Shown one piece after another: positions 1 to 45,154 of a stretch of 45,154 nucleotides of DNA. The position numbers and the translations under genes were made by a program. How positions within the stretch are numbered: the stretch's first letter is position 1; every line of letters starts with the position of its first letter. The stretch is from a virus. The notes beneath the pieces are model-generated. The model saw nothing but the letters and a program-made list of their open reading frames with translations. It was not told the DNA's origin and made no database searches. The stretch is taken from IMG/VR virus record IMGVR_UViG_3300045988_160052; one strand, 5' to 3'.

Positions 1-55
1 AAAATTCCGACACCTTACAAGGAGATATTAATTGCACTTGTGAACCGAAAAGAGG
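1..55. repeat. 55-bp terminal direct repeat, identical to 45100..45154 (circular-assembly overlap or terminal redundancy)
   Basis: Compared base by base: aaaattccgacaccttacaaggagatattaattgcacttgtgaaccgaaaagagg occurs at both window ends. Confidence 0.95.
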
Positions 56-180
56 GATACGAGGCGATGGATTATCTTGCCGAGAATTACAGCATCCACA
101 TGGGATATTGGACTTATGGAAGAAGACTAAAAGAATCTCTTCAGATGTTCCGGAAATCCAATCTTGAATTTGATAAATGA
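1..180 (+). CDS. 3' part of a junction-spanning small ORF (starts at 45019; 86 aa once circularised), unknown function
   Basis: The frame that begins at pos 1 (KIPTPYKEILIALVNRKEGYEAMDYLAENYSIHMGYWTYGRRLKESLQMFRKSNLEFDK*) continues the ORF starting at ATG 45019. The TGA stop is at 178..180 and a terminator follows. Confidence 0.5.
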   Translation, partial: KIPTPYKEILIALVNRKEGYEAMDYLAENYSIHMGYWTYGRRLKESLQMFRKSNLEFDK

Positions 181-193
181 TTTTTTTGTTGAC

Positions 194-217
194 AACGCTC
201 TTTATGGGCGTTTTTTT
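194..217 (+). terminator. Intrinsic terminator after the junction-spanning ORF
   Basis: Stem AACGCTC/GGGCGTT (one G-U pair), 5-nt loop, then a T7 run. Confidence 0.6.
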
Positions 218-307
218 GTGCCAAAAATATGCCAATTATCTGCTAAGACATAAAGAATAAAACCCTTTAAGATTTGAGTATAAAAAATTTTTTAGGGGGT
301 TTTTATC

Positions 308-3300
308 ATGATACCCATTCGGCAATTTGACACACTTTTACAAACACAATCCTTAAACAATAAACTTTTTCAAACATTGGTGCAAGGCTCTGAGGATACC
401 GCCATTAAAGCGACAATTCAGCAAGATGGCAAAAACATTCAAATTGAAACTGGGGCGGATATAGAATTGTCTATTCTTTACAACGGCGGAACAACCCAGA
501 CCTACCACACCGACCAAGCAAAATCAGACTTTCCGGCAACCATAGAAAGCGATGGCACGCTCATTATTAAATTTAACGAGATGATGACCACTGTTTTTGG
601 CACGCACAAGCTATTTTTGAAGATTGTGGATACAAACACCTCATACGCTCTTGCCATGGATTATACGGTCATTAAAAACGAAGCCTACAATCCGCAAGCA
701 ACCCCAAACAACCTGCCGGCATATAATTCCCTTGTGGCCGAACTCCCCAAAAAGCTAAACAAGGATTTTTCAAACGCTGATGATGTGGCATTAAAAAACA
801 AACTTTCCACTTTGGGAATTGGTGCCGATGAAACACCGGAGCAAATCAGAGATAAGCTCCAAACCCTCAAAGCCGATGACAGATTGGATAGCTCAGCGGT
901 CAAGGATTGTTTAACAACTGACCTTGCAGACGTTGACCTTGACAAGTTGGATGAGAAGTTTCAAGCAACCGACAGCGGAAAGATTTTGCAACAAAACTCT
1001 CAAGCAATTGGCACAAAGGCAAATGCTGATTTGAGCAATGTTTCTAATGAAGATTTGGACAGTCTTCTTGTTCAGACCGACATGGGCAAGCAAATTTTAG
1101 ACAACACAAAGCAAGTGCAAACAAAACTTGATACGGACATGGGCAACGTCAATACTCTTTTATTCTCCCGTGAGATGAAATTGACTGGAGCATATCAAGA
1201 CCTTGCAAACAGACCAAGCGGACAAGGCAGAACAGCAGAGCAAATCAAAGCCTTGTTTGAAGCTAATCGCTTTGAAGAACAAGCAGCGGTTGATTTTTCC
1301 GACCCTCAATTCTCATCCACAACCCTATATATGGCTTATCAATTTACAACAAACAACCAAACAATAACGCAAGAATTGCCATCTGTTGCAGACGGTCAAA
1401 TCATTATGGTTGAAGCCTTGCTATCTTCTGGCATTACAAACCCCACTTTGACATTTACAGCCAAAGCAGGCGACAATATTCAAGGCTCAAGCACACCTTT
1501 CTCTATTTCCGGTAAAAGTGGCTATCTTGGTTATTTTATCCCCTTGCAAAACGAAAACGCTTGGCAATTTATACCTCATGAAATTAGCCACGAGTTTAGC
1601 CTTGCGGTATCTGATGATAAGGGCAATGTGCATATCGGTATTAACTCGGTACAGTTCAAAAAAGCAACCGTAACGGAAAACGGCGGAATATTAGAGGTTG
1701 AGCCGGACGCTCAAACCGGCGGCACATCAAACACAACCTTTACCGATTTTGAGGGGCGGACTTTTACAAGCAACAAAATCCAATCTTTAGACAAGTCCTT
1801 GCGAATATCTAACCTTTCAGGCGTTGCGGACTTGTCAAAAGGGCTTACAGACCATAACGAGGGTATTCACGCCGTATTAGGCAGCGACCAGCTTATAAAC
1901 TCAAAATTCGGGCGTTCTAAACTTTACTTTGGTGATATTCGGGTAAAGGGCGGAAGTTCTGTTTATGAAGACAAAGACACAAAGTCTTACGTTGTGCAAG
2001 ATACAGACCCACAGGACGACCCAAACATAAGCGGCGGCACGACCTTTATTTGCGGGCTTTATTATGAGCCGACTACAACAACTCAAAACACCGTAACGCA
2101 AGACGGCGCAATAAGGCTTGAATTGGTGGACGATACCGACACGCCGATAACCGGCAATGACGGCAACCCGATAGCGGTTCAAATTGACTACAAAGCAGGC
2201 GACACAATCAAGCCGGAATTTTATGTCGGCGAGTTTCAAGCAAAAGCCTTTACAAGAGTTCACCTCAAAATTGAGCCGGTTTTTGCAAATGAAGAAGTTA
2301 TCCCCGTTGGCGCAAATACTCAAATTTGCTTGCAATCCATAACCAAAGATGAAAGTTCGGGACTTGCACTGCTTTCCTTTATGGCGTTTACAGGCTACAA
2401 AATCGGGTTTGACACGCTTTATTATGGTTTTAATTCCTTAAACTTGGCGAGGTTTTTAGTCTTTGACCAACCACAAGAAACCGTAAGCGGAGAAATGCCG
2501 CTTGGCGATAATACCTTTATAAATTTTGCCACAAATTCAGAGGTGCAAGTATCCGGCTATAATCTTATTATTGAAAATACAGGTCTAGAATTGCCGGTTT
2601 GGAATATTTACAAGGTTTACAGCGAGTACGATTGCCAAAACATAGGCGGTAAAAATGCACTTGTAACCGTAACTTTAACCGACAAGGACAACGCCTTTGA
2701 TGTTTCCTTGCTTGAATATACTGGAACGCAACCGGCACCGCAACCTAAATTGTTGTCATATAATAACACAGTGCCGGTATTTGCGGCAGGTTGGAGCGTG
2801 ATTGACACGATGTTTATTTCCGAAGATGTCGTATCAGGCGAGCATAAGCAATCTAAAACTTTCACTTTGCCAACAAATGCAAAAGGGCTTGCAATTAGCT
2901 TATACCCTAACAATTCGCAAAGCCCGACAACCTTAAAATTAAAAGACTTTGAGGCGGATATAACACCTTGGTTTAACCGAGTGATGATAACCGACAATTC
3001 GCATATCAGCGAGCAGTATTTGCGCAACCTTGATTATGTTTATCGGAGTATTGTTGCCGTACCTGCCGGATATGCAAGCTATCGCTACACCGTAAACAGC
3101 GCAAAAACAAAACTGCCGGTTGGGGTGTTCAGCGGCGGCGATAACAAAATTGTCAACGATAACTCATGGACGGACGCCGGAAGTACCGACCCAAACAAAA
3201 CGCAAGGCGATATTAAGTTCTTGGCTGACGGCATTGTAACAATAAACTATCAGGCGCAATGCTATAATGAGCAAGGAACGATTAACAACGTTGAGTTTTG

Positions 3301-3679
3301 GCTTGAAAAAGTGTCGGACAGCTCAGAAGTGGCAGGCTCGCACTATGCGACCACGATTGAGGCACAACGGACAACACCAAAGAATATCACAAGCCCGAAG
3401 TTTACATTTAGCGTAAAGGCAAATGAAACCTACCGATTTTATGGAAAATCAAACAAAGATGACGGCTTTTATTTGCAGACTTCAACCGTTGCAAACCCCC
3501 TTATTCGTTTTGATTATGAATTTGAGGAATTGTCGGAAGTTATAAAATTGGCGTTAGATGATGCCTTTTCAAAAACCAATGAGATAAAGTTTGTCAAAGC
3601 GGACGGAGAGGAAGTAACAAACAAAATCCTTGTCTATAACGTAGATGACGGGAAATTCAAACTTGAGGACAACGCATAA
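308..3679 (+). CDS. Giant tail fibre / receptor-binding protein (1123 aa)
   Basis: Longest ORF. GGGGG RBS upstream. In the circular map it lies just downstream of the fibre/assembly genes. The N-terminal part has about 4 copies of a K-x-D-[FLM]-[SAG]-[ND]-V fibre-like repeat. The rest is T/N/G/S-rich, consistent with beta structure. Confidence 0.6.
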   Translation: MIPIRQFDTLLQTQSLNNKLFQTLVQGSEDTAIKATIQQDGKNIQIETGADIELSILYNGGTTQTYHTDQAKSDFPATIESDGTLIIKFNEMMTTVFGTHKLFLKIVDTNTSYALAMDYTVIKNEAYNPQATPNNLPAYNSLVAELPKKLNKDFSNADDVALKNKLSTLGIGADETPEQIRDKLQTLKADDRLDSSAVKDCLTTDLADVDLDKLDEKFQATDSGKILQQNSQAIGTKANADLSNVSNEDLDSLLVQTDMGKQILDNTKQVQTKLDTDMGNVNTLLFSREMKLTGAYQDLANRPSGQGRTAEQIKALFEANRFEEQAAVDFSDPQFSSTTLYMAYQFTTNNQTITQELPSVADGQIIMVEALLSSGITNPTLTFTAKAGDNIQGSSTPFSISGKSGYLGYFIPLQNENAWQFIPHEISHEFSLAVSDDKGNVHIGINSVQFKKATVTENGGILEVEPDAQTGGTSNTTFTDFEGRTFTSNKIQSLDKSLRISNLSGVADLSKGLTDHNEGIHAVLGSDQLINSKFGRSKLYFGDIRVKGGSSVYEDKDTKSYVVQDTDPQDDPNISGGTTFICGLYYEPTTTTQNTVTQDGAIRLELVDDTDTPITGNDGNPIAVQIDYKAGDTIKPEFYVGEFQAKAFTRVHLKIEPVFANEEVIPVGANTQICLQSITKDESSGLALLSFMAFTGYKIGFDTLYYGFNSLNLARFLVFDQPQETVSGEMPLGDNTFINFATNSEVQVSGYNLIIENTGLELPVWNIYKVYSEYDCQNIGGKNALVTVTLTDKDNAFDVSLLEYTGTQPAPQPKLLSYNNTVPVFAAGWSVIDTMFISEDVVSGEHKQSKTFTLPTNAKGLAISLYPNNSQSPTTLKLKDFEADITPWFNRVMITDNSHISEQYLRNLDYVYRSIVAVPAGYASYRYTVNSAKTKLPVGVFSGGDNKIVNDNSWTDAGSTDPNKTQGDIKFLADGIVTINYQAQCYNEQGTINNVEFWLEKVSDSSEVAGSHYATTIEAQRTTPKNITSPKFTFSVKANETYRFYGKSNKDDGFYLQTSTVANPLIRFDYEFEELSEVIKLALDDAFSKTNEIKFVKADGEEVTNKILVYNVDDGKFKLEDNA

Positions 3680-3996
3680 TGACACAGCAAATTGTAACTT
3701 TTGATGATGAAAAGATTGCAGCCGGAAAGTTCTATGCAATCTTTGTGAACAAAGACAACGCCCCTTTGCTTTTGGAGATTGACCACGTCATAGGGCTAAA
3801 ACACGAGTTTGCAAACATCAGATATTTGGAGTTTGAAACCAACATCAGCAATCCGAGCGTGCAGGTCTTTGAGAAACTATCGGACAATGTTTTCAAAAAA
3901 ATTGAGTGCGACATCAAGGTAAAAAACCTAGAAAGCACCCGAATTATTATGATTGAAACATCAAAACCGATGACCGGATACGTCATCATAAAATAG
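3679..3996 (+). CDS. Hypothetical protein (105 aa), coupled to the giant fibre gene
   Basis: ATG overlaps the upstream stop (TAATG). I recognise no motif. Confidence 0.55.
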   Translation: MTQQIVTFDDEKIAAGKFYAIFVNKDNAPLLLEIDHVIGLKHEFANIRYLEFETNISNPSVQVFEKLSDNVFKKIECDIKVKNLESTRIIMIETSKPMTGYVIIK

Positions 3997-4006
3997 GAGA
4001 AATTAA

Positions 4007-4600
4007 ATGGTAAAAAATATTTATACAGATTATGAATTTAATGGCGGAAAAATCTCCGGCATTGCCGATGGTGTAAATGCATCTGATGCCGTAAATAAAA
4101 GCCAGCTCGATGCACAAGACACCGCCTTGCGTGCCTATATTGATGCCGAGATTTTAGGCTTGGGTGCATTTGTTGACGAGTTAGACCCCTCTCTTGGTTT
4201 GCCAACGGCAGGCTCAGGTGCGGCAGGTGCAATTGACGGCGGCGACTGGTGGTATATTTCTGCAGAGGGAACATTGCTTGGTATCCCTGTTCACAAAGGC
4301 GACCGCTTGCAGGCAATGGTTGACAACCCGGACACGGCAGACAACACCGCAGCCAATACAGATTGGAAAGTTTTGCACAGCTATCACGAAGCAGACAGCC
4401 GCTTTTCAATTGACAACTTGGCATTGGTAGCCAACACACCGTCAACTGTAAACCATGGACTTGGATATAAGTTTGTTCACGTTTCTGTGGCAGATGCAAC
4501 AGGCGATGCCGTTGATGTTCAAGTCAACTACGTTGATGAAAACAATCTCACTTTGACAGCAAACACATCCGTTACTGTAAGTGGTGTTGTTTCTATCTAA
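4007..4600 (+). CDS. Short tail-fibre-like structural protein (197 aa)
   Basis: AGGAGA RBS. The N-terminal motif GIADGVNASDAVNKSQLD is typical of fibre/baseplate-attachment N-termini. The C-terminus is beta-rich. Confidence 0.55.
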   Translation: MVKNIYTDYEFNGGKISGIADGVNASDAVNKSQLDAQDTALRAYIDAEILGLGAFVDELDPSLGLPTAGSGAAGAIDGGDWWYISAEGTLLGIPVHKGDRLQAMVDNPDTADNTAANTDWKVLHSYHEADSRFSIDNLALVANTPSTVNHGLGYKFVHVSVADATGDAVDVQVNYVDENNLTLTANTSVTVSGVVSI

Positions 4601-4611
4601 GGAGAAAAGCA

Positions 4612-5976
4612 ATGGGAGCAAAAATTAACTGGCATGTAGAAAAAAGAAAAATCTCGGATCTCATCCCCCACAAAGACAATCCGAGAATTTTCACCGAAAA
4701 GGGCATGAAAGATTTGGATAAGTCAATCAACAAGATTGGCATGGCCCAACCAATCAATATCACCCCGGACGGTATTATTCTCTCCGGTCATGCCAGAATT
4801 GAAGCTCTCAAAGGTCAGGGAGTGGCAGAGGTTGACTGCTATGTCCCTGACCGCTCCCTTTCCGAGAAAGAACAAAAAGAAGTCCTTGTCCGGATGAATG
4901 CCAACATTGCCGGAATTTGGGATAATGACAAGTTATCCACAATTTTTAATTTTGATGATTTGGCAGACTGGGGCATGGACAACCTCTCCGAAATTTTTGG
5001 AGAAATACCGGAGCCTGAAATTGAAGAAGACAACTTTGTTGAGCCGGAGCCGGAAGAAGTAGAAGAAATAAAAACCGACATCGAGCAAGGCGATTTGTTT
5101 ATTCTTGGCGAGCATCGCATTCTTTGCGGCGATAGCACCAACCAAAAAGACGTGGCCATGCTTATGGGCGGAGATGACATAAAAGCCGACATGGTGCATA
5201 CAGATCCACCATATGGAGTAAGCTATAAAGGAACCAATAACCCAAACGGCAAAGAATGGGAAATCATCAAAAACGATAAGCTTCGGGGTGATACGCTATT
5301 TTTATTTTTGCTTGAAGCGAGTAAAAACATTAAACGCTTTCTAAAGCCTGATGGTGCGTTTTATATGTGGTATGCCAACAGCAACCACATGCAATTTGAA
5401 AACGCAATCAGAGGGGCGGAATTAAAGCCTAAGCAAGTCATAATCTGGGATAAAGGGATGGTGCTTGGTCATAGCGATTATCACTGGGCATACGAGCCTT
5501 GCTTTTATGGATGCCATGAGGGGAAAAACTGCAAATGGTGTGGAGATAGATCTCAACAGACATTCTGGGCATTTAATCGCAAAGAACTAACCGAGATGAA
5601 AAAGGATGAAATTCTAAGCCTTTTGAAAAATCTTCAAGAGGGCCGCACTTGTTGGCGAATTAAGCGAGATAGTGCAATGGAATACATCCACCCCACGCAA
5701 AAGCCTATAGCTTTGTCGGCAAAGGCAATAAAGAACAGCTCTCAACCCGGTGATGTTGTATTGGATTTATTTGGTGGATCCGGATCAACCATGATGGCTT
5801 GCGAACAAATGCACAGAAAAGCCAGATTGATGGAACTTGATCCGAAATATGTTCATGTTGAAATATGCCGTTGGGTAAAATATACCGGCAAAGATGTATA
5901 TCGCATCAGATCCGGAAAAAAGGAAATTTACAAAATTTTTGAACAAGAAATTGATAATTTGGCCGTGAAAGATTAG
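4612..5976 (+). CDS. ParB-like N-terminal domain fused to an N6-adenine/N4-cytosine DNA methyltransferase
   Basis: ParB-N-like segment (HKDNPRIF...ILSGHARIEAL). Acidic linker. MTase motifs TDPPYG, HPTQKP and LDLFGGSGST in beta-class order. Confidence 0.85.
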   Translation: MGAKINWHVEKRKISDLIPHKDNPRIFTEKGMKDLDKSINKIGMAQPINITPDGIILSGHARIEALKGQGVAEVDCYVPDRSLSEKEQKEVLVRMNANIAGIWDNDKLSTIFNFDDLADWGMDNLSEIFGEIPEPEIEEDNFVEPEPEEVEEIKTDIEQGDLFILGEHRILCGDSTNQKDVAMLMGGDDIKADMVHTDPPYGVSYKGTNNPNGKEWEIIKNDKLRGDTLFLFLLEASKNIKRFLKPDGAFYMWYANSNHMQFENAIRGAELKPKQVIIWDKGMVLGHSDYHWAYEPCFYGCHEGKNCKWCGDRSQQTFWAFNRKELTEMKKDEILSLLKNLQEGRTCWRIKRDSAMEYIHPTQKPIALSAKAIKNSSQPGDVVLDLFGGSGSTMMACEQMHRKARLMELDPKYVHVEICRWVKYTGKDVYRIRSGKKEIYKIFEQEIDNLAVKD

Positions 5977-6046
5977 TCCGGTTGACAAAAGTTTTAATGT
6001 AGGTTTATGCTTGTAATAGGGGATAAATTTAAACCGGAGAGTAAAG

Positions 6047-6361
6047 TTGTTTAAAGATATTGGTGATACTTTAAAAGATTATGCTATTGTGGGAACGTGT
6101 ATAGGAGGCGTATCAGTGTTAATTAAACCTTTTATATCAATAAAACAAACAATAAGAGATGCTGTTATTTCTTTTATTTTTTCAATGTTAACGGGATTGT
6201 TGCTTGAATATATTGACATTCCTTATGGCGTAAAAGTGGGATTATCAGGAACATTTGGCCTTTTTGCTGTTAGAATTTATATGATTATTGAAAGTATTTT
6301 GAAGAAAGTTGAAGAAAATCCAGAAATTGTCATGGATAAAATAAAAGATAAACTTGATTAA
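6047..6361 (+). CDS. Putative holin (104 aa, TTG start)
   Basis: GGAGA RBS 6 nt upstream of the TTG. Several hydrophobic helices and a charged C-terminus. It sits immediately upstream of the endolysin. Confidence 0.5.
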   Translation: MFKDIGDTLKDYAIVGTCIGGVSVLIKPFISIKQTIRDAVISFIFSMLTGLLLEYIDIPYGVKVGLSGTFGLFAVRIYMIIESILKKVEENPEIVMDKIKDKLD

Positions 6362-6371
6362 ATTATTTTAT

Positions 6372-6381
6372 GGGGGGGGGG
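6372..6381 (+). repeat. G10 homopolymer between holin stop and endolysin ATG
   Basis: Read directly: t gggggggggg at atg. It doubles as the Shine-Dalgarno region. Confidence 0.9.
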
Positions 6382-6383
6382 AT

Positions 6384-6848
6384 ATGGCAGAACAATACGA
6401 AATAGATAGGCTTATTTTTCACGAGGGATTAAAATTAAAACCTTATAAATGCACAGCCGGAAAATGGACAATAGGCGTGGGCAGATGTTACGAAACTAAT
6501 CCATTTACAGCCGAAGAATTAAAAGCAATTGGCGATTGGGAGCATGGAATTACAAAAAATGCAGCGTTAATGCTATTGAGAAATGACATAGCCAGTTGCA
6601 AAAAACAATTATTAGCAAAATTCCCATTTTATAAAAATTTAGATAAAGAACGCCAATATGCTTTGCTTGATATGTGCTTTCAACTGGGCATAAAAGGATT
6701 ATCAAAATTTAAAAAAATGATAAAAGCTCTTGAAAATAATAATTATGAACAAGCCAGTTCTGAATGTTTAAATTCTGATTATGCTAAACAAACACCGGCA
6801 AGGGCAAAGAGAATTGCAAATTTAATTAAAACCGGAGAATGGGCGTAA
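6384..6848 (+). CDS. Endolysin, T4-lysozyme-like (GH24)
   Basis: FHEGLKLKPYKCTAGKWTIGVGRCYE matches the GH24 E-x8-D/C-x5-T catalytic region pattern. An in-frame upstream TTG at 6354 is an alternative start. Confidence 0.85.
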   Translation: MAEQYEIDRLIFHEGLKLKPYKCTAGKWTIGVGRCYETNPFTAEELKAIGDWEHGITKNAALMLLRNDIASCKKQLLAKFPFYKNLDKERQYALLDMCFQLGIKGLSKFKKMIKALENNNYEQASSECLNSDYAKQTPARAKRIANLIKTGEWA

Positions 6849-6911
6849 AGTTTATGGGTTAACACGCTACTTCTTGTCTTCTTTACGTCCGCCTTTTAGG
6901 AGTAAAAAAAT

Positions 6912-7499
6912 ATGTGGTTAGTTTATTTTATTATTGGTGCTTTTTTAAGACGTTGGTACGGCGGAGCATTAGAGAATATACCGATATTAAAAAACCGGGG
7001 CGTGCAGACGGTGGCTATGATCGGGGCTTTTTTATCAATATACGTTACCGATATTTATGATTGGAAGAATTGGCTTATTGCGATAGCGGTTAGTTGTTGG
7101 TTGCAGTTTCAATTCTGGAGCCGCGGACACGGATGTTGTTTTGATCTCGGAAATGGCGGATATCCGGATGAAGAAACCATCAAGCGATACAATGAGCGTT
7201 GGTATCATATCCCTTGTGATTGGATGGCTGATAAAGGTTTTTATCCTTATTACGGTGTAGGTTATGACTTTACTTATATGCTCTTACGTTATACTTGCCC
7301 GATGATACCGATGATGTTCTTTGATTGGAAGTATATCTTGATTGGCTTAGCAATATCCCCGATATATCTGATATGTTGGGAGTGGTACGAATCAAAAGTA
7401 TTTCCTAAGAATATTCCGTTTGTTTCAAGAGCTACGCAAATGGCTGAAGTGCTAAGTGGTGGATTAGTATTTATGGGTTGCTATTTGTTGGGGTTGTAA
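6912..7499 (+). CDS. Trp-rich polytopic membrane protein of unknown function inside the lysis cassette
   Basis: 195 aa with several hydrophobic segments. Located between the endolysin and the spanins. Confidence 0.6.
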   Translation: MWLVYFIIGAFLRRWYGGALENIPILKNRGVQTVAMIGAFLSIYVTDIYDWKNWLIAIAVSCWLQFQFWSRGHGCCFDLGNGGYPDEETIKRYNERWYHIPCDWMADKGFYPYYGVGYDFTYMLLRYTCPMIPMMFFDWKYILIGLAISPIYLICWEWYESKVFPKNIPFVSRATQMAEVLSGGLVFMGCYLLGL

Positions 7500-7500
7500 G

Positions 7501-7794
7501 ATGATTAAGTTCTTATCTTATTTATCGGTTTTTTTAGGCTTGGTTGCATATATCTTTTACACTCTATACACTAATGCAAAAGATAAAATAACCGCACTAG
7601 AAACCGAAAAAAACGCACTTAAAGGAAATATAACATATTTGGAGAAAACCATTGAAGAGAACAACGAAGCTATATTACAAGCCAGTAAGCGAGCAGAACA
7701 ACTTGAAGAGCTGGCAAAAAAGACTAAAGATAATGTGTGGCATCATACTTTTAGCAATGATGATCCTGTCATTGCTCGGTTGCGTGAAGACTGA
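7501..7794 (+). CDS. i-spanin (Rz-like)
   Basis: N-terminal TM helix (LSYLSVFLGLVAYIFYTLY), then a coiled-coil. It overlaps the lipoprotein ORF in another frame. Confidence 0.65.
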   Translation: MIKFLSYLSVFLGLVAYIFYTLYTNAKDKITALETEKNALKGNITYLEKTIEENNEAILQASKRAEQLEELAKKTKDNVWHHTFSNDDPVIARLRED

Positions 7795-7924
7795 ATATGT
7801 TTATATTGAACCCCAAAGAGTGCCAATTACCTGCCATAGGACAGTTAAAACACCTTTGGAAATTGCACAGTGCCTTGAGATTTATAAAGAACATTACAAC
7901 AGAAAACCCACTAAAGATTTTTAG
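7733..7924 (+). CDS. o-spanin (Rz1-like outer-membrane lipoprotein)
   Basis: Internal ATG of track ORF 7652..7924 gives MCGIILLAMMILSLLGC with an L-L-G-C lipobox. It begins within the 3' end of the i-spanin gene (overlapped architecture). Confidence 0.7.
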   Translation: MCGIILLAMMILSLLGCVKTEYVYIEPQRVPITCHRTVKTPLEIAQCLEIYKEHYNRKPTKDF

Positions 7925-7930
7925 TGGGTT
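7905..7930 (+). terminator. 11-bp perfect hairpin overlapping the o-spanin stop (weak terminator; no clean T-run)
   Basis: AACCCACTAAA gatt TTTAGTGGGTT. Confidence 0.4.
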
Positions 7931-8004
7931 AATCTTTGGTATTTGGTGAGTAAAAACAGAAATTATATTATTATTTTTTTTGAAAATGTCAAGGGGGAAA
8001 TGGC

Positions 8005-8241
8005 ATGAAAGATATATATTTAGTTCATGTGGACGGATACATTGGGAGTTATTTGCCGGGGGAAAAGCCTAAAATAAATTATAAACCGCAAGAAAATTTT
8101 ATTGATTTTGTTTTGATGTTGAAGAAAAAGCATCCGGATTATAAACCTAGATGCGTGATTAATGAGGGCATAGCCGAAGCTGTCCGGAAAAAAATACAAG
8201 CGGATAAAATATTGCATATATGCCACGGAAATTGCAGATAA
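8005..8241 (+). CDS. Hypothetical protein (78 aa)
   Basis: GGGGGA RBS. Last ORF before the late/early boundary. Confidence 0.55.
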   Translation: MKDIYLVHVDGYIGSYLPGEKPKINYKPQENFIDFVLMLKKKHPDYKPRCVINEGIAEAVRKKIQADKILHICHGNCR

Positions 8242-8301
8242 TCGTTGACAATGAAAAAATATTGATTATTATAAACAGCGATACATTTCTTTAATAGGCG
8301 G

Positions 8302-8333
8302 AAGGCTTGGGCTTATTGGCTCAAGCTTTTTGT
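8302..8333 (+). terminator. Intrinsic terminator closing the late/lysis transcription unit
   Basis: GCTTGGGC ttattg GCTCAAGC (one G-U pair, flanking A-T extension), followed by TTTTTGTT. Confidence 0.7.
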
Positions 8334-8456
8334 TGATACCGCCGATATGGTATTTTCCAAAATGGAAACAACCACTCTAAAAATTAGAGGAGTTGGTGCA
8401 TTTTCTGCACATACTGAACTTGTGCAATCCTTACAAGTTGAACAATCAAGTAACAC

Positions 8457-8485
8457 TTGACAGTTAAAAAAAATATGATAATATA
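8457..8485 (+). promoter_or_regulatory. Sigma70-type promoter with extended -10
   Basis: TTGACA (8457..8462), 16-nt spacer, TGaTAATAT. Confidence 0.5.
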
Positions 8486-8548
8486 AATGCAGTTGCAAGA
8501 CGACGAGTATTTAATTCGATCCTTAAAAATATAAGAGTTATCATCTCC

Positions 8549-8582
8549 GCACCCGATGCATTTTTGCAAAGGGTGTTTTTTT
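8549..8582 (+). terminator. Terminator/attenuator hairpin between the two early promoters
   Basis: CACCC...GGGTG stem with an inner TGCA/TGCA pairing, followed by a T7 run. Confidence 0.55.
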
Positions 8583-8585
8583 ATG

Positions 8586-8612
8586 TTGACAATTATAATT
8601 TTTTATTATAAT
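8586..8612 (+). promoter_or_regulatory. Early promoter (TTGACA-N15-TATAAT cassette)
   Basis: TTGACA 8586..8591 and TATAAT 8607..8612. Near-identical cassettes occur at 24195, 15923 and 9578. Confidence 0.6.
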
Positions 8613-8645
8613 TTTAGCTTGGTTAAACATTAAAAGGAGATGAAA

Positions 8646-9527
8646 ATGACAATACAACAAATTAACAACATGAACAACGATGATGAATACTTCGCATTGC
8701 CGGCACTATCAGCAAGCCAGATTAAACAATTTAACGAGGGCGGATGCGGTGCTTATAGATTTTGGCAATCATCACCACTGAACCCAAACAGAAAAGACAA
8801 CGCAGACAAAGATGCAAGCGATGCATTGGTATTTGGCAAGCTTGCCCATTGCATGTTGCTTGAGCCGGAAGAACTTGAGAATAGATTTGTTGTGGCTGAC
8901 TGGGGAACAAAAGGAAGAGATACAGTTGGTTATAAAAAATTTATAAAAGACTTCCCAGATGAACGCATCGTTGTATCATCTGAAGAATGGGAACGAGCCG
9001 GAAAGATGATTGCAAGCCTAAGAGGTCACAAATTGGCCGCAAGCATCATTGCCGGAGCAAAAACAGAAATGCCTATTGTTTGGAGAGATGACCAAACCGG
9101 ATTATTGATGAAATGCAAGGTAGATGCCATAAAACGCACAAAGAACGGCATCGTGGTTATTGACTACAAAACATCCGCAGATGTAGATAACTTCATCAAG
9201 TGGCCGCACAAAAACAGCTATTATTTGCAAGATGCGGTCTATCGTCAGGCGATTTTTGAAAAATACGGAGAATATCCGAGCGAGTTTGTTTTTATTATGC
9301 AATCTAAAAAGCCGGACGAAGAAGAAATAATCGCCATTTTGCGATACTCGGCCGAAGATGTAGAATATGCAAGAGAAAGATCCAGATACATTATTGACAT
9401 GATAGCAGAAAAATATCAGGAATGGCTTGAAACCAAAGACGAGAGCATCTGGCAACCATACCCAAACATCATTGAACTTCACTTGAGCCAATGGGTTACA
9501 AACAAGCAAGCGGAAGAAGAAATATAA
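8646..9527 (+). CDS. PD-(D/E)XK exonuclease (RecE C-terminal/DUF3799-like), partner of RecT
   Basis: Motifs D-x...VVIDYKTSAD...YYLQDAVYRQ. AAGGAG RBS 6 nt before ATG 8646; ATG 8640 abuts the RBS. Located directly upstream of recT. Confidence 0.75.
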   Translation: MTIQQINNMNNDDEYFALPALSASQIKQFNEGGCGAYRFWQSSPLNPNRKDNADKDASDALVFGKLAHCMLLEPEELENRFVVADWGTKGRDTVGYKKFIKDFPDERIVVSSEEWERAGKMIASLRGHKLAASIIAGAKTEMPIVWRDDQTGLLMKCKVDAIKRTKNGIVVIDYKTSADVDNFIKWPHKNSYYLQDAVYRQAIFEKYGEYPSEFVFIMQSKKPDEEEIIAILRYSAEDVEYARERSRYIIDMIAEKYQEWLETKDESIWQPYPNIIELHLSQWVTNKQAEEEI

Positions 9528-9535
9528 GCAGAATA

Positions 9536-9567
9536 AATCCCCGGAGAAAATCTGGGGATTTTTTTTG
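9536..9567 (+). terminator. Intrinsic terminator
   Basis: AATCCCC...GGGGATT stem followed by a T8 run. Confidence 0.7.
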
Positions 9568-9577
9568 TTTTTTTTGC

Positions 9578-9604
9578 TTGACAATTACAATAAAACATTA
9601 TAAT
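9578..9604 (+). promoter_or_regulatory. Promoter (TTGACA-N15-TATAAT cassette)
   Basis: TTGACAATTACAA...TATAAT. Confidence 0.6.
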
Positions 9605-9638
9605 TTTAAAAGCGTAATTTAACCATAAAAGGAGTAAT

Positions 9639-10511
9639 ATGATGACTGAAAATGTTCCAGTAGTTCAAGAACCAAAAAAGATTGATGTTGTTCAAAAATA
9701 CGTTGATGAATTATCGGCCGGATGGGTTAGAGTTTTGCCAAAGATTTGCACACCGGAAAGATTTGCCAGAGTTGCAGTAACCTGCATCAAAAAGAATAGT
9801 AAATTGATTTTGGCATTGCAAACCAAAGAGGGAAAAAAGAGCCTTGCCGAAGCATTTATGAAATGTGCAGAACTTGGTATTGAGCCAGATGGCCGCAGAG
9901 CTTATTTAATCCCCTACAAAAACGATATTCAACTGATTATTGATTATAAAGGCATTGCCGAGCTTGCCATGCGTAGCGGCATGATCAGCAACATTCATGC
10001 CGACAAAGTATGCGATAATGACGACTTTGAATACAACATCGGCGAAATTACAAAACACCGCATTGATTTCCGCAGACCGAGAGGGGAAGCATATGCATAT
10101 TATTCAATCGTAACCTTTAAGGACGGCACAAAGAAATGCGAAGTTATGAGCAAAGATGAGATTGATGCGATCCGCAAGCGTTCAAAATCTCCGAACAATG
10201 GTCCATGGGTTACAGATTACGATGAAATGGCAAAAAAAACCGTGTTTAAAAGACTTTCAAAATGGTTGCCATTAAGTCCGGAACTTCAAAAAGGCATTGA
10301 CATTGACAATGAAGAATATGAGATGCCAAAGCAACCGCAACAAGGTTATATTGAAGCAGACTACGAAGCCTTACCGCTTGATGATGAAATACCGGACTTT
10401 GATGATAAAACCGGAGAGATTATAGAAGAACCCGATCCGGAACCAGAAGCACCAAAGGCACCGGAAGCACTGGCAGAGCAACCGCAACAACCACAGAAAG
10501 CATTGTTTTAA
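9639..10511 (+). CDS. recT: RecT-family single-strand annealing recombinase
   Basis: CAELGIEPDGRRAYLIPYKN...LIIDYKGIAELAMRSG is RecT-core-like. Acidic/Pro-rich C-terminal tail. Confidence 0.85.
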   Translation: MMTENVPVVQEPKKIDVVQKYVDELSAGWVRVLPKICTPERFARVAVTCIKKNSKLILALQTKEGKKSLAEAFMKCAELGIEPDGRRAYLIPYKNDIQLIIDYKGIAELAMRSGMISNIHADKVCDNDDFEYNIGEITKHRIDFRRPRGEAYAYYSIVTFKDGTKKCEVMSKDEIDAIRKRSKSPNNGPWVTDYDEMAKKTVFKRLSKWLPLSPELQKGIDIDNEEYEMPKQPQQGYIEADYEALPLDDEIPDFDDKTGEIIEEPDPEPEAPKAPEALAEQPQQPQKALF

Positions 10512-10518
10512 TTTAACC

Positions 10519-10545
10519 GGGGAGCTTGCCGGCTCCCCAATTTTT
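10519..10545 (+). terminator. Hairpin terminator
   Basis: GGGGAGC ttgccg GCTCCCC, then AATTTTT. Confidence 0.6.
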
Positions 10546-10559
10546 AAGGATTTGAAGAA

Positions 10560-11540
10560 ATGACAGAAAATACATTAATCGTGTTGGAAGACAAAAGCGT
10601 AGCAAACATTCAATTTAATTTTGAAGAATTAAAAGCATGGGCATTGGCCAAGGTTGAAAAATACCAAAATTTAACCATTACCGAAGAACAGGTAATTGAC
10701 ATCAAAAAAGAGATGGCAGACATTAACAAATACTCCAAAGAAATTGATGCAAAGCGTAAAGAGTTTGAAAAACAATACAAGGCTCGCATTGATCCGGTTC
10801 TTGCCCAGATTTTGGAAATAAAAGGCATTTTTGATAGTGCATACAACGGACTTAAAACGCAGGTGGATAATTTTGAAACCATCGAGCGTGAAAAAAGACG
10901 TATCGCCATAAAAGAACAGATTGAAGAAATAATCCAAGTTGAGGGATTGCAACAATATGCTAAAAGATTTGAAATTCAAGAAAAATGGCTAAATAAAACC
11001 ACGTCACAAAAATCCATAAAAGCGGATTTGGATAATATTGTTGCCGAGATTAAATCTTGGATAGAAACTCAGGAAAAAGCAATGAAGATGCGAGAAGAAC
11101 GCATCCAGATGGTTAGTGAGTTTTATAAAGCAAAGGTTGAAAGCTATGGATTTGACCTTGGCAAAGAAAGCTATTTTATTGCCAAATGTGACCAATGTGA
11201 GGGAACAGCCATCACCGTTATGATTAACTCCGCATTTGAAGCCGAACTCAAATACAGAGAAGCAAGAAAACGCCAAGAAGAAGATGCAATAAAAGAAGCA
11301 CAAAAGCAAGCCGAAGCAGAGGCCAAGGCAAAAGAAAAAGCGGAAGCACCTGCAACGATACAAAATCCGGCTCCGTTGGTAAAAAAGGAAGAACCAAAGG
11401 CAGAAGTTGCTCCAGAACCCAAACAAGAAAAAATCCTTGCCGGAAGTGTGAGATTTACATTCAAGGAAAGCAATTTTGAAAAGATAAAAGGGCTCATGGG
11501 GCAAATAAAACAGCTTTGCGAAACGTGGGAAAACGAATAA
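10560..11540 (+). CDS. DUF1351-like coiled-coil protein (often accompanies phage RecT)
   Basis: The N-terminus IQFNFEELKAWALAKVEKYQNLTITEEQVIDIKKEMADINK resembles the DUF1351 pattern. Long K/E/A-rich coiled-coil. Confidence 0.55.
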   Translation: MTENTLIVLEDKSVANIQFNFEELKAWALAKVEKYQNLTITEEQVIDIKKEMADINKYSKEIDAKRKEFEKQYKARIDPVLAQILEIKGIFDSAYNGLKTQVDNFETIEREKRRIAIKEQIEEIIQVEGLQQYAKRFEIQEKWLNKTTSQKSIKADLDNIVAEIKSWIETQEKAMKMREERIQMVSEFYKAKVESYGFDLGKESYFIAKCDQCEGTAITVMINSAFEAELKYREARKRQEEDAIKEAQKQAEAEAKAKEKAEAPATIQNPAPLVKKEEPKAEVAPEPKQEKILAGSVRFTFKESNFEKIKGLMGQIKQLCETWENE

Positions 11541-11552
11541 CACAAAGGAAAT

Positions 11553-11576
11553 GCCGGAGAAATCCGGCTTTTTTTT
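11553..11576 (+). terminator. Intrinsic terminator
   Basis: GCCGGA gaaa TCCGGC followed by a T8 run. Confidence 0.85.
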
Positions 11577-11615
11577 ATAAAAGTGCATTTTTTTGAAAAA
11601 TTATGCATTTTTTTG

Positions 11616-11644
11616 TTGACTTTTACCGTTTAACGGTATATAAT
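11616..11644 (+). promoter_or_regulatory. Promoter
   Basis: TTGACT 11616..11621, then TATATAAT (15- or 17-nt spacer). Confidence 0.55.
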
Positions 11645-11675
11645 AAGAGCAGAAAACAACAAAAGGAGATGAAAG

Positions 11676-11825
11676 ATGACAGAAAACGAAGTTTTGGAAT
11701 TAGCAACATTAGAAAACCCAATAATTAACAAAACCGGAAATAAAATTGAATTTAAAGACGGAACTACATACGCCAAAGATTTTAGAACCGGATTATATAG
11801 AAAAGTTAAAAACTATATGCTTTAA
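11676..11825 (+). CDS. Small hypothetical protein (49 aa; below the ORF-track cutoff)
   Basis: AAAGGAG RBS. Translated by hand: MTENEVLELATLENPIINKTGNKIEFKDGTTYAKDFRTGLYRKVKNYML. Confidence 0.5.
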   Translation: MTENEVLELATLENPIINKTGNKIEFKDGTTYAKDFRTGLYRKVKNYML

Positions 11826-11837
11826 AAAGGAGATGAA

Positions 11838-11993
11838 ATGAAAAAAGATGCAAAATTAAAATGCGACCGAGCCTATGAGCAACGTCAAAAAGAAAAAGGC
11901 ATCAGGGTGAGGGGTTTCCGCCTCACCGATGCCGAATGGGAAAAAGTAAAGGAATTTATACGAAAGATGAGGAAACAAAATGAAAATAAGTGA
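11838..11993 (+). CDS. Small basic protein (51 aa), possibly ribbon-helix-helix-like
   Basis: AAAGGAG RBS. Translated by hand: MKKDAKLKCDRAYEQRQKEKGIRVRGFRLTDAEWEKVKEFIRKMRKQNENK. Confidence 0.45.
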   Translation: MKKDAKLKCDRAYEQRQKEKGIRVRGFRLTDAEWEKVKEFIRKMRKQNENK

Positions 11994-12141
11994 AATTCTT
12001 TTTATTTTATTTTTAATTATTTTTTATTTGGTTGTTGTTATGCCAATAAGACAATGGAATTGCGATAGACATAATATGGATGCCGATTTATTTACAAGCG
12101 GATGTATTGTGAGGGAAGAAAATGAAAATATTTTGCGTTGA
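11980..12141 (+). CDS. Possible small membrane peptide (53 aa)
   Basis: Hand-translated MKISEILFILFLIIFYLVVVMPIRQ... It overlaps both neighbours and has no clear RBS. Confidence 0.25.
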   Translation: MKISEILFILFLIIFYLVVVMPIRQWNCDRHNMDADLFTSGCIVREENENILR

Positions 12142-12517
12142 GTGCCAAGAGCAGGAAGAAACGGAACTTGTGACAGGCAAAGATATATATCCCCACCGTC
12201 CAGACCTTTCCGATAAATATTTTTATAGGTGCAAAAAATGCGGAAATTATGTTGGATGTCATCCAAACTCTACAAGGCCGCTCGGTTGCATCCCAAACAA
12301 AGAACTAAAACAAGCCAGAAATTTTATTCATGAAAAGCTAGATCCGCTTTGGCGAAAGAATATGTATGGCAAAGATAGGGGATGGTGGTATGCCCATATT
12401 GCCAAGGAATTGGGAATAAAAGAGTATCACACCGGATGGACACGTTCGGTTGAAGAATGCCGCCAAGTTTGGCGAGCAATAAACAATATTTTAAGAGTTT
12501 TATCAAACAGAAAGTAG
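12122..12517 (+). CDS. Zinc-ribbon protein (DUF3268-like)
   Basis: CVEC...CKKCGNYVGCHP Cys pairs, with a conserved-looking C-terminal helical part. Confidence 0.55.
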   Translation: MKIFCVECQEQEETELVTGKDIYPHRPDLSDKYFYRCKKCGNYVGCHPNSTRPLGCIPNKELKQARNFIHEKLDPLWRKNMYGKDRGWWYAHIAKELGIKEYHTGWTRSVEECRQVWRAINNILRVLSNRK

Positions 12518-12531
12518 AAAGGAGAACCGCC

Positions 12532-12648
12532 ATGGATAAGAAAAGCACACTTTTGGAATTATGCGAATATTTTGGAGAGCATCCGGATCATCTCGCAACC
12601 GTTATAACATTTTTGATTTTTGCATACATATTCAGGAGCAAGAAATGA
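12532..12648 (+). CDS. Small protein with C-terminal TM helix (38 aa)
   Basis: GGAGAA RBS before the internal ATG of track ORF 12457..12648. Confidence 0.4.
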   Translation: MDKKSTLLELCEYFGEHPDHLATVITFLIFAYIFRSKK

Positions 12649-13085
12649 GCTTGTTTAATATCCCAGAATTGGGTATGAAGCCAAAAAAGAAGCTTGCACA
12701 TCCGGAACAACCGGTACAAAAGAGCATCGTGCAATATTTAGAACTCAGGGGCTTTATTTTTACGGCCCCTGATGCCGGTATTCATGTCAAGAGCAAGGTA
12801 ACCCAAACAATATTAAAATCCATGGGCAGGAGAGCCGGAATTTCCGATTTAATCGTATGGATTCCCGGTGGAACTATCTGCATCGAATGCAAAAAGCCTG
12901 CAACGTATCGGTGGAGCGAGCGATACAAACGCATGGTTACAGACGAGCGAGCAGGAACGCAGAGCGATGAGCAAAAAGAATTCCAAGCCCTTATTGAAAA
13001 GCTTCCCGGACACCATTATATCGTGGCAAAAAGCGTGTCTGATGTTGTGGATTATTTTAATAAAAATAACATTCAGCCAAAATAA
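12645..13085 (+). CDS. VRR-NUC domain nuclease (PD-(D/E)XK)
   Basis: IVQYLELRGF...GISDLIVWIPGGTICIECKKP fits the VRR-NUC D...ExK core. CAGGAG RBS before ATG 12645. Confidence 0.75.
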   Translation: MSLFNIPELGMKPKKKLAHPEQPVQKSIVQYLELRGFIFTAPDAGIHVKSKVTQTILKSMGRRAGISDLIVWIPGGTICIECKKPATYRWSERYKRMVTDERAGTQSDEQKEFQALIEKLPGHHYIVAKSVSDVVDYFNKNNIQPK

Positions 13086-13155
13086 TGCTTGCAAATTAAA
13101 AAAGTTGTGAATAACATCATTTTGTATTTAGAAAGTCGATAGAGAGGTTAAAAAA

Positions 13156-13350
13156 ATGAAACAAATTATACAGAAAAATATATCAAGACATTATAAGCGA
13201 TTGGAGCAAAGATTGAAAGAGATCTCTGCTCCAATTGTCATTTTAGAAACAATTTCAAAGGAATTCCGTTTTTTGGAAAGGGATTTATTAAGTGAGTTAG
13301 AAAGTAGGGAGAACCAAGAATGTCAGCCAGAAAACAAAGAACAGCAATAA
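13156..13350 (+). CDS. Small hypothetical protein (64 aa)
   Basis: GAGAGG RBS. Helical, charged sequence. Confidence 0.45.
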   Translation: MKQIIQKNISRHYKRLEQRLKEISAPIVILETISKEFRFLERDLLSELESRENQECQPENKEQQ

Positions 13351-13994
13351 TATACAGCGATTGGAAAGATTTAATTGAGGAAATATCCGACGAGGATGCC
13401 GGAAAAATATTCAAAAATCTTTTGAGGATGCTTGATAATGAGATGATATTGGATGAACCATCAGAAAAGGGAGTTTGGCGGTTTATTTCAAAGAAATTCA
13501 GCGAGGGCATCCAGAAATGGAATGAAAAATCAAAAGAAAATTCACGCATTGCCAAGATAAGATGGGATAAAGAACGTCAGAAAAAAGATAATGCGGATGA
13601 ATGCGAACGCATGCGAACGCATACGAACGTATGCGAACATACAATTCCGCAATGCGAAACGATGCCTACTGTTACTGTTAATTTAAATAGTTTAAAAGAT
13701 AAAGAAAAAGAAATATATAAAGAAAAAGAAACAGAAAACCATTTTCTTGATTATCCCGATGATTTTGAGTTTTTAAGTAACAGTAAATTTTTAATTAATA
13801 AAAGTTTTAGTTTTAAGTTGGAAAACAGAAACATAAAACCTTATGTCGACATGTATGGCATGCCGATAATAAATTCAGTACAGAATTGGCTGATTAAGAA
13901 CAAAGACGGCAAAGAGGTAGATTGGTGCTTCATTGTTAGTCAGTTTGAAAATTTCCGAAAAAGAAGCGGAAGACCATTGAAAATTGCATTTTAA
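13320..13994 (+). CDS. Putative replication organizer/initiator-like protein with internal iterons
   Basis: N-terminus WKDLIEEISDEDAGKIFKNLLRM...RIAKIRWDKERQKK resembles phage replisome-organizer N-domains (DUF6291/DUF4373-like). The central region encodes the 10-bp repeats and an AT-rich tract. Confidence 0.5.
   Translation: MSARKQRTAIIYSDWKDLIEEISDEDAGKIFKNLLRMLDNEMILDEPSEKGVWRFISKKFSEGIQKWNEKSKENSRIAKIRWDKERQKKDNADECERMRTHTNVCEHTIPQCETMPTVTVNLNSLKDKEKEIYKEKETENHFLDYPDDFEFLSNSKFLINKSFSFKLENRNIKPYVDMYGMPIINSVQNWLIKNKDGKEVDWCFIVSQFENFRKRSGRPLKIAF
13591..13661. repeat. Iteron array: ATGCGAAC core repeated at exact 10-bp phase
   Basis: atgcggatga|atgcgaacgc|atgcgaacgc|atacgaacgt|atgcgaacat at 13591..13640, plus atgcgaaa at 13652. 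An A/T-rich stretch follows at 13669..13745. Confidence 0.8.
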
Positions 13995-14008
13995 AAAGGG
14001 GATGATAA

Positions 14009-15373
14009 ATGAAAATAAGATTATTGGAACTTTGTGCCGGATATGGGAGCCAAGCGTTGGCTTTGAAAAATTTAGGCATAGACGTTTATTCAGAGATTGC
14101 CGAGTTTGATAAATATGCAAGCCAAGCATATATGCAGCTGCATGGAGAAACAAAGAACTACGGCGATATTTACAAAATTGATGAAACAAAGCTCCCATAT
14201 TTTGACATGATAACATATTCAACGCCATGCCAAGATTTTTCCGTTGCCGGAAAAGGAAAAGGCGGAGATAAGGGTAGCGGAACACGTTCAAGCCTTTTGT
14301 GGGAGTGCGAACGAATTATAAGAGCTGTTAAGCCTAAATATTTATTAATGGAAAACGTAAAAAATCTTTTGAGTAAAAAACATTGCCATAATTTTAATGC
14401 ATGGATAAAAGTGCTTGAGAATATGGGATATACAAACTATTACAAGGTTCTTAATGCCAAAGACTACGGCATACCGCAGAACCGGGAGCGTATATTTTGC
14501 GTGTCAATCCTTGGCGGTGGCCAATATTTATTTCCAAACCCGATACCGCTTGAAAAACGTTTAAAAGACATGCTTGAGCCAACCGTTGCAGAAAAATTTT
14601 ATTTAAGCTTAAAGCAAATAGCTAAATTTATAAAAAGTTGTTTTCATCAGGAGAGAGATAGATTACAAGAAAAAGATTATTGCGACACTATTTTAAGTAG
14701 AGATTACAAAGATCCAAAATTAGTAAAAGAGCCTATTTGTGCAGCAAGCAGAGGTAGGGGAGATGTAAAAACAGAGCAGCATCTTGAGATAAACTATTCA
14801 GGTTGCACAAATACGCTTACAAGCGTTCAAAAGGATAATTATGTGGTTGAGCCTAAAGTTATTCAGGTTGGCAATATTGTAGATAGTGGAAATTGGGATA
14901 ATCCGCAAAGAGGTAGAGTTTATAGTTCCGATGGTTGTAGTCCTGCTCTTAATACTTGTCAAGGCGGTGGATTAGAACCAAAAATTATAGAAGAGAAACC
15001 CATACTTGTAGGCGGTGTGGGAGAAATTAACTTTGGCAAGCAATACAGACAAGGAAACAGAATATACGATTCAAATGGAATAGCTATGTGCTTAACATCT
15101 CAACCTGTGGGAAATGCGGGCGGTAATAGTTATTTATATAAAATTGAAGAAAATAATATAATTAATTATTGCATCCGCAAGCTAACCCCAAGGGAATGTT
15201 GGCGTTTGATGGGTGTAAAAGACGAACAGTTTGACCGCTTGCACGATTTATCAAACTCGCAACTTTATAAACTTGCCGGGAATAGCATTGTGGTTGACGT
15301 GTTGGAACACATATTCAGAAACTTGCTAATGCCGGAAACAACAGAAACCAAAGGTCAATTAAATTTATTTTAA
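14009..15373 (+). CDS. C5-cytosine DNA methyltransferase with an unusually long variable region (possibly multispecific)
   Basis: Motifs I LELCAGYGS, IV TPCQDFSVAGK, VI ENVKNL, VIII QNRERIF, IX RKLTPRECWRLMG, X GNSIVV. About 215 aa separate VIII and IX. Confidence 0.9.
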   Translation: MKIRLLELCAGYGSQALALKNLGIDVYSEIAEFDKYASQAYMQLHGETKNYGDIYKIDETKLPYFDMITYSTPCQDFSVAGKGKGGDKGSGTRSSLLWECERIIRAVKPKYLLMENVKNLLSKKHCHNFNAWIKVLENMGYTNYYKVLNAKDYGIPQNRERIFCVSILGGGQYLFPNPIPLEKRLKDMLEPTVAEKFYLSLKQIAKFIKSCFHQERDRLQEKDYCDTILSRDYKDPKLVKEPICAASRGRGDVKTEQHLEINYSGCTNTLTSVQKDNYVVEPKVIQVGNIVDSGNWDNPQRGRVYSSDGCSPALNTCQGGGLEPKIIEEKPILVGGVGEINFGKQYRQGNRIYDSNGIAMCLTSQPVGNAGGNSYLYKIEENNIINYCIRKLTPRECWRLMGVKDEQFDRLHDLSNSQLYKLAGNSIVVDVLEHIFRNLLMPETTETKGQLNLF

Positions 15374-15386
15374 AAAGGGGGAAAAC

Positions 15387-15926
15387 ATGGGCGGAAGAAG
15401 ATCAATTGATTTTAAGACATTTGACAAGGCAACGCAGGAAATAATCAAAAACGTGGCGATTGTTATGGGGGTTAATGAATATTATAACATCTTTGCCAAG
15501 TTTGACCGACAATACACATTGCCGAGATTTGTATGCTACAAAGTGTTATACGACCGAGGATACAGCTATCCGATGATTGGGGCGAAATTTTGCAAGGATC
15601 ACACATCAATTATTCATGGCGTTAAAAGAACAAAGAAGTCTCCGGAATTAATGGCATACGCCAATATTGTCAATTATAGGCTTCGGCAGCACACTGACGA
15701 AATAAACCTATTGCGAAAATTTAAGATTGAGGAGAAAAACAGCGAGATTATAAAAAAGATTAAGGATTTAATGAATTTGGGATATGATGAAGATGCTATT
15801 GTGGATAACATAAAAGACGTATCAAAGGTTCTTATCCTTGAATTAATTGAAAATATTAAGAAAAAATGCAAACAAAAACTTGTTCCGGATTACAAAAAAA
15901 GCATTGTTCGGAAAATTTATGTTTGA
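15387..15926 (+). CDS. DnaA domain-IV-like HTH protein (no AAA+ domain)
   Basis: LPRFVCYKVLYDRGYSYPMIGAKFCKDHTSIIHGVKR parallels the DnaA C-terminal R..PR...Y....S...IG..F..DHT...H pattern. Confidence 0.55.
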   Translation: MGGRRSIDFKTFDKATQEIIKNVAIVMGVNEYYNIFAKFDRQYTLPRFVCYKVLYDRGYSYPMIGAKFCKDHTSIIHGVKRTKKSPELMAYANIVNYRLRQHTDEINLLRKFKIEEKNSEIIKKIKDLMNLGYDEDAIVDNIKDVSKVLILELIENIKKKCKQKLVPDYKKSIVRKIYV

Positions 15927-15949
15927 CAATTATAAGAAGTGATTATAAT
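15923..15949 (+). promoter_or_regulatory. Promoter (TTGACA-N15-TATAAT cassette). The -35 hexamer contains the TGA stop of the upstream gene.
   Basis: TTGACAATTATAAgaagtgatTATAAT. Confidence 0.55.
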
Positions 15950-15994
15950 ATTATTATGTTTTTACAACAAAAGAAATTTTATAAGGAGATGAAC

Positions 15995-16198
15995 ATGAGA
16001 GGAAAACTCGCAAAAACATTGCATGCGGTGGCCCGTCTTAGAACAGTTGGGATGCCAGATGTTGAATATAACCTTACCAAAAGGCATTTAATCAAAGTTC
16101 CGGAATTTGAAAAACCTATAATGTGCGGAACGATTGTTCTTAGTGAAAACTGCACAAGAGCCGTTTATAAAAACCTAAAAAAGGGATCTAAAAAATGA
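15995..16198 (+). CDS. Small hypothetical protein (67 aa)
   Basis: AAGGAG RBS 6 nt upstream of ATG 15995. Confidence 0.5.
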   Translation: MRGKLAKTLHAVARLRTVGMPDVEYNLTKRHLIKVPEFEKPIMCGTIVLSENCTRAVYKNLKKGSKK

Positions 16199-16581
16199 AA
16201 TCAAAAATAAATTGCACCAGAGAGCAAGCAGAAGAATTGGCTCAAAAGTTTGGAATATCTCAAGAAACAGTTGATGAATTTGAGTACAAGCCAGAACCGA
16301 AACAAACATCACTTATAACTAAAGAAGACGATGAAAGAAATAATATTGTTGGCGGTATTGATGTAAACCGCTTGCGGTCCATTATTGAACGCATTGAACG
16401 TCTTGAAGAAGAAAAGAAAGGCATTTCATCAGATATTCGTGATATTTATGCAGAAGCCAAAGGAGTGGGATTTGATACCAAAATTATTCGTGAAATTATT
16501 AAACTCCGAAAAATGAATACGGCCGACCGTGATGAACAAGAATTTTTAATTGAAACATACCGGAAAGCATTAAACATTTAG
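16195..16581 (+). CDS. GapR-like (DUF2312) DNA-binding protein with N-terminal extension
   Basis: LRSIIERIERLEEEKKGISSDIRDIYAEAKGVGFDTKIIREIIKLRKM closely follows the GapR/DUF2312 core as I recall it. Confidence 0.75.
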   Translation: MKSKINCTREQAEELAQKFGISQETVDEFEYKPEPKQTSLITKEDDERNNIVGGIDVNRLRSIIERIERLEEEKKGISSDIRDIYAEAKGVGFDTKIIREIIKLRKMNTADRDEQEFLIETYRKALNI

Positions 16582-16583
16582 TC

Positions 16584-16656
16584 GTGTGGCGGTTCCAGAG
16601 GATGAAAGGCGGCATCCTATAACGGTATAATCGGAAACGTAAAAGCTGTGCCACAC
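16584..16656 (+). other. Structured intergenic element: three nested helices (candidate leader RNA or protein-binding inverted repeats)
   Basis: P1 is GTGTGGC (16584..16590) with GCCACAC (16650..16656). P2 is GTTCC with GGAA(A)C. P3 is GGATG with CATCC. The P3 loop AAGGCGG is complementary to CCGCCTT at 16697..16703. Confidence 0.3.
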
Positions 16657-16732
16657 ACATAAACCTCATGTATTTCATAGCAGCTTAATTATACCACCGC
16701 CTTAAAATTATTTATAAATAGGGGGAATTTTT

Positions 16733-17089
16733 ATGAAGAAAATATGTTCAAGATGTAAGAGGGAGTTGCCGTTATCTTTATTTGGAAAACTTAAAACAAG
16801 CAAAGATGGCTTGCAGTATACCTGTAAAGAATGTCTAAATAAACATAATAAAGATTATCGGTCTAAGAATAAAGCCAAATGGATTGAATACAACAGAAAA
16901 TCAAAAGAAAAAACAAAAACACTTGAATACCATTCTTTATGCGATGCTATTGGTGGATATAACCTATTTATTCTGAACCACACAAAGCAAGGAGAATTTA
17001 AGTATAATATGGTTAATACGGCAACCGGGGAAATTTTTAATACCAACAACAAAGAAGATTTTATTGAACGAATAAAAAGGATAAACTAA
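16733..17089 (+). CDS. Zinc-ribbon protein (CxxC...CxxC), unknown function
   Basis: CSRCKRELPLSLFGKLKTSKDGLQYTCKEC, followed by a K-rich helix. AGGGGGA RBS. Confidence 0.55.
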   Translation: MKKICSRCKRELPLSLFGKLKTSKDGLQYTCKECLNKHNKDYRSKNKAKWIEYNRKSKEKTKTLEYHSLCDAIGGYNLFILNHTKQGEFKYNMVNTATGEIFNTNNKEDFIERIKRIN

Positions 17090-17289
17090 TGCAAAACGAA
17101 AAAGGAAAAGAAATCTACGAAATTAGAAAAACGCTAAGGATGGGCCGTCCGGCATTTGCCGAGGTTTGTTTGAAGCGTAGCGAGCAATCTGTCATTAAAT
17201 ATGAAAATGGCGAAGTTAATCCACCTGAAAAGGTTATGAAACGTGCCAGAAAATGGATGAATTTGTATAACGAAATTCATAGGGATTAG
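17089..17289 (+). CDS. XRE-type helix-turn-helix regulator (66 aa)
   Basis: IYEIRKTLRMGRPAFAEVCLKRSEQSVIKYENGEVNPP fits the XRE HTH pattern. Its start overlaps the upstream stop (TAATG). Confidence 0.6.
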   Translation: MQNEKGKEIYEIRKTLRMGRPAFAEVCLKRSEQSVIKYENGEVNPPEKVMKRARKWMNLYNEIHRD

Positions 17290-17296
17290 AATTAAT

Positions 17297-18043
17297 ATGG
17301 AACTTATAAATGACCACTTCCAAAACCGAAAACAGTACAATATACCAAAGGCTCAATTGGTAATTGCCGATATTCCATATAACATTGGCAAAAATGCATA
17401 CGGGAGCAATCCTAAATGGTATATTGACGGCGACAGTTCAAAAGGAGAAAGCAAACTAGCCGGAAAAGAATTTTTTGATACGGATAAAAACTTCCGTATT
17501 CCGGAGTTCTTTCATTTTTGTTCAAAGATGGTAAAGCCAGAGCCAAAAGAAACCAACAAAGCCGGATGCATGATTGTTTTTTGTGCTTTTGAGCAACAAT
17601 TCGATTTGATTGAAGAAGCCAAGAAACACGGATTTAAAAACTACATTCCGTTGACATTTTACAAAAACTATTCGGCCCAAGTTTTGAAAGCAAACATGAG
17701 AATTGTAGGAAATACCGAATATGCCTTGCTTTTCTATCGTGATAAATTGCCAAAGTTTAATAACAACGGCCGCATGATATTTAATACAATGCCGATGGAC
17801 AGAGATACGGAAACACCACGCATTCACCCAACACAAAAGCCTTTATCGCTTTTGAAGTACCTTATTGAGATATTCACAGACCGGGGCGATGTTGTCATAG
17901 ATCCATGTGCCGGAAGCGGATCCACCTTGCTTGCCGCCGAGCAATTAGGCCGCAAGGCGTACGGATTTGAGATTAAAAAAGAATTCTGCAGAGAATTTGA
18001 AAAAAAGTTGAATAGAGAAGTTGAAATTGAATTATCTTTTTAA
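17297..18043 (+). CDS. N6-adenine/N4-cytosine DNA methyltransferase (beta class)
   Basis: ADIPYN (a DPPY variant), HPTQKP and IDPCAGSGST. Confidence 0.8.
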   Translation: MELINDHFQNRKQYNIPKAQLVIADIPYNIGKNAYGSNPKWYIDGDSSKGESKLAGKEFFDTDKNFRIPEFFHFCSKMVKPEPKETNKAGCMIVFCAFEQQFDLIEEAKKHGFKNYIPLTFYKNYSAQVLKANMRIVGNTEYALLFYRDKLPKFNNNGRMIFNTMPMDRDTETPRIHPTQKPLSLLKYLIEIFTDRGDVVIDPCAGSGSTLLAAEQLGRKAYGFEIKKEFCREFEKKLNREVEIELSF

Positions 18044-18058
18044 AAAAGGGGAATAAAT

Positions 18059-19132
18059 ATGAGAACGAGCGAATATGTATCAATTGGACATCCGGATAAA
18101 ATTGCGGACCTTATAAGCGAGTACATTCTTGACCGCATTCTTGAGCAAGATCCAAATGCCAGATATGCATTGGAAGTGCAGATAAAAGACAACCATGTAA
18201 CCCTTGGCGGGGAAATCACCACAAAAGCCGATATTTCTGCCGAAAAATGGGTAAAAGAAGCCGTTGAGGAAATCGGTTATACAAAGAAATATTCCGAAAA
18301 ATGGGGTAAGGAAAATACAATTTGCTCGGATGATTTGGAAGTCCGTAGCCTTATATCAGCACAAAGCTTGGATATTGCTCAGGGCGTAGATATTGACGGA
18401 TGGGGCGATCAAGGCATATTCTTTGGATATGCGGAAAACAACCCAGATACGAATTATATGCCGTTGGATTATTTCCTTGCCAAAGATTTGAACAATCTGT
18501 TATATTCAAAAGCCAAAAAAGGCATTGGCGGATTGGATATTAAAACACAAATCACACTTGATGATGAAGATATGGTTGATGAAATCATCGTTGCTATTCC
18601 GGTAAAAGATGGCCGTGAATTAGCTAAAATCAGAGATATTGTAGATAAATGGGCAGGAAAGCAGAACATCACACCTACAACAGTAACCGTAATTAACGGC
18701 ACCGGAAAATACATCAAGCATTCATCAATGGGAGATTGCGGAACCACCGGCCGAAAGCTTGCGGTAGACTTCTATGGCGGAAACTCCCCCATCGGGGGCG
18801 GATGCCCATGGACAAAGGACGGAACCAAGGCAGACCTTGCCCTTAATGTTATTTCCAGATTTTTGGCGTTAAATGAATTAAAAGTATCTACGCATCCTTA
18901 TAAACACATTTGCGAAACAAAAATAAGCTGCTGCATCGGAAAGTCAGATATTATTTATTCATACGCCATAAAAGATAAATACGGCCAGATTTTGGAAAAA
19001 AACACCGAAAGAGCATATGCATCACCCAGAGAAGTGATTGAACAGTTCGAATTGAGAAATCCTAAATTTGCTTCTCTTTGCAAAAAGGGTTTATTTGGTG
19101 TTCCGGACACAGAGCATATTTGGGAGTTATAG
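18059..19132 (+). CDS. metK: S-adenosylmethionine synthetase, shortened phage form (357 aa)
   Basis: GHPDKIADLIS, GDQGIFFGYA, LDIKTQIT and GDCGTTGRKLAVDFYGG match MetK signatures. The C-terminal motif diverges (GGGCPWTKDGTKAD). Confidence 0.85.
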   Translation: MRTSEYVSIGHPDKIADLISEYILDRILEQDPNARYALEVQIKDNHVTLGGEITTKADISAEKWVKEAVEEIGYTKKYSEKWGKENTICSDDLEVRSLISAQSLDIAQGVDIDGWGDQGIFFGYAENNPDTNYMPLDYFLAKDLNNLLYSKAKKGIGGLDIKTQITLDDEDMVDEIIVAIPVKDGRELAKIRDIVDKWAGKQNITPTTVTVINGTGKYIKHSSMGDCGTTGRKLAVDFYGGNSPIGGGCPWTKDGTKADLALNVISRFLALNELKVSTHPYKHICETKISCCIGKSDIIYSYAIKDKYGQILEKNTERAYASPREVIEQFELRNPKFASLCKKGLFGVPDTEHIWEL

Positions 19133-19135
19133 AAA

Positions 19136-19351
19136 ATGCCTTTTGTAGAAGTCAAAAACGATAATGGATCCACAACCTATAGATGGGTAAAGGATATTGA
19201 CAAATACAATGAACAGAACTATCAAAATGAACAGCAAGGGGATTTGACAACCGGAACAGCTTCCCTTGTTGCTCTTGATATATCAAAGGAAAAATATAAC
19301 CAAATTTTTAAGAGGGGGGAAAACAATGTTAGAGAAAGAGGAAAATGTTAA
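19136..19351 (+). CDS. Small hypothetical protein (71 aa)
   Basis: Starts 4 nt after the metK stop. Overlaps the next gene's start. Confidence 0.45.
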   Translation: MPFVEVKNDNGSTTYRWVKDIDKYNEQNYQNEQQGDLTTGTASLVALDISKEKYNQIFKRGENNVRERGKC

Positions 19352-19805
19352 TCCTGATAAATATGCACTTGAAGAACCTTTGATTTTTAAGTCAATTATT
19401 TGTGACATCATAAAAAACAAGGAAATACTTGAACAGCTTAATGATGTTAAAAGCAAATACATTGAGGAAATATCTAAGATTTGCAATGCCGATAAAGAAG
19501 ATTTTAATGACATCTCCAACATTTATGTATTGGCACAAGATATTTATAACAACATCATCGGATTTATTGCGGTAGGATTAAACCCGGCGGTTCGGGAAGT
19601 GTGGGCGTGCCACGTCTACACCCTGCCGGAATATCGGAAAAAGGGCGTATATCGGGATATGATGGAAAGATTAAAGTTATTTACATCACAAATTGGGTTT
19701 AAAAGAATTGTCGTTGGCGTTTATAAAGTCAATAAACCGAGCAAAAGAACTCACTTAAAACTAGGTTTTAAACCCATTATTGACATCATGCATCTTGATT
19801 TATAG
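19326..19805 (+). CDS. GNAT-family acetyltransferase-like protein
   Basis: VYTLPEYRKKGVYRDMMERL resembles GNAT motif A. GGGGGGA RBS before the internal ATG 19326. Confidence 0.5.
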   Translation: MLEKEENVNPDKYALEEPLIFKSIICDIIKNKEILEQLNDVKSKYIEEISKICNADKEDFNDISNIYVLAQDIYNNIIGFIAVGLNPAVREVWACHVYTLPEYRKKGVYRDMMERLKLFTSQIGFKRIVVGVYKVNKPSKRTHLKLGFKPIIDIMHLDL

Positions 19806-19848
19806 CCTATTTTATCGGGAAAATATTATAATTTGGGAGAAAATAGCT

Positions 19849-20328
19849 ATGCCAAGAGGGAATAAACAAACATTAAAAGTCTACACCTCGGAAGAAGCTC
19901 GCTTTTATGGATCCATGGGCGGAAAAGCTTCAGCCGATGCACGAAGACGGAAAAAAAGCCTAAAAGAACTCACGCAAGCCTTGCTTGAGATGAAACCGCA
20001 TGAAAAGATAGCAGAAAGGTCAAAAATGCTTTTTCCTGGCGTTGATCCGGAAGATTTAACAAATGGCATGATTTTGGCCATGGCAATGTTTGATAAGGCG
20101 ATAAAAGACCAAGATGTCAAAGCGGCTCAGTTTGTGAGGGATACGGCCGGAGAGGTGCCGGAGCAGATAATCAACGGAAATCTTGGACAATCTACCGTCT
20201 TTGTGACCGAGCAAGACCAAAACAAAATCATCAAGCATATTCAAGAAGTATTAAATGATGGCCAACCAAAAACAGAAAAAACAACCAAAAAAGCAAGCAA
20301 GCCCAAAAAAGGAACGAAAAAGAAGTAA
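19849..20328 (+). CDS. Putative terminase small subunit
   Basis: The basic N-terminus MPRGNKQ...GSMGGKASADARRRKK is typical of small-terminase/DNA-binding N-termini. It lies directly upstream of and overlaps the large terminase. Confidence 0.5.
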   Translation: MPRGNKQTLKVYTSEEARFYGSMGGKASADARRRKKSLKELTQALLEMKPHEKIAERSKMLFPGVDPEDLTNGMILAMAMFDKAIKDQDVKAAQFVRDTAGEVPEQIINGNLGQSTVFVTEQDQNKIIKHIQEVLNDGQPKTEKTTKKASKPKKGTKKK

Positions 20329-21796
20329 TACATCGGAAGATATAAACCGAGAATACCTTGGCAAGACCTTGCTTGATGCCGGCTTTGAGGTTTGGTTCCG
20401 ATACATGTTCCGAGTTCTTGAGGGTAAGCCCTTTATAATGGACCGTATCCACAAGGATATGTTCAACGTTTTTGATGACCTTTATTATTTGCGAATAACT
20501 CGTGAATGCATGAACATTCCGCCACGAGCCGGAAAAACCACCATCTGCAAATATTGGCTTATTTATTGCCTAACCAAAAACCCACGGTGTAATTTTATTT
20601 ATACATCATTCTCCCAAATGCTCCTATCCGACATTGCCAGAGAAGTGGCTCAAATTTTAGAGCATCCGATTTACAAAGAACTCTACGGAAACGGATTAAT
20701 CGGTATGGAAGAAAAGGAAGAAAACCCGATTGATGACTTTTGGCGAGAATATCTCTTGCAAGAAACAGGTAAAGCGGTATATGCAAGTAAACGCATCATC
20801 ACCGCAAAAGGCGGACAAATTCTATTTGCATCTATCGGATCCACCATCACCGGATTTGGTGCCGGCATAAGAGGGGCGAAAGGTTTCTCCGGAGCCTTAA
20901 TCATAGACGATGCGAACAAGCCGGCCGATATCATGTCCGAAACCATGAGGGATAAAGTCCGCAAATACTATGACGAAACCTTGCTGTCACGTTTAAACGA
21001 CAGTAACGTGCCAATATTTAACATTCAGCAAAGGCTCCACCTTGGCGATTTATCCGGATATTTGCTTGAACAATACAAATTTGACAGCATCATAAAGCCG
21101 TTGCTTGAACCGGACGGAACATGCAACATTGAAAGCCAATACACCCCTGAGCGTATTAAAGAAATCTCATTTAATGACACCATGTTTCAAGCACAATATC
21201 AGCAATCACCGGTGGCAGAAAAAGGAAACATTATTCAGCGTGATTGGTGGGTATATTACGATGCTGACATTACAACAATAGATGGAAAACTTATAATAAC
21301 GGCCGACACAGCATACAAGAAAACCAAAACCGCCGACTATTCATGCTTCCAAGTTTGGGAGCTGTTACGCAAAGAGATGCGTTTGCGTGATATGATTGTA
21401 GGTAAATGGGAATTCCCCGAACTTTTGGAGAAAGCAAGCCAAATATGGCGGAAGTGGACAGATAACAGTTTAATTAATCCGGCCGCATTTATGTACATTG
21501 AAGACAAAGCATCAGGCATTAGCTTGGAGCAAACGCTTATTCAATCCGGCATCAATGCCATTTGTTGGAAGCCAAAAGAATATGACTACCCAGAGGATAA
21601 AGTCGGCAGAACGAGAGAGCTCTCATGGGATGTATACCGTGGTCTTGTAAAATTAAAAAAAGATGATAAAATGAGCCAGTATCTAGTTAATGAGGCGGCA
21701 TTGTTTGCTGAAGATATGTCGCACGCTCATGACGACAGCGTTGATAGTGCATCAATGGCCCATTCTATTTGGAGATATGCCGGGGGCGGACAATAA
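20255..21796 (+). CDS. terL: Terminase large subunit
   Basis: Walker A-like PPRAGKTT and Walker B-like ALIIDDANK. C-terminal nuclease-like acidic motifs (ITADTAYK, IEDKASG, HDDSVDS). The start is uncertain: it overlaps the previous gene by 74 nt and has a weak RBS. Confidence 0.8.
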   Translation: MMANQKQKKQPKKQASPKKERKRSNTSEDINREYLGKTLLDAGFEVWFRYMFRVLEGKPFIMDRIHKDMFNVFDDLYYLRITRECMNIPPRAGKTTICKYWLIYCLTKNPRCNFIYTSFSQMLLSDIAREVAQILEHPIYKELYGNGLIGMEEKEENPIDDFWREYLLQETGKAVYASKRIITAKGGQILFASIGSTITGFGAGIRGAKGFSGALIIDDANKPADIMSETMRDKVRKYYDETLLSRLNDSNVPIFNIQQRLHLGDLSGYLLEQYKFDSIIKPLLEPDGTCNIESQYTPERIKEISFNDTMFQAQYQQSPVAEKGNIIQRDWWVYYDADITTIDGKLIITADTAYKKTKTADYSCFQVWELLRKEMRLRDMIVGKWEFPELLEKASQIWRKWTDNSLINPAAFMYIEDKASGISLEQTLIQSGINAICWKPKEYDYPEDKVGRTRELSWDVYRGLVKLKKDDKMSQYLVNEAALFAEDMSHAHDDSVDSASMAHSIWRYAGGGQ

Positions 21797-21812
21797 CAGA
21801 GGATTATAACAT

Positions 21813-23279
21813 ATGACCAGACGTAGCAAGAGCAAAAAAAACATTTTAGTGAAAAATACTATCCTAAGAGGTGCCGGAGCAAATACGGTTCAAGATAGAG
21901 GAAGCCAACAAACGGCAGCCATATATTCACGCAATCCATATTTTAGAAATGACTTTTATAGCCGTTGGCAGGAGTGGGTGCGTTGGTACAATACCAGTTG
22001 GGAAGCCGGAAAAATTGTGGATATCCCTGTTCAGGATGCATTCCGCATACCGGTAAAGATTACCGGAATAGAACAGCCGGATATTGAAGCCATTGAAAAA
22101 TATATGAAATACCTTGATGTTAATAACAACTTCAAACGAGCCGCCACCATAGAGCGATTGCTCGGCGGTTGCGTTATCATTATTGGCGTGAAAGACAGCA
22201 AAGATGATCCGGAAGAAGTTCTCGATCTTAAAACAATAAAAAAAGGCGATATTACATTCTTGAATGTTATCAGCACCGAGAAAATAACAAAGTGCGAATA
22301 TGATGATGATGTATTCAGCCCATCATACGACAAGCCAAAATATTACATGATAAACGGGGTAAAAACCCACGTCAGCCGATTAATTATCTTTGATGGCGAT
22401 CCATTATTTAATCACACATCTATGAACTTGCTTCAGAACTTCCGCTACAATCCTGCCGGATTTGGCGAGAGTGTATTATCCAGATTATATGATAGCCTTG
22501 TGCGAGCAACCGGAACGCAAGAGGGAGCATATCACCTTGTGAACCTTGCAAGCGTTTTATTAGTAAAATGCGAAAGATTTATTGACCTACAAGCCACCAA
22601 ACAAGGCAATTCTGCCTTAAATATGCTCGATAAGATTGCCGAGCAATTAAGCATCTACCGTGGGGCGGTTATTGATGGAAAGGGAACAGAGATAGCTCAA
22701 CACTCCGCAACATTTGGAAGCGTGCCGGAACTTTTAAATACATATCTTCAAATTCTTGCGGCCGGATCCGATATCCCGGCAACTCGTTTCTTGGGCGATA
22801 GCCCATCAGGATTAAACTCAACCGGAGAGAGCGACCTAGAAAACTATTATAACAACATTGACAGCTACCAAACCACACGCTTAGAGCCAAAATATAGAAA
22901 GATGCTTGATATTATCGGCTCATCCATCTGGGGCTTTGAAATTTGGAAAGAAAAATCGCAAAACCTAGCATTTGAGTTTGAGCCGCTTTGGAACATCAAC
23001 AAAATGGATCAAGCAACCGTTGACAAGACAAGAGCCGACATTCTCCGCCAGTTCAAAGAAGATGGCATCATTAGCGACAAGCAATATGCCGAAGAAATCA
23101 ATAGCAAGAAAATTCTTGATATTGAACTTGACGTGGAAGAATATGACGAAGAACGAGAAGAATTGATTGACGGCTCCGATATCCCTAGCTTGCGTGATGA
23201 AACGGACCGAGTAATTGATACCATAGGAGCAAAGCCAAATGTCGATAGTGGTGCTAAATCAGAAGCCGGACAAGGTTAA
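21813..23279 (+). CDS. Portal protein (DUF1073/HI1409-like)
   Basis: 488 aa immediately after terL. Acidic C-terminal tail. The family assignment is from memory of the N-terminal pattern. Confidence 0.7.
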   Translation: MTRRSKSKKNILVKNTILRGAGANTVQDRGSQQTAAIYSRNPYFRNDFYSRWQEWVRWYNTSWEAGKIVDIPVQDAFRIPVKITGIEQPDIEAIEKYMKYLDVNNNFKRAATIERLLGGCVIIIGVKDSKDDPEEVLDLKTIKKGDITFLNVISTEKITKCEYDDDVFSPSYDKPKYYMINGVKTHVSRLIIFDGDPLFNHTSMNLLQNFRYNPAGFGESVLSRLYDSLVRATGTQEGAYHLVNLASVLLVKCERFIDLQATKQGNSALNMLDKIAEQLSIYRGAVIDGKGTEIAQHSATFGSVPELLNTYLQILAAGSDIPATRFLGDSPSGLNSTGESDLENYYNNIDSYQTTRLEPKYRKMLDIIGSSIWGFEIWKEKSQNLAFEFEPLWNINKMDQATVDKTRADILRQFKEDGIISDKQYAEEINSKKILDIELDVEEYDEEREELIDGSDIPSLRDETDRVIDTIGAKPNVDSGAKSEAGQG

Positions 23280-24135
23280 AAAAAGCCAAAAAGGCAATCC
23301 GATAAAAACTCCTAAGAGTTTGGAAGATGATGCGAGAGTAAGCATTAACCGCATTGTGCGAGAAGTTAATGCAGAACTCCGCACCATATCGGACAATGCA
23401 AAAACAAACACACCGGAGCAAACATCCGCACTCTTAAACGACTTCAAACGCAGATGGCGGAGCATTATTGAACAAAGGGCCGACACCATCAGCAAGGCAT
23501 GGGTTGAAGCCATTGATGAAAATAACTATGAAAAGACAATGGCCATGCTCCGTAAAGCATTCGGCATAGAAATATCAACCATTTTGGAAGATAAAGACAT
23601 TGCCGATACATTGGAAGCCATGCGGCTCAATATGGTTAATCTTATTGTAACCATACCAGAAGAAGCACTTAAAAGGGTTGCCTTGCGTATTTATGAAAAC
23701 TACCAAGGTATAGCCATGCCGGAAAACCGCACGCTTCAGCAACAAATAAGTCAAGAGTTCAAAACCACATACCGACAAGCCAAAGTCATCGCTCGTGACC
23801 AAACGGCCAAGATAAACTCATCATTAAACAAAATAAGACAAGAAAAGCTTGGCGTTGATATTTATATCTGGCAGACAATGCGAGATAGCCGAGTAGTGGG
23901 TAAACCGGGCGGATTATACCCCAAAGGCAACGATAAACACGGAAATCACTACATCATGCAAGGTTTATATTGTAAATACAGTGATCCGACCGTATTCTCC
24001 ACAGATGGCAAGACATGGCGGAAAAGAACCTCACAAATGCCAAAGGGCGAACCGGGAACAGATATTCAATGCCGATGCTTTGCTGAACCGGTTTTATACT
24101 GGGAAGCCGTCAAGAAAAATCTTGTTGTAGCCTAA
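23239..24135 (+). CDS. Head morphogenesis protein (Mu F / SPP1 gp7-like minor capsid protein)
   Basis: Position after the portal. The C-terminal region GNHYIMQGLY...DIQCRCFAEP is typical of the gp7/MuF family. Confidence 0.65.
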   Translation: MSIVVLNQKPDKVKKSQKGNPIKTPKSLEDDARVSINRIVREVNAELRTISDNAKTNTPEQTSALLNDFKRRWRSIIEQRADTISKAWVEAIDENNYEKTMAMLRKAFGIEISTILEDKDIADTLEAMRLNMVNLIVTIPEEALKRVALRIYENYQGIAMPENRTLQQQISQEFKTTYRQAKVIARDQTAKINSSLNKIRQEKLGVDIYIWQTMRDSRVVGKPGGLYPKGNDKHGNHYIMQGLYCKYSDPTVFSTDGKTWRKRTSQMPKGEPGTDIQCRCFAEPVLYWEAVKKNLVVA

Positions 24136-24144
24136 GAAAACCAA

Positions 24145-24173
24145 GCACTCCAGAAAAGGGGTGCATTTTTTTT
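24145..24173 (+). terminator. Intrinsic terminator
   Basis: GCACTCC agaaaa GGGGTGC followed by a T8 run. Confidence 0.75.
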
Positions 24174-24194
24174 GAAAAAAATTGAAAAAAGTTC

Positions 24195-24221
24195 TTGCAT
24201 ATTATAATTTTTTATTATAAC
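24195..24221 (+). promoter_or_regulatory. Promoter of the accessory cassette (TTGCAT-N15-TATAAC)
   Basis: Its 22-nt core attataattttttattataa is identical to the early promoter at 8592..8613. Confidence 0.55.
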
Positions 24222-24254
24222 TTTACAACAGATACAACAAAAGGAGTTATAGAA

Positions 24255-24344
24255 ATGAGAGATTATTTTATTTTGGGATTTATGATTGGTTTTAGTATTG
24301 TGTATTTTGGCGGAATGGGCTTAATCAGATTGGGAGCTTTCTAA
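24255..24344 (+). CDS. Possible 29-aa hydrophobic peptide
   Basis: AAGGAG RBS. Hand-translated MRDYFILGFMIGFSIVYFGGMGLIRLGAF. Confidence 0.35.
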   Translation: MRDYFILGFMIGFSIVYFGGMGLIRLGAF

Positions 24345-24345
24345 A

Positions 24346-24777
24346 ATGGATTACTTGGATAAAGCAAAAAACGACTTAGATTGTTTTCTAAGATTTAAGA
24401 AAATGATGAAAGATAAAAACATCAAGCCCGAAGATATGTTTTCTGCGCTAAAAGGAGCAATTGAGGGAAAAGCGAGTATTGTTTTTGAAGAATACAAACC
24501 GCAGATTGATGCATGGGTAGAAGATACTGTTATTGAAGTTGAAGAATTGGACAGCTATCATCGCGAATATAATCCGTATGGCGTTCCTGCCGAATATGCA
24601 GGGTGGGAAAGCGATTGGGATGAAGAAGAAGAACGCCAAGCAAAGATTAAGAAATGCGTTGGATATTTGAAAGAAGACAAGATATACGACTACATCCCCA
24701 TGGACATGGACGATGATATGTTAGAGTTAATTCATAAAATTGCGGTTAAATACTTGGAGGGTAAAATCAATGCCTAA
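24346..24777 (+). CDS. Acidic hypothetical protein (143 aa)
   Basis: D/E-rich (WESDWDEEEERQ, DMDDDMLE). First sizeable gene of the cassette. Confidence 0.6.
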   Translation: MDYLDKAKNDLDCFLRFKKMMKDKNIKPEDMFSALKGAIEGKASIVFEEYKPQIDAWVEDTVIEVEELDSYHREYNPYGVPAEYAGWESDWDEEEERQAKIKKCVGYLKEDKIYDYIPMDMDDDMLELIHKIAVKYLEGKINA

Positions 24778-24934
24778 TAAAGAACAGATAATCCACGATA
24801 TGCACATAAAGCTAGAGGTGCTGTGTGGTCTTAAAAAAATAGCAATAGAGCAACAATGCTCTGTGATGCTTAAAATTGTTGAAGAAAAAATTGAGGAATT
24901 AGAAAAAAAGATAGGGGAGCTTCAAAATGATTGA
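24770..24934 (+). CDS. Small coiled-coil protein (54 aa)
   Basis: GGAGGG RBS before the internal ATG 24770. Confidence 0.45.
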   Translation: MPNKEQIIHDMHIKLEVLCGLKKIAIEQQCSVMLKIVEEKIEELEKKIGELQND

Positions 24935-25253
24935 AGAATTATGGGCGGTTTATAAAGTTTTAAAGTGGCACAAGAAAACCTTTCCAAAGGTTACCTACGA
25001 AGAACAAACGGCCAAACGCAGAGATGAGATCCATGAATGGATCGATGCTTTTGATAAGTACACCAAGGATAAGAGAAAATCAAGAAAAAACCTTGCCGAG
25101 ATGGAGTGGGCCGATACAATCATTGCCGGAATTGGATGCCTGCGGTTCAAAAAGACTAGATCCGACATTGAGGATAAAATGTATATAAATCGCATGAGAA
25201 GTTGGTATAACAATCAGCACAAAGGGAAAAAAGATGATAAAGTCGCAAGATGA
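24927..25253 (+). CDS. Hypothetical protein, possibly MazG-like NTP pyrophosphohydrolase
   Basis: The spacing of RRDEIHEWIDA ... LAEMEWADTIIAGIG resembles the MazG EExxE...ExxD pattern. Weak by-eye call. Confidence 0.35.
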   Translation: MIEELWAVYKVLKWHKKTFPKVTYEEQTAKRRDEIHEWIDAFDKYTKDKRKSRKNLAEMEWADTIIAGIGCLRFKKTRSDIEDKMYINRMRSWYNNQHKGKKDDKVAR

Positions 25254-25458
25254 GTTAAATACATGTAACGATGGCAAGCGCAAGAGCGATGTTCTTATAG
25301 CAACGATTGAAAAATGCGAAAAGCTGGAAAAGCAGCTTAAAATTGCAATTTTAGCTTTGGAATATATAAAAAAATTGCCTGTTAGAGTATGTTGCGACAA
25401 TACGGCAGAACAGGCATTAAAAGAAATTGAGGCGGTTAACGATGAAAAAAGCATATAA
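25234..25458 (+). CDS. Small hypothetical protein (74 aa)
   Basis: Tightly overlapped with its neighbours. Confidence 0.45.
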   Translation: MIKSQDELNTCNDGKRKSDVLIATIEKCEKLEKQLKIAILALEYIKKLPVRVCCDNTAEQALKEIEAVNDEKSI

Positions 25459-25786
25459 TCAATATATAACAGAGGATTTTCTGAAAAGCAGAGAAAACGT
25501 TGATAAACCTATACAAAAATGGATTCTGTTCTGCCGGTATTTTATGGGTAAAGGTTATAAAATCCGGCCGTATGAGGCCAGAAAAACCGTCAGCAAATAT
25601 ATTACTTTGATTAAGGACGGAAAGAGCTGCAAAGTTAGATTTTCAAACCATCGGCCTATTCGAGAACGAGAAAAGAATAAAGACTGTGATTTTTTCGTAG
25701 GCGTTACGAATTTTCAAGTTATTACTGCGCACGATGTCGCTTTGCAGGTTTTAAAGTTTTTCAACGATAATGGAGCTAAAGAATGA
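25442..25786 (+). CDS. Hypothetical protein (114 aa)
   Basis: GAGGCGG RBS before ATG 25442. Contains a KVRFSNHRP motif that I cannot assign to a family. Confidence 0.5.
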   Translation: MKKAYNQYITEDFLKSRENVDKPIQKWILFCRYFMGKGYKIRPYEARKTVSKYITLIKDGKSCKVRFSNHRPIREREKNKDCDFFVGVTNFQVITAHDVALQVLKFFNDNGAKE

Positions 25787-26100
25787 GTAACATCTTAAAA
25801 CTTGTCTTAACCGACCATTGGTTTGAAGAAATAAAGTCGGGCAGAAAAACGCACGAATACCGGATGGCAACGATATATTGGAAAAAGAGATTGATGAATA
25901 TCAATCATATAAACGAAAAAATTAATGGATATAGTTTTAAACCATATACTTTTGTAGAATTTCAAAAGGCATACCGAAAGAATCCGGAGCGTATGACTTT
26001 TACTATAAAGAAAATTGATTGGTTGCCTTGGGGCTTAAAAACTGACTTGCATTGTAATGAGCCTGTTTTTGATATTGAGCTTGGGGAGCGTTTAAGATGA
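25783..26100 (+). CDS. ASCH (PUA-like) domain protein
   Basis: LVLTDHWFEEIKSGRKTHEYR fits the ASCH N-terminal pattern. Confidence 0.5.
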   Translation: MSNILKLVLTDHWFEEIKSGRKTHEYRMATIYWKKRLMNINHINEKINGYSFKPYTFVEFQKAYRKNPERMTFTIKKIDWLPWGLKTDLHCNEPVFDIELGERLR

Positions 26101-26459
26101 AAGCAGTAAGTGAAGAATTGGAAAAATTTAGAAATAAAAAAATTGAATTATTATTGCATGGATGCAATGGCGACCAATATAACGGAATATTTAACATACC
26201 TCTCCCAAACGGAGAAGTGGCCGGAGTGGTAATTTCAAATGGCGATGGGTGGGAACACGTGAGCGTTTCTTTGAAAGGCCGTTGCCCAAGGTGGCAAGAA
26301 ATGTGTTATATTAAAAGCCTTTTCTGGGAAGATGAAGAAGTTGTCGTCCAATACCACCCAAAGAAAAGCGAATACGTCAATTTGCACTCTTATTGCTTGC
26401 ATTTATGGAAGCCGATAGGAATTGATTTGCCAACACCACCAAAAGAAATGGTTGGATAA
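26097..26459 (+). CDS. Conserved phage protein of unknown function
   Basis: The GWEHVSVSL...RCPRWQEMCYIKSLFW...QYHP...LHLWKP block recurs in phage hypothetical proteins, as far as I recall. Confidence 0.55.
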   Translation: MKAVSEELEKFRNKKIELLLHGCNGDQYNGIFNIPLPNGEVAGVVISNGDGWEHVSVSLKGRCPRWQEMCYIKSLFWEDEEVVVQYHPKKSEYVNLHSYCLHLWKPIGIDLPTPPKEMVG

Positions 26460-26475
26460 TAAAATGAGGTTAAAA

Positions 26476-26766
26476 ATGAAAGAAAAGATTGAAAAGATTT
26501 TACGCTGGCTACACTGGCACGCACCCATAATAACCACAAGGAAAAGTCTAAATGCATTTGAAAATAGTTGTATGTGGCTATCAGAAAGAGATAAGTTATT
26601 TTTTAGAAAATCTGTTGCCGATACGGCAATTTCTAGTCTTCAAGAACTCCGCAATAACACTTGGGATAAAGACCGGGTGGATGCTTTGATTGAGTTCTTA
26701 GAAACAGGGAAAAAAACTTATAACATAAAAAGCGTAGAATTTGAAATAAAGGTGCAAGATGATTGA
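26476..26766 (+). CDS. Hypothetical protein (96 aa; alternative start 26464)
   Basis: GAGG RBS before ATG 26476. Confidence 0.5.
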   Translation: MKEKIEKILRWLHWHAPIITTRKSLNAFENSCMWLSERDKLFFRKSVADTAISSLQELRNNTWDKDRVDALIEFLETGKKTYNIKSVEFEIKVQDD

Positions 26767-27211
26767 AGAACAAAACTACTTGGATGAAAACGGAAATCCG
26801 CCTATTGTAAAAGAAGATGATACCGGAATACGTCCGGCAGGAAAGCCTGATGAGTGCTTTTATTGCCATAGCAAAGTGGGAGAACCGCACAAATATGATT
26901 GCGTTACTGTTGTTAAAAAAGTAAAAATGCGAGCCACCATTGAATACGAAACCGAAGTACCAGTCCATTGGGATAAAGAAATGATTGAATTTAAGTATAA
27001 TGAGGGATGCTGGTGTGCCGATAACATTGTTGACGAATTAAAATCGTATGTTGATTATTTGAACAAAAACGGCGGTTGTCTTTGCAACCAATGCAAAATT
27101 GAGTTAATTGAAGACGAAGACGAAGATGTGAAACCTAACAAAGCCGAAACGGAAGAACAAAAGAATTTTGACCGATTATTTTTTAGCGTACCATATAGGG
27201 GCATTGAATAA
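26759..27211 (+). CDS. Cys-rich hypothetical protein (150 aa)
   Basis: CFYCH...C, CWC and CLCNQC clusters. Acidic tail. Confidence 0.55.
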   Translation: MIEEQNYLDENGNPPIVKEDDTGIRPAGKPDECFYCHSKVGEPHKYDCVTVVKKVKMRATIEYETEVPVHWDKEMIEFKYNEGCWCADNIVDELKSYVDYLNKNGGCLCNQCKIELIEDEDEDVKPNKAETEEQKNFDRLFFSVPYRGIE

Positions 27212-27234
27212 TAACCCCACCACAAACCCACAAA

Positions 27235-27274
27235 AACACCCCTTGTTGACAATTGTCGGCTTGGGGTGTTAATC
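27235..27274 (+). promoter_or_regulatory. Promoter-like element with nested palindromes, upstream of the capsid operon
   Basis: TTGACA lies at 27246..27251. It sits inside the 8-bp inverted repeat AACACCCC/GGGGTGTT and overlaps the 10-bp palindrome GACAATTGTC (27248..27257). The -10 is weak (TTAATC). Confidence 0.45.
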
Positions 27275-27305
27275 TATGTGCAGAAACAAAAAAGGGATTA
27301 AACAA

Positions 27306-28496
27306 ATGCTACAAGTTTCAAACAAAATAAGAATGTCTATCGGCAACAAATGGCGAATTGATGATGACGGCATAATGACCGTTAGAGCCAGGGTGTTAAA
27401 AGAGGGAGTATATCCCTATTATGCCAGTGAGCTAAAGGACCTGAATATTCCGGGCGACAGAGTAGATGTTCTTATTCCGGCAAGCGAATTCACCCCCGAA
27501 GCGTTAAAAACCGGCGAGGGTAAGCCCGTAGTCATTGATGAACATGAATGGCGAACTGTTGATAATGCCTTAACAGACGGCTATACCAAAGGCTCTGTTG
27601 CCGGAGAAATGACAGTAGAAGACAAAGGCATTTTGTGCGACCTTACAATCTTGGATGCACAAACCATTGAAGAAATCAAGAGCGGCATCTTGGTAGAGAT
27701 TTCTGCCGGATATCGAGCTGATTTTGAAAAAGAAGAGGGCGAACTAAACGGTCAGCCGTATTCTTATGTTCAAAAAAACATCGTGTTCAATCACATTTTG
27801 CTTTGTCGCAAAGGCGAGGGCAGATGTGGGGCAGATGTTAAAGTTATCAACAAAAAAACAGGAGAAAATAAAATGTCTTATACAATTCGCATGAAAATTG
27901 GCAATAAAGACAAAGAGATGGAGTTTTCTTCCAAAGAAGATGCCGACAAGGCTCAAGAAATGGCAAACGAAGCCAGCGAGGCAAAACAAGCTGACATTGA
28001 CAAAGCCGTTGAGGAAGTAACTTCATTGAAAGAACAGGTTGCCGCTTTGAACGCTGACTTGGAAGAAAAGAAATCTTCCATTGAGGAATACAAAGAAAAA
28101 CTTGAAAATGCTTTGTCTGAAGAAGCACAGGAAGAAATTGCCGAAGACTTAATCGCTCAGAAAGAGGCTGAGGAAGCTGTCGTTGAGGAAGAAGTTGACG
28201 ACAAAGACAAAGAGGAAGTTAAAAACTCTTTGAAAGCTCTGAAGCGCTCTGAGCGTGCCATGTTCTTGGCTGCCCATGTTATGAACAAGCGTGGCTTGGA
28301 CATTAAAGAATGGGATGACAATTCTAAAATTGCATCTTTCATGACCATTGCCGCTGAAGCAAAACAGAAAGTGCAAAACAAAAAAGCATTGAGCAACAAC
28401 CCCGGCAACGTTAATGGTGCCAAAGTTGTGAACTCAAAAACCGGAAACAACGGGATGTCTGCAAAAGACCGTATGTTTTCTTGGAAACACAAATAA
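27306..28496 (+). CDS. Prohead protease/scaffold-like protein (DUF2213-like N-terminus, acidic coiled-coil C-terminus)
   Basis: Position upstream of the capsid gene. The C-terminal half is E/K/A-rich coiled-coil (EEAQEEIAEDLIAQKEAEEAVVEEEVDDKDKEE). Confidence 0.55.
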   Translation: MLQVSNKIRMSIGNKWRIDDDGIMTVRARVLKEGVYPYYASELKDLNIPGDRVDVLIPASEFTPEALKTGEGKPVVIDEHEWRTVDNALTDGYTKGSVAGEMTVEDKGILCDLTILDAQTIEEIKSGILVEISAGYRADFEKEEGELNGQPYSYVQKNIVFNHILLCRKGEGRCGADVKVINKKTGENKMSYTIRMKIGNKDKEMEFSSKEDADKAQEMANEASEAKQADIDKAVEEVTSLKEQVAALNADLEEKKSSIEEYKEKLENALSEEAQEEIAEDLIAQKEAEEAVVEEEVDDKDKEEVKNSLKALKRSERAMFLAAHVMNKRGLDIKEWDDNSKIASFMTIAAEAKQKVQNKKALSNNPGNVNGAKVVNSKTGNNGMSAKDRMFSWKHK

Positions 28497-28514
28497 CAAG
28501 TAGGAGAAACAAAC

Positions 28515-29075
28515 ATGTCTAGAGGTGTTTATATGGGTACCGCTTTTGGAGCAATCCAAAACGCAGTATTCGACCAGCCGGCGGCAGGTGTACATGGCGG
28601 ACTTTATGCAGCCAGCGACATTAATCTTTGCGATGCCATCTCAGTTGGCGAAGCAAACGGCATTGATGTCGGTCTGGGTGTTGTCGCAAGTGCTATCGCA
28701 TCCGCCAAAATTTCCGGCATTAACGATTTGGAAGCTAAATTGCCGGCAGCCGCTGATGCCGCTGCAATCTATGGCTTTGTAATCAGAACACAGGCAGGAT
28801 GCACCGATGCATCCGGCAAAAACTATGTTCCGGAAAAACGTCAGGCCACTGTCTTGAGATATGACAGAGTTGGCGGCCGTTTCTGGTACAAAATGCCGGC
28901 CGCATTTACCCCGACTTCAACGGTTTACATCGCTTATACCGATGATGCCGCAGCCGGTGGCAAAGGTCATTTGACTGTTACCGCTGAGGATTCTAAAAAC
29001 TTTGAATTAACCAAGCTGAAAATCCGCAACTCAGGTTCTAAGGATGATTTGGCTTTAATCGAAATCGTAGCGTAG
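28515..29075 (+). CDS. Head structural protein (decoration/cement-like), Ala/Gly-rich
   Basis: AGGAGA RBS. Lies between the scaffold and major capsid genes. Confidence 0.5.
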   Translation: MSRGVYMGTAFGAIQNAVFDQPAAGVHGGLYAASDINLCDAISVGEANGIDVGLGVVASAIASAKISGINDLEAKLPAAADAAAIYGFVIRTQAGCTDASGKNYVPEKRQATVLRYDRVGGRFWYKMPAAFTPTSTVYIAYTDDAAAGGKGHLTVTAEDSKNFELTKLKIRNSGSKDDLALIEIVA

Positions 29076-29088
29076 GGGAGAATAAAAC

Positions 29089-30072
29089 ATGTCTAAAGGT
29101 TCTTTCACATACGGCGGACAAGCAAACGTAAATATGCAGGAAATCGCATTCAGCATCTATACCGCTGTTGATTCTGCGTTTTATGATGTCGAATATCCGG
29201 AGCATGACTGGTATAAAGTCGTAAAAGAAGATCAGGTGCTTTCTGATATTAACGCCGGTGCAACTCAGTATGCATTCATCAGCCGTGACCGCCAGGGTGC
29301 CGCCGCATTCAGAGGCCAGGCTGAAAACAACAACATCCCGATGGTAAGCCAGACGGCCGGTTCGTCCACTGTTCCGTTGTGTGCGTCTAATGTCGGGGCA
29401 AAAATCGACAACGAAGACGCTCGCCAGTATCAGATGGGCTTTAACGGAAACTTGGCTCAGGATTTGGGCGAATGTATGCGTTTTGCTTGCGATAACTTGG
29501 TTGAACGCACCGTATTCTTCGGTGACGATTCCGTTGGTTTCAAAGGCTTCATGAACTTCCCCGGTGTAACTGTATCACCCGCTTCAACTGCGGCCGCCGG
29601 TGGAACAGAATGGAGCAAGAAAACCGCTGCCGAAATGGTAAAAGATATCAATGACGGCTTGGCGGCTGTATGGACCAACTCCAGAGGCGTGTTCCTGCCC
29701 AACACGGTATTCTTGCCGTTAGAGCAGTTCAACCTCTTGGCGACCACTCCGTACACCTTGGGAGCTTCTGCCGCTGTGTTCCAATCTGCTTTGGATTATG
29801 TGAAGAAATACAACATCTACACAAATCAGCGCGGAAAAGAACTCGAAATCATTCCTATCCGTTACCTGAAGAACGCAAACGCTTCCGACGACAAAGGCCG
29901 TATGATTTTGCAGGACAGAAGCAAACGCAATCAGGCTTTGCCGTTCCCGATGGGCTACACCTTGCAGGCACCAGTTCCGGTTCCGCTGGGCGCAGAGTTC
30001 TATTCGGAACAGAAGCATGGTTCTTATGTAATCCGTCAGCCGTTGTCTACATTATATGTAGATGGCATCTAA
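29089..30072 (+). CDS. Major capsid protein (DUF2184-like, HK97-fold class)
   Basis: 327 aa with a strong GGGGAGA RBS, following the scaffold/decoration genes. Its codon usage looks highly expressed. Confidence 0.65.
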   Translation: MSKGSFTYGGQANVNMQEIAFSIYTAVDSAFYDVEYPEHDWYKVVKEDQVLSDINAGATQYAFISRDRQGAAAFRGQAENNNIPMVSQTAGSSTVPLCASNVGAKIDNEDARQYQMGFNGNLAQDLGECMRFACDNLVERTVFFGDDSVGFKGFMNFPGVTVSPASTAAAGGTEWSKKTAAEMVKDINDGLAAVWTNSRGVFLPNTVFLPLEQFNLLATTPYTLGASAAVFQSALDYVKKYNIYTNQRGKELEIIPIRYLKNANASDDKGRMILQDRSKRNQALPFPMGYTLQAPVPVPLGAEFYSEQKHGSYVIRQPLSTLYVDGI

Positions 30073-30100
30073 TAAATTAATTCAATGGGGAGATACCAAT

Positions 30101-30526
30101 ATGGCTTTTCAAAAAAAACAAAATAACGGAGCCGCCGCACCAAAAGCGGCTCCCGCAAACCAAACCGCAAAGAACATTGTCGCAGCAACCGGCACTGTGG
30201 TTTTGACCAACACAACCACAAACCCGATGCTCTTAAACGAGGGTGCTCATAAAATTATGATTTATCCGAAAGAATTAAAATCTGTGGATAAAACTGTTTT
30301 TCAAGCATTGCAGAAAAACGACATGATTAAAATATGGCTTGATAAAGGGCTTTTGCGGTGTAATTACCAAGCAGATGCACAAGAGGAAGCGAGCAGAGAA
30401 ATCTCCGTTACCCCGGATAATGCGCCGGCCGAATTAACAAATCCGGTTGAAAAGCATGAAGACGGTCGCTCTGTATCTGCGGAAGTAACCAAGAAAGAAG
30501 CCGCCGGTTCAATTACATTGGATTAA
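30101..30526 (+). CDS. Hypothetical head-associated protein (141 aa)
   Basis: Internal ATG 30101 preceded by GGGGAGA. Confidence 0.5.
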   Translation: MAFQKKQNNGAAAPKAAPANQTAKNIVAATGTVVLTNTTTNPMLLNEGAHKIMIYPKELKSVDKTVFQALQKNDMIKIWLDKGLLRCNYQADAQEEASREISVTPDNAPAELTNPVEKHEDGRSVSAEVTKKEAAGSITLD

Positions 30527-30551
30527 TTAACCAAAAGTAGGAAGCAAGAAC

Positions 30552-30977
30552 ATGAGTTTTGATTATGCACAATTTATTGCCGTATATCCCGAGTTTTCCG
30601 ACATTCCGCAGGCAACTGTTGAATTTAAGGGAAATCTGGGCGACAAAATCCTGAGCGATACATCTTGGGGCGATGTGCGTGATGAAGCTCTGTTCTTGTG
30701 GACTGCTCACCGCCTTGCTTTGGAATATAACATTGCCAAGGCTCTAAAAACCAACAAAAAGAATTCTATCAACCCTGGCTTGGTTAGCTCGCAAAGTGCA
30801 AGCAATGCCAGCCTATCAAATTCATATAGCCACAGTGCGATGGTTTCATCTGACAACCCGATGGAAGCCGATTATTCACGCACAACCTACGGCTTGGAGT
30901 TTTTATCATTAATGAACATGGTAATGCCGGCCGGCTATGTTGTGATAAGTGGCGAAAATTACTGTTGCCGAGGATAA
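30552..30977 (+). CDS. Head-tail connector protein (DUF4054-like)
   Basis: FIAVYPEFSDIP...EALFLWTAHRLAL resembles the DUF4054 pattern. Confidence 0.55.
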   Translation: MSFDYAQFIAVYPEFSDIPQATVEFKGNLGDKILSDTSWGDVRDEALFLWTAHRLALEYNIAKALKTNKKNSINPGLVSSQSASNASLSNSYSHSAMVSSDNPMEADYSRTTYGLEFLSLMNMVMPAGYVVISGENYCCRG

Positions 30978-30978
30978 A

Positions 30979-31524
30979 ATGGCAGCTGTTTCTATGTCGG
31001 CAAAAATAAACAAAGAAAACAATCCCGATTGGCTTGATAAGGTCATGGCCAAAGCGGTAAAACTTACCGAGATAGAAGCAGCTGCCGGATTTCCGAAAGG
31101 CGATAAAAACCTAAACACGCCACACTATGACAACGGGGCCAGTATCATAGACGTGGCAATCTGGAATAATTATGGAACATATAATTCACCTGCTCGTGAT
31201 TTTATGACACCATCAGGAAAAAAAGCCAAGGAGCGATGGAACAAAATCGCTTCTGACCTTTATAATGAGGTTGTCAACGGAAAAATGGACGCTGTGGAAG
31301 CGTTAGAAAATGCCGGACAGATTGGAGCAACCGAGATAAAAAAAGCGATTGTTGACCTAAAAACACCGGCAAACGCACCCATAACCATCAATGGCGGATG
31401 GATGCACAACAAAAAAAGCGGTAAATTGTTCAAGGTTGAGGGCAAAAAGAGCAACAATCCGCTTGTGGATACCGGAGCAATGGCCAACGCAGCAACCTAC
31501 GTTGTCCGCAAAAAGAAAAAATAG
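30979..31524 (+). CDS. Head/neck completion protein (HK97 gp10 / virion-morphogenesis-like)
   Basis: GAGGA RBS before ATG 30979. Contains ...SPARDFM... and ...NPLVDTGAMANAATYVV motifs. Confidence 0.5.
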   Translation: MAAVSMSAKINKENNPDWLDKVMAKAVKLTEIEAAAGFPKGDKNLNTPHYDNGASIIDVAIWNNYGTYNSPARDFMTPSGKKAKERWNKIASDLYNEVVNGKMDAVEALENAGQIGATEIKKAIVDLKTPANAPITINGGWMHNKKSGKLFKVEGKKSNNPLVDTGAMANAATYVVRKKKK

Positions 31525-31586
31525 TCCTTTTGACTTTGTATTTTTTGTGGGGTAAACTTGAGAAAAACATTTATGGGAGAAATAAA

Positions 31587-31784
31587 ATGAGAGATTTTAG
31601 TAAGAGCTTGAGAGTTGGGAATAGAAAATGGTACATTGAAGCCGGAGGAACCGGCAAGCCATATTCAACAATTCTTGAATCTGTAGATGCAGATAATGAA
31701 CAAGAGGCAAAGAGAAAAGCAATAGAAAAACTTAAAAACGATAGAAATTGGAATGGCGAGATTAGAAAAATTAAACCTATGTAG
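31587..31784 (+). CDS. MRDFSK-family small protein, paralog 1 (65 aa)
   Basis: GGGAGA RBS. N-terminus MRDFSKSLRVGN. Confidence 0.6.
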   Translation: MRDFSKSLRVGNRKWYIEAGGTGKPYSTILESVDADNEQEAKRKAIEKLKNDRNWNGEIRKIKPM

Positions 31785-31790
31785 GAGCCA

Positions 31791-32033
31791 ATGATGCGTG
31801 ATTTTAGCAAAAGTTTAATGGTGGGTAATGCTACTGGATATATTCAAACCAGAGAGGGAGCAACGCTGTCACAAATTGAGTTAAATAGTGGCAGTTGGTG
31901 TTATTATATATCTAAAAATGGAACAAAATATGCAGTTCATAATGTGAATGGAAGATTAAGAGCATTTAAATCCCCAGGGGGGCAAGAAGTATCTTTGCTA
32001 CCTGATATGAGAAGCAAAATAAGGGCAAAATAA
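31791..32033 (+). CDS. MRDFSK-family small protein, paralog 2 (80 aa)
   Basis: AGGAG RBS. N-terminus MMRDFSKSLMVGN. Confidence 0.6.
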   Translation: MMRDFSKSLMVGNATGYIQTREGATLSQIELNSGSWCYYISKNGTKYAVHNVNGRLRAFKSPGGQEVSLLPDMRSKIRAK

Positions 32034-32281
32034 TGATGCGTGATTTCTCAAAAACAATTCGGGTAAAAAACTCCATGAAAGGCATAGACGGCGTGCATTT
32101 AGACGTGCCGTTGTTCATCCGCCTTTTAGAGTTTGCCAGAGAAGAAGCCAAAGATGACGTTGATTTGCACGTCATAACCGAAAATATCAACAGAATTTTG
32201 CAAGGCTATGAGGAGAGCGGAGAGCCACACTCATTTTTGACCATGCAAGACTATGATGCCATCATTGAGGGATTAAAATAA
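32033..32281 (+). CDS. MRDFSK-family small protein, paralog 3 (82 aa)
   Basis: Start overlaps the upstream stop (TAATGATG). N-terminus MMRDFSKTIRVKN. Confidence 0.6.
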   Translation: MMRDFSKTIRVKNSMKGIDGVHLDVPLFIRLLEFAREEAKDDVDLHVITENINRILQGYEESGEPHSFLTMQDYDAIIEGLK

Positions 32282-32283
32282 CC

Positions 32284-32688
32284 ATGTCGATACTTCCTTT
32301 TGATTTTAGCCAAACGTTAGCAGAATTTGCTTGTCCGGAGAGCTTTACCGCTTATGAAATGGTGGGGCAATATGTCCGGGGCGAATGGGTTATGACAAAG
32401 GAAAACGAACGCACCATTGATGAAGCCATTTTGCTTGATGTGGAAGAAGAAATCCTTGAAATCTTATCTGAGGGCAATTTGGTAGACGAAGCATATAGCA
32501 TTATGTTTGCCAAAGACTATGATGAGTTCTTCATCATGGATCAGAACAACGCCAATATTGAAAACAAGCAGACATACCTTGTTATTGACGGCAAAGAGTT
32601 TATTGTAAAAAGAAACCCGAAAACCGCCAAAAATTCAAACTTCCGCAGCTATTATGCAATCAAGTATAAGGACATCGGCAATGGTTAA
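32284..32688 (+). CDS. Hypothetical neck/tail-completion protein (134 aa)
   Basis: Called on position only. Confidence 0.5.
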   Translation: MSILPFDFSQTLAEFACPESFTAYEMVGQYVRGEWVMTKENERTIDEAILLDVEEEILEILSEGNLVDEAYSIMFAKDYDEFFIMDQNNANIENKQTYLVIDGKEFIVKRNPKTAKNSNFRSYYAIKYKDIGNG

Positions 32689-33280
32689 AACAGTAACAAC
32701 AGAGGAAGCAAAAGAGCTTATTCGGGCGGCGGTTAAACTTGCCACCGGATGGGAAACAATTTTATGGCCATCGCAAGGGCCACAACCGGCAAATCAATAT
32801 TGCACCGTTAGATTAAAAGATGATGAACCATATCAATACGACATCAGCGAAGAAAATATAGACGTTGATGACAATATGCTTTATAACGAAATTCAAGAAA
32901 CCATTATGGAGTTTGAAATTCAGGCATATGGCAAAGGGGCTATGGACAAACTCAAATTATTTATTGCCAAGCTAAAACATGATGAGCGTTTTTATGGTGC
33001 GATAAATGATCCAGATATTGAGCAAAAATTTAAAAACGCCCCTTTGTGGGAATATATGGGGTTGGGCGGCCATGATAGCGTGCAAGATATATCCACGCCG
33101 TTTATGGGAGCGACACAACCAAGGGCAACCGTTACCGTTTATATGAATGCCCTTTGGCAAGACAAGCAACCTATATCAGAAGTAGACAGTTTTGATAAGG
33201 TTGACATAACCGTGGAAAGCAGGAATAATGATGATAGATTTTTGCTTGAAATTAACAAAAACAAAGTAGTAGGAGAATAA
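32681..33280 (+). CDS. Putative tail terminator / neck protein
   Basis: Internal ATG 32681. Lies immediately upstream of the sheath gene. Confidence 0.45.
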   Translation: MVKTVTTEEAKELIRAAVKLATGWETILWPSQGPQPANQYCTVRLKDDEPYQYDISEENIDVDDNMLYNEIQETIMEFEIQAYGKGAMDKLKLFIAKLKHDERFYGAINDPDIEQKFKNAPLWEYMGLGGHDSVQDISTPFMGATQPRATVTVYMNALWQDKQPISEVDSFDKVDITVESRNNDDRFLLEINKNKVVGE

Positions 33281-33281
33281 G

Positions 33282-34751
33282 ATGTCTCAATTACCAATTT
33301 CATATGACATTCAATTCAGCCTTTCCAAGGCAAGCGGAGCGGCTGCAAGAGATATGACCTTGCTTAGTTTGTTCTCAAACAAGACAAACTTTTTGCATGG
33401 CGAAAGAGTAAAATTGGCATCCACATGGGATGCTTTCCAAAAACTATGCACGGCCGGCGATAGCATTTATTGGGCAGGTAATGCATTTTTTTCTAAAACA
33501 AACAAACCGACAAGAATGGCAGTATCTGCAATCTTTGATGCAGACCAAGCTGCCTATGCATTATCTGCATCGGTAAAATTGGCGGAATTAAAAGCCGTGT
33601 CTGATGGTGCGTTCAAAATTACGGTTGACGGAGCATTAAAAGAAATTTCAGGTCTTAACTTTAACGCCGCTACATCGGTTGAAAAAGTAGCCGAAGTTTT
33701 GAACGGAGTCGCAAGCGGCGCATTCGTTGCCAGCGACTACAATGGCCAGTTGCTTGTAAAATCTGCCACACAAGGCGCATCATCTACCATCAGCTATGCT
33801 ATGGCACCGGATACCGGAACAGACGTATCCGACATGCTTGGCTTGTCTGAAAAAGCCGGTGCAACTGTTGTGGACGGCTACAAACACGGAACATTCTTGG
33901 AAGAAGTAAACCAATGTATTGATTTTGCCAACAAAATGGGCGTTAATGTGTTTGGCTTTGCTTTAGACAGCGGATACCGAGATACACAAGACCAAAAAGA
34001 CTTTGCTGATTGGGTAAATGCACGCTCATATCGCTCTGCTTGTGCCTTGGTTTCAAACAACCCAACCGCATATTCTGCAAGCGACACCACAAATATTGTG
34101 GATTACTGCAATAAAAAAGGCATGAGCAACGTTGCCACATTCTACCACAACAACGCACAGGTATATCCCGATGTTGCATATTTGGCTGAATTTTTGGCCG
34201 TTAATTATAGCTTGGACGACCAAGTTATTGATGGCAAGTTCAAAGACATTGGCATTGAAGCCGTTAATTTGCCAGATGTTGAAGCAAATTGGACAGTTCT
34301 TGAAAACAAGAGAGCAAACACCATTTTATACGTTGGCGACACCGGCAAAAAGATTGTCCGCAACGGCGACCAATCATCCATTGATTGGAGAACCGATAGC
34401 TGGATTAATATCTGCAACTTCATCTCAGAATTAGAGATTGAAACCTTAAACGTATTCTTGCGCAACAAAAAGGTTGCATATACTCCGGCAGGTCAAAACT
34501 TGCTTATTTCTGCCGCATCTAAAATCGGCAAAAAATACACCAAAAACGGCTCTTTTGCCGACCGAGAAGAACAAAACGATGCTTCAGAAAACGGCTTGTC
34601 TTTGGTGCCTGCGGTTGAGATTATTCCGCAAGAAATTTCTGAAACCACATCGGCACAACGCAAAGCCGGTATTGGCACACCAATCCAAGTCAATGTCAAT
34701 GACAGCGGTTCTATGAGAACCATTGCTTTGAACATCACTGTTACAGAGTAG
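33282..34751 (+). CDS. Contractile tail sheath protein (DUF3383-like)
   Basis: 489 aa, followed by a 135-aa tube-sized gene, a chaperone and the tape measure. Confidence 0.7.
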   Translation: MSQLPISYDIQFSLSKASGAAARDMTLLSLFSNKTNFLHGERVKLASTWDAFQKLCTAGDSIYWAGNAFFSKTNKPTRMAVSAIFDADQAAYALSASVKLAELKAVSDGAFKITVDGALKEISGLNFNAATSVEKVAEVLNGVASGAFVASDYNGQLLVKSATQGASSTISYAMAPDTGTDVSDMLGLSEKAGATVVDGYKHGTFLEEVNQCIDFANKMGVNVFGFALDSGYRDTQDQKDFADWVNARSYRSACALVSNNPTAYSASDTTNIVDYCNKKGMSNVATFYHNNAQVYPDVAYLAEFLAVNYSLDDQVIDGKFKDIGIEAVNLPDVEANWTVLENKRANTILYVGDTGKKIVRNGDQSSIDWRTDSWINICNFISELEIETLNVFLRNKKVAYTPAGQNLLISAASKIGKKYTKNGSFADREEQNDASENGLSLVPAVEIIPQEISETTSAQRKAGIGTPIQVNVNDSGSMRTIALNITVTE

Positions 34752-34763
34752 GGAGAATAAACA

Positions 34764-35171
34764 ATGTCAATTAAAAAAGTTTATAACCAAAGAAACTGTT
34801 CAGCATCTTTCAATGGTATTGATTTGAAAGGCTTAATGGACGGAAGCTCTATTGTGCTCGAACGTGTGGGCGGAGAAGTTGACATCACCGAGGGAACAGA
34901 CGGCGGCGGATTAAACCAAGCCACCGACCAAGGTGTAAGAGTTTCAATCACATTCAGAGAAACATCTCAATCAATATCAACTCTTGAAACCGCAAAGACA
35001 TTGCAACAAAGAACCGGTGTAACATCCGTCTTTGTTTTGCGAACCGGTGCCGACATGCTGGTAACAATTACCAACGCAATGGTAAGCAATCCGTCAAGCC
35101 TTAGCACAGGCGACAAAAAACAAGGCGGAATTACTTATACCTTTGTTGGCACAGATTATTTAATTAATTAA
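34764..35171 (+). CDS. Tail tube protein (DUF3277-like)
   Basis: Size, position, and a GGGAGA RBS. Confidence 0.65.
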   Translation: MSIKKVYNQRNCSASFNGIDLKGLMDGSSIVLERVGGEVDITEGTDGGGLNQATDQGVRVSITFRETSQSISTLETAKTLQQRTGVTSVFVLRTGADMLVTITNAMVSNPSSLSTGDKKQGGITYTFVGTDYLIN

Positions 35172-35193
35172 CGAAAAATCATAGGAGAAAAAA

Positions 35194-35682
35194 ATGGGGG
35201 ATTTTTCAAAAATTACAATTAACAACCACGTTTATAAGGTTGAGAGTTATTCGGTTATGGATACCGCCATGTATCACTTAGAATTTTTAAGTCAGTTTGG
35301 CGGTCTCCTTGCCGGATTAACAAAGATCGTGACCGAAAAAGATAAAAAGGTTAATGATACCGATTTTATTGCTCTTTTTAATTCCATTAAACCGGAAGAA
35401 ACGCAAAAAATCATTAATAAAATTTTGCAAAGAGTAGTCACACCGGAGAATGTCCGCTTAGACAATGAAATTGTTATTCAAGAGTGGTTTTCAAAGCCAG
35501 AAAATTGCCATGAGTTTTGGTTGGTTATTGTTGCCGCAATGGTTGAACTGTTGGGGGAACAATTGCCTGCTACGCTGAATACAGCAGTAGTAGGCTTGAA
35601 ATCAATGGTGGCAAAATTATCGACATCCCAGACGGATATCGAGCCATCAGCTTTATCTCCGGACCAATTAGACGTGGGTTAA
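35194..35682 (+). CDS. Tail assembly chaperone (G-like)
   Basis: Lies immediately upstream of the tape measure. A -1 frame stays open beyond its stop. Confidence 0.6.
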   Translation: MGDFSKITINNHVYKVESYSVMDTAMYHLEFLSQFGGLLAGLTKIVTEKDKKVNDTDFIALFNSIKPEETQKIINKILQRVVTPENVRLDNEIVIQEWFSKPENCHEFWLVIVAAMVELLGEQLPATLNTAVVGLKSMVAKLSTSQTDIEPSALSPDQLDVG

Positions 35683-35789
35683 TTAGTCTTGATTATTTAA
35701 CCAAGACAAGCGATGTTAAAACATTTTATATTGCAAAAAAAATAGATAATTGGCTTGATTATTTAGACAGCCAATCAAGAGGGGAATAA
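35547..35789 (+). other. -1 frame open window: candidate G-T type frameshift extension of the chaperone
   Basis: I checked all three frames. Only the -1 frame is open from 35547 to the TAA at 35787..35789, 3 nt before the tape-measure ATG. It encodes a protein-like sequence (...EINGGKIIDIPDGYRAISFISGPIRRGLISLDYLTKTSDVKTFYIAKKIDNWLDYLDSQSRGE). Confidence 0.45.
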
Positions 35790-35792
35790 TAA

Positions 35793-37292
35793 ATGGCAAT
35801 AGCTAACGAACTTGTCCAACTTTTAAGTTTCAAACTAAGCGACCAATCCAAAGCCGCCTTTGAAACATTCAAAAAAGGTCTTGAGGATTTAAGATCCGGA
35901 ATGCAAGCCGTTGCAGCAACAGCAACAGCCACCGGCACAGCTATTGCCATGACCATTAAATCCGTATCTGATGAAGCTGTTCAATTAACCAATTTGAGCA
36001 AAACAACCGGCATCGCCACAAAGACACTGCAAGAATATAAATACGCTGCCGAGAGTGTTGGCGTTTCTGCGGATTCCGTAACGTCTGATTTACAAATGTT
36101 AATGGAAACTATGTCATCGCCAATCCCCGGAGAGTTTAACGAAGCCTTGTTCATGATGGGCATCGGCATCAGAGATGCATCCGGAAAAATGAAATCCGCC
36201 GATGCATTGCTTGGCGATATTGCCGATAAATTAAACAGCATGAACGAGCAAAGAGCGTTGCAATGGGCGAACCGCCTTGGATTAAGCAATGACACGCTTG
36301 TTTTGATAAAAAACGGAAAACTAGCCCTTGAGGATTTGCGAAAAGAAGCAAACGCTCTCGGAGCGGTTATTCCAGAAGAAGCATTACAAAGAGGGGCAGA
36401 GTTTAAGAAATCGCTCAACGCTCTTGAGTTTGCGTTTAAAGGTGTGGGCCGAACGGTAGCCTTGTCAGTTGCTCCCGGTTTAACCAATGTTGTATCATCC
36501 ATAAAAGATTGGATTGTGGCAAATTCATATCTTTTGAAGCAGGGGTTAGAAAAAACCGTAAAAGGTATTGGAGATGGCCTAACCGGAACAACCGACATTC
36601 TCGGAATATTCATCAAAAACATAAGAGGATTTTTGCCGGATTTAGGCGAATTTAATGACCAATTTAATTTGACTTCTTTAATCAGCGGAACTTTGCGAGG
36701 GGCATTGCTTGGTTTGTTAATTATATTCACGCCGATGGTTGCAAAACTTGCATTAGTCGGAACGGCATTCACCGTTGCTGCTTTGGCTATTGAAGATTTT
36801 GTGATCTGGTGCATGAATGGAGAATCCGCCCTTGGCAAACTTTTGGATAAGTGGGATAATTGGGCAGAAAGATGGAAACAAGAAAGTTGGTGGAAAGCAG
36901 CCATAGCCGGAGCCGCAACCATGCCCCAAGAAATTGGTAAATCTTTTGCAGAACTTAAATCATGGTTTGAACCGGAAACAACATCAGAGTTTAGCGAAAA
37001 TCTTCAAAAAAGCGGAAATAAAAAAACTGTGGATAACCAGAAACAATCTGCGGTAAATTTATTTGATACCTTGTCCGAAATGTCTTCTATGCTCCAAACA
37101 CCAAACAATCAACAACAAATCATGAGCGAAAAGGTTCAATCCGCAGTTCCACAGCAAACGACAATTAATAATGCACCGCAAATAACCATTATGACCGGAG
37201 CGAACGCACAAGAGGTAATGAACGTATTGACACCATACATTAGCACCGCTCAAACGAATACACCCGGACAATTTACGCCATTTGTGAGGTAA
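35793..37292 (+). CDS. Tail tape measure protein (499 aa)
   Basis: Position. Ala/Gly/Leu-rich with a hydrophobic central segment (LLGLLIIFTPMVAKLALVGTAFTVAALAI). Confidence 0.8.
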   Translation: MAIANELVQLLSFKLSDQSKAAFETFKKGLEDLRSGMQAVAATATATGTAIAMTIKSVSDEAVQLTNLSKTTGIATKTLQEYKYAAESVGVSADSVTSDLQMLMETMSSPIPGEFNEALFMMGIGIRDASGKMKSADALLGDIADKLNSMNEQRALQWANRLGLSNDTLVLIKNGKLALEDLRKEANALGAVIPEEALQRGAEFKKSLNALEFAFKGVGRTVALSVAPGLTNVVSSIKDWIVANSYLLKQGLEKTVKGIGDGLTGTTDILGIFIKNIRGFLPDLGEFNDQFNLTSLISGTLRGALLGLLIIFTPMVAKLALVGTAFTVAALAIEDFVIWCMNGESALGKLLDKWDNWAERWKQESWWKAAIAGAATMPQEIGKSFAELKSWFEPETTSEFSENLQKSGNKKTVDNQKQSAVNLFDTLSEMSSMLQTPNNQQQIMSEKVQSAVPQQTTINNAPQITIMTGANAQEVMNVLTPYISTAQTNTPGQFTPFVR

Positions 37293-37295
37293 GAT

Positions 37296-37868
37296 ATGGT
37301 TGGAATATCCTTAAATACGATTGCAAATTTTTTATTTGGGCAGGCTCTCATTAGTTCTCCGACATACGGCGATATTAAAGCAGATATAAAAATCTCCGAA
37401 GATCACACCAGAAAAAACGATGTGACACAAAACACGCTTGAAAGCGGAGCAATTATTGCCGATCATGTCATCATACATCCGAGAGTTTTATCCATAAATT
37501 TTGGCGTAACCAATACCGGATGGACAAGCTTGCTTGAAAGCCGAAGCCAAGAGATATTTGACAAGCTTGATAACATTAGCCAAACGCAAGAACTTGTTAC
37601 GGTAACAACCGAGCATTATTCCTACACAAATATGATGATTTCAAACGTTCGCATGCTTCATTCTTCGCCATATAAAGGAGCGTTGCAAATTGCTTGCGAT
37701 TTTGAACAATTAAATTTTTCAAGTTTGCAAGTGATAAAAACGCCGGAAACAGTATCCTCAATTGGCGGAATTGGGAAATCTTTAACCGATAAAGTAAACG
37801 CCGGAAAACAGCAAGTGCAGGAAATGAGCGGAAACCTAAAAAGCACGCTATCGGGCTTTTTTGATTAG
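37296..37868 (+). CDS. Tail/baseplate assembly protein (function unresolved)
   Basis: Called on position after the tape measure. Confidence 0.5.
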   Translation: MVGISLNTIANFLFGQALISSPTYGDIKADIKISEDHTRKNDVTQNTLESGAIIADHVIIHPRVLSINFGVTNTGWTSLLESRSQEIFDKLDNISQTQELVTVTTEHYSYTNMMISNVRMLHSSPYKGALQIACDFEQLNFSSLQVIKTPETVSSIGGIGKSLTDKVNAGKQQVQEMSGNLKSTLSGFFD

Positions 37869-37879
37869 GAGATTTGCAG

Positions 37880-38227
37880 ATGCCTTTTATTGTGCCACTT
37901 ACCAATGACGGATCACGCAGAGCCACATACAACCTTGGCGGAAAGGATTATATCATAGAAACCTATTATTTGCCAAAAACAAACTGTTGGTTAATGGATA
38001 TTTATGACATAAACGACAATCCGATTTTGACCGGAATAAACCTTGTTCCGGGTGTGGATAATTTGGTTAAAGGATTATGCATTGAGTTTGACGAGCAAGC
38101 ATTCCAAATTCAAACCACAGACGGCGGAAACAACGACACACCCGATAGCCTTGGAACAACCGCATTTTTAATTTATTACGCAAAGGGCGAAGAAGTGCCG
38201 GCATCATATGAGGATATTATGCTATGA
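37880..38227 (+). CDS. Small tail/baseplate protein (115 aa)
   Basis: ATG 37880 with an AGGAGA RBS. The track start at 37874 is TTG. Confidence 0.5.
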   Translation: MPFIVPLTNDGSRRATYNLGGKDYIIETYYLPKTNCWLMDIYDINDNPILTGINLVPGVDNLVKGLCIEFDEQAFQIQTTDGGNNDTPDSLGTTAFLIYYAKGEEVPASYEDIML

Positions 38228-39102
38228 CAGATTTTTGCCGAGAAATAGAGGTTATATTCGGGCCGCTCAAAGATTGGGAAAATAATGAGGGGAAAAATCC
38301 GCTTGTTCGCATTTTATCAGACGGAACGCCAAACACATTGCGAGTAAGAGCCAAAGTGTCAAAGACTATGCTCGGCGTGCCAAACTCAAGCACCATTTCA
38401 ATTTGGAATTTGAGCCGAGAAACAAGAAACTCCATTTGCCAAAGTCAATTGAGCGTAAAAGTCTATGCCGGTTATAGGGGGCAAAAAAAAGAACTGTTAT
38501 TCTCCGGCGGTGTTTTGTCGGTAGTGGTAGAAAAAAGCGGAGCCGACATCATCACTCACTTGAACGGACTAGATGGACAAAGCAACCTATTGCGTTCGGT
38601 TGTTTCTCAATCTTTTGAGCAACAAGTGGAATTAAAAGAGGTTTTAAAAAAAGTTGCTGCCGAAATTGAGGGCGTAAACATTAATCCGGATGACATTAAC
38701 ATTGATGGCCAAACGGGATATTCCGGAATTGTTGCAAGCGGACCGGCAAGAGCCGTATTGGATAAATTGGGGCAGCAATACGGATTTAATTGGTTTATTG
38801 AAAATGGAAACTTTAAGGCTGTGGGCGACAAAAAAGTCTTCAGCCAAACGATTGTGCTTGATGGTGCTTCTAGGTTAAAGAAAGTTGCCCCATTGCTTTC
38901 TGGGCCAGCACAAGCACAAATAGGGGTAGACATCCAAGCGATGTATGTTCCGGGTGTCTCCCCTGCCAATTCGGTAAAAGTCATAAGTTCGGTTAATCCT
39001 CTTATGAACGGAACGTACAAGATCCACAATGCCGACTTTGACCTAGATACAAGGTCAGACAGTTGGGATATGAGTTTGCAATGTTTTACAGTGGGGTTAT
39101 AA
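38224..39102 (+). CDS. Putative baseplate hub protein
   Basis: 292 aa, directly upstream of the spike gene. Start overlaps the upstream stop (ATGA). Confidence 0.45.
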   Translation: MTDFCREIEVIFGPLKDWENNEGKNPLVRILSDGTPNTLRVRAKVSKTMLGVPNSSTISIWNLSRETRNSICQSQLSVKVYAGYRGQKKELLFSGGVLSVVVEKSGADIITHLNGLDGQSNLLRSVVSQSFEQQVELKEVLKKVAAEIEGVNINPDDINIDGQTGYSGIVASGPARAVLDKLGQQYGFNWFIENGNFKAVGDKKVFSQTIVLDGASRLKKVAPLLSGPAQAQIGVDIQAMYVPGVSPANSVKVISSVNPLMNGTYKIHNADFDLDTRSDSWDMSLQCFTVGL

Positions 39103-39810
39103 ATGGATTATAGTGGGAATAAAGATGCCGGAATTGAATTTAATTTGCAGTTTGACCGAAATGTTGCAAATATTCATACTTCCATACCGGCCATTATTCA
39201 AAGCGTGGATTATGCTAATCAAACAGTATCGGCAATACCTGCCATACAAATAAAAGTTGTTGATCCAAACACAAAAATAGTTCGCTACATCAATCGGCCG
39301 TTAATTACGAATATTCCTATGGCTTTATCATGGAGCGAGGGTTTAGGCATGGGAACAACAATGCCGTATAGAATAGGCGACAAATGCACGCTTATGTTTG
39401 CCGAACGAGCCTTGGACAACTTTTTAATCACCGGAGAAATATCCGCTCCGGCAGATGGACCAACTCCCGAAACTTGTACCATTCGTTGTTTTGATGAAGC
39501 GGATGCTATGTGCTTTCCGGGAATTATCACAAAAGCAAAAATTCCAAATTACAGCCCCGATGCGGTAGAAATACGCAATGCCGATAAAAGTTCTTTGTTT
39601 AGTCTGTCAAATAGCAGTTTGACATTAAAACAGGGTTCGGCTAGTATAACCATAGCAAACAACAAAATAACGATTGTTGGGGATATTGAGCATACCGGCA
39701 ACCAAACAACAAGCGGCGATGTTGTCGCTGGCGGAATTAGCCTAAAAGGACACACGCACAAATATAACCCCGGTCCAGGAAGTCCAACACCAACACAACC
39801 GCCGGAATAG
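39103..39810 (+). CDS. Baseplate central spike (gpV / gp138-like)
   Basis: OB-fold-like N-terminus. C-terminal beta-helix with GISLKGHTHKYNPGPG (an H-x-H tip motif). Confidence 0.6.
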   Translation: MDYSGNKDAGIEFNLQFDRNVANIHTSIPAIIQSVDYANQTVSAIPAIQIKVVDPNTKIVRYINRPLITNIPMALSWSEGLGMGTTMPYRIGDKCTLMFAERALDNFLITGEISAPADGPTPETCTIRCFDEADAMCFPGIITKAKIPNYSPDAVEIRNADKSSLFSLSNSSLTLKQGSASITIANNKITIVGDIEHTGNQTTSGDVVAGGISLKGHTHKYNPGPGSPTPTQPPE

Positions 39811-39819
39811 GAGAATATA

Positions 39820-40176
39820 ATGAGCGTTGATTTTGCGATAAATCATAAAACAAATGACATCGCCACCAAAGACGGAAAGATGTATTATGTAAACGGCGGT
39901 AATGAAGTGGCACAAAGGGTATTAACACGCATCCGCCGCATAAAAGGCGAATGGATAAATTATACCCCTGCCGGAATGCCTTATTATACCGAAATTTTAG
40001 GAAAAAAGGATGTGCAGAGATTTAATCTTTTGTTGCGTAAAGAAATTTTTAATACGACCGGCGTGGAAGAAATACGCAAATTAAATTTGATTTTTGATAG
40101 CAAAAGCGGAAAATGCTCCGTATTTGCAGAAATTAAGGTAAATGGCGAATTTTTTACAATTAGCGAGGATTTATAA
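39820..40176 (+). CDS. Baseplate wedge protein (gpW/gp25-like)
   Basis: 118 aa, between the spike and J-like genes. Contains an ...EVAQRVLTRIRRIKGEW... pattern. Confidence 0.55.
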   Translation: MSVDFAINHKTNDIATKDGKMYYVNGGNEVAQRVLTRIRRIKGEWINYTPAGMPYYTEILGKKDVQRFNLLLRKEIFNTTGVEEIRKLNLIFDSKSGKCSVFAEIKVNGEFFTISEDL

Positions 40177-40178
40177 AA

Positions 40179-41390
40179 ATGGCAGAATTTGGAATGACAG
40201 ATACCGGCTTCAAGCCAAAAAGAATTGCAGATGTTTATAACAGCATAAAAGCCAGAATAACCGAAATAACCGATGAAAAAACCGGCGAAAAGGTGTTTAT
40301 AAACGAAAGTGATGACAGCTTATTTATGCAATTTAATTTTATTGTCGCAGAAGCCATTGCTGAATGTTGGGAACAAGCCTATCAGGCTTCAACTGTTCGT
40401 GATCCTCTTAAAGCCAAAGGGGCAATTTTGCGAGGATTAATTCAACTAAACGGATTATTGGCAAAATTTGGAAGTTATACACAGATAAATATTGAAGTTT
40501 CCGGATTAGCAAACGCCGCCATTCCAAAGGGTTCGCTTATTTCTGATACATCAAATTCGGTTATATATTCCATAGACCAAACCATAACCATCGGCTCAAC
40601 CGGAAAAGCAACCGGAACAGCCACGGCATTAACCAAAGGTCCATTAAACCCAAATGTTAATACAATTATTGTGATTAAAACACCGACATACGGATGGACA
40701 AATGTTAAAAACACCGGCGTTGTGGTTGTTGGGGCAGAACCGCAAACAGATGACGAATTACACCTTGAACAGCAAAGAGCCACATCAAACACCGCATATC
40801 GCCAAATTGATGCGATATATTCCGGTCTTTTGAATGTTCCGGGGGTTGAATTTGCTCGTGTATATCAAAACACCGGCATGACCACAGACAGCCGAGGGAT
40901 TGAAGCTAAGAGCGTTGCTGCGGTTGTTGTTGGCGGCACCAACGAAGATATAGCACAAGCCATTGATAAAAAATCTGCAAATATCAACAGCTTTTTTGGC
41001 ACAACATCGGTAGATGTTACCGACAATCAAGGACAAGTAAACAAAATCAAATTCAGCCGTCCGACAAACGTTGAGATTGATGTTGAAATCAGCATAACCG
41101 TAACAAATTCTTCTTTATTTCCGGCATCCACACAAGAAGCCATTGACCAGATAAAGAACAATATTATAAGTTATGCACAATATAATTTGCAGGCGACCGA
41201 GGGATTTGCTCCCGGTGTTGATGTTGTTCGCACCAGATTATATACACCGGTTAATGAAGTCCCCGGTTTTAAGATAAACAGCTTAAAAATCGGCAAGCAT
41301 AGCCAATCAACGAGCGAAAACGACATTGAGATTGCATGGAATGAAGTTGCCGTATTTAAGGAAGCAAATATTGACGTTGATGTTGTGTAG
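40179..41390 (+). CDS. Baseplate J-like wedge protein
   Basis: 403 aa, in the canonical position after the W-like gene. Confidence 0.6.
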   Translation: MAEFGMTDTGFKPKRIADVYNSIKARITEITDEKTGEKVFINESDDSLFMQFNFIVAEAIAECWEQAYQASTVRDPLKAKGAILRGLIQLNGLLAKFGSYTQINIEVSGLANAAIPKGSLISDTSNSVIYSIDQTITIGSTGKATGTATALTKGPLNPNVNTIIVIKTPTYGWTNVKNTGVVVVGAEPQTDDELHLEQQRATSNTAYRQIDAIYSGLLNVPGVEFARVYQNTGMTTDSRGIEAKSVAAVVVGGTNEDIAQAIDKKSANINSFFGTTSVDVTDNQGQVNKIKFSRPTNVEIDVEISITVTNSSLFPASTQEAIDQIKNNIISYAQYNLQATEGFAPGVDVVRTRLYTPVNEVPGFKINSLKIGKHSQSTSENDIEIAWNEVAVFKEANIDVDVV

Positions 41391-41402
41391 GAGAAAAAAC
41401 AA

Positions 41403-42050
41403 ATGACCGTTCAAAATTTGGAGCTTGATTTTTCTCAATACGAAGACAAAAGCCTTTATTCACAAGCAAAGACAAGGGTTTTGTATCAGTATGCATCATC
41501 GCCGATATATATGAAAATCATCAAAGCCTACATGGAAGAAATTCAAGAGCTATACAAGGCTATAATTGACCTACAAAAGCGAAGTTTTATTTTTTATGGA
41601 CAAGGGCAAGACTTAGACCTTATAGGGCTTATTTTGGGGCAAAAAAGGGCGTTCTTCAATTATGATACTACATATTGGTTTGCTCCGGACAATATAGAAA
41701 CTTGCGTAGACAAAGGTCATGCATGGTGTCAAAATGCCGAGCAGGCTATTGTTGAAAATATGAGTGATGACACATATCGCCGATATTTATGGGGAAAAGC
41801 ACTCAAAAACCACTTTAAATTTGCATCTCGTGAAGAATTGCAGAGAATTATATTTGAGATTATGGAAATTTATGTATCGTTCTCGGATGCCGACAAATGC
41901 GATGTTGATTTGATTGTTCCGGAATCTATTAGCAAAACGGACAGAAATTATTTGACCTATGTCGCTGATAACGACCAAGTTGACCAAACATCAAATATAC
42001 CATATCCTGCAACTATGAAAATCAGAGATGTTATTGAAAGAAAGGGCTAA
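41403..42050 (+). CDS. Baseplate wedge/tail-fibre-attachment protein (DUF2612-like)
   Basis: LYQYASSPIYMKIIKAY pattern. Lies between the J-like and fibre genes. Confidence 0.4.
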   Translation: MTVQNLELDFSQYEDKSLYSQAKTRVLYQYASSPIYMKIIKAYMEEIQELYKAIIDLQKRSFIFYGQGQDLDLIGLILGQKRAFFNYDTTYWFAPDNIETCVDKGHAWCQNAEQAIVENMSDDTYRRYLWGKALKNHFKFASREELQRIIFEIMEIYVSFSDADKCDVDLIVPESISKTDRNYLTYVADNDQVDQTSNIPYPATMKIRDVIERKG

Positions 42051-42053
42051 AAA

Positions 42054-42851
42054 ATGGCAATACAAAACAGAAGCACAACATTGCCGGAGATTTGGGCAAA
42101 AAACGCACAAACAACAATTCCAACGCCACCGGTTGCCGGCATAACATACCGCAATCAGGCATTGAACTCCACAGCCATTGATAAAGCATGGGCGTATAAA
42201 GAAATTGTGGATAGTGCAAACTTTAACCAACATGCCTATTTGCAAGATATGCTCATTAAAGAAGCCGAGCAATATGGCGTTATGCGTTGGAACAATACCA
42301 CAACGTATAAAGAGGGCGGTTTTTGCCTTGCAGAAGATGGCAATTTATATCAAGCCAAAAGAGATAACGTCAATAAAGAACCAACTGCTAATTCCGCCGA
42401 TTGGGGAAAATATCCGGAATTGTCCGCATATCAGCTGAAATCTAACCTTGTTCAATCTTTATCACAAGCAACAGACAAATATCCATCTGCAAAGGCAGTA
42501 CAAGATGCAGTTAATGCTAAGCAAGCCACAATCACTGGCGGAGCAACTACAATAGTAAGTAGCAATTTGACTGCAAATAGAGCATTGATGTCAAATAGTG
42601 ATGGGAAAGTTGCTGTTTCAGCTGTTACAAGTACAGAGTTAGGCTATTTGGATGGAGTAACAAGTGCAATTCAGACACAGTTGAATTCTAAGCAAACAAC
42701 AGCAAACTTGTCACAGACAATTGACACAAGCACAACAAAATATCCTAGTAATAAAGGTGTTGTTGATTATTCAAATAAAAGACATCAGATTGTAAGTGCT
42801 TTACCTTCGTCCCCAGATAGCAATGTATTTTATTATATTCCAGAGGAGTGA
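42054..42851 (+). CDS. Tail fibre protein (mosaic)
   Basis: Two fibre-repeat motifs (TDKYPSAKAVQDAV and TTKYPSNKGVVDY) plus TSTELGYLDGVTSAIQTQLNSKQ. Base composition switches within the gene near 42430. Confidence 0.7.
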   Translation: MAIQNRSTTLPEIWAKNAQTTIPTPPVAGITYRNQALNSTAIDKAWAYKEIVDSANFNQHAYLQDMLIKEAEQYGVMRWNNTTTYKEGGFCLAEDGNLYQAKRDNVNKEPTANSADWGKYPELSAYQLKSNLVQSLSQATDKYPSAKAVQDAVNAKQATITGGATTIVSSNLTANRALMSNSDGKVAVSAVTSTELGYLDGVTSAIQTQLNSKQTTANLSQTIDTSTTKYPSNKGVVDYSNKRHQIVSALPSSPDSNVFYYIPEE

Positions 42852-42854
42852 TGT

Positions 42855-43574
42855 ATGCCAATATATAAAGGTTCAAAAAAAATTCAAGATATTTATTCTG
42901 GCAATATTAAAATAGGAAAAGTTTATAAAGGGAGTGTATTGGTTTATGCTTCTAGTGTTAATGATGGTGCATATATTAAGCAGCCAGATTTTACAAAAAT
43001 TGTAAGTTTTTCTGCAAATGAGGTAAGATATGCAAGTGATGATGTTTGGGTAAATGTTTGCTGCAATTCTGCATTTAATTATAATTTCAGCACTATATTG
43101 CTTGAAATTTGTAAAAAACAAGATTTTTCAAGCAATGTATTATATTTATTTAAATCAACAGCCTCGAATGGCATAACTTGGGCAAAAGGCGGTTCTATGT
43201 TCTATGTTCCAAAAGGTTGGTATTATAGAAGTAACTCAACAAACATAAGACAAGAAATAAGCTGTGTATCCACATCAGGGAAATTGCCATATAAATATAG
43301 AGATTCAATGGTAAAAGCACCTAATTATGAAACAGGAGTGTCTGTTTCTCAAAATCAGATAGCTTTTGCAGATAAAGATAAGTGGCTTAGAAGTTATGGA
43401 AGTACTAGAAATATTGAAGTTTCAAAAAATTCAGATATGTCTAGCTCTGTTAAAATAGCCGGAGGCATTACAAGTGCAACAGTTGAGCCTTCCTGCCTTG
43501 TGTTTATTGAAAAGGGTCTTTATTTTAGAACAAGTGGAACAGAAAATACAGTTTTTAATTGTTTGGAGGTTTAA
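42855..43574 (+). CDS. Distal fibre / receptor-binding candidate (239 aa), AT-rich
   Basis: N-terminal IYKGSKKIQDIYSGNIKIGKVYKGSVLVY beta-repeat. Lies in the low-CpG island. Confidence 0.45.
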   Translation: MPIYKGSKKIQDIYSGNIKIGKVYKGSVLVYASSVNDGAYIKQPDFTKIVSFSANEVRYASDDVWVNVCCNSAFNYNFSTILLEICKKQDFSSNVLYLFKSTASNGITWAKGGSMFYVPKGWYYRSNSTNIRQEISCVSTSGKLPYKYRDSMVKAPNYETGVSVSQNQIAFADKDKWLRSYGSTRNIEVSKNSDMSSSVKIAGGITSATVEPSCLVFIEKGLYFRTSGTENTVFNCLEV

Positions 43575-43576
43575 AT

Positions 43577-43846
43577 ATGTCAAGTTATACTAATTATTGC
43601 ATTAAACCAAATTATTTTACAGGTGTTAGTGGTTGGGCAAATTCAAGCACTAACGACCAATGGCTTATAAAAAACAGAGGGAATAATGTTAAATATAATA
43701 CTAGTACTGTTTTATATGATTCAACTCTTCACACAAATAGAGATGAGCCACACGGAGCATTTGTTTCTTTTGTTCCTAAAAACAGCAACTTTTCTGTTGA
43801 CAATGGACGAGGTGATTCAAAATATTTTCAATGTAAGGAGATATAA
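43577..43846 (+). CDS. Hypothetical protein (89 aa) in the fibre cassette
   Basis: GGAGG RBS before ATG 43577. Confidence 0.45.
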   Translation: MSSYTNYCIKPNYFTGVSGWANSSTNDQWLIKNRGNNVKYNTSTVLYDSTLHTNRDEPHGAFVSFVPKNSNFSVDNGRGDSKYFQCKEI

Positions 43847-43848
43847 AA

Positions 43849-44355
43849 ATGTTAATGTTTTCTAAAGTAATAAATGAAGAAACAAAAGAAGTTCAAGTTG
43901 GATTTGGAGATAATAAAGAATATTTTGAATCTCTTGGAATGACTTTGCAAGATGTGGGACAAACAGAAGATGGCAAGTGGTATTTATCAAAATATATCCC
44001 TATGGAAAAATTAAAAGCCCAAAAGCGAGAAGAAATAAACAAAGCTCGTGACGCTGCAGAACAAGGCGGATTTGAGTATTTGGGCAAGACTTTTGACAGC
44101 GACCAAGTAAGCTGTTTGCGTATGACCTCAGCAGCTCAAGCTATGGCTCTTGCTCCAGAAGAAAGTGCGATTGTTTGGACATGCCAAGATAACACAACCA
44201 TAAGTTTGAATAAGGAACAGCTTGTTGGATTAGTGGCATCTTTGGCTCAGCATTCTAATTCTTGCCACCAAAAAGCTACTGCACTCAAGGCAGAAATTGA
44301 CAAAGCAAAAACTGCCGAGGAATTGGAGAAAATCACATGGAGCGATCAAGATTAA
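43849..44355 (+). CDS. DUF4376-domain protein (tail-fibre assembly/chaperone-like)
   Basis: KREEINKARDAAEQGGFEYLGKTFDSDQVSCLRMTSAAQA...LVASLAQHSNSCHQKATALKAEID fits DUF4376. Confidence 0.6.
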   Translation: MLMFSKVINEETKEVQVGFGDNKEYFESLGMTLQDVGQTEDGKWYLSKYIPMEKLKAQKREEINKARDAAEQGGFEYLGKTFDSDQVSCLRMTSAAQAMALAPEESAIVWTCQDNTTISLNKEQLVGLVASLAQHSNSCHQKATALKAEIDKAKTAEELEKITWSDQD

Positions 44356-44714
44356 GTTATCCGGCAATAAACACGCTAGATTTTGCGGTTTATGGCATAA
44401 ATTATGTGACCATGCGAGAATTAGAATATGATGGCATAAAAATTCCTTGTGGATATGTTTTTGACGGCGTAACCGCAAAAGCCCCGTTTACGTTCATATT
44501 CTCCACCAAAGATTTAAGACAAGGTATCAGGGCCAGTTGTTTCCACGACTGGCTTTGTCAACACAAACCAAAATACACAAGAGAATATTCCACAAAGATA
44601 TTGGTTGACATTTGGCGGAAAGACGGCTTAAATGGATACAAAGCATTTATTGTAAAAATCAGCGTGAATTTTTATCAGTTTTTCAAAGGGGGATGGAAAA
44701 ATGAACGATCTTGA
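44337..44714 (+). CDS. DUF1353-domain protein
   Basis: GYVFDGVT...ASCFHDWLC...STKILVDIW fits the FDG...HD...D pattern. Confidence 0.55.
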   Translation: MERSRLSYPAINTLDFAVYGINYVTMRELEYDGIKIPCGYVFDGVTAKAPFTFIFSTKDLRQGIRASCFHDWLCQHKPKYTREYSTKILVDIWRKDGLNGYKAFIVKISVNFYQFFKGGWKNERS

Positions 44715-44892
44715 GAAACTTATTGCACTATCTAAAGTCGTTGCCAAGCCATGGGTTATTGCCACATGGGTATTGGCTATTTTATTAGCATTATCCGTTG
44801 CCGGAAATGTTTATTTGTCGTTGAATGGCGTTGAAGTTACCATGACTGCAAATGACAACGCAGAAAGCACAATAACACAATCTAACGAGTAA
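44701..44892 (+). CDS. Small single-pass membrane protein (63 aa)
   Basis: TM helix PWVIATWVLAILLALSVAGNVYL. Confidence 0.5.
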   Translation: MNDLEKLIALSKVVAKPWVIATWVLAILLALSVAGNVYLSLNGVEVTMTANDNAESTITQSNE

Positions 44893-44897
44893 TATAA

Positions 44898-45154
44898 ATG
44901 AGTGAAATAACGCAGAAGTATAAAGGTGGGGCAAGGAAAATAACGATAAAAAGTGATTATCCAAACGTTAAACTTTCTGTAAAACTTCCTCGTTCATCAA
45001 CAATCAGGATCAAGAGAGATGAATCCAGAAAACAGGGCGATAAAAATTCACATCAAAGAAATGGCTCCAATAGTCGCAATCAAAAAGATAAACGATTACA
45101 AAATTCCGACACCTTACAAGGAGATATTAATTGCACTTGTGAACCGAAAAGAGG
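44898..45154 (+). CDS. Alternative junction-spanning ORF (frame 0; would end at 167 after circularisation), low-complexity. Doubtful beyond its first ~40 codons.
   Basis: ATG 44898 has no SD. The product is K/R/S/N-rich. It overlaps the more protein-like frame that starts at 45019. Confidence 0.25.
   Translation, partial: MSEITQKYKGGARKITIKSDYPNVKLSVKLPRSSTIRIKRDESRKQGDKNSHQRNGSNSRNQKDKRLQNSDTLQGDINCTCEPKR
45019..45154 (+). CDS. 5' part of the junction-spanning small ORF (continues at 56..180 of the window start)
   Basis: ATG 45019 is preceded by GAGAG. MNPENRAIKIHIKEMAPIVAIKKINDYKIPTPYKEIL... continues in frame through the terminal repeat. Confidence 0.5.
   Translation, partial: MNPENRAIKIHIKEMAPIVAIKKINDYKIPTPYKEILIALVNRKE
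45100..45154. repeat. Second copy of the 55-bp terminal repeat
   Basis: Identical to 1..55. Confidence 0.95.

Follow-up and report, generated by a model that had tools for sequence, protein, structure and literature searches.

The viral DNA analysed here, a stretch of 45,154 nucleotides (IMG/VR record IMGVR_UViG_3300045988_160052; the window), carries a gene for a complete and, as judged from its sequence, probably active SAM-making enzyme. The pairing of this enzyme (MAT/MetK) with a DNA methyltransferase (MTase) is the only part of its six-gene block that recurs across lineages, many gut phages among them. The explanation preferred for the locus as a whole is that an active phage MAT supplies SAM to the orphan DNA MTases of the phage and so favors restriction evasion, and a probability of about 0.55 is assigned to it. 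The features of the region are listed in Table 1.

Table 1. Features of the MetK region and the other DNA methyltransferase genes of the window.
Feature	Coordinates	Strand	Profile matches	Remarks
ParB_N-like N6/N4 DNA methyltransferase	4612..5976	+	PF01555 1.3e-27; ParB_N 4e-3	ParB_N match weak
C5 cytosine DNA methyltransferase	14009..15373	+	PF00145 5e-69; TIGR00675 2e-63	
GapR-like DNA-binding protein	16195..16581	+	PF10073 1.2e-32	upstream edge of block
Leader, conserved intergenic	16582..16732	+		
Zinc-ribbon protein, 118 aa	16733..17089	+		
Probable HTH protein (XRE/MqsA-type), 66 aa (HTH66)	17089..17289	+		
Beta-class N6/N4 DNA methyltransferase, 248 aa	17297..18043	+	PF01555 2e-30; phrog_67 8e-49	
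MAT/MetK (SAM synthetase), three-domain, complete	18059..19132	+	Pfam N, M and C domains; phrog_1569	
ORF71, 71 aa	19136..19351	+		
GNAT acetyltransferase, 159 aa	19326..19805	+	PF00583 1.1e-9	
Probable small terminase subunit, 159 aa	19849..20328	+	phrog_2412 1.5e-13	directly 5' of TerL
Large terminase subunit, packaging module start	20255..21796	+	phrog_38 1.9e-79	portal gene next

The MAT domains PF00438, PF02772, and PF02773 were all found above the Pfam gathering scores (5e-26, 1e-10, and 1e-14, respectively) and cover residues 2–356 of the MetK ORF. The ORF also matched its PHROG end to end (1.5e-83) and MATs in the PDB (best 6e-46). Its AF2 model (pLDDT 86) gave Foldseek TM scores of 0.75–0.82 to MAT structures; PDB 8bb1, which is cited beside work on the T3 SAM lyase and MetK, was among the matches. 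The description of the gene as a truncated MetK in the first-pass annotation was wrong, because MetK profiles and structures align over its whole length; it is 27 residues shorter than the E. coli enzyme because small deletions are scattered along it and a C-terminal tail of 14 residues is missing. In an alignment with E. coli MetK, the catalytic residues were all present, with H14, D16, K17, E42, E55, Q98, D118, D163, K165, D238, R244, K245, K265, K269, and D271 (E. coli numbering) retained. Every residue known for methionine, ATP, and metal-ion binding is kept, and the catalytic and ligand-binding residues are invariant across 35 members of the clade to which the protein belongs. The gene is under purifying selection (dN/dS = 0.20).

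This clade is large and divergent and occurs in phages and gut bacteria. Its signature motifs are GWGDQG, GGG(S/C)PWTKD, and CCIG. The canonical triphosphate-loop motif GGGAFSGKD is absent; the motif reads GGGCPWTKD here and GGGSPWTKD in the clade consensus, with the two lysines and the aspartate kept. What had been noted as an altered C-terminal motif is invariant across the clade and is its signature. The protein scored 189.5 bits against the NCBIfam metK equivalog TIGR01034, below the 309.4-bit cutoff, so the name MetK rests on domains and residues and not on the equivalog rule. A clade member stands in a housekeeping context on the 1.2-Mb chromosome of Ca. Deianiraea, which implies that the clade is a working SAM synthetase, and the gene appears to be the ordinary cellular metK in Rickettsiales-like and other Alphaproteobacteria. 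The three-domain fold, the catalytic residues, and the predicted reaction are shared with the cellular enzymes of E. coli, C. jejuni (4le5), and U. urealyticum (MAT 6rk7). In contrast to these, the phage protein lacks 5 residues of the gating loop and the C-terminal tail, has 7 extra residues inserted in the N domain, and carries a changed triphosphate loop; its gene has no riboswitch or host regulatory signals.

The neighborhood of the clade was surveyed in 40 dereplicated IMG/VR loci. N6_N4_Mtase was the top Pfam neighbor family on both sides of MetK (12 + 12 ORFs). An N6/N4 MTase lies within 1 kb of MetK in 32 of the 40 loci and is directly adjacent on the same strand in 27, with about a third of the loci lacking an adjacent one. 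Among the 35 MTase ORFs found within ±6 kb (30 of them Pfam-confirmed), 28 sit at most 200 nt from MetK on the same strand, in very different phages. The order ParB-MTase, MetK, terminase also appears in locus L006 and in a Victivallis prophage, and in Streptococcus phage Javan405 a MetK from a separate, independently acquired clade likewise lies beside an MTase cluster, before terS. Adjacency was likewise found in 42/80 bacterial-genome loci, compared with 0/11 alphaproteobacterial loci, in which the gene looks cellular. Such tight cross-lineage adjacency, against none where the clade gene is cellular, argues that the main job of the phage gene is to fuel phage self-methylation. No statement of this adjacency was found in the papers on phage metK that were consulted.

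The beta-class assignment of the adjacent MTase, made earlier from motifs, was borne out by its PF01555 match over residues 20–235 and by the order of its motifs, with motif IV (DIPY, near residue 25) N-terminal to motif I (DPCAGSGST, near residue 202). It is a typical orphan phage N6/N4 MTase, without a cognate nuclease and in the usual position upstream of the terminase, but unlike many MetK-adjacent orphan MTases, which are ParB_N-fused, it has no ParB_N domain. It is also a strain-variable presence/absence cassette within one phage species. The gene is carried on a 734-bp indel (17295–18028) flanked on both sides by the direct repeat GAATTA. The cassette is absent from relatives L003 and L004, whose flanks are 98.7% identical and which both keep MetK, while the 98%-identical relative L008 has an MTase with an in-frame internal deletion of 34 aa. 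MetK is kept in these closest relatives and so does not need this one MTase.

The count of three DNA MTases in the genome, one ParB_N-like N6_N4, one C5, and one N6_N4, was also correct. The remaining two stay in the genome when the adjacent MTase is lost. The description of the DNA as CCGG-rich holds against dinucleotide shuffles (246 sites versus 88 ± 9) but not against a second-order Markov (trinucleotide) expectation, where the ratio is 1.06.

The six ORFs of the block were confirmed on the plus strand in the positions first given to them, and their tight packing was upheld, with a 1-nt overlap, gaps of 7, 15, and 3 nt, and then a 26-nt overlap. An intergenic gap of 151 nt precedes them. 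The proposal that they form a six-gene anti-restriction operon did not hold, as the six are not conserved as one unit: the MTase is strain-variable and the small genes are genus-limited. The link between SAM supply and the phage MTases fared better, in that comparative genomics supports it through the N6/N4 MTase as by far the commonest identifiable neighbor of MetK in this clade, and SAM supply for phage DNA methylation is plausible on this genomic evidence. The zinc-ribbon ORF, HTH66, ORF71, and GNAT are lineage-specific passengers or regulators outside any conserved system, as judged from their distribution. The region from the GapR-like gene, which is kept in relatives L003, L005, L009, and L010, to the terminase is clearly a hot-spot for cargo genes, with insertions at three independent points among the relatives compared; the call of the small terminase gene is matched by an identical call in L003.

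The zinc-ribbon ORF has a CxxC...CxxC pattern at its N-terminus. Over residues 1–61 it matches parts of PHROGs whose annotation is endonuclease VII, HNH or Lar-like (6e-14 to 7e-9); Pfam, NCBIfam, and PDB searches gave no match. It is absent from the 78% relatives L005, L009, and L010, was found in 1 of 160 clade-encoding loci, and is variable cargo. HTH66 had been called an XRE HTH protein. Sub-threshold matches to the MqsA HTH domain agree with this (TIGR03830 HTH region in NCBIfam, 7.4e-6; Pfam MqsA, 0.048), but nothing reached a cutoff and a single-sequence fold model returned no fold match. Homologues with 70–73% identity occur in L005, L009, and L010, and within the genus the gene is conserved immediately 5' of MetK. 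ORF71 matched no family in Pfam, PHROG, or NCBIfam; its homologues in L009 and L010 are 56–64% identical, and its dN/dS against L005 is about 0.1. The GNAT-like gene noted at the end of the block was verified, with its true start at ATG 19326 behind the strong SD GAGGGGGG, in agreement with gene calls in relatives; only generic, weak matches were obtained in NCBIfam and the PDB. MetK, ORF71, and GNAT are kept together under purifying selection in this phage genus, to which HTH66, ORF71, and GNAT are limited among the 160 loci. GNATs make up 3 of 115 downstream neighbor ORFs across the clade. A GNAT toxin-antitoxin pair of the TacAT/AtaRT type was considered and rejected: the 26-nt overlap is present, but ORF71 has no DUF1778/RHH and the GNAT has matches to generic acetyltransferases only. 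The partial PHROG match of the zinc-ribbon ORF aside, none of these four small genes matched a known anti-restriction family.

The leader is probably a promoter/operator and not a riboswitch, judging from its sequence elements. It contains a promoter-like −35 (16602–16607) and −10 (TATAAT, 16626–16631), a palindrome of AGGATG (16599–16604) and CATCCT (16613–16618) separated by 8 nt, and an inverted repeat of GGTATAAT (16624–16631) and ATTATACC (16688–16695). A block of about 45 nt is nearly invariant in relatives with flanking genes that are only 70–78% identical, and both palindrome half-sites change together among the relatives. The leader had been called structured, which its folding did not support (minimum free energy z = −1.04 against shuffles), and no match was found in Rfam, including the SAM riboswitch models, at the gathering score or at E ≤ 10. 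With a covariation term of −0.19 kcal/mol and one compensatory pair in four sequences, the reading of the leader as a SAM riboswitch was rejected. HTH66 may regulate the operator in the leader. A resemblance of the operon head to acr-aca logic had been proposed, and the architecture is indeed present, in that a variable small gene (the zinc ribbon) and then a conserved small putative HTH gene lie downstream of a conserved, palindrome-bearing promoter region. The likeness is architectural only; the HTH gene here leads into a long train of further genes, no defense target is implied, and the zinc-ribbon ORF and HTH66 matched no Acr or Aca family in Pfam, PHROG, NCBIfam, or PDB.

In the preferred explanation, MetK would be transcribed from a phage promoter in the leader, along with the genes just before the packaging module. 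The phage copy, having no SAM riboswitch and lying outside the host met regulon, would draw on the methionine and ATP of the host to make SAM, whatever the feedback control there. The methyl donor would thus be kept up for three orphan MTases while many genome copies replicate and are packaged, and fully methylated progeny DNA would escape restriction in the next host. The catalytic activity of the enzyme is predicted from its residues, and we infer that the block genes are co-transcribed, that SAM is limiting for phage DNA methylation, and that restriction evasion is the benefit. Extra SAM could also benefit restriction by Type I R-M or BREX, which depends on SAM; this counts against a supply model.

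An explanation that we consider rather unlikely is that metK is a generic auxiliary or lysogenic-conversion gene. It would provide SAM for host physiology (polyamines, AI-2, methylations) and improve host fitness or burst size, and it would lie near MTases because both use one accessory-gene hot-spot 5' of the terminase, not because they are functionally coupled. A prophage metK has been studied experimentally only in S. agalactiae, where effects on host aggregation, glycocalyx, and biofilm were reported, not anti-restriction (PMC8223999), and virome surveys file metK under "cysteine and methionine metabolism". The GapR-terminase interval is clearly such a hot-spot, and MetK outlasts the loss of the neighboring MTase. 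However, a shared hot-spot would predict a much looser adjacency than the one observed, and no other cargo family comes near the frequency of N6_N4_Mtase beside MetK. In addition, MetK is co-directional within the lytic gene train, where no terminator or separate moron-like promoter was detected.

It is distinctly unlikely, though it can be proposed, that the GGG(S/C)PWTKD clade is a phage-adapted MAT, rendered insensitive to feedback or kinetically specialized by its short gating loop and changed triphosphate loop. Together with ParB-fused or stand-alone N6/N4 MTases it would form a dedicated two-gene "methylation booster" before the packaging genes, which in this genus would lie within an accessory-gene hot-spot under an Aca-like HTH autorepressor acting on the covarying leader palindrome.

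A counter-defense role is very unlikely. Here, a divergent and itself insensitive MAT would refill or insulate the SAM pool when the host, or a competitor phage with a SAM lyase, depletes SAM or inhibits host MetK. That phages and hosts contend over the SAM pool is proven: the lyase of T3 cleaves SAM and, through heteropolymer formation, also inhibits MetK (PMC8406200; bioRxiv 10.1101/2023.02.27.530186). The clade also differs strongly from cellular MetK in its surface and loop regions but has kept the active site. However, a SAM-depleting host defense was not found in the literature, nothing in the locus indicates a specific defense, and the MTase adjacency is explained no better than by simple supply. 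Least probable is a MAT homologue of altered function, either one to which the changed triphosphate loop (GGGSPWTKD) and the short gating loop would give a different substrate or product (for example, a SAM analogue that would serve, perhaps jointly with the GNAT, in non-canonical DNA modification) or one that binds host MetK without catalyzing a reaction: the clade-invariant motifs unlike those of all solved MATs, the sub-cutoff equivalog score, and the co-conservation of MetK, ORF71, and GNAT in the genus fit it, but the conserved methionine-, ATP-, and metal-ion-binding residues, the apparent use of the clade as cellular metK in Alphaproteobacteria, and the occurrence of a GNAT with MetK in only 3/40 viral loci do not.

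Phage auxiliary genes of this class have been catalogued before, and the locus is an ordinary case of them. In gut phages, metK reportedly ranks second in abundance among auxiliary genes, and the two commonest are metK and dcm (PMC12180181). Of Ca. Heliusvirales genomes, 58.9% carry K00789 and 67% a C5 MTase (PMC11283538), and 134 GenBank phage records with a phage/prophage SAM synthetase were found. The MetK described here belongs to the same enzyme family as other phage metK products (K00789, PHROG 1569), which are compact forms of about 330–365 aa in tailed phages whose genomes often carry DNA MTases. It differs from the Streptococcus prophage MetK, which has the canonical GGGAFSGKD, in being only 32–34% identical and in a divergent sub-clade, for which literature searches turned up no published assay of biochemistry or of an anti-restriction role. 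The T3 SAM lyase, which has no sequence or fold relationship to it, is likewise a phage gene product that acts on host SAM where immunity is methylation-based, but it works in the opposite direction: T3 destroys SAM and blocks MetK against Type I R-M/BREX, whereas the present phage would make SAM for self-methylation.

Phage metK is among the commonest auxiliary genes of the gut virome and is usually labeled "methionine metabolism". If its role is to fuel self-methylation, this would be the mirror image of SAM destruction by T3. Metagenomes hold natural near-isogenic variants in which the MTase is intact, internally deleted, or absent. If the proposed role is confirmed, phage host range would be determined by donor supply as well as by methyltransferase specificity.

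An exact 55-bp direct repeat is found at both ends of the window (1-55 and 45100-45154), which indicates that it is a complete phage genome, circularly closed or permuted, with a unique length of approximately 45.1 kb. The + strand carries essentially all of its genes. The observations of the first-pass annotation were largely correct: its six closely packed ORFs are present, and all three DNA methyltransferases (MTases) of the genome were confirmed. However, a "truncated" MetK, a "structured leader", and "CCGG-rich" DNA needed correction.

Features of the block, its flanking genes, and the other methyltransferases of the window
Feature	Coordinates	Match or remark
N6/N4 DNA MTase	4612-5976	weak ParB_N match
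C5 DNA MTase	14009-15373	
GapR-like gene, upstream flank of block	16195-16581	PF10073 at 1e-32
Zn-ribbon ORF, 118 aa	16733-17089	residues 1-61, the N-terminal CxxC...CxxC zinc ribbon, match PHROG sub-regions annotated endonuclease VII, HNH or Lar-like; no match for the remainder
HTH66, 66 aa	17089-17289	HTH domain of MqsA-type antitoxins, sub-threshold (NCBIfam 7.4e-6, Pfam 0.048)
Beta-class N6/N4 DNA MTase, 248 aa	17297-18043	PF01555 at 2e-30
MetK, 357 aa	18059-19132	all three MAT domains matched
ORF71, 71 aa	19136-19351	nothing matched
GNAT, generic, 159 aa	19326-19805	translation start placed at ATG 19326, preceded by a strong SD
Probable TerS, downstream flank of block	19849-20328	
TerL	20255-21796	phrog_38 at 2e-79

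The single-sequence AF2 model of HTH66 (pLDDT 78, pTM 0.54) was uninformative about its fold, with Foldseek matches at chance level only. A GNAT toxin-antitoxin pair is without support. Elsewhere in the genome, a 1123-aa ORF without a Pfam match is followed by a 105-aa ORF and then by a 197-aa ORF that matches a YadA-stalk-like coiled coil (308-3679 and 4007-4600). The 1123-aa and 197-aa ORFs probably encode tail fibres or adhesins; the ParB-type MTase gene lies just downstream of them.

MetK is a methionine adenosyltransferase (MAT) that was initially described as truncated, with an altered C-terminal motif. Its alignments with MAT profiles, phrog_1569 (1.5e-83), and solved MATs cover the full length; among the solved structures, C. 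jejuni 4le5 is the best match (6e-46). The protein is 27 residues shorter than E. coli MetK: small deletions are scattered along it, five of the lost residues belonging to the gating loop, the C-terminal tail is missing, and 7 residues are inserted at one site. An AlphaFold model built from 35 homologues (pLDDT 86, pTM 0.87) matches MAT structures with TM scores of 0.75-0.82. The E. coli MetK residues known to bind Met, ATP, Mg2+, or K+ are all kept in the alignment (H14, D16, K17, E42, E55, Q98, D118, D163, K165, D238, R244, K245, K265, K269, and D271, E. coli numbering). Across 35 members of the clade there is little or no variation in the supposedly altered motif, GGGCPWTKDGTKAD (consensus GGGSPWTKDG(T/S)KAD), or in GWGDQG and CCIG, and dN/dS against the relatives of 76-78% identity is about 0.20. 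The full-length alignments, the catalytic residues, the clade-wide motif, and this dN/dS rule out a truncated or degenerate MetK; the protein is complete and looks functional. It scores 189 bits against the 309-bit cutoff of the NCBI metK equivalog and therefore belongs to a divergent clade. The clade is large, with metagenomic homologues in the thousands, 180 contigs in IMG/VR, and 430 bacterial-genome stretches that span many gut and rumen phyla.

The gene neighborhood of MetK was surveyed in 80 IMG/VR loci, 75 of which were usable and were dereplicated to 40 at 90% MetK identity. Within three genes on either side, N6_N4_Mtase was the most frequent Pfam family, with 12 upstream and 12 downstream ORFs. 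ParB_N, second upstream with 10 ORFs, reflects ParB-MTase fusions, and GNATs were found only three times. With a local profile, an N6/N4 MTase was located no more than 1 kb from MetK in 32 of the 40 viral loci; in 27 of the 40, one lay on the MetK strand at a distance of 50 nt or less. MTase ORFs in the 6-kb flanks lie mostly within 200 nt of MetK (28/35), and 30 of these 35 were upheld by Pfam. In bacterial-genome loci an MTase adjoins MetK in 42 of 80, and in Alphaproteobacteria/Rickettsiales loci where the gene is apparently cellular in 0 of 11, which serves as a natural negative control. The order MTase, MetK, terminase also occurs in locus L006 and in a Victivallis prophage. In Streptococcus phage Javan405, a MetK of an independent clade (canonical GGGAFSGKD, 50% identity to E. 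coli MetK) adjoins an MTase cluster ahead of terS. This adjacency across lineages supports the proposed coupling of MetK with MTases, but not the six-gene anti-restriction operon or the acr-aca logic that were proposed with it. In some IMG/VR lineages, the three genes downstream of MetK repeatedly include NMN_transporter (7 ORFs) or HARE-HTH (6 ORFs) domains, which are further cargo of a cofactor-related or DNA-binding type. In five IMG/VR loci (L013, L014, L051, L054, and L060), a simple ORF caller did not recover the MetK tblastn match as one standard-code ORF; frameshifts, recoded stop codons, or an artefact of the caller could explain this.

Close relatives show how the block varies. L003 and L004 match the window at 98.6-98.8% identity to the left and right of 17295-18028 but lack this 734-bp segment, and their MetK directly follows the 66-aa ORF; the junctions have a GAATTA direct repeat in common. 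In the 98% relative L008, the same MTase is present but has lost 34 aa in frame. The more distant relatives L005, L009, and L010 (76-78%) retain GapR, leader, HTH, MetK, small ORF, GNAT, and terminase; the Zn-ribbon ORF is missing in all three, and L009 contains a different 138-aa ORF ahead of the leader. These differences mark the GapR-to-terminase region as a hot-spot for cargo genes, with insertions at three or more points; the MTase and Zn-ribbon ORF of the window are variable passengers in it. Among 160 MAT-clade loci, the Zn-ribbon ORF, HTH66, ORF71, and GNAT are limited to this phage genus, and outside it only the MTase recurs with MetK, which rules out a conserved six-gene system. The relatives also contain inteins that are missing from the window. 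The C5 MTase of L003 (1879-4056) is 725 aa long with an Intein_splicing domain, compared with 454 aa in the window; the 931-aa TerL of L005 (4521-7316) is interrupted by an intein (Hint_2 and Intein_splicing matches), as probably is the corresponding ORF of more than 1,100 aa in L009 (8192-11560).

The 151-nt leader did not fold significantly better than shuffled sequences (z = -1.04), matched no Rfam family, and had almost no covariation; therefore, it is neither a SAM riboswitch nor a demonstrably structured RNA. The leader is strongly conserved all the same: a block of about 45 nt that includes TATAAT (16626-16631) shows hardly any change in relatives with 70-78% identity in the flanking genes. 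These relatives have a better -35 element than the window (TTGGAT or TTGGGT, 18-nt spacer). The palindrome AGGATG-N8-CATCCT (16599-16618) lies over the -35-like element and is AGGTTG-N8-CAACCT in relatives, so that both half-sites change together. A perfect 8-bp inverted repeat, GGTATAAT/ATTATACC (16624-16631 / 16688-16695), holds the -10-like box in its first arm. The leader is most economically read as a promoter with an operator to which the conserved HTH protein might bind; the palindrome and the inverted repeat are candidate operators for this 66-aa protein. No + strand terminator was found between the block and the terminase genes; thus, the transcription unit probably continues into the packaging module.

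No GenBank phage matched the window by megablast, and in the search for prophage relatives the best genome match was only 55% identical, so no host was called. The window has no tRNA genes. An SD-like core lies 4-20 nt upstream of 45 of 52 long genes, compared with a 17% background. An SD-using bacterium with a GC content of about 40%, possibly one of the Clostridia, is the probable host, and a Bacteroidota host is unlikely because of this strong SD usage. Second-order Markov ratios revealed strong avoidance of several 4-bp palindromes, namely CGCG (0.05), GCGC (0.19), TCGA (0.31), GATC (0.36), GGCC (0.47), and GTAC (0.52), whereas CCGG, with 246 sites, is close to expectation (1.06). This pattern is consistent with restriction avoidance except at a site that the phage may self-protect, perhaps via its C5 MTase.

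Phage-encoded metK is already well documented. GenBank holds 134 phage records with metK, mostly Streptococcus prophages; H. pylori "phage metK" matches in the phage collection are host metK genes flanking prophage insertion sites. In one gut phageome, metK is the second most abundant auxiliary gene after dcm (PMC12180181), and in Ca. Heliusvirales it is present in 58.9% of genomes, with a C5 MTase in 67% (PMC11283538). In our literature search, no paper was found that tested phage metK function in phage methylation or counter-defence. In the best-supported reading, with a confidence of roughly 0.55, the phage MAT, acting outside host feedback control, would keep up the SAM supply of the orphan MTases while the phage genome is replicated and packaged. 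In concept, such a locus would turn around the strategy of T3, whose SAM lyase destroys SAM. MAT activity, SAM limitation, and a benefit in restriction evasion are inferred here from comparative evidence. Retention of MetK where the neighboring MTase is lost weakens a strict dependence on that enzyme, but not on the other two MTases of the genome. The leading alternative is that MetK serves general metabolism or lysogenic conversion; the sole experimental study of a prophage metK reported aggregation and biofilm phenotypes (PMC8223999). Alternatively, MetK might replenish SAM against depletion or MetK inhibition, and the literature search found no SAM-depleting host defence. The last alternative is an altered-function MAT homologue, for which the shortened gating loop speaks and against which the intact set of ligand-binding residues speaks.

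The clade is not confined to viruses. On the 1.2-Mb chromosome of Ca. Deianiraea vastatrix (L131), a member lies among housekeeping genes without phage genes nearby, which suggests that this type of MAT can serve as a cell's ordinary SAM synthetase. The "phage-type" MAT clade (GG[SC]PWTKD) occurs in such housekeeping contexts in Rickettsiales-like and other Alphaproteobacteria (L131 and the gut Alphaproteobacteria MAG loci L091 and L152-L165). These cellular members raise the question of the direction in which the gene has moved between phages and these Alphaproteobacteria.
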